Notes: generated from the letters alone by a model not told the origin. A DNA stretch of 24,000 nucleotides from Methanocella paludicola SANAE (GCF_000011005.1 NC_013665.1:1265437-1289436); one strand, 5' to 3'. Shown: positions 1-24,000, counted from the stretch's first letter. Translations and numbers: made by a program.

Positions 1-758
1 CACTGGCGGACTCCACAATCCATGGCAGGGTCTACGACTGGTCCACTTTTAAGCCCATCGACGTGGCGGTCGTCGAAATAAACACGACTCCGGTGCAGAA
101 GGTAGTGACGACGGACGGGAATTATTCCTTCAGTATGGCCGGAGGCGAATACGCCATCATCGCCGAGGCCCGGACCTCGACGGGCCCGCTGTCCGCCCGT
201 GAGAACATAACGGTCCCCGGCAGTGGGGATTTCGTGATAGACCTTCTGCTCTTCCCGGCAGATGACCTGGCGATACTCAAAGATCTAAATGAGAGCCTGC
301 CTGTGACCGCGGATGGGGGGACGACAGAAAACCAGGGCTGGTTATTACCGTTCATTGTCGTACTGGCCACCGCTATCCTGCTTGCTGCAGGCGGCATATA
401 CCTGCTTATGAAAAAAAGGCGTCCCATAAAACCAGAGCCACAGCAGGAGTCGGTGCCGGCTGCCCCTGACGCAACGCCTGCCCCGGTATCGATGGACGCG
501 ACCGGTCGCGTGCTCAGGCAGGATTGCAAAGACGTCCTGTCGGCCATCGCGAAGAACGGCGGCCGCATGACGCAGCTCGAGCTGAGGAAGGCGCTGCCCT
601 ACTCGGAGGTTAAGATCAGCCTGATCGCTTCGGAACTCGAGGATGCGGGGCTGCTCAGGAAGGTCAAAAAGGGCCGGGGAAACATACTTATCCTGACGCA
701 AACGGGCCCGACTAAGGCGGATGAGTCAACGGCGGAAAATAAGGAAAAACAAGATTAA
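1..758 (+). CDS. Membrane-tethered winged-helix DNA-binding protein, 5'-truncated by the window edge. Architecture: CarboxypepD_reg-like ectodomain, one TM helix, cytoplasmic wHTH.
   Basis: The reading frame is open from nt 3 with no stop before the listed GTG at 63, so the gene starts upstream of the window. 'HGRVYDWSTFKPIDVAVVEINTT..TTDGNYSFSMAGGEYAIIA' fits the G-x-V..DG-x-Y-x-F..G-x-Y pattern of carboxypeptidase-regulatory-like beta-sandwiches. There is one hydrophobic helix, 'WLLPFIVVLATAILLAAGGIYLLM', followed by KKRR. The C-terminal 'VLSAIAKNGGRMTQLELRKALPYSEVKISLIASELEDAGLLRKVKKGRGNILILT' reads as a MarR/TrmB-like wHTH. Confidence 0.6.
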   Translation, partial: LADSTIHGRVYDWSTFKPIDVAVVEINTTPVQKVVTTDGNYSFSMAGGEYAIIAEARTSTGPLSARENITVPGSGDFVIDLLLFPADDLAILKDLNESLPVTADGGTTENQGWLLPFIVVLATAILLAAGGIYLLMKKRRPIKPEPQQESVPAAPDATPAPVSMDATGRVLRQDCKDVLSAIAKNGGRMTQLELRKALPYSEVKISLIASELEDAGLLRKVKKGRGNILILTQTGPTKADESTAENKEKQD

Positions 759-926
759 TTATTACTTTTAATTCCAAATTTAATTTTTAAATAATAAACC
801 GAACTATTTTATACCGTTTTTTAATCTACTAATTCCAAGTATGCTTATCTATTCTATAGGGAACATATGATTGTCGGCGAACATGCGGCCGATCAAGAGT
901 CTATTAACAAGAAAATGGAAGTGGAT

Positions 927-1724
927 ATGATGAGAAAGATCACATCACTAACGGTCGCCTTTCTGATACTCGCGGCCATGGCCCCGGTATCGCTGGCGCA
1001 GCAGGACGATATTACTCCGTATAACGGGTGGGCGGGAGCGGACTCGCCTTTCTATGGCCTCAAGCTCTTCATAGAAAACATCGACGAGTCGCTCGCTGGC
1101 AACTCAACCATGAAGCTGGAAAAGCAGATGCTCCACGCGGAGGAGCGGCTATGTGAAGCTCAGGGAATGGCCCTGCGTAATAATACCCGTGCCATGGAGG
1201 CGGCCATTAACGGATATTCCCAGAAGCTGGGAGAGATTAATGCAACGATGAACCGGCCGGACGTGGACGAAGGCCAGTACGCTAACGTGGGCAAGTGGCT
1301 TAACCGGCATCAGAACCAGTTCGCCTACATGGTCAATGACACGACCTGCACGCCCGAGGCGAGGAACTGCTGGAACAACGCCTTCCAGTACAGTATGGGT
1401 TTCCAGAACGGCAGGCCATTTACAAATGATAACGGCAACATAATCTTCACGCCTCCGGGGCAGGCGAAGAATGGCGTGGACAGCACCTTCGTGCCGCCCG
1501 GCATACAGAACAAGGGCACATCGACTCCGGCCGGTAACGGCAACCAGCAGCAGGGGGCCGGGCAGCCTATCGAGCACAACTACAGCTACGATTACAGCTA
1601 CAATAACAGCCTCGACTACGGCCTGAATTGCACTGGCAACTGCACGGACAACAATTACAGCAACAATTATAACGAGACGAACCTGTCGCCCGGGCCTCAC
1701 CAGGGATCTAACGGCAAAAAATAG
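927..1724 (+). CDS. Secreted protein with an N/Y-rich, sequon-dense C-terminus (possibly DUF5667-like)
   Basis: The ORF is 867..1724. A signal-peptide-like segment 'MMRKITSLTVAFLILAAMAPVSLAQQ' begins at the internal ATG 927, which I prefer as the start. 'DSPFYGLKLFIENIDE' resembles the motif I associate with DUF5667-type proteins; this is unverified. The C-terminal third is low-complexity N/Y/G/Q with many N-x-S/T sequons. Confidence 0.6.
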   Translation: MMRKITSLTVAFLILAAMAPVSLAQQDDITPYNGWAGADSPFYGLKLFIENIDESLAGNSTMKLEKQMLHAEERLCEAQGMALRNNTRAMEAAINGYSQKLGEINATMNRPDVDEGQYANVGKWLNRHQNQFAYMVNDTTCTPEARNCWNNAFQYSMGFQNGRPFTNDNGNIIFTPPGQAKNGVDSTFVPPGIQNKGTSTPAGNGNQQQGAGQPIEHNYSYDYSYNNSLDYGLNCTGNCTDNNYSNNYNETNLSPGPHQGSNGKK

Positions 1725-1727
1725 ATA

Positions 1728-1753
1728 GCGAGGGGCATCCCTCGCCTTTTTTT
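1728..1753. terminator. Hairpin plus T-tract between convergent genes (bidirectional terminator candidate)
   Basis: The stem gcgaggg (1728-1734) pairs with ccctcgc (1739-1745) around the loop gcat, followed by T7 (1747-1753). On the opposite strand the run a1715-a1720 gives a T6 tract after the same hairpin. It sits 4 nt after the stop of 867..1724 and just before the stop of 1755..2726. Confidence 0.5.
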
Positions 1754-1754
1754 A

Positions 1755-2726
1755 TTAGATCCGGCTTCTGCTGTCGCCTGAACTTTTCTTATTCAAGAGA
1801 TAAGCATTCGAGAAGTAAGAGACCATGGCTATGAAAAGGGCCGCTCCTATGGTAAGCCCTACGGCATCGCCCCAGTTTCCAAGTTTCACGCCTGAGGTGA
1901 CGATATCTATGGGAGCGCTCAGCATGACCAGCGGCGCCGTGCCGGCAGCCGGCTTCCCAAAAGCCACGAGTGCCAGCACTATAAAATCCTCGAATGCGTG
2001 GAACGCAACGCTTGCCCACAGGGATTTTGTAGCATAGAACAGGTATCCCAGGATCAGGGCTATGGGGAAGATGCTAAGGAAATACAGCGGCTCGACGCTC
2101 CCCGTAATGAATTTCGGTAACACGTGGACGGCCACGAAGAATATCGATGCAATAGGAAGCGCCCACAGGATACCGTACTTTTTCGTCAGCATGTTCTGCA
2201 CATAGCCACGGAATAGTATCTCCTCGCCGAATCCGATGGCGAGAGTACCTATGGCCATCAGGACGAAAGATAATGCGATCGCTGTAAGGCTAAATGAAGT
2301 GATGCCGAACGCCTCGAACGAGACGGCGCCGATGAGCAAAAGTATCCCAAATAGCGGGATGGTCAAGAACAAATTAAATCCCAGCCCGGAGAGAATCTGC
2401 TTCGGAGTTTCCCGTCGGATATCCAGCCCGAACTCCTTCCACGAGAATTTTATCTTATCGACCTTCGTAAGAAACAGCCAGGAGACGAAGATGAACGCCG
2501 CGTTCTGCAGCAGAAGGATGGCGAACGTTACCCAAATATTACCCAGGGCAGCGGCGATGGCGATGGCTGCCTGCTGCGAGTCCTGTATGGCCGCATGATA
2601 GTAAACATTGATACCGATGATCACGGCGGCGTTCGTGGCAAAAGCAGCTATCATTATGATAACAAATAAAATGACGAGCTTCAAACCTGTCATAAATTTT
2701 TCATTTTTTGCTATCGGTGAGGCCAT
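1755..2726 (-). CDS. CPBP family (CAAX/Abi-type) glutamic intramembrane protease
   Basis: The protein is polytopic and hydrophobic. It carries the CPBP signature motifs 'GFGEEILFRGYVQN' (EExxxR), 'FFVAVHV' (FxxxH) and 'SVAFHAFEDF' (HxxxD/N-like). Confidence 0.85.
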   Translation of the reverse strand: MASPIAKNEKFMTGLKLVILFVIIMIAAFATNAAVIIGINVYYHAAIQDSQQAAIAIAAALGNIWVTFAILLLQNAAFIFVSWLFLTKVDKIKFSWKEFGLDIRRETPKQILSGLGFNLFLTIPLFGILLLIGAVSFEAFGITSFSLTAIALSFVLMAIGTLAIGFGEEILFRGYVQNMLTKKYGILWALPIASIFFVAVHVLPKFITGSVEPLYFLSIFPIALILGYLFYATKSLWASVAFHAFEDFIVLALVAFGKPAAGTAPLVMLSAPIDIVTSGVKLGNWGDAVGLTIGAALFIAMVSYFSNAYLLNKKSSGDSRSRI

Positions 2727-2887
2727 AAGGAATATACCGGTAGGCCTATTGGGCGAAATAGTATTAAAATATGACTCCTGAGAAATGGGGTCGAGTTTTA
2801 TTGTCCAGACAAAAATGGCCTGTGATTAATTATTAAACAATGTTAAATATAAAAATTGTAATATGTTTAACCATGATAATGAGAAGG

Positions 2888-4279
2888 ATGAAAGCCGAGG
2901 GTTTAGCCCATAACACTTATTTTATCAGTTCCGGCGGCGAGGCCGTCGTCATAGACCCCCGCCGGGAGGCCGGCGATATCGAAAACTGCATGGACCTTGC
3001 CCGGGGCAGGTGCACAAAAATAAAGTATATACTGGAGACTCACCGGAACGAGGATTTCACCATAGGCTCGGTAGACCTGAAGAAGCGTACCGGCGCTAAG
3101 ATCGGCCACAGCGCCAACACGCCGTTCACTTATGGTGATATAGCGCTCAAGGAAGGCGATAGCCTGCCATTCGGGGATATGATGCTTAATGTGCTTGAGA
3201 CACCGGGCCATACCTGCGACAGCCTGACCTACGTGCTCCATGCAAGCGATGGCATCCCCCTGGCAGCTTTCACCGGCGACGCCCTTTTCATAGGCAGCAC
3301 CGGCCGGATCGATCTGCCGGGCAAAGACGTGGAAGAAAAGAACGCAAGGGCGCTCTACCATTCGATCCATGATAAGATACTGCCCTCAGGTGACCATGTG
3401 CTCCTGTACCCTGCGCACGGCGCCGGCTCCGTATGCGGCGTGGGCATCAGCGACCGGGACGAAAGCACGCTAGGCTATGAGCGAATGACCAACGCCCAAT
3501 TATCGATGGACGAGGATACATTCGTCAAAACGAAGCTGGAAGAAAAGTTCGTCAGGCCCACATACTTCCGGAAAATGGAGCAGTATAATCTCCACGGCCC
3601 GCCATTACTGGAAAGCCGCATGAAACCCGAAGCGCTTAGCCTCGCAGAATTTAAGGGAGCGGTGAGGGATAGGCCGATCGTAGACACCAGGACTCCTCCT
3701 GCCTTCGGGGGAGGCCATATCCCCGGATCATACAGCATCTGGCTGGAGGGTATGACCCTCTTCCCCGGATGGCTGCTCGATTATGACCGGGAGACGTTGC
3801 TGCTCACAGACCGGGATGAAGACGTTAAGACTGCCGATAAGTTTCTGGCCAGGCTGGGTTATGATAAGTGCTGCGGCTATCTCTGCGGGGGCTTCGATGT
3901 GTGGCAGAACGCCGGCATGCCCATCGAATATACGCACGACATATCGGTGGAAGAGCTTAACGGACGCCTGGCCGCGGGCGACATTACCCTCACCGATGTC
4001 CGTGAGCCCGCCGAATGGGAGCGGGGTATCGTGCCCGGAGCCGCCATGACGTTCGTGGGGCATCTGCCGCAGCGCCTCCCTGACCTGCCCAGAAATAAGC
4101 CCATTGCAACCATGTGCTCGGTAGGCCACCGGGGCAGCATTGGAGCGAGCATACTGGAAAGGGCCGGCTATACGAACGTCTATAACGTGCTCGGGGGCTT
4201 TAAGGCCTGGAAAAATAAGGGCTATGCGGTCACAACGCCGAAGGTGACGGCACCGAAGCCAGAGGAAGCTGTTACCTAA
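2888..4279 (+). CDS. MBL-fold (persulfide dioxygenase/glyoxalase II-like) protein fused to two rhodanese-homology domains (CstB-like architecture)
   Basis: MBL motifs are 'ETHRNEDF' (degenerate HxHxDH), 'ETPGHTCDS', 'FTGDALF' and 'YPAHG'. The middle rhodanese-like domain, 'IVDTRTPPAFGGGHIPGSYSI', has no catalytic Cys loop. The C-terminal rhodanese has 'TDVREPAEWERGIVPGA' and the active-site loop 'CSVGHRG' (Cys codon 4115-4117). A TATA-like 'atataaaaa' at about 2847-2855 lies inside the long ORF (2840), which favours ATG 2888 ('MKAEGLAHNTYFI') as the start. Confidence 0.85.
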   Translation: MKAEGLAHNTYFISSGGEAVVIDPRREAGDIENCMDLARGRCTKIKYILETHRNEDFTIGSVDLKKRTGAKIGHSANTPFTYGDIALKEGDSLPFGDMMLNVLETPGHTCDSLTYVLHASDGIPLAAFTGDALFIGSTGRIDLPGKDVEEKNARALYHSIHDKILPSGDHVLLYPAHGAGSVCGVGISDRDESTLGYERMTNAQLSMDEDTFVKTKLEEKFVRPTYFRKMEQYNLHGPPLLESRMKPEALSLAEFKGAVRDRPIVDTRTPPAFGGGHIPGSYSIWLEGMTLFPGWLLDYDRETLLLTDRDEDVKTADKFLARLGYDKCCGYLCGGFDVWQNAGMPIEYTHDISVEELNGRLAAGDITLTDVREPAEWERGIVPGAAMTFVGHLPQRLPDLPRNKPIATMCSVGHRGSIGASILERAGYTNVYNVLGGFKAWKNKGYAVTTPKVTAPKPEEAVT

Positions 4280-4809
4280 CGTCTTTTTATGGCATTTAAA
4301 AGGACCGCAGTCGCGATCATACAAATGCCGAAAGCGATCGCCGTGACCAGTGGGTCCTTTTTAATGACCTTATCCACAGTCAGCTTACCGTAATCCGGAC
4401 GGGCCAGACACTTATCTATGGACGGCCTGGCGAAGGCGAAGGCAAGCGAGCCCAGCAGCCCTCCCGCCATCGCTATGATGGCGTCCTTTTTTCCCTCCAT
4501 CGACGCGATGATGCCCGTGCCAGGGCAGTATCCATTTAGTGCGAACCCGGTGCCGAAGACCAGGCCTCCGACGGCCATCATGAGCACCTGCAAGGGCTTT
4601 ACCGTAAAATGCTCGATGCCCCTCCGGCTAAGCATATAAATCCCTATGGCGGCCGTGCCGATGGCGGTCATCATCATCTTCAGCAGGTCAAGGTCCGTAA
4701 AGCGAAGCATGCCAGTCAGCTTATCGTAGTCCGACGCGCCGGCGCGCTGGAGGACGGCGCCGAATAGAAAGCCTATGATAGCCGCCATCAAGCCTGTTAT
4801 GTTTTTCAT
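4276..4809 (-). CDS. YeeE/YedE family (sulfur-compound transport-like) membrane protein, C-terminal-half type
   Basis: The protein is polytopic and glycine-rich, with 'LNGYCPGTGIIA' matching the conserved Cys motif of the YeeE/YedE (PF04143-type) family. Its start overlaps the stop of the upstream half-gene by 4 nt (4806-4809). Confidence 0.8.
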   Translation of the reverse strand: MKNITGLMAAIIGFLFGAVLQRAGASDYDKLTGMLRFTDLDLLKMMMTAIGTAAIGIYMLSRRGIEHFTVKPLQVLMMAVGGLVFGTGFALNGYCPGTGIIASMEGKKDAIIAMAGGLLGSLAFAFARPSIDKCLARPDYGKLTVDKVIKKDPLVTAIAFGICMIATAVLLNAIKRR

Positions 4810-5279
4810 CTCCTATCACCGAAGACGAGTAGTGTGAGCGCACCGGCCACGAACGTGGCCAGGGAAAACAGCATGCTTCCGAGAGACATCTGCGCGTCGC
4901 CGCTCAGGATGTTACCGCTCGTGCATCCCTTACCTATGCGGGCGCCGAATAGCATTAAAAAGCCCCCTGCTAGCTGCCTTATTATACCGGCAATTGACCT
5001 GGTCCTGCCAGGGTTCCCGGCGCTCCTGCCGAACAGCCGCGACGAGACGAGCCCTCCCAGCGCCATCGCGACGACTAATATGAACTGATAGTCAACCTTA
5101 GCGTGCTCCTTTAAATACGGGTTCTTGTCGACCAGCGGCTTATCAATAGCCCTTACGCCTATGGCGCCAGCGGTCACGAATGACGTCGATACGCCCAGCG
5201 GCTTTTTGACCGCATATGATAAAATATTCAGTAAACCGATAGCCACTCCGGCGATAAACCAGTGAAGATAACGCCCCAT
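4806..5279 (-). CDS. YeeE/YedE family membrane protein, N-terminal-half type
   Basis: 'FGARIGKGCTSGNILSG' is the G-C-x-S-G motif typical of YeeE/YedE proteins. The gene has four hydrophobic segments and is translationally coupled to 4276..4809. Confidence 0.8.
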   Translation of the reverse strand: MGRYLHWFIAGVAIGLLNILSYAVKKPLGVSTSFVTAGAIGVRAIDKPLVDKNPYLKEHAKVDYQFILVVAMALGGLVSSRLFGRSAGNPGRTRSIAGIIRQLAGGFLMLFGARIGKGCTSGNILSGDAQMSLGSMLFSLATFVAGALTLLVFGDRR

Positions 5280-5290
5280 CCAACGCCCTA

Positions 5291-5464
5291 TTATAATACA
5301 ATATCGATGGATTTATACAATGCTGAAAATCCTGTCAAAAAGGGCCATATCTTTGGTTTCAAAAACATGATCGGTCTGAACTCCTTCCACGAGAATTTAA
5401 CCTTATCGGCCTTCGTCAGGAACAGCCAGGCATTTTTAGTGAACGTTAATATCCTTATACTCAT
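5291..5464 (-). pseudogene. Fragment of a CPBP-protease paralog (short relic ORF)
   Basis: Nt 5378-5430 match nt 2430-2482 (inside the CPBP gene 1755..2726) at 48 of 53 positions without gaps. The minus-strand reading gives 'WLFLTKADKVKFSWKEF', versus 'WLFLTKVDKIKFSWKEF' in the intact gene. The surrounding 57-codon ORF (ATG 5464, stop 5291) has no further CPBP motifs. Confidence 0.6.
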
Positions 5465-5535
5465 ACGATAATGAAAAGGTTAATTAATCATACGCTTAAC
5501 ATATAAATTATAATATTAGTATATAATTAATTGCG

Positions 5536-6738
5536 GTGTATACTATGAAGATCTTACCGGTATTAATGGTCGGGCTACTCATTGTCTCGGTCATGCTCAT
5601 GGGTAGCGTTACGTCGGCCGAACGCGTAAAGGCCATCGTCGTCTTCAAGGATAAGGTCCAGGATAGCGATGTAAAAGCGTTAGTGGAACAGGGCGGCATC
5701 GTTGATAAAAAGCTCGATATCATTAATGGCGTGTCCGTCGAGCTTCCGAGACAGGTGTTCGATAAGATCGATCATGCGGCTAAACACGGAGCGGAGAGTA
5801 AGGTCAAGTTCATTGAGATCGACCAGGAGGTACATATCCTCAAAGTCGACCCGTCTAAAGTAAAGCCCACGGCTACTCCGACGGCTACACCGACTCCGGC
5901 TCTTCAGGTGACCCCCTGGGGTATACAGGCTGTCAATGCCGACGATGTATCGATCGATGGCTCGGGCGTTAAGGTGGCCGTAGTAGATACCGGCATAGAT
6001 TATACGCACCCGGACCTGGCCGGTAAAGTTATCGGCGGCTGCAGTTTCGTCAGATATACCAAAAGCTACAAGGACGATAATGGTCATGGCACCCACGTTG
6101 CCGGCACCATAGCCGCGGTAAACAATAATATCGGTGTCGTAGGCGTCGCGCCCGGCGCATCGCTCCTTGCGGTGAAGGTACTGGATAGAAGCGGCTCAGG
6201 GTATTTGAGTAATGTGATCAGCGGCATACAGTGGTCCGTAACCAATGGCGCTCAGGTGATATCCATGAGCCTTGGATCAAGCTCCGATAGCCAGGCGCTC
6301 CACGATGCAGTGGATGCTGCAAATGCCGGCAGCGTCGTGGTTGTCGTAGCGGCGGGCAATGATGGTGGGGCCGTTAGTTATCCGGCGGCTTATGATTCCG
6401 TGATAGCCGTGAGCGCCGTGGATGAAAGCCTGACTAAGGCCTCCTGGAGCAATTTTGGAACGGAGGTGGACCTAGCTGCCCCCGGCGTAAACGTATACTC
6501 AACCTATAAAGGAAGCTATGCGTACTTGAGTGGAACGAGCATGGCCTGCCCGCATGTGAGCGGCGTAGTTGCGCTCGTACTTACGACCGCGCCGGGCAAA
6601 TATGATAAGACTGGCGATGGCTGGGATCCAGGCGAGGTCAAGCAAAAGCTCTATGATACGGCCCGCGACCTCGGGAGTACCGGGAAGGATAATTATTATG
6701 GGTACGGGCTGGTTGATGCCTTAAAAGCCGTAAGCTAA
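5536..6738 (+). CDS. Secreted subtilisin-like serine protease (peptidase S8) with an I9-like propeptide
   Basis: It has a signal-like N-terminus 'MKILPVLMVGLLIVSVMLMGSVTSA' and a propeptide 'KAIVVFKDKV..DVKALVEQGG'. The catalytic triad motifs are 'VAVVDTGID', 'HGTHVAGT' and 'GTSMACPHVSG'. The start is either GTG 5536 or ATG 5545. Confidence 0.9.
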   Translation: MYTMKILPVLMVGLLIVSVMLMGSVTSAERVKAIVVFKDKVQDSDVKALVEQGGIVDKKLDIINGVSVELPRQVFDKIDHAAKHGAESKVKFIEIDQEVHILKVDPSKVKPTATPTATPTPALQVTPWGIQAVNADDVSIDGSGVKVAVVDTGIDYTHPDLAGKVIGGCSFVRYTKSYKDDNGHGTHVAGTIAAVNNNIGVVGVAPGASLLAVKVLDRSGSGYLSNVISGIQWSVTNGAQVISMSLGSSSDSQALHDAVDAANAGSVVVVVAAGNDGGAVSYPAAYDSVIAVSAVDESLTKASWSNFGTEVDLAAPGVNVYSTYKGSYAYLSGTSMACPHVSGVVALVLTTAPGKYDKTGDGWDPGEVKQKLYDTARDLGSTGKDNYYGYGLVDALKAVS

Positions 6739-6765
6739 GGGGATTAAAAAAATCCCCTTTGTTTT
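6739..6765 (+). terminator. Hairpin plus T-rich tract after the S8 protease gene
   Basis: ggggatt (6739-6745) pairs with aatcccc (6751-6757) around the loop aaaaa, followed by tttgtttt (6758-6765). It lies directly after the stop at 6736-6738. Confidence 0.5.
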
Positions 6766-6969
6766 ATCATCGGCAACTAACTTTTTTATAATAACATTTT
6801 TGATTAAAGCAAAATTAGCGTATCAGGGCATATCAACGGAGATGAAGTGGGGGTTCTATATGGATCGCAAGACGGCTGTTATTATAAAGTTAGTAAAAAT
6901 TCTGAACTATCTGGTATTTCACGCGCTTAGAAATATCATCACGGTGTCAAATATCCACCTGGTGAACCT

Positions 6970-7278
6970 ATGAAGATTGGAGTACTGATCATGCTAGCTA
7001 TGGTAGCCCTATTTTTAACGGGCACTGCCACCGCGGCCACAGAACAAGTGCTGATCAGGCACTTTCAATTCCAGCCGGCCGAGATAACGATAAATAAAGG
7101 GGACACGGTCACGTGGATGCATCCGGGCCCGGTAAGCCATACCGTTAAATTCGCAGACTCCGAATCGCCGATCCTGAAGAATGGCGGTATGTACTCTAAA
7201 AAGTTCGACCAGGCGGGCACGTTCAACTATGAATGCGGGATCCACCCGTATATGAAAGGGACGGTCATCGTTAAGTAG
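6970..7278 (+). CDS. Small secreted type-1 (blue) copper protein, cupredoxin (amicyanin/plastocyanin-like)
   Basis: It has a signal peptide 'MKIGVLIMLAMVALFLTGTATA' and 'GDTVTWMHPGPVSHTV', which holds the upstream His ligand. The C-terminal ligand loop is 'YECGIHPYMKGTVIV' (C-x2-H-x2-M). A GGTGA box at 6961-6965 lies 4 nt before the ATG. Confidence 0.85.
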   Translation: MKIGVLIMLAMVALFLTGTATAATEQVLIRHFQFQPAEITINKGDTVTWMHPGPVSHTVKFADSESPILKNGGMYSKKFDQAGTFNYECGIHPYMKGTVIVK

Positions 7279-7489
7279 GTGGTAATACGCCAAAGCGCAC
7301 CGTAATTCTGGCTAACAGGGTGACAGCATCGAATACAAATGTGAAGAATAAATTGCGTTTCTTTAGCTAGCCACTTCGAAAGTCAAAAACAAAAAAGACC
7401 CTTATCTATTATGTGTTATTAACGATCTTATAAATTAACATACCACTATACCACGATACTATTCGATGTGAAAAAAGTTGATGGCCGGC

Positions 7490-7848
7490 TCAAATTAAGG
7501 CGTTGACCTCTAATTCCCTGATAATGCGGGCGACGGCGTCTTCGGCGTCTTCGGCGTCTTGCTGCCCGTGATGACCATCTTGCCGCTGCCGAATAACAGC
7601 ACGGCGACCTTTGGCGGGTCCAGCCTGAGCACGAGGCCGGGGAACTGCTCGGGCTCATATTCGACGTTCTCGAGCCCGAAGGCAATGCAAACGGAGTTCA
7701 GGTTGAGCAGGCACCCCAGGTCAGCCGACGAGACAATGTTCTGCACGGTGGCCTGCGGCTTCGGCTTTACTTCGATACCGACGCTATTCATTTTACTGAA
7801 CACCTCATCAAGGCCCTTGCCGACATCCGCGACAATGGAAAGAGCTGG
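7490..7848 (-). pseudogene. tbp: TATA-box-binding protein relic: end of repeat 1, linker and repeat 2 only, with a frameshift near the C-terminus
   Basis: The minus-strand reading '..ADVGKGLDEVFSKMNSVGIEVKPKPQATVQNIVSSADLGCLLNLNSVCIAFGLENVEYEPEQFPGLVLRLDPPKVAVLLFGSGKMVITGSK' is colinear with helix 2 of repeat 1, the linker and repeat 2 of archaeal TBPs. After 'GSKTP' the listed frame gives 'KTPKTPSPALSGN*'. The adjacent frame gives 'EDAEDAVARIIRELEVNALI*' (stop 7490-7492), which matches the canonical TBP C-terminal helix. The first repeat (roughly 65 aa) is absent and an in-frame stop lies at 7852-7854. Confidence 0.75.
7534..7560. repeat. Perfect 9-bp tandem repeat x3 (cggcgtctt) inside the TBP relic
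   Basis: Three identical units were read directly at 7534-7542, 7543-7551 and 7552-7560. The TBP frame change maps at or next to this tract. Confidence 0.95.
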
Positions 7849-7943
7849 GCATTAATAAGTCTACGCTCTGGTATATCCAGAAAAACCTCCGCGAGGGCAA
7901 GAAGGCCAAGCTATACGATAAGGTCAAGGCTAAAATTTCTTAA
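7833..7943 (+). pseudogene. Start-less copy of a small HTH-like ORF (paralog of 14861..14983)
   Basis: The frame reads '..RQWKELGINKSTLWYIQKNLREGKKAKLYDKVKAKIS*' (stop 7941-7943). It parallels 'RRQGLSINKSTLWHIQKNLLHGKKVKLYDKVRAKIV*' encoded at 14861..14983. There is no ATG/GTG/TTG in frame back to the stop at 7704-7706. The nucleotide homology starts at about 7849, where the TBP homology on the other strand ends. Confidence 0.5.
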
Positions 7944-7971
7944 TGTTACTCTTTGCTTGTTTTTACATTAG

Positions 7972-7987
7972 CCTGAAAATATAAATA
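7972..7987 (+). promoter_or_regulatory. BRE/TATA-like box shared by two kinase genes (copy 1, upstream of 8083..10644)
   Basis: The exact 16-mer cctgaaaatataaata also occurs at 10680-10695. It has a purine-rich BRE-like part (gaaaa) followed by tataaata. Confidence 0.45.
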
Positions 7988-8049
7988 TGTACGATTCTTC
8001 ATTATCATTATATGCGCCCTGAACCCGCCGCTTCAAACTTGCCGGATGT

Positions 8050-8071
8050 AGAGAGAGAGAGAGAGAGAGAG
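8050..8071. repeat. (AG)11 dinucleotide microsatellite, a polypurine/polypyrimidine mirror repeat
   Basis: Read directly: agagagagagagagagagagag at 8050-8071. It ends on the G of GTG 8071 and lies 12 nt upstream of ATG 8083 of the first kinase gene. Confidence 0.95.
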
Positions 8072-8082
8072 TGGCGTTTGCC

Positions 8083-10644
8083 ATGAAAGGCTCCGGGGAG
8101 TTGAGGGCTTTTATCGATGGGTTTTTGGGAAGCGTTCCCGGGGCGTTCATCGTTCTCGATAAGGAGTGGCGTCTTGTCTACTTGAATAGCGATGCCCTGC
8201 GGTTATTCACTGGTAATAATGAATCGCTGATAGGACGGCCGCTCGAGGAAGTATATCCGAGACGGTTTAGCCACCTGATTTCTCCTCAGACGATACGGGG
8301 ACTATTAGAGGGTAAAGAAAATACCGATGACAGGTACTCGAACGATTTTCGTAAATGGTTCAGGATATCGGCATATTCTACCGATTCTGGCATCTTCATC
8401 CGGCTTGAAGATATTACGCTGGAAAAGGCCGCGAACCGTTCGCGGATTATTAACCAGTTCTCGGTTGATCGTGCCGGGGATATGATTCTCTGGTTTAAGC
8501 CCAATGGCCATATAATTTATGCGAATGAGACTTCGAGCAAATCGCTAAAATTTGATCGGAGAGAACTGGCGAGCATGATGGTGACGGATATCGATCCGTC
8601 TTTCACGGACAATAAGTGGGCCGCATTCGTCGAAGACCTGAGAACGAGGGACTCGGTGGTCTACGAGTCGAGCCTCCGGGCCAGTAACAGGTCTTTCATC
8701 CAGGTGGAAGTGTCCTGGAATTACATGGTTTATTATGGTGAAGAATACCTGATCGCGTCCGCACGGGATATCACCGAGCGCAAGCGTGCTGAGAAGGCGT
8801 TACGCGAAAGTGAGGAGAAGTATAGGGTTCTTGTCGAGAACGTTAACGATATCGTCTGGCAAATAGACGAGAAATTTGTCTACACATACATTAGCCCGCA
8901 AATTTACGACGCCTGGGGCTATACTCCTGAGGAGGTCGTCGGTAAGACCCCGATGGATTTTATGCCCCCTGATGAGGCAGAGCAAGTATCTAAGTCCCTG
9001 GAAGATGTGGCCAGAAAAAGGGACAAGTTGTTTATGTATGAGAATCAGCACATCCGTAAAGATGGCCGAATCATGTATATGGAGGTGTCCGGCCAGCCGA
9101 TCATCGATGAGAACGGCGTTTATAGGGGATACCGGGGCGTCGCCAGAGACATCACCGAGCGTAAGCATACCGAAGTGGCGCTGCAAAAGAGCGAGGCAAG
9201 CCTTGCCAGAGCCCAATTCCTCGCTCATATTGGGAACTGGAGTTGGGATTTAGGCACGAACGAGCTCGAATATTCGGATGAATGTTACCGTTTGCTCGGG
9301 TATAAGCCCGGTGAAATTAAGCCCGTTCCCTTCGACTTCTTCACTTCCCACATCCACCCTGATGATAAAGGATCCTTTTTTAATGCTATCCGTGAATCCA
9401 TTCAGGACGTTAAGCCATTCAGCATCGACTTCCGTTTAGTCAAACCTGATGGTACTATCGTCTATATGCACGACGATGGGGAGGTGCAATATGATGCCTG
9501 GGGTAAACCAGTCAGGATGTTCGGGACGGTGCAAGACATCACCGAGCACAAGCGGGCCGAAGAGGCGCTGCGGGAGAGCGAGGAAAAGTTCCGAAAATTT
9601 TTTGACATACCGTTGATAGGTGCGGCTATTACTTCGCCGGAGAAGCGATTTATTCTGGTCAACGATAAATTGTGTGAAATGTTCGGCTATTCCCGAGAGG
9701 AACTGTTAAAAACTAGCTGGGATAAAATTACCAGTCCGGAAGACATGCCCAGGAATTTGGACGCCTTTAAAAGGCTAATGTCTGGCGAGATAGATACCTA
9801 TACTTTTGAAAAGCGGTTCATCCATAAAAATGGCAGCATCGTTTATGTGTTATTGTCTGTCGAATGTATTCGCCGTGAGGATGGGACGGTCGATTATTTG
9901 ATATCCAACTATAACGATATCACCAAGCGCAAGCATGCTGAGATAGCTTTACAAGAGGCAAAAAATCAGGCGGAAATATACCTGGATTTAATGGGACATG
10001 ATATTAATAACCTGAACCAGATCGCTCTCGGATATCTTGAACTGGCCAACGACCAGCTAAAGGATGATAAGGTCAGAGAGCTTATTTCAAAGCCCGTCGA
10101 GGTCATAACGAGCAGCTCCAACCTGATAGAGAATGTGAGAAAGCTCCAAAAATCAAGGACACACGGGCTTAGGATAGAAGCTATAGATTTGAACGATGTG
10201 CTGTCCAGGTTGAAAACACATTACTCTAAAGTGCCCGATAAAGAGGTCCATATTGAGCTTACTTCGAGTCCAAATGCTTTTATCATGGCTAACGGGCTTA
10301 TTAACGACGTATTCTCCAATCTTATAATAAATGCGATCAAACACTCCAACAATGCTAAACCCGTAAATATCTGCATACGATTAGAACGTGTAACCGGGGT
10401 AAAGGAACTTATCAAGGTGGCTATCGAGGATAACGGCCCGGGCATCCCGGACGAAATTAAGAATAAACTGTTCACCCGCTTCCAGAGAGGCAATACCAAA
10501 GCGACCGGTAAAGGCCTTGGATTATATCTCGTGAAGACTCTGCTTGACGACTTCCACGGAAAAGTATGGGCAGAAGATCGTGTTCAAGGGGATTATACCC
10601 GGGGCAGCAGGTTCGTGGTCACGCTGCCGGCCGTAGAAAAGTGA
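8083..10644 (+). CDS. Soluble multi-PAS sensor histidine kinase (5 PAS/PAC modules + H-box + HATPase_c)
   Basis: Five PAS-like modules each end in a 'DIT..K..E..L' linker (EDITLEKA, DITERKRAEKAL, DITERKHTEVAL, DITEHKRAEEAL, DITKRKHAEIAL). The H-box is 'EIYLDLMGHDINNLNQ', the N-box 'NLIINAIKHS', G1 'EDNGPGIP' and G2 'GKGLGLYLV'. No TM segment is present. The ORF opens at GTG 8071, but I prefer ATG 8083. Confidence 0.9.
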   Translation: MKGSGELRAFIDGFLGSVPGAFIVLDKEWRLVYLNSDALRLFTGNNESLIGRPLEEVYPRRFSHLISPQTIRGLLEGKENTDDRYSNDFRKWFRISAYSTDSGIFIRLEDITLEKAANRSRIINQFSVDRAGDMILWFKPNGHIIYANETSSKSLKFDRRELASMMVTDIDPSFTDNKWAAFVEDLRTRDSVVYESSLRASNRSFIQVEVSWNYMVYYGEEYLIASARDITERKRAEKALRESEEKYRVLVENVNDIVWQIDEKFVYTYISPQIYDAWGYTPEEVVGKTPMDFMPPDEAEQVSKSLEDVARKRDKLFMYENQHIRKDGRIMYMEVSGQPIIDENGVYRGYRGVARDITERKHTEVALQKSEASLARAQFLAHIGNWSWDLGTNELEYSDECYRLLGYKPGEIKPVPFDFFTSHIHPDDKGSFFNAIRESIQDVKPFSIDFRLVKPDGTIVYMHDDGEVQYDAWGKPVRMFGTVQDITEHKRAEEALRESEEKFRKFFDIPLIGAAITSPEKRFILVNDKLCEMFGYSREELLKTSWDKITSPEDMPRNLDAFKRLMSGEIDTYTFEKRFIHKNGSIVYVLLSVECIRREDGTVDYLISNYNDITKRKHAEIALQEAKNQAEIYLDLMGHDINNLNQIALGYLELANDQLKDDKVRELISKPVEVITSSSNLIENVRKLQKSRTHGLRIEAIDLNDVLSRLKTHYSKVPDKEVHIELTSSPNAFIMANGLINDVFSNLIINAIKHSNNAKPVNICIRLERVTGVKELIKVAIEDNGPGIPDEIKNKLFTRFQRGNTKATGKGLGLYLVKTLLDDFHGKVWAEDRVQGDYTRGSRFVVTLPAVEK

Positions 10645-10679
10645 TTATTTTATCCTCGTCGTATTAGTGGTTGCAGGGT

Positions 10680-10695
10680 CCTGAAAATATAAATA
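10680..10695 (+). promoter_or_regulatory. BRE/TATA-like box shared by two kinase genes (copy 2, upstream of 10729..12354)
   Basis: This is the same 16-mer as at 7972-7987. The tataaata ends 33 nt before ATG 10729, which would give a very short leader. Confidence 0.5.
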
Positions 10696-10728
10696 CGAGG
10701 TGTTCATTTCACTTTATTATAATATGTT

Positions 10729-12354
10729 ATGAGCCCAAAATTCGCTTCCGCCACCCCATCGGATGTCAATAAGACGAGGGAACAACTTTTATCGGAATTG
10801 CACGAGCTTAGGGCTCAAGTAGATATTCTAAGGGAAGCCGGGGTTAAGAGTAAGGACATGGCTGAAGACCTGCGGGAAAGCGAGAAAAATCTATTATTAG
10901 CCCAGAGAATTTCCCATCTTGGATTTTGGGTTTGGGATATTGACAAGGACGTTCTGGAATGGTCGGATGAGGTTTATCGTATACTTGGATTGACGCCGCA
11001 AGAATTCCGGCCTAGTTATGAGTTGTTTTTAAGCTTTGTACATCCAGAAGACCGGGGACTGGTAAGTATTGCCGTTCAAGATGCCCTGGATGGAAAAAAG
11101 CCTTACGGCATCGACTGGCGTATTCTAAGAAGGGGTGGCTCAGCGGGCTACGCTCATAGCGAAGAAGTAGTATCATACTCGAATGGCAAGCCTGTTCGCA
11201 TGATCGGAACTATTCTGGACATCACCGAACTCATGCGGGCCGAGGAAGCGTTGCGTAACAGTGAACGCCTGTATCGTGCCATTGGGGAGTCGATCGACTA
11301 TGGCGTGTGGGTGTGCGCCCCCGATGGGCGTAACATCTATGCGAGCGAGTCGTTCCTGAAGCTGGTCGGGCTTATACAGCAGCAATGTTCTGACTTCGGG
11401 TGGGGCGATGTGCTCCATCCTGACGATGCTGAGCGCACCATCGAAGCGTGGAAGGAGTGCGTACGCGCCGAAGGGACATGGGATATAGAGCATCGCTATC
11501 GGGGGGTTGACGGTCAGTATCATCCTATCCTGGCGCGCGGCGTGCCGGTGCGCGATGAGCATGGTAAGATCATATGCTGGGCAGGTATCAACCTCGATAT
11601 CAGCAGGCTCAAGCGGACAGAGGCGGAACTGAAGGAAGCCAAGGCGCAGGCCGAACTATACCTGGACCTAATGGGCCACGATATTAATAACATGAACCAG
11701 GTGGGCATTGGCAACCTCGAGCTCGCCCTCGAGACGTTAAAGGAAGATGGCAGGGTCAAGAAAGAAGACCTGGAGCTTCTGGAGAAGTCCCTGCATGCCA
11801 TCACGGATAGCAGCCGGCTTATCGATAATGTGAGAAAGCTCCGGTCGACTATGTCCAAAGAACATCAGCTCCAGCCGATCGACCTGAAAGAAGTCCTCCT
11901 GGGCGTTAAAGAACAGTTCTCGAAGACCAACGGCCAAGATGTCACGATCAATTATACGCCCATCGAGGGCCACGTCATGGCGACCGACCTGGTCAGGGAC
12001 GTATTCATCAACATCGTCGGGAATGCCATCAAGCACTCCGACGCTAATAAGCCCCTGGAGATAAACATAAGCCAGTTCCACATCTATGGCACCGACGAGA
12101 GTTACCACAAGGTCATCATCGAGGACAACGGCCCCGGCATACCGGACGAATTGAAAACTCGTATATTCAACCGGTTCGAGCGGGGCAACACGAAGGCAAA
12201 GGGGAAAGGCCTGGGACTCTTCCTGGTGAAGACGCTCGTACATGATTTCAACGGCAAGATATGGGTGGAGGACCGTGTCCCCGGCGACCATACGAAGGGC
12301 GCCAGGTTCATGGTCGTGCTTCCGGCGGTTGAAAAGGTTGACGAGAAGCCTTAA
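10729..12354 (+). CDS. Soluble PAS sensor histidine kinase (2 PAS modules + H-box + HATPase_c)
   Basis: The N-terminus is coiled-coil-like. The PAS modules end in 'DITELMRAEEAL' and 'DISRLKRTEAEL'. The H-box is 'ELYLDLMGHDINNMNQ', with 'NIVGNAIKHS', 'EDNGPGIP' and 'GKGLGLFLV'. Confidence 0.9.
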   Translation: MSPKFASATPSDVNKTREQLLSELHELRAQVDILREAGVKSKDMAEDLRESEKNLLLAQRISHLGFWVWDIDKDVLEWSDEVYRILGLTPQEFRPSYELFLSFVHPEDRGLVSIAVQDALDGKKPYGIDWRILRRGGSAGYAHSEEVVSYSNGKPVRMIGTILDITELMRAEEALRNSERLYRAIGESIDYGVWVCAPDGRNIYASESFLKLVGLIQQQCSDFGWGDVLHPDDAERTIEAWKECVRAEGTWDIEHRYRGVDGQYHPILARGVPVRDEHGKIICWAGINLDISRLKRTEAELKEAKAQAELYLDLMGHDINNMNQVGIGNLELALETLKEDGRVKKEDLELLEKSLHAITDSSRLIDNVRKLRSTMSKEHQLQPIDLKEVLLGVKEQFSKTNGQDVTINYTPIEGHVMATDLVRDVFINIVGNAIKHSDANKPLEINISQFHIYGTDESYHKVIIEDNGPGIPDELKTRIFNRFERGNTKAKGKGLGLFLVKTLVHDFNGKIWVEDRVPGDHTKGARFMVVLPAVEKVDEKP

Positions 12355-12383
12355 GGCTTATAAAAAACTCCTAATAATAACAA

Positions 12384-14723
12384 CTATTCAATGGCCGGCA
12401 GCATGACCACGAACCTGGCGCCCTTCGTATGGTCTCCATTCACCCGGTCTTCCACATACACCCGGCCATTATAGCTTTCTACGAGTGACTTGACCAGGTA
12501 CAATCCGAGGCCCATGCCCCGGGCTTTATTTGTACCCTTCAGCGTCCGGTTGAATATCCTGTCCTTCGACTCGTCCGGTATGCCCGGCCCGTCGTCCTCC
12601 ACGATCACGCGGCAATACTGCCTGTCATTATCCTTTACTATATCCAGGCCAACGATGATGTCCGCTTTGTCCCCGGTATGCTTGACCGCATTGCTTACAA
12701 GGTTGGCGAAGACATCGTGTAACAGCTCATTTGCCCGGACAATACAACCCTCATGACCATTTACATTTAACATTACACGCTTATTGGGAATAGCTCCATA
12801 CTCCCCCTGCACGTCCACAAGCATCCTGCTCACGTTTATTTTCTGGGTCTGGAACACGCCCTCACGGTGCTTTTGCAGCTTCCTCACATTCTGGATGAGC
12901 CGGGCACTCCTCTGGAGCACCTCCACCGGCTTATTTAGCAGCCTCGCCTGCTCCTCACCCGGTGGCATGTTACTGGCTAATTCCAGGTAACCCAAAGCCA
13001 CCTGGTGCATATTGTTAATATCATGGCCCATCAGGTCGAGGTAGAGCTCGGCTTGAACCCTGGCCTTATTTAACTCTTCCTCGGCCATCTTGAGCGGGGT
13101 TATATCGTTGCCGATAGAAAATAGTCCGGCTACGTTACCCTCATCGTCGTAGATGGCCTTATTGGTCCAGGAGATCCAGACGAGCTCGCCGTTCTTGCGC
13201 CTGTTCTGGTGGACGTTCATCCGGTACGCTTCCGGATGCTGTAACAGGTCATCCAGCATCATGGCAAGGTTCCTGCCCGCAGAATCGGTCGCTGGAATGA
13301 TCGTCCCTATCGCGTTCCTGCCCAGGATTTCCTCCCCGGTATAGCCGAAGAACCGCTGGGCGTACTCGTTGAAATACGTGATGTTGCCGTCCCGGTCCGC
13401 CCGCAGGATGATGCTGTTGGCATTCTCAACAAGCTCCCGATACCGTTCCTTACTCTCCCTCAGCGCCCCCTCAGCCTGCTTACGCTCGGTGATATCTTCT
13501 ATGACAGCAATGATACGGGGCTCTTCATGGTCGCTATTACGCATCAATGAAACGTTCACGCGAGCCCAGATGGTCCTGCCACTCGCATGTACATAGCGTA
13601 GGTCACGCATGAATGACGAAGCCTCCCCTCTTACCAGGCGCTGGACTTCGGCAATATCCATAGCCTGATCATCCGGATGGACAATATCCTCACAGCCCAT
13701 CGTCAATAATTTTTCACGACTATAGCCCGTGATCTCGCAGAACCGATCGTTGACCGCCTGGTACCCGCGATCGACATCGGCGATGAGTATACCGGTGGCC
13801 GCATTATCGAAGACCTTACGGAACCGTTCCTCGCTCTCCTGTAATACTTTCTCGGCCTGCTTGCGTTCGGTGATGTCCCGGTCGAACGTGATCAGATATT
13901 CCTCATCCCCATACCGTGTGTAACAGGACGTGACTTCCACGGGGAACACCCGTCCGTCACTGGCCACGTGCGTGGACTCGAACTTCGTATTGTGGTCCAG
14001 CATCCTCACTGGCCACAATTCCCAGATCTTCTCCGGCGAGTAGCCAGGGTCTATGTCCCATATATGCATGGATAATAGTTCTTCCCTCGAATATCCGAGG
14101 GACCTGCACGCCGCCTGGTTCACGTAGGCGAGGCGCCCATCCTTCGTAACCCAGATGGCGGAATCCCCGAAATTATCCAGGGCGAACTGGGTGAGCTTCA
14201 ACGCCTCCTCGGCCCGCTTACGTTCGGTGATGTCCTTGAACACCGCCAGGATGGCCGACGCTCCTTTGTAGGTGAACCTCATCGCCCAGACGTCCACGTC
14301 CACAGCCCGGCCGTCGACACGGAGGTACTTCTCCTCGACAATAGGCACGGCGCTTTCGCTACCGATCATCGCATTGATACGGTCCTGCACAATTTCCCGG
14401 TAGTCGGGATGGATGATGTCCTCCAGTGCCTTTCCCACGACTTCGCCGGGATCCGGCGCCCCCAGGATCCGGGCCCCGGCCTCGTTGATGTAGGCGACCC
14501 TGTTACCGACGTTGACCCACATCCCGTACAATTTCTGCTCCAGTAGCTGGCGGGTCATCTCGTCATTTTTCCCTAAATCGGCTTCCAGCTGCTCTACTCT
14601 GGCCTTATATTTTTCGAGGTCTGCATTTCGGGCTTTTAGCCCGGCGATGAGCCGGTCCCTGTCACCGGAATCTGCGCTATGTGTACTGCCAGACTTCTTC
14701 CCGGGCTTGGATCTCGATGCCAT
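12384..14723 (-). CDS. Soluble multi-PAS sensor histidine kinase (4 PAS modules + H-box + HATPase_c)
   Basis: The N-terminus is coiled-coil-like. The PAS modules end in 'DITERKRAEEAL', 'DITERKQAEKVL', 'DITERKQAEGAL' and 'DITPLKMAEEEL'. The H-box is 'ELYLDLMGHDINNMHQ', with 'NLVSNAVKHT', 'EDDGPGIP' and 'GMGLGLYLV'. Confidence 0.9.
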   Translation of the reverse strand: MASRSKPGKKSGSTHSADSGDRDRLIAGLKARNADLEKYKARVEQLEADLGKNDEMTRQLLEQKLYGMWVNVGNRVAYINEAGARILGAPDPGEVVGKALEDIIHPDYREIVQDRINAMIGSESAVPIVEEKYLRVDGRAVDVDVWAMRFTYKGASAILAVFKDITERKRAEEALKLTQFALDNFGDSAIWVTKDGRLAYVNQAACRSLGYSREELLSMHIWDIDPGYSPEKIWELWPVRMLDHNTKFESTHVASDGRVFPVEVTSCYTRYGDEEYLITFDRDITERKQAEKVLQESEERFRKVFDNAATGILIADVDRGYQAVNDRFCEITGYSREKLLTMGCEDIVHPDDQAMDIAEVQRLVRGEASSFMRDLRYVHASGRTIWARVNVSLMRNSDHEEPRIIAVIEDITERKQAEGALRESKERYRELVENANSIILRADRDGNITYFNEYAQRFFGYTGEEILGRNAIGTIIPATDSAGRNLAMMLDDLLQHPEAYRMNVHQNRRKNGELVWISWTNKAIYDDEGNVAGLFSIGNDITPLKMAEEELNKARVQAELYLDLMGHDINNMHQVALGYLELASNMPPGEEQARLLNKPVEVLQRSARLIQNVRKLQKHREGVFQTQKINVSRMLVDVQGEYGAIPNKRVMLNVNGHEGCIVRANELLHDVFANLVSNAVKHTGDKADIIVGLDIVKDNDRQYCRVIVEDDGPGIPDESKDRIFNRTLKGTNKARGMGLGLYLVKSLVESYNGRVYVEDRVNGDHTKGARFVVMLPAIE

Positions 14724-14860
14724 GCTACCGCCTCGACAAAAAAATACTAGTAATCATAAGATTTAGAAACCTTATAATTATTCTGAATTAATTCTTCCAC
14801 GATGTATTATAAATATTTTATAATCAACTAAAGGCTACTTGGCCAGGCCTAATTTTAGCA

Positions 14861-14983
14861 TTAAACGATCTTAGCCCTCACCTTATCATATAACTTGACC
14901 TTCTTACCATGCAGTAAATTTTTCTGGATATGCCAGAGCGTTGACTTATTAATGCTGAGCCCCTGCCGCCGTTCCGGCGTCAT
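14861..14983 (-). CDS. 40-aa small ORF with an HTH recognition-helix-like segment, coupled to the upstream 167-aa ORF
   Basis: The ORF reads 'MTPERRQGLSINKSTLWHIQKNLLHGKKVKLYDKVRAKIV' and falls below the 60-aa track cutoff. Its ATG 14983 lies 1 nt after the TGA (14985-14987) of the upstream ORF. The paralogous copy at 7833..7943 differs largely at third-codon or conservative positions (tct/tca, cta/tta, tac/tat, gtc/gtg, aaa/aag, att/atc), which suggests protein-level constraint. Confidence 0.45.
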   Translation of the reverse strand: MTPERRQGLSINKSTLWHIQKNLLHGKKVKLYDKVRAKIV

Positions 14984-14984
14984 G

Positions 14985-15488
14985 TCATAGCTCGGCATAA
15001 TTCTGGTATACGATAAAGGCGACTACAGGCATCGCAGCCTTACCGATGGCGTCGGTATGGATCAGCCTTGCCCTAACACCATTCTTAAAAAGCGTGACAA
15101 AGCTTTTTTGCATGACGAACTCGAGGTAGTCGTCCCAGGCATCATACGTTTTTTGGACTTCCTGGCAAAAACGCCGGTATTCCAGGTAGGCGCACAGCAG
15201 CGTGTAGTTGATCTCCTCGTGCGTCTCCTGCAGGCTCTCAGCGCCGATGACGTTCACTACATCCTCGGAAAGGACCGTCAGGCACCCGTAGCGCTCATCC
15301 TCGACATCGTAGACCTCCCCGACCGCGAAGCACCTGTCGGCGCTGTTGATCTCGACGGCGAACATGGCACAGACGTCCTGTAAGAGGGCCGGGTCGTTGA
15401 CAAGCCCGGCTATGCTGTCCTTCGCCTGCTCGTCAGTGATGGCGCCGCTCTTGTTTTCTGAGAAATAAGCTTCTAATGGATGGGACAA
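14985..15488 (-). CDS. Hypothetical acidic cytoplasmic protein (167 aa), no recognised family
   Basis: This is the long ORF on the strand, with a TTG start at 15488 preceded by GAGGT 4 nt upstream (minus-strand reading '..gaggtcataTTG'). I found no TM segment and no motif I can assign. Confidence 0.55.
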   Translation of the reverse strand: MSHPLEAYFSENKSGAITDEQAKDSIAGLVNDPALLQDVCAMFAVEINSADRCFAVGEVYDVEDERYGCLTVLSEDVVNVIGAESLQETHEEINYTLLCAYLEYRRFCQEVQKTYDAWDDYLEFVMQKSFVTLFKNGVRARLIHTDAIGKAAMPVVAFIVYQNYAEL

Positions 15489-15579
15489 TATGACCTCTTC
15501 CCCTAATTATCATGTCTTCCCATATACTTTTTACCGGCCACGAAAATGATTATATCCCACACACGGTATTTAATATTCA

Positions 15580-16275
15580 ATGGCTTTCCGGATGCTCGAC
15601 CTGAGGATAGGAGTGCTGGCAGTCTGGCTGATAGCGCTCGCTGGCGCCACAGTTACTATCGGCCCCGGGACGCTTATGCAGGATTATACGAAAGTGACCC
15701 CCGAGGGCATTCGTCAGATCATCGAGTCCTATGGTATCTTCTCCGTCGTGGCCTATGAATTCCTTCACGCGATACGGCCCTTCACATTTCTGCCTGTAAC
15801 GCCATTCACCATCGCGGGCGGCTATATTTTCGGGCAGCTCTACGGCCTGGCCTTCGCCATGCTCGGCACCACGCTGGCCGCGACCATCACGTTCTTTTTG
15901 TCCCGCTATATTTTCCGGGACTACATAAAAAAGCGCCTGAGCACGCATTATGCCGGCTTCGACAGCCGTTTTGATAACGGCGGCATCTTTACCGTGGCAT
16001 CCTTGAGGGTCGTCCCTATCGTACCGTTCGACGCCGTCGGATACGTGGCCGGTGTTTCCAGCATTCGCTTCAAGGACTACGTCATCGGCACCCTGATCGG
16101 CGAGTTCCCGGGCGCGCTGATACTGACCATGCTGGGCAATAATTTGAGGAATATCGACTCCATCTGGTTCGCCGTGAGCCTTGTGCTGGCCGCCCTGCTC
16201 TTTATACTCCCCGAAGCCTACCGGCGCCTTAATAAAAAGCCCGCGCCGGAAAAGAGCATTAATCCAGATAAGTGA
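15580..16275 (+). CDS. TVP38/TMEM64 (DedA-related) family membrane protein
   Basis: 'IRPFTFLPVTPFTIAGGYIFGQLYGLAFAMLGTTLAATITFFLSRY' and 'VPIVPFDAVGYVAGVS' are characteristic of the TVP38/TMEM64 family. The protein has five to six hydrophobic helices. Confidence 0.8.
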   Translation: MAFRMLDLRIGVLAVWLIALAGATVTIGPGTLMQDYTKVTPEGIRQIIESYGIFSVVAYEFLHAIRPFTFLPVTPFTIAGGYIFGQLYGLAFAMLGTTLAATITFFLSRYIFRDYIKKRLSTHYAGFDSRFDNGGIFTVASLRVVPIVPFDAVGYVAGVSSIRFKDYVIGTLIGEFPGALILTMLGNNLRNIDSIWFAVSLVLAALLFILPEAYRRLNKKPAPEKSINPDK

Positions 16276-16321
16276 ATTTAAATCCTACTTCAGCCAATCC
16301 TATATTATTCCGGTGAATGCG

Positions 16322-17737
16322 ATGGCGCTTCGATTCTACAACACGCTCGCCTCGAAGGTTGAGGATTTTGTCCCCCTTCATGACATGGAAGTTAAGATGT
16401 ACGTCTGCGGGCCTACCGTTTATGATTATTGCCACATGGGCCATGCCCGGGCCTACGTCGTTTTCGATACCATTCGTCGTTACCTTCAGTATAAGGGATA
16501 TAAGGTCACCTATGTGCAGAACTTTACGGACGTCGATGATAAGATATTGAAGCGTGCCGCGGAGCAGAACGTGCCCCCAAAGGAGCTTGCTGAAAAGTTC
16601 ATTAACGCCTACTTTGAGGACATGGACCGGCTGAACATCCTTCGTGCGGACTATTACCCCAGGGTCAGCCAGAATCTCCCGGCCATTATCGATATGATCA
16701 AAGCCCTTGTGGATAAGGGCTATGCCTACGTGTCCGACGGCAGCGTCTACTTTAGCGTTGACAGTATGTCCGAGAAGGTCGGCGCCCTCTCGCACCAGTC
16801 TTATGATGCCCTAAAAGTCGGGGCTCGCGTTGAAGTCGATGAGCGCAAGCGTAACCCGATGGATTTCGCCCTGTGGAAGGCCTCGAAGCCCGGCGAGATC
16901 ATCTCGTGGGAGAGTCCCTGGGGTCCCGGGAGGCCCGGGTGGCACATCGAGTGCTCGGCCATGTCCATGACTACGCTGGGGCCGAATATCGATATCCACG
17001 GCGGCGGCCTGGACCTCGTCTTCCCTCACCACGAGTCGGAGATCATGCAGACCGAGGCGTATACCGGTAAGCCGCCCTTCGCAAAGTACTGGATCCATAA
17101 TGGCTTCTTACTTGTTAATAAGGAGAAGATGTCCAAATCGCTTGGTAACTTTTTCTTAGTAAGGGATGTGCTGAAGAAATTTTCGCCCGACACAGTGCGG
17201 TTCTTTATTTTGAACACCCACTACCAGAGCCCTCTCGATTTCAACGACCAGGCGCTGGAGGACGCCAGCCGGGGCCTGGAGCGCATCAAGAATGCCATTT
17301 CCGGGATTGAGGCGCGCATCAGGAGCCCTCTAGCCGGTGCCGCATCTATACCGGGTGTCCCCGAACGCCTGAGCGAAAGTAAAAAGCGATTCGAGGAGCG
17401 CATGGACGATAACCTCGATACTCGCGAGGCGCTCGCCGAGATCTTCGAGCTGACCCGGGACGTGAACCGGTGGCTCGCCGAGGGCGATATGCCCGCCGAC
17501 CAATGGAAAGAAGTGCTGGACCTTTACGGCATCTACTCGGACGTGCTGGGCATCAAGTGGACCGGGTCTATGGAGGACCTGTTCGCTTCCGAATTATTGC
17601 AGCTTATCGTGGATATCCGGGATGCGGTGAGGAAGAAAAAAGATTACGAGACTTCTGACCTGATCCGGAAGAGGCTCAAAGAGCTTGGTATAACCATTGA
17701 GGACTCGAAAGAGGGAACCAAAATAAAGCGCATATGA
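16322..17737 (+). CDS. cysS: Cysteine--tRNA ligase (class I)
   Basis: 'MALRFYNTL..MYVCGPTVYDYCHMGHARAYVVFDTIRRYL' carries the HIGH-type motif HMGH. It also has 'WESPWGPGRPGWHIECSAM' and a 'KMSKSLGNF' KMSKS motif. The start is ATG 16322; the longer ORF from 16181 overlaps the preceding gene and has no homology-like content. Confidence 0.95.
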   Translation: MALRFYNTLASKVEDFVPLHDMEVKMYVCGPTVYDYCHMGHARAYVVFDTIRRYLQYKGYKVTYVQNFTDVDDKILKRAAEQNVPPKELAEKFINAYFEDMDRLNILRADYYPRVSQNLPAIIDMIKALVDKGYAYVSDGSVYFSVDSMSEKVGALSHQSYDALKVGARVEVDERKRNPMDFALWKASKPGEIISWESPWGPGRPGWHIECSAMSMTTLGPNIDIHGGGLDLVFPHHESEIMQTEAYTGKPPFAKYWIHNGFLLVNKEKMSKSLGNFFLVRDVLKKFSPDTVRFFILNTHYQSPLDFNDQALEDASRGLERIKNAISGIEARIRSPLAGAASIPGVPERLSESKKRFEERMDDNLDTREALAEIFELTRDVNRWLAEGDMPADQWKEVLDLYGIYSDVLGIKWTGSMEDLFASELLQLIVDIRDAVRKKKDYETSDLIRKRLKELGITIEDSKEGTKIKRI

Positions 17738-17865
17738 AGTTATTTTTCATTTTATACAATTTTTTTGAATTACCTTAAAAGTTTACCCTGTTATATAAAA
17801 ATCTTGTTATAGTATCAAATAGTTCCATATTTCGGTATATTACCAGAAGTGCTTTTCGCAAATCA

Positions 17866-18363
17866 GTTTGGTCGGTATCACGAACCTCTCCAAAGGAAAT
17901 AAACCACTAATTTTTCTTTTTAGATTTTTCTCACGAAGCCTCTAAGCCTCGAACTCACCGTCAATGCCCGAACTCTCGAATACTCAGGGCAGTGCTCTAA
18001 GTCTCTAACGCGCTAACCCGAAAAGAAGTCTCTAAGTCTCTAAATCACGTTTGAAACGCTAAACGGTGGAGCACGAACACTCTAAGAGCCCGGTCGTTCC
18101 CCAGCATTTTGGGTGTTCGGGCCGTTGGCGATTTAGCCGAGCCTTAGAGAGTTAGTGCTATTTCGTTTAGCGTTTCGAACGTGTATTCGAGTTTTCGAGC
18201 CTTCTTTTCGGGTTTGAGGCTTCGGGCGTTCGTGCAATGCCCGGAGTATTAGGGAGTTCGTGCGTTGACGGTGAGTTCGAGGCTTAGAGGCTTAGTGAGA
18301 AAAATCTAAAAAGAAAAATTAGTGGTTTAATTCCTTTGGAGAGATTCGTGATACCGACCGAAC
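17866..18363. mobile_element. 498-bp foldback (whole-length inverted-repeat) element with a 6-bp flanking direct repeat, MITE-like
   Basis: The outer arm 17866-17967 matches the reverse complement of 18262-18363 at 97 of 102 positions with no gaps. The inner arms stay alignable with indels, for example cccgaaaagaag and cacgtt(t/c)gaaacgctaaacg on both sides, down to a roughly 45-nt centre near 18115. AAATCA abuts both ends exactly (17860-17865 and 18364-18369). No ORF of 60 aa or more lies inside. Confidence 0.6.
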
Positions 18364-18460
18364 AAATCAACGACATGTAATCAATATGACCTACAATCTA
18401 TTTGACCTCATATTAAGAACCCATAGGATACTTTAATAAATCCATAAAAAGGTTTAATAT

Positions 18461-18835
18461 TTATAAGTAACCGAACGGGTTCAGCACGCCCGTCGTCATA
18501 CGCACATGAACGTGAGCATCCATGCTGCCGGTATTGGTGATCGTATACCGTACCCCGAGCGGAGTACCCAGCACGGCCGAACCGCTCGTGATATCGTGCC
18601 CCTGTCCAGAGCCCCCAATACCCTCATGTGCCTCATCCACCGGAATATCCGAAGTGAACTTCAGTGTGACCATGCCGGGAGGCATATTATACGTTTTACT
18701 ACTACCAGGAGAAAGCGTGATGCTCTCATCGACAAGGGTCTTCTCGGCGATGACCTGGGAAAAGGTCATGCATAATAGAACAATAAGGATGATCGCAAGG
18801 ACTGCATAGACTATATAGTTAGTCGATTTGGCCAT
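18461..18835 (-). CDS. Small membrane-anchored protein with a ~90-aa beta-rich extracytoplasmic domain (hypothetical)
   Basis: Starting at the internal ATG 18835 gives 'MAKSTNYIVYAVLAIILIVLLCMTF' as an N-terminal anchor, followed by a soluble domain ('SITLSPGSSKTYNMPPGMVTLKFTS..VRYTITNTGSMDAHVHVRM'). No family was recognised. Confidence 0.55.
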   Translation of the reverse strand: MAKSTNYIVYAVLAIILIVLLCMTFSQVIAEKTLVDESITLSPGSSKTYNMPPGMVTLKFTSDIPVDEAHEGIGGSGQGHDITSGSAVLGTPLGVRYTITNTGSMDAHVHVRMTTGVLNPFGYL

Positions 18836-18930
18836 GAGCGAAAGAACGATCTTAAATATTATAAATCTAGCTCCCGGGCCAGCGCTCAAGACAATAACGG
18901 TTTTATACTCTATACGCTAACAAATAAAGG

Positions 18931-20103
18931 ATGGCCCAACAGAGGCGTATGACACGCCAGGTCCAGATAGGCCTCTCCCATAGCGAAAAGGCCAGAAAGC
19001 TCTCCTCAAGCGGCTTTTACGAGGAGGCTTTGAAGGAGCTGAACATAGCCCTGCGCGCGTTCGAAGCGGAGAACAAGAACGGCCTCTGGGACGACGCCGT
19101 CGCCGGCGTGCTCAACAACGCCGGATATGTCTATCTATTTACAGGAAACTACCAGGGCGCCGAGGATACGTTCCGCTCGGCCCTGGAGATCAAGGAGCGC
19201 CTTAACGATAAAAGGTCTCTCGCCGCCACTCTTGCCGGCATCGCGGACGCCTGCAGGGGCCAGTGCCGGTTCGACGATGCGGCCTCGAGGCTCCAGGATG
19301 CGCTGGACATCGCCGTTTCCATAAAAGATGATGCCATGGGCAGGGCGCTCATGGCCAGCATGGATGCCCTGGAGCGCACGCGGTGCGACATGCCCGACGC
19401 TAACTTCAAAAAGGTCGACTTCGACGAGCTTTATGCGCCCGCGGCCGGTACGGACCTGTCCGCCCGCCTTGCACACCTGAGTATCAAGGCCAAAGACCCG
19501 GGCGAGATAATAATAGCGGCGGACATAGGCTTCCCATACCTGATGCACGATATGGGCGGGAGCCACCCCTATCCGGCGATGGCATTCTTATTCCCGAAAG
19601 ACACGGAAAGCGTACTCATAGATCAGGGCGTCACCGATGAAGAGGAACACCCGGTCGCTTCGACGGCCAGGAAGTTCAGCGGCATCCTGTACGGGCCCGG
19701 CTCCTATTGCAGGGCCGGACCGCAGCCCATGCCCGTATGCAAGCAATACCGGTACACGTTCGGAGAAGGGCACCTGCTGAGCTGGCACATCGGCGCCAAC
19801 GGGTGGTATCACGTAGAAGCGACATTGAGCTTAAACTATGAGGCCGGGCTCAGGCTGTGCATCGCCATGCCATTCGGCAGCGTAAAATTACGGTCATCAT
19901 CAATATCCATCGACAGGCCGTCTGACTGGAGTGCAATATCGCTCGTTGGCGGGAACTTCATGGAAGGCCGGAGACTTGAGACGGCAAGACTGCCATACGA
20001 TCTGCACCGGGCTATATATCAAGGGCCCGCAAAGGCCCGGATCAAGTCAGAGGCGGGGACGACAATGAGATATGGCGTGCTAAGCCTCGAAATGATAAAA
20101 TAA
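18931..20103 (+). CDS. TPR-repeat protein with an unassigned ~230-aa C-terminal domain
   Basis: The N-terminal ~150 aa show TPR-like helical repeats ('YEEALKELNIALRAFE', 'NNAGYVYLFTGNYQGAEDTFRSALEI', 'LAGIADACRGQCRFDDAASRLQDALDIA'). I cannot place the C-terminal part ('FPYLMHDMGGSHPYPAMAFLFPKD..WHIGANGWYHVEATLSLNYE') in any family. Confidence 0.65.
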   Translation: MAQQRRMTRQVQIGLSHSEKARKLSSSGFYEEALKELNIALRAFEAENKNGLWDDAVAGVLNNAGYVYLFTGNYQGAEDTFRSALEIKERLNDKRSLAATLAGIADACRGQCRFDDAASRLQDALDIAVSIKDDAMGRALMASMDALERTRCDMPDANFKKVDFDELYAPAAGTDLSARLAHLSIKAKDPGEIIIAADIGFPYLMHDMGGSHPYPAMAFLFPKDTESVLIDQGVTDEEEHPVASTARKFSGILYGPGSYCRAGPQPMPVCKQYRYTFGEGHLLSWHIGANGWYHVEATLSLNYEAGLRLCIAMPFGSVKLRSSSISIDRPSDWSAISLVGGNFMEGRRLETARLPYDLHRAIYQGPAKARIKSEAGTTMRYGVLSLEMIK

Positions 20104-20205
20104 GGATGCAGTACGCGTTTTTTATCGGCAGGACACAATAAATCCGTATTTTGCGTACCTATTATAAAATATGCTACAGGCCTTTATGGAAATAGACGGG
20201 ATATC

Positions 20206-20526
20206 ATGCCTGAAGACAAGGACCGCAAAGCTAAAAAGAAGGTCATGCCCGACATCACGCCCCCCCGGGAAGAGCTCGGGACGTCTGATGAGGTAGTGAT
20301 GAGCGGGCGCGTCTACTATGCGGAGGATAAGTCGATGTGGGCCCATGGATATGGCAGGCAGTACCTGGCCTCCCCCGAAGATAAGGTGGACCTACAGCAC
20401 GGCACGGTCACCTGGATCGACGCCGCCACGTCCGATAAGAACGTGAACGAGGAGCTCGACCGGAAGCTGGACGCGATATTGCGGGAGCGGCAGCATAAGA
20501 GGAAGCCTCCCGAATATGACCTTTAG
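20206..20526 (+). CDS. Hypothetical 106-aa protein with a Lys-rich N-terminus
   Basis: The ORF is preceded by a TATA-like ttataaaa (20162-20169) about 37 nt upstream. It is the first of three tightly spaced same-strand ORFs. No family was recognised. Confidence 0.5.
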   Translation: MPEDKDRKAKKKVMPDITPPREELGTSDEVVMSGRVYYAEDKSMWAHGYGRQYLASPEDKVDLQHGTVTWIDAATSDKNVNEELDRKLDAILRERQHKRKPPEYDL

Positions 20527-20537
20527 CAGGTGTCTTA

Positions 20538-20681
20538 ATGACGGAGAAAAAGAAGAAAGAGGATGAGAAGAAGAGGAAGAAGAAAAAGCTTCCCGAAAAG
20601 GGCGAGGGCAAGGTCTACAACGTCGAGCCTGTGGAAGAGCCGGTCAAAGGGCCGACGGGTAAGGACATATATCGGGTTTGA
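20538..20681 (+). CDS. 47-aa Lys/Glu-rich small ORF with a conserved C-terminal motif
   Basis: The ORF reads 'MTEKKKKEDEKKRKKKKLPEKGEGKVYNVEPVEEPVKGPTGKDIYRV'. An AGGTG box (20528-20532) lies 5 nt before the ATG, and the ORF starts 11 nt after the previous stop. Its C-terminal 15 residues share 9 identities with the next ORF. Confidence 0.45.
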   Translation: MTEKKKKEDEKKRKKKKLPEKGEGKVYNVEPVEEPVKGPTGKDIYRV

Positions 20682-20692
20682 GGTGATATCTT

Positions 20693-20848
20693 TTGGCAGA
20701 ACGGGAACACAGCCGGGGTCATGAGGGCTCGAAGGCGCGCCGGGAAGAGCTGGCCATGCGGAAGCGGAAGAGCCCGCTCCAGAGCGGTAACCAGCAGGAA
20801 GAGGAGCCGGTGCAGGGGCCGGAAGGGCAGAAGACCTTCCGCGTATAG
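20693..20848 (+). CDS. 51-aa small ORF (TTG start), paralog of 20538..20681 at the C-terminus
   Basis: The ORF reads '(M)AEREHSRGHEGSKARREELAMRKRKSPLQSGNQQEEEPVQGPEGQKTFRV'. A GAGGTGAT box (20680-20687) lies 5 nt before TTG 20693, and the ORF starts 11 nt after the previous stop. It shares the ending 'EEPV-x-GP-x-G-x3-[YF]-RV*'. Confidence 0.4.
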   Translation: MAEREHSRGHEGSKARREELAMRKRKSPLQSGNQQEEEPVQGPEGQKTFRV

Positions 20849-20938
20849 CTCAAATATATTTTTGCACAAGGTTTATGGGTTTTCATCGCCCTACACAGAT
20901 TTAATTTTACGACATCATATTTGATGGACGTTTATGTG

Positions 20939-21760
20939 ATGGAGGCATCGTGCTTGAGGATCACCGCATATACCGTGGATGACGTCCCCATGATCCAGAA
21001 AGGGGATGACCTGGCGGCCGTCGTGGCCGAAAGGACGAAACTGGAGGATGACGATGTGGTCGTATTCGCCTCGACCATCGTGTCAAAGGCCGAGGGGCGC
21101 CGGTATCTTCTGAACAATATTACTCCGACGGCGAGGGCCGAAGAGCTTGCCGCCCTGAACGCCGAGGACCCGCACTTCATCCAGTATGTGCTCGATAATA
21201 GCACGAAGGTGCTTTGGAAGCACCCTCTGCTGGTTGAGACGGTACTTGGTAATGTGTGTATTAACGCCGGCATCGATCGCTCTAATACTGAGACCGGCTA
21301 TATCCTGCTTTTACCTGCTGACCCGAACGCGTCCGCCCGCAAAATCCGGGACCGCATCCTGGAGCTTACTGGCAAGAGGGTCGCCGTCATCATCACTGAC
21401 ATGAACGGCCGCTCTTTTAGAGAGGGTCAGATCGGGGTCGCCGTGGGCTGCGCCGGCATCGCCGCCATACACGACAAGCGGGGTGACGTGGACCTGTTCG
21501 GCCACGAGCTCAAGATCACTATCCAGGGCATCGTGGACGAGGTCGCCGCCTGTGCTAACATGATCATGGGCGAGTCGAACGAGGGCACTCCCATCGCCGT
21601 CATCCGGGGCTACGCGTACCTGAAGGATGACCTGGGCATCTCCGTCACGTACCGTAAGGATCGTGAGGATTTCGTTAAACAGGCGCTGCTGGATAAGCTG
21701 GCGCAAATGGAGAAGGCGCCCGCTACTAAGGCCAAAGTGAAAAAAGCTAAGGCCTACTGA
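20939..21760 (+). CDS. cofE: Coenzyme F420-0:L-glutamate ligase (F420 gamma-glutamyl ligase)
   Basis: 'VPMIQKGDDLAAVV', 'VVVFASTIVSKAEGR', 'GNVCINAGIDRSN' and 'ELTGKRVAVIITDMNGRSFREGQIGVAVGCAGI' are colinear with the archaeal CofE sequences I recall. The ORF opens at TTG 20921 / ATG 24, but ATG 20939 ('MEASCLRITAY') fits family N-termini best. It has an extra Lys-rich C-terminal tail. Confidence 0.9.
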   Translation: MEASCLRITAYTVDDVPMIQKGDDLAAVVAERTKLEDDDVVVFASTIVSKAEGRRYLLNNITPTARAEELAALNAEDPHFIQYVLDNSTKVLWKHPLLVETVLGNVCINAGIDRSNTETGYILLLPADPNASARKIRDRILELTGKRVAVIITDMNGRSFREGQIGVAVGCAGIAAIHDKRGDVDLFGHELKITIQGIVDEVAACANMIMGESNEGTPIAVIRGYAYLKDDLGISVTYRKDREDFVKQALLDKLAQMEKAPATKAKVKKAKAY

Positions 21761-21798
21761 TTTTTTCTTTCTCGAGTTATTTCGGATTGACATTTTTA

Positions 21799-22135
21799 TT
21801 TCCATTCTCGTTATGCCGCCGTTGAGTGTCCTTAACCACAGGGGCAGAGAGAGCGCAGAGTTCACAGAGTTTTCTTATAGATGGAGGCTCAGAGGGCACA
21901 GGGGACGGGTTTATAACATTCCTGGGGCACGGAGTTGTTAGGGGCACTGGCGAGGATAAACCTGCTAAATTGTTTATTGGTCAACCGTGCCTCGATTAAC
22001 TCTGTGCCCCAGGAAAACCAATAAACCGGGCTCCGTGTACTTCGTGACTCAAATTATAAAAGAAAAACTTTGTGAACTCCCGTGCGCTCTGCGCCCCTGT
22101 GGTTAAGGACACTCAACGACAGCATAACGTGGAAA
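21799..22135. repeat. ~337-bp foldback inverted repeat (second palindromic intergenic element)
   Basis: 21809-21845 matches the reverse complement of 22093-22129 at 35 of 37 positions. The arms remain alignable inward with indels, for example ttcaca(g/a)agtttt, ggtttat and cctggggcac(g/a)gagtt. The centre is ataaac (21956-21961) / gtttat (21972-21977) around a 10-nt loop. Confidence 0.7.
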
Positions 22136-22207
22136 GGCTAGAATTTTTATCAGCTAAAGCAATTGATCGCCTCGAAACGTACATGAACCTTTTACACGAG
22201 TGAGTGT

Positions 22208-22375
22208 TTACCAGAAGGCACAACTCATGGGCCCGAAAGGACCGTAGAGCCCCCAGAGTCCTCCAAAGCCACAGCTTCCGATGATCGGCGGCCAGAGAAG
22301 CGCGCATGCCGGCTCGATCAATGCCAGTACAGCTATTGCTACAAGGCTAAATACGAACAGTCTTTTCAAATCCAT
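22208..22375 (-). CDS. 55-aa ORF: signal-peptide-like N-terminus plus a Gly/Trp/Pro/Cys-rich hydrophobic tail
   Basis: The ORF reads 'MDLKRLFVFSLVAIAVLALIEPACALLWPPIIGSCGFGGLWGLYGPFGPMSCAFW' and falls below the track cutoff. A purine-rich box, AGGGGGAT, lies 3 nt before the ATG (minus-strand reading 'tagggggatcatATG'). It overlaps a listed 64-aa ORF in another frame, which has no such features. Confidence 0.4.
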   Translation of the reverse strand: MDLKRLFVFSLVAIAVLALIEPACALLWPPIIGSCGFGGLWGLYGPFGPMSCAFW

Positions 22376-22440
22376 ATGATCCCCCTATGATTGCACTTAC
22401 ACCTTTTACCGATAAAAAATAAATTCGCTCATTTAGCGGC

Positions 22441-23280
22441 TCATTGTCTGAAGAAATCGTCCAGCTTATCGGGCTGGATGCCGTGCTCGATCTTTTTTCG
22501 TTCCTTCCTTATTTCGGGGCTGATGTACGAGTATTTCTCCGGTAGCCTGCCTTTTGCATACCTCTTATTTCGCCTATTCTCTACGTTCTGGGAATCGTAA
22601 AACGTATCCCAGATCTCGCTGTCGGTATCGGGGATATCGCCCAGCAGGCGCTCCGCTTCCTCTTTTGTGACATTGGCGATCTCAGCACGATACCCGAGGG
22701 CGCGGGCATTAAGTATGTAATACTCGGCGTGGCACCTGACCACGATGATGCGGTCCCCGTTCCTGCGCATCGCCCACTCCATGAACAGGTCCTTTATGTC
22801 ATGCTTCGGGTTAACCTCGACATATAACATATCCCCGGTCGCTCGAAAGCGGCAATATGCCTTGAGCCGCTCCAGCTCGCCGCAGGTTTCCCGCTGGAGA
22901 CGAAAGTACTTCTTTGCGGTCGCATCTTTGTGGGCCAGGATGGCCATGAAGTTGGGGTAATATCGGGCGATGAGGCGCACGAGCTCGTCGGGTATGCACT
23001 GGTCATTGCGAAGCGCATAGGTCAAGTATGAGCCCAGCGATAGACCCCGCTGCATCGGGCTACAGGAAGGGAACCTTACCCATAGCTCGGCCTTTGCATG
23101 GAAGGGCACGTCCTTGACGACCTCGTCCACGTTCAGCACGATCTCCCCGTGGTACATGGCCAGCTTTTGCTTTAGCTCCCGGGCGTTCGCGCCGCACACC
23201 ATCGTCGCGTCAGGGTTCTTCTTGAGCGCCACCGCTGCCCTCAAAACGCCATCCAGGTCTTTTTTGTAGCCGATTATCAA
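22441..23280 (-). CDS. TIGR03915-type 'probable DNA metabolism protein' (DUF4130), partner of the radical SAM protein, without a UDG domain
   Basis: The N-terminus 'IIGYKKDLDGVLRAAV' and the core 'LKAYCRFRATGDMLYVEVNPKHDIKDLFMEWAMRRNGDRIIVVRC' fit the DUF4130 pattern (..RF....ly..i.P.h.i......hf..R.....w.I.d). The TTG start at 23280 overlaps the upstream stop by 4 nt (TTGA). Confidence 0.75.
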   Translation of the reverse strand: MIIGYKKDLDGVLRAAVALKKNPDATMVCGANARELKQKLAMYHGEIVLNVDEVVKDVPFHAKAELWVRFPSCSPMQRGLSLGSYLTYALRNDQCIPDELVRLIARYYPNFMAILAHKDATAKKYFRLQRETCGELERLKAYCRFRATGDMLYVEVNPKHDIKDLFMEWAMRRNGDRIIVVRCHAEYYILNARALGYRAEIANVTKEEAERLLGDIPDTDSEIWDTFYDSQNVENRRNKRYAKGRLPEKYSYISPEIRKERKKIEHGIQPDKLDDFFRQ

Positions 23281-24000
23281 GCGAACACCTCCAGCCTCGA
23301 CTGCACCTTGTTCTTCACCTTGATGAACGGCCGTGCCCTCTTCAGTACCACGCCGATGTTGGAAAGCTCCGCATAATCGTCGATGGGGCGGCTCCGGATG
23401 ATACGGTGGGCGGTCGTGGGGCCGATGCCCGGGACTTTGATGAGATCCTCGAAAGGTGCCAGGTTTATGTCTACCGGGAAGAAGTCCTTGTTACAGTGGG
23501 CCAGCATCAGCTTGGGGTCGCCGTCGGGCAGGAACCCCTCGTCGTCCAGCACGATGTCAAGGTCTTTTGCCTTGAGGCCGTAGTCCTTTAGTAAATATGA
23601 TATCTGGTATAGCCTGATCTCGCGCCACGCAGGCGATGGCCGGTTCGACGAGAGCGGCGTGCCGGGTACGGGGTCGAAGCTCATGAAATAGGGCCGCCTC
23701 AGGCCGTAGTCAGCCTTAAAGCGGTCGATGGTGTGGATTATTTCTTTGTCGGGCTCATTTGAGGCCCCCACCACGAACTGGGTATCGTTAGCGCCTACGA
23801 TGCCCTCGCCATAGCGGACCTCCTTACGCCGTTTAAGCACGAACTCGTGGGTCCACTTCATTCGATCTAATATATCGTGCTTGTAGTCGAAGTTGGGGCA
23901 TATCTCGTCGTACCGGGACTCACAGGTCGTCTCGGCGTTCACGCCGAACTTGTTAGCGTAAAGCGACACTTCACGGAGCATATCTCTCGGGACGCCCGGC
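23277..24000 (-). CDS. Putative DNA modification/repair radical SAM protein (TIGR03916-type), C-terminal part only; the N-terminus lies beyond the window
   Basis: The frame stays open to the window end ('..PGVPRDMLREVSLYANKFGVNAE..'), so the CxxxCxxC core is not visible. The C-terminal helix-hairpin-helix is 'LIKVPGIGPTTAHRIIRSRP'. The assignment rests on this and on the coupled DUF4130 partner. Confidence 0.7.
   Translation of the reverse strand, partial: PGVPRDMLREVSLYANKFGVNAETTCESRYDEICPNFDYKHDILDRMKWTHEFVLKRRKEVRYGEGIVGANDTQFVVGASNEPDKEIIHTIDRFKADYGLRRPYFMSFDPVPGTPLSSNRPSPAWREIRLYQISYLLKDYGLKAKDLDIVLDDEGFLPDGDPKLMLAHCNKDFFPVDINLAPFEDLIKVPGIGPTTAHRIIRSRPIDDYAELSNIGVVLKRARPFIKVKNKVQSRLEVFA

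What the first reader, a model, noticed from the sequence alone, without database searches (positions are those of the whole stretch)
17860..18369. 498-bp whole-length palindromic element with a perfect 6-bp flanking duplication, in the spacer after cysS
Seen in sequence:
- The 720-bp convergent spacer between cysS and 18461..18835 is dominated by one foldback.
- The outer 102 nt of each arm (17866-17967 and 18262-18363) are 97/102 complementary.
- The inner ~125 nt per arm are diverged but still colinear.
- The symmetry centre (about 18115) coincides with the midpoint of the element.
- AAATCA directly abuts both termini, while inverted-repeat identity drops immediately outside them.
- The arms are built from reiterated short words (ctctaag / ctcgaa on the left, cttagag on the right).
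- Each arm carries an inward-facing T-rich tract (aatttttctttttagattttt).

Inference: terminal inverted repeats plus a target-site-like duplication and no coding capacity is the signature of a non-autonomous foldback/MITE-type transposon. Alternatively it could be a locus for a ~230-bp stem long-hairpin RNA. I do not recognise it as a described archaeal element family.
Basis: partly seen in the sequence, partly recalled or inferred. Interest (0 to 1): 0.7.

Follow-up and report, generated by a model that had tools for sequence, protein, structure and literature searches.

The report
Old single-locus DNA palindrome after cysS
The 498-bp palindrome after cysS in Methanocella paludicola is real, but it looks like an old, single-locus, non-coding foldback inherited by related species, with its two arms kept alike by exchange between them and the element sometimes lost by deletion, rather than like an active multi-copy mobile element.

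Summary
The element is 498 bp (17866-18363). Its arms are 221 nt long and 85% complementary; the outer 102 nt match at 97/102. AAATCA abuts both ends, and there is no ORF over 34 aa.

The host is Methanocella paludicola SANAE.

The MITE reading is not supported as a family claim.
- Exact-terminus scans of species-representative genomes, JGI metagenomes and IMG/VR gave only chance hits.
- There is no match in plasmid or phage records, and no Rfam match.

The same junctions carry a homologous palindrome in related uncultured Methanocella.
- L027 holds a complete 449-bp copy whose arms are only about 50% identical to the window's arms, yet 96% complementary to each other over the outer 78 nt.
- L021, L022 and L023 have contigs that run into or break inside the element.
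- About 25 of 84 aligned outer-arm positions changed on both arms together. This shows concerted evolution of the arms.
- L025 keeps only a 20-nt end remnant, and L026 keeps about one arm. Both are deletion derivatives, not clean empty sites.
- More distant relatives (L024, L009) lack the element.

The block best conserved between the two versions is an inward-facing oligo-T tract in each arm. This fits a bidirectional archaeal terminator between the convergent genes.

Best reading: an ancient one-off insertion, kept palindromic by arm-to-arm gene conversion, dispensable, and possibly serving as a terminator.

The parts
16319..17737 (+). cysS (cysteine--tRNA ligase), the upstream convergent gene
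   Evidence: Pfam tRNA-synt_1e 6.9e-134. The start was set from the translation. M. paludicola BAI61364.1 sits in the same 90% cluster as P0001, the best hit (94% identical to the window protein).
17738..17859 (.). Left AT-rich spacer carrying cysS's own T-runs (17743-17747, 17760-17766)
   Evidence: It is 85% identical to L025 over aligned positions. L027 has only 33 nt here.
17860..17865 (.). Left AAATCA direct repeat (target-site-duplication-like)
   Evidence: Homologous positions read ATATCA in L025 and TGATTA in L027.
17866..17967 (.). Left outer arm, 97/102 complementary to 18262-18363; the terminus is GTTTGGTCGGTATCACGAA
17911..17929 (+). Oligo-T tract TTTTTCTTTTTAGATTTTT (three T5 runs), facing transcription that comes from cysS
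   Evidence: It lies within the block best conserved between the window version and the L027 version.
17968..18086 (.). Left inner arm, diverged (about 74% to its partner) but colinear
18087..18142 (.). Non-complementary centre (56 nt)
18143..18261 (.). Right inner arm
18262..18363 (.). Right outer arm; the terminus (reverse complement) is GTTCGGTCGGTATCACGAA
18300..18318 (-). Mirror oligo-T tract (three T5 runs on the - strand), facing transcription that comes from the 124-aa gene
18364..18369 (.). Right AAATCA direct repeat
   Evidence: AAATCA is also found at this position in L022, L023, L025 and L026.
18370..18460 (.). Right AT-rich spacer, with the 124-aa gene's own T5 run (18446-18450 on the - strand)
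18461..18835 (-). 124-aa hypothetical membrane protein, the downstream convergent gene; no Pfam family
   Evidence: 100% identical to M. paludicola WP_128859974.1 (P0121) and contained in the 142-aa BAI61365.1 (P0147), on the 2,957,635-bp chromosome.

Best explanation
This is a single-locus, non-coding DNA palindrome. It entered the cysS 3' intergenic region once, in the ancestor of the M. paludicola group of Methanocella. The entry was most likely an insertion that duplicated AAATCA. Since then it has been inherited vertically at that site.

Shown:
- A homologous palindrome sits at the same junctions in relatives.
- The arms evolve in concert, most strongly in the outer 80-100 bp. Many positions differ between species but remain complementary within each element.
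- The inner arms have escaped this homogenisation and diverge.
- The element is dispensable and deletion-prone. L025 keeps only 20 nt of one end, and L026 keeps about one arm.

Inferred:
- The arms are kept alike by intramolecular recombination or gene conversion between them, not by selection on an RNA.
- The L025 deletion arose by slippage between short GTTYG direct repeats at the base of the hairpin.
- The only likely present-day activity is transcriptional. Each arm presents three T5 runs to the RNA polymerase arriving from the neighbouring convergent gene. The element would therefore act as a back-up bidirectional archaeal terminator in the window, and probably as the primary one in L027.
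For: Host and context:
- The 124-aa protein is 100% identical to a M. paludicola protein on the 2,957,635-bp chromosome.

Orthologous copies at the same junctions:
- L027 carries a complete 449-bp palindrome 33 nt after cysS, with homologous flanks (window CTTTTCGCAAATCA|GTTTGG against L027 TCTTTCGCTGATTA|GTCCGG). Its outer 78 nt are 96% complementary and its fold has z = -21.6.
- L021 has 200 nt of the right arm at 83-86% identity, and the contig ends near the centre.
- L022 and L023 contigs end 22 and 28 nt into the right terminus, next to the same AAATCA flank.

Concerted evolution:
- Window arms are only 48-53% identical to L027 arms, but each element's outer arms are 95-96% alike.
- Of 84 aligned outer columns, 50 are paired and unchanged, 25 are paired in both elements but with a different base, and only 9 are one-arm differences.
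- RNAalifold counts 41 of 111 pairs changed on both sides and kept.
- Against L021, the outer 102 nt have 13 sites where both window arms agree and differ from L021, versus 5 arm-to-arm differences.

Loss:
- L025 reads ATATCA-GTTCGTGATACCAACCAAAC-AAATCA. Both flank repeats are kept and about 478 bp are gone. The junction lies in GTT(C/T)G, which occurs at the left terminus and 20 nt from the right end.
- L026 aligns significantly only to the right arm end plus flank of L027 (score 52, shuffle maximum 32).

Outgroups without the element:
- L024 has cysS and the 124-aa homologue convergent with an 18-nt spacer.
- L009/L010 have cysS followed 44 bp later by the TPR gene.

Single copy.

Terminator reading:
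- T5 runs lie at 17911-15, 17917-21 and 17925-29 (+) and mirrored at 18300-18318 (-).
- The block AAMCACTAA...TTTTTTTAGAKTTTTC is the part best conserved between the two diverged versions.
- Archaeal RNA polymerase terminates at oligo-dT tracts (established knowledge, not tested here).
Against: - Copy number in the rest of the M. paludicola chromosome could not be examined at low stringency. The collection scans need an exact 19-mer and missed even the orthologous copy in L021, so diverged paralogues would be missed too.
- I cannot verify that the M. paludicola genome, apart from a masked window, was in the scanned genome collection.
- Window and L021 arms are more alike (169-173 of 206) than four-fold degenerate sites of neighbouring genes (219/345; p < 1e-8). 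They also have far fewer indels than the adjacent spacer. That points to constraint, or to more recent shared ancestry of the element, neither of which a purely neutral relic predicts.
- Host-gene and element relationships disagree. L025 and L026 are 93.5% identical in cysS but carry remnants of different versions. Recombination among lineages therefore blurs the count of events.
- The AAATCA pair is perfect only in the window. It is 5/6 in L025 and unrecognisable in L027.
- Terminator function is inferred from sequence only. In the window both genes already have T-runs before the element.
Confidence: 0.55

Rival explanations
1. It is a member of a non-autonomous foldback/MITE transposon family. 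It would be mobilised in trans by a transposase that recognises the GTTYGGTCGGTATCACGAA termini and duplicates 6 bp on insertion.
For: - Whole-length inverted repeat, perfect AAATCA on both sides (chance about 6e-4 to 9e-4) and no coding capacity.
- L025 keeps both flank repeats around a terminal remnant, which could also be read as an excision footprint.
- The window-L021 elements are more alike than neutral sites in flanking genes. Transfer of the element alone would produce that.
- A second, unrelated whole-length palindrome lies 3.4 kb away.
Against: - No other copy or matching terminus was found anywhere searched.
- The element sits at the identical junction in lineages with 13-17% nucleotide divergence.
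- No clean empty site was found.
- A profile of the arms does not detect the second palindrome.
- No transposase with these ends was found.
Confidence: 0.13
2. It arose in situ without transposition, by inverted duplication (template switching) of a word-repeat-rich terminator spacer. The AAATCA pair would be coincidental or a by-product. Everything else is as in the best explanation.
For: - It is single-copy and locus-bound (same calls as above).
- The arms are made of slippage-prone 8-nt-spaced words.
- The flank repeat is perfect in only one lineage.
Against: - Inverted duplication does not produce flanking direct repeats, and 6/6 by chance is below 0.001.
- AAATCA on the right is shared by both diverged versions, and the left flank is 5/6 in L025.
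- The outgroup spacer in L024 shows no precursor of the arm sequence.
Confidence: 0.15
3. It is a selected functional element whose palindromy matters. Two versions of this idea are possible. In one, the DNA forms a cruciform or carries a protein-binding array, with 16 inward-pointing CNCKAA words per arm. In the other, a long hairpin RNA acts as a regulator or insulator between the convergent genes.
For: - The architecture is conserved in two versions that are only about 50% identical: 450-500 bp, near-perfect outer arms, diverged inner arms, T-tract, GTYYGG termini.
- The arms are more conserved than four-fold sites between the window and L021.
- The words show strict polarity.
- It has persisted although long palindromes are generally unstable.
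Against: - It has been lost in two related lineages.
- No Rfam family matches.
- The T-tracts inside each arm should stop read-in transcription.
- Mismatches between the arms are not G-U biased on either strand.
- Paired changes are equally expected from gene conversion.
- The inner arms and centre decay freely.
Confidence: 0.15

Closest known systems
Prokaryotic MITEs (for example Sulfolobus SM1-SM4, Neisseria Correia elements, enterobacterial ERIC/IRU); from my own knowledge
   Same: Small, non-coding, intergenic, with terminal inverted repeats and a short flanking direct repeat. It can fold as a hairpin and can carry terminator-like signals.
   Different: - MITEs are defined as multi-copy families derived from, or mobilised by, an IS element. 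Here only one locus is found and no partner IS.
- The inverted repeat spans the whole 498 bp rather than 20-50 bp at the ends.
- The element is orthologous across species rather than polymorphic by insertion.
Eukaryotic Foldback (FB) transposons; from my own knowledge
   Same: Very long inverted arms built from reiterated short sub-repeats, little or no central unique sequence, and non-coding.
   Different: FB elements are eukaryotic, multi-copy and kilobase-sized, and are linked to a transposase-bearing form. No homology or mobility was shown here, so the resemblance is architectural only.
Large genomic palindromes kept alike by arm-to-arm gene conversion (primate sex-chromosome palindromes, plastid inverted repeats); from my own knowledge
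   Same: The arms stay nearly identical within a genome while diverging between species (concerted evolution). There is a hint that the centre has flipped: L021's right inner arm is closer to the window's left inner arm at 14 sites versus 7 (p = 0.09).
   Different: The scale is 0.5 kb rather than 10 kb to Mb, it is non-coding, and the host is an archaeon. Homogenisation is limited to the outer 80-100 bp.
Human palindromic AT-rich repeats PATRR11/17/22 (~190-600 bp), and engineered long palindromes in E. coli (PMC1851657, PMC3315005; listed)
   Same: A single-locus, near-perfect palindrome of similar size that can form hairpins or cruciforms and is prone to deletion.
   Different: PATRRs are AT-rich and known for translocations. 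This element is 47% G+C, carries word arrays and T-tracts, and has persisted through speciation.
Archaeal intrinsic terminators (oligo-dT tracts; bidirectional in convergent spacers); from my own knowledge
   Same: Several T5 runs on the non-template strand face each incoming polymerase. The outgroup L024 has only an 18-nt AAAAAATTTTAAATTTTC spacer at the same place.
   Different: Archaeal terminators need no hairpin and are tens of nt long. The 498-bp palindrome is far more than termination requires.

Membership tests
Prokaryotic MITE | Terminal inverted repeats | tested here: met
   The arms are 221 nt at 85%, and the outer 102 nt match at 97/102.
Prokaryotic MITE | Target-site duplication flanking the element | tested here: met
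   AAATCA is 6/6 in the window, with a chance below 0.001. It is 5/6 in L025 and not recognisable in L027.
Prokaryotic MITE | Small size and no coding capacity | tested here: met
   The element is 498 bp and its longest ORF is 34 aa.
Prokaryotic MITE | Multiple copies dispersed in the genome or in related genomes | tested here: not met
   - No second copy in the window.
- None in 206 kb of fetched loci, about 70 kb of them from Methanocella relatives.
- Exact-terminus scans of GTDB representatives, JGI metagenomes and IMG/VR gave only single chance hits.
- No plasmid or phage match.
- Limitation: only exact 19-31-mers were scanned, and the rest of the host chromosome was not searched at low stringency.
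Prokaryotic MITE | A cognate autonomous IS or transposase with the same termini | tested here: inconclusive
   No locus with the terminus next to a transposase was found. Diverged termini would be missed.
Prokaryotic MITE | Presence/absence polymorphism with a clean empty site (single copy of the target) | tested here: not met
   - Relatives without the full palindrome keep element ends (L025, L026).
- The outgroups L024 and L009 have unalignable or very short spacers.
Described structured RNA family (Rfam 15) | A match to a covariance model | tested here: not met
   There is no hit at gathering thresholds in the window and none at E <= 1 in 17700-18500.
Archaeal intrinsic (oligo-T) terminator, bidirectional | Runs of at least 5 T on the non-template strand downstream of each convergent gene | tested here: met
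   Three T5 runs per arm lie in the correct orientation, in the block best conserved between the two versions.
Archaeal intrinsic (oligo-T) terminator, bidirectional | Transcript 3' ends map to the tracts | not testable with these tools
   This needs Term-seq or RNA-seq of M. paludicola.
Palindrome maintained by arm-to-arm gene conversion | The arms are more alike within a genome than orthologous arms are between genomes | tested here: met
   - Arm identity is 95-96% within an element against 48-53% (L027) or 83-86% (L021) between elements.
- There are 25 double changes against 9 single changes in the outer arms.
- 41 of 111 pairs are compensated.

The most novel reading that the evidence does not exclude
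The palindrome is a selected chromosomal cis-element of the M. paludicola group. It would be a roughly 0.5-kb cruciform- or hairpin-forming structure. Its near-perfect outer stem, polar arrays of 16 CNCKAA words per arm and inward T-tracts would be kept by selection. A possible role is as a protein-bound insulator or terminator between convergent genes, or as a source of a structured RNA. Arm-to-arm conversion would be the means of maintenance rather than the cause.
Probability: 0.15. Interest if true: 0.7.

Novelty: new variant of a known kind. Interest (0 to 1): 0.42.

Why it matters
- Long perfect palindromes are usually regarded as short-lived in prokaryotic chromosomes. Here a 0.45-0.5 kb palindrome has survived species-level divergence in an archaeal lineage.
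- The data show maintenance and decay side by side: concerted evolution of the outer arms, and two different deletion derivatives. Methanocella may therefore be a natural system for studying palindrome dynamics in archaea, including hairpin processing, Mre11-Rad50 and Hjc.
- It is a practical caution for annotation. Terminal inverted repeats plus a flanking direct repeat are not enough to call a MITE.
- Such palindromes break short-read metagenome contigs exactly at their ends, as seen with L021, L022 and L023.
- If the T-tracts do terminate transcription, this would be a case of an inserted foldback taking over the terminator role between convergent genes.

Tried and rejected
- **Terminus scans.** The exact terminus GTTYGGTCGGTATCACGAA was scanned in genome contigs, metagenome contigs and viral contigs. 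It gave 4, 4 and 5 single hits in unrelated organisms. BLAST of the element against them shows at most 19-29 nt of similarity, so these are chance hits.
- **Internal 31-mer.** A scan of viral contigs gave 0 hits.
- **Plasmid and phage records.** blastn in distant mode found no match.
- **Rfam.** Nothing at gathering thresholds and nothing at E <= 1.
- **Exact look-ups of two window proteins.** The TPR and VTT proteins returned nothing, probably because the annotated start codons differ.
- **Relation between this palindrome and the second one at 21803-22137.** They share a 22/28 T-tract+TCACGAAG block (E = 0.2). An nhmmer profile of five arms does not detect the second palindrome, so I rejected the relation as unproven.
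- **Replication origin or terminus.** I saw no ORB-like repeats on reading the sequence. The local GC-skew profile only follows gene orientation. The genome paper places the origin at cdc6, MCP_0001 (PMC3146512). Not pursued.
- **L026 as a clean empty site.** Rejected, because it aligns significantly to the right-arm end of the L027 element. An earlier comparison with the window was marginal.
- **L025 as the ancestral state.** Rejected. The 20-nt remnant is the exact complement of the left terminus, which a later insertion could not create by chance. The palindrome is also present in at least two other lineages as distant from the window as L025 is (L027, 87% nucleotide identity in cysS; L021, 83% in the downstream genes).
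- **Flip of the centre by arm-arm crossover.** It is only suggestive: 14 sites against 7, p = 0.09.
- **The sigma-70 promoter/terminator scan.** It does not apply to archaea and was uninformative.
- **Literature.** I found no description of this element or of MITEs in Methanocella.

Full report
**1. The observation**

The window holds a 498-bp whole-length palindrome at 17866-18363.
- The repeat finder reports arms 17866-18086 and 18143-18363, 221 nt, 85% complementary, 56 nt apart.
- My own count gives 97/102 for the outer arms. Identity falls towards the centre, and the last 24 positions match at 9/24.
- AAATCA abuts both termini (17860-65, 18364-69), and complementarity ends exactly there.
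- Given the composition of the two spacers, a 6/6 direct repeat at fixed positions has a probability of 6e-4 to 9e-4.
- As single strands, both strands fold into one long hairpin, at -323 and -306 kcal/mol with z = -30.7 and -24.5.
- The word CNCKAA occurs 16 times per arm, always pointing inward and never on the other strand. The window background is 2.6 per kb.
- Each arm has three T5 runs 46-64 nt from its end, on the strand that an incoming polymerase would transcribe as U-runs.
- No ORF exceeds 34 aa.

**2. Host and context**

- The upstream gene is cysS (Pfam tRNA-synt_1e, 6.9e-134). Its true start is at 16319.
- The downstream convergent gene (18461-18835) encodes a 124-aa hypothetical membrane protein. 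It is 100% identical to a Methanocella paludicola protein on the 2,957,635-bp chromosome. The cluster listing names strain SANAE and gives BAI61364.1 for CysS and BAI61365.1 for the 142-aa form of the neighbouring protein.
- The genome paper does not mention repeats of this kind (PMC3146512).

**3. Copy number**

- The 19-nt terminus occurs only twice in the window, even with 3 mismatches allowed.
- Exact scans for it in one genome per GTDB species, in JGI metagenome contigs and in IMG/VR returned 4, 4 and 5 isolated hits in unrelated organisms. These share no more than 19-29 nt with the element.
- An internal 31-mer has no viral hit.
- Plasmid and phage collections give nothing in distant blastn mode.
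- Rfam gives nothing at gathering score or at E <= 1.
- BLAST and an nhmmer profile of five arms against the window and all 206 kb of fetched loci find only the copies described below.
- These scans demand exact words. They would miss diverged paralogues, and they did miss the orthologue in L021.
- I also could not confirm that the M. paludicola chromosome outside the window was in the scanned genome collection.

So "single copy" is the best current reading, not a proof.

**4. Orthologous loci**

I reached relatives through CysS homologues, homologues of the 124-aa protein and their cluster members.

Relatives that lack the element:
- L009/L010 (80-83% nucleotide identity in cysS): cysS is followed 44 bp later by the TPR gene. 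The 124-aa gene and the palindrome are both absent.
- L024 (124-aa homologue 59% identical): cysS and that gene are convergent, with an 18-nt spacer AAAAAATTTTAAATTTTC and no palindrome.
- M. conradii (L007) has a different neighbour.

Closer relatives, about 83-89% nucleotide identity:
- L021 carries 200 nt of the right arm at the same place, at 83-86% identity, with the contig ending near the centre.
- L022 and L023 contigs stop 22 and 28 nt into the right terminus, next to the same TGATTT flank. This is what a de Bruijn assembler does at a perfect terminal inverted repeat.
- L027 contains a complete 449-bp palindrome 33 nt after cysS, with homologous flanks. Its outer 78 nt are 96% complementary, its inner arms are about 76% complementary, and its fold has z = -21.6.

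**5. Two versions, one architecture**

- The L027 arms are only 48-53% identical to the window arms, and BLAST does not even connect them.
- Both elements nevertheless share the following features:
  - GTYYGG termini;
  - a CACGAA word near the end;
  - the block AAMCACTAA...TTTTTTTAGAKTTTTC, which holds the T-tract;
  - a CTCACSGTYAA block;
  - near-perfect outer arms and decayed inner arms.
- In 84 aligned outer-arm columns, 50 are paired and unchanged, 25 are paired in both elements with a different base, and 9 are single-arm differences.
- RNAalifold on the two full elements predicts 111 pairs, 41 of them changed on both sides and kept.
- Against L021, the outer 102 nt show 13 sites where both window arms agree against L021, and only 5 arm-to-arm differences. 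The inner 105 nt show 3 and 27.

The arms therefore evolve in concert in their outer part and independently in their inner part. Paired changes of this kind are expected both from selection on pairing and from gene conversion between the arms. The five outer mismatches give no strand-consistent G-U signal. The inner stem and centre decay freely, and the element is lost in some lineages. I therefore favour DNA-level homogenisation.

**6. Losses**

- L025 is the closest CysS hit (94% amino-acid identity). Its left spacer is 85% identical to the window's over aligned positions.
- L025 reads ...ACATATCA-GTTCGTGATACCAACCAAAC-AAATCAACGACATG.... Both flank repeats are there, and between them lie only the last 20 nt of the right arm.
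- The terminus is itself GTT(C/T)G...CGAAC. The pentamer GTTYG therefore occurs as a direct repeat at the very left end and 20 nt from the right end. A slippage or microhomology deletion across the base of the hairpin gives exactly this product. That mechanism is an inference.
- The reverse reading, with L025 as ancestral, is untenable. The remnant is the exact complement of the left terminus.
- L026 is 99% identical to L023 and 93.5% identical to L025 in cysS. It has a 166-bp spacer that aligns significantly only with the right-arm end and flank of the L027 version (score 52, shuffle maximum 32). It is a different, one-armed derivative.
- No clean empty site with a single AAATCA was found.
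- The L025/L026 discordance (sister cysS genes, different element versions) shows recombination among lineages at this locus. The number of independent events is therefore uncertain.

**7. Constraint**

- Window and L021 arms are identical at 169-173 of 206 positions, with one 1-nt indel.
- Four-fold degenerate sites in three neighbouring genes are identical at 219/345. The binomial p-value is below 1e-8.
- The adjacent spacer is 50% identical once gaps are counted.
- This argues for some constraint, or for younger shared ancestry of the element than of its flanks. The flanking spacers between the window and L025 are also fairly conserved (76-85%), so I treat this as unresolved.

**8. Function**

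- In archaea, oligo-dT tracts suffice for intrinsic termination (established knowledge).
- The T-tract block is the best-conserved part between the two versions, and it faces each convergent gene.
- In the window both genes have their own T-runs before the element (17743-47, 17760-66; 18446-50 on the - strand). The element would then be a back-up terminator.
- In L027 the left spacer is 33 nt with no T5 run, so the element's T5 and T7 tracts are the first that cysS transcripts meet.
- I therefore commit to this: the element is a dispensable relic whose only likely activity is bidirectional termination.
- A full-length hairpin RNA is unlikely, because read-in transcripts should stop 46-64 nt inside each arm.

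**9. Verdict**

A single ancient insertion remains the best account of the AAATCA pair.
- The element is a new variant of known kinds of palindromic repeat. It resembles MITEs in its ends, eukaryotic Foldback elements in its arms, and gene-converting palindromes in its dynamics. It belongs to no described family.
- Interest is moderate, because long-term persistence and concerted evolution of a 0.5-kb palindrome in an archaeon is unusual.

Noticed in passing
window 21803-22137 (outer arms 21809-21854 / 22084-22129): There is a second, unrelated whole-length palindrome in the convergent spacer after the F420-0:gamma-glutamyl ligase gene. Its outer 46 nt are 89% complementary, its ~167-nt arms are 75% colinear, and its RNA MFE is -191 kcal/mol. 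The arms are built from GGGGCAC/CACAGGGG words. It is absent from relatives L009, L021 and L026, where the spacers cannot be aligned, so there is no clean empty site. A 22/28 T-tract+TCACGAAG block resembles the first palindrome, but an nhmmer profile of the first palindrome's arms does not detect it.
   Followed up: partly
window 17738-18889 versus L009 2244-2246: Relative to L009/L010, the window has about 1.15 kb extra between the cysS stop and the TPR-gene promoter. The extra DNA comprises the spacers, the palindrome and the 124-aa gene. L024 has the 124-aa gene but not the palindrome, so L009 probably lost the gene.
   Followed up: partly
window 17766-17800: The left-spacer block CTTACCTTAAAAGTTTACCCTGTTATATAAA is well conserved in L025. 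It contains a TATA-like TTATATAA (17791-17798) that could start a short transcript running into the left arm and ending at its T-tract. This is untested.
   Followed up: no
L025 and L026 (cysS 3' region): L025 and L026 are 93.5% identical in cysS but carry remnants of the two different palindrome versions and different right spacers. This points to homologous recombination between Methanocella lineages with a breakpoint at the end of cysS.
   Followed up: partly
L026 (JGI 3300018489), whole contig: cysS, the VTT gene and other genes are split into fragments in this contig (two CysS pieces of 276 and 108 aa). Homopolymer lengths also differ from L023. This looks like frameshift errors from error-prone reads, so small indels in this contig should not be trusted.
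   Followed up: no
window 8071-14723, with 7837-7948 / 14856-14967: There is a cluster of three multi-PAS histidine kinase paralogues (8071-10644 +, 10729-12354 +, 12384-14723 -) with many internal PAS-boundary repeats. The C-terminal ends of the two convergent kinases (10729-12354 + and 12384-14723 -) form a 225-nt, 70% inverted repeat. The regions outside the cluster form a 112-nt, 78% inverted repeat, as if from an inverted duplication.
   Followed up: no
window 2430-2482 and 5378-5430: A 53-nt direct repeat, 91% identical, with copies 2.9 kb apart. One copy lies inside the ORF 1755-2726 (-) and the other lies in a short ORF or intergenic stretch. It may be a gene fragment.
   Followed up: no
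L005 7432-7494: In this relative (CysS 89% amino-acid identity) the contig ends 63 nt after cysS, in sequence unrelated to the window spacer (…GAGGGCACGGAGCGCACTGAGGG). Another repeat may sit at the same site.
   Followed up: no
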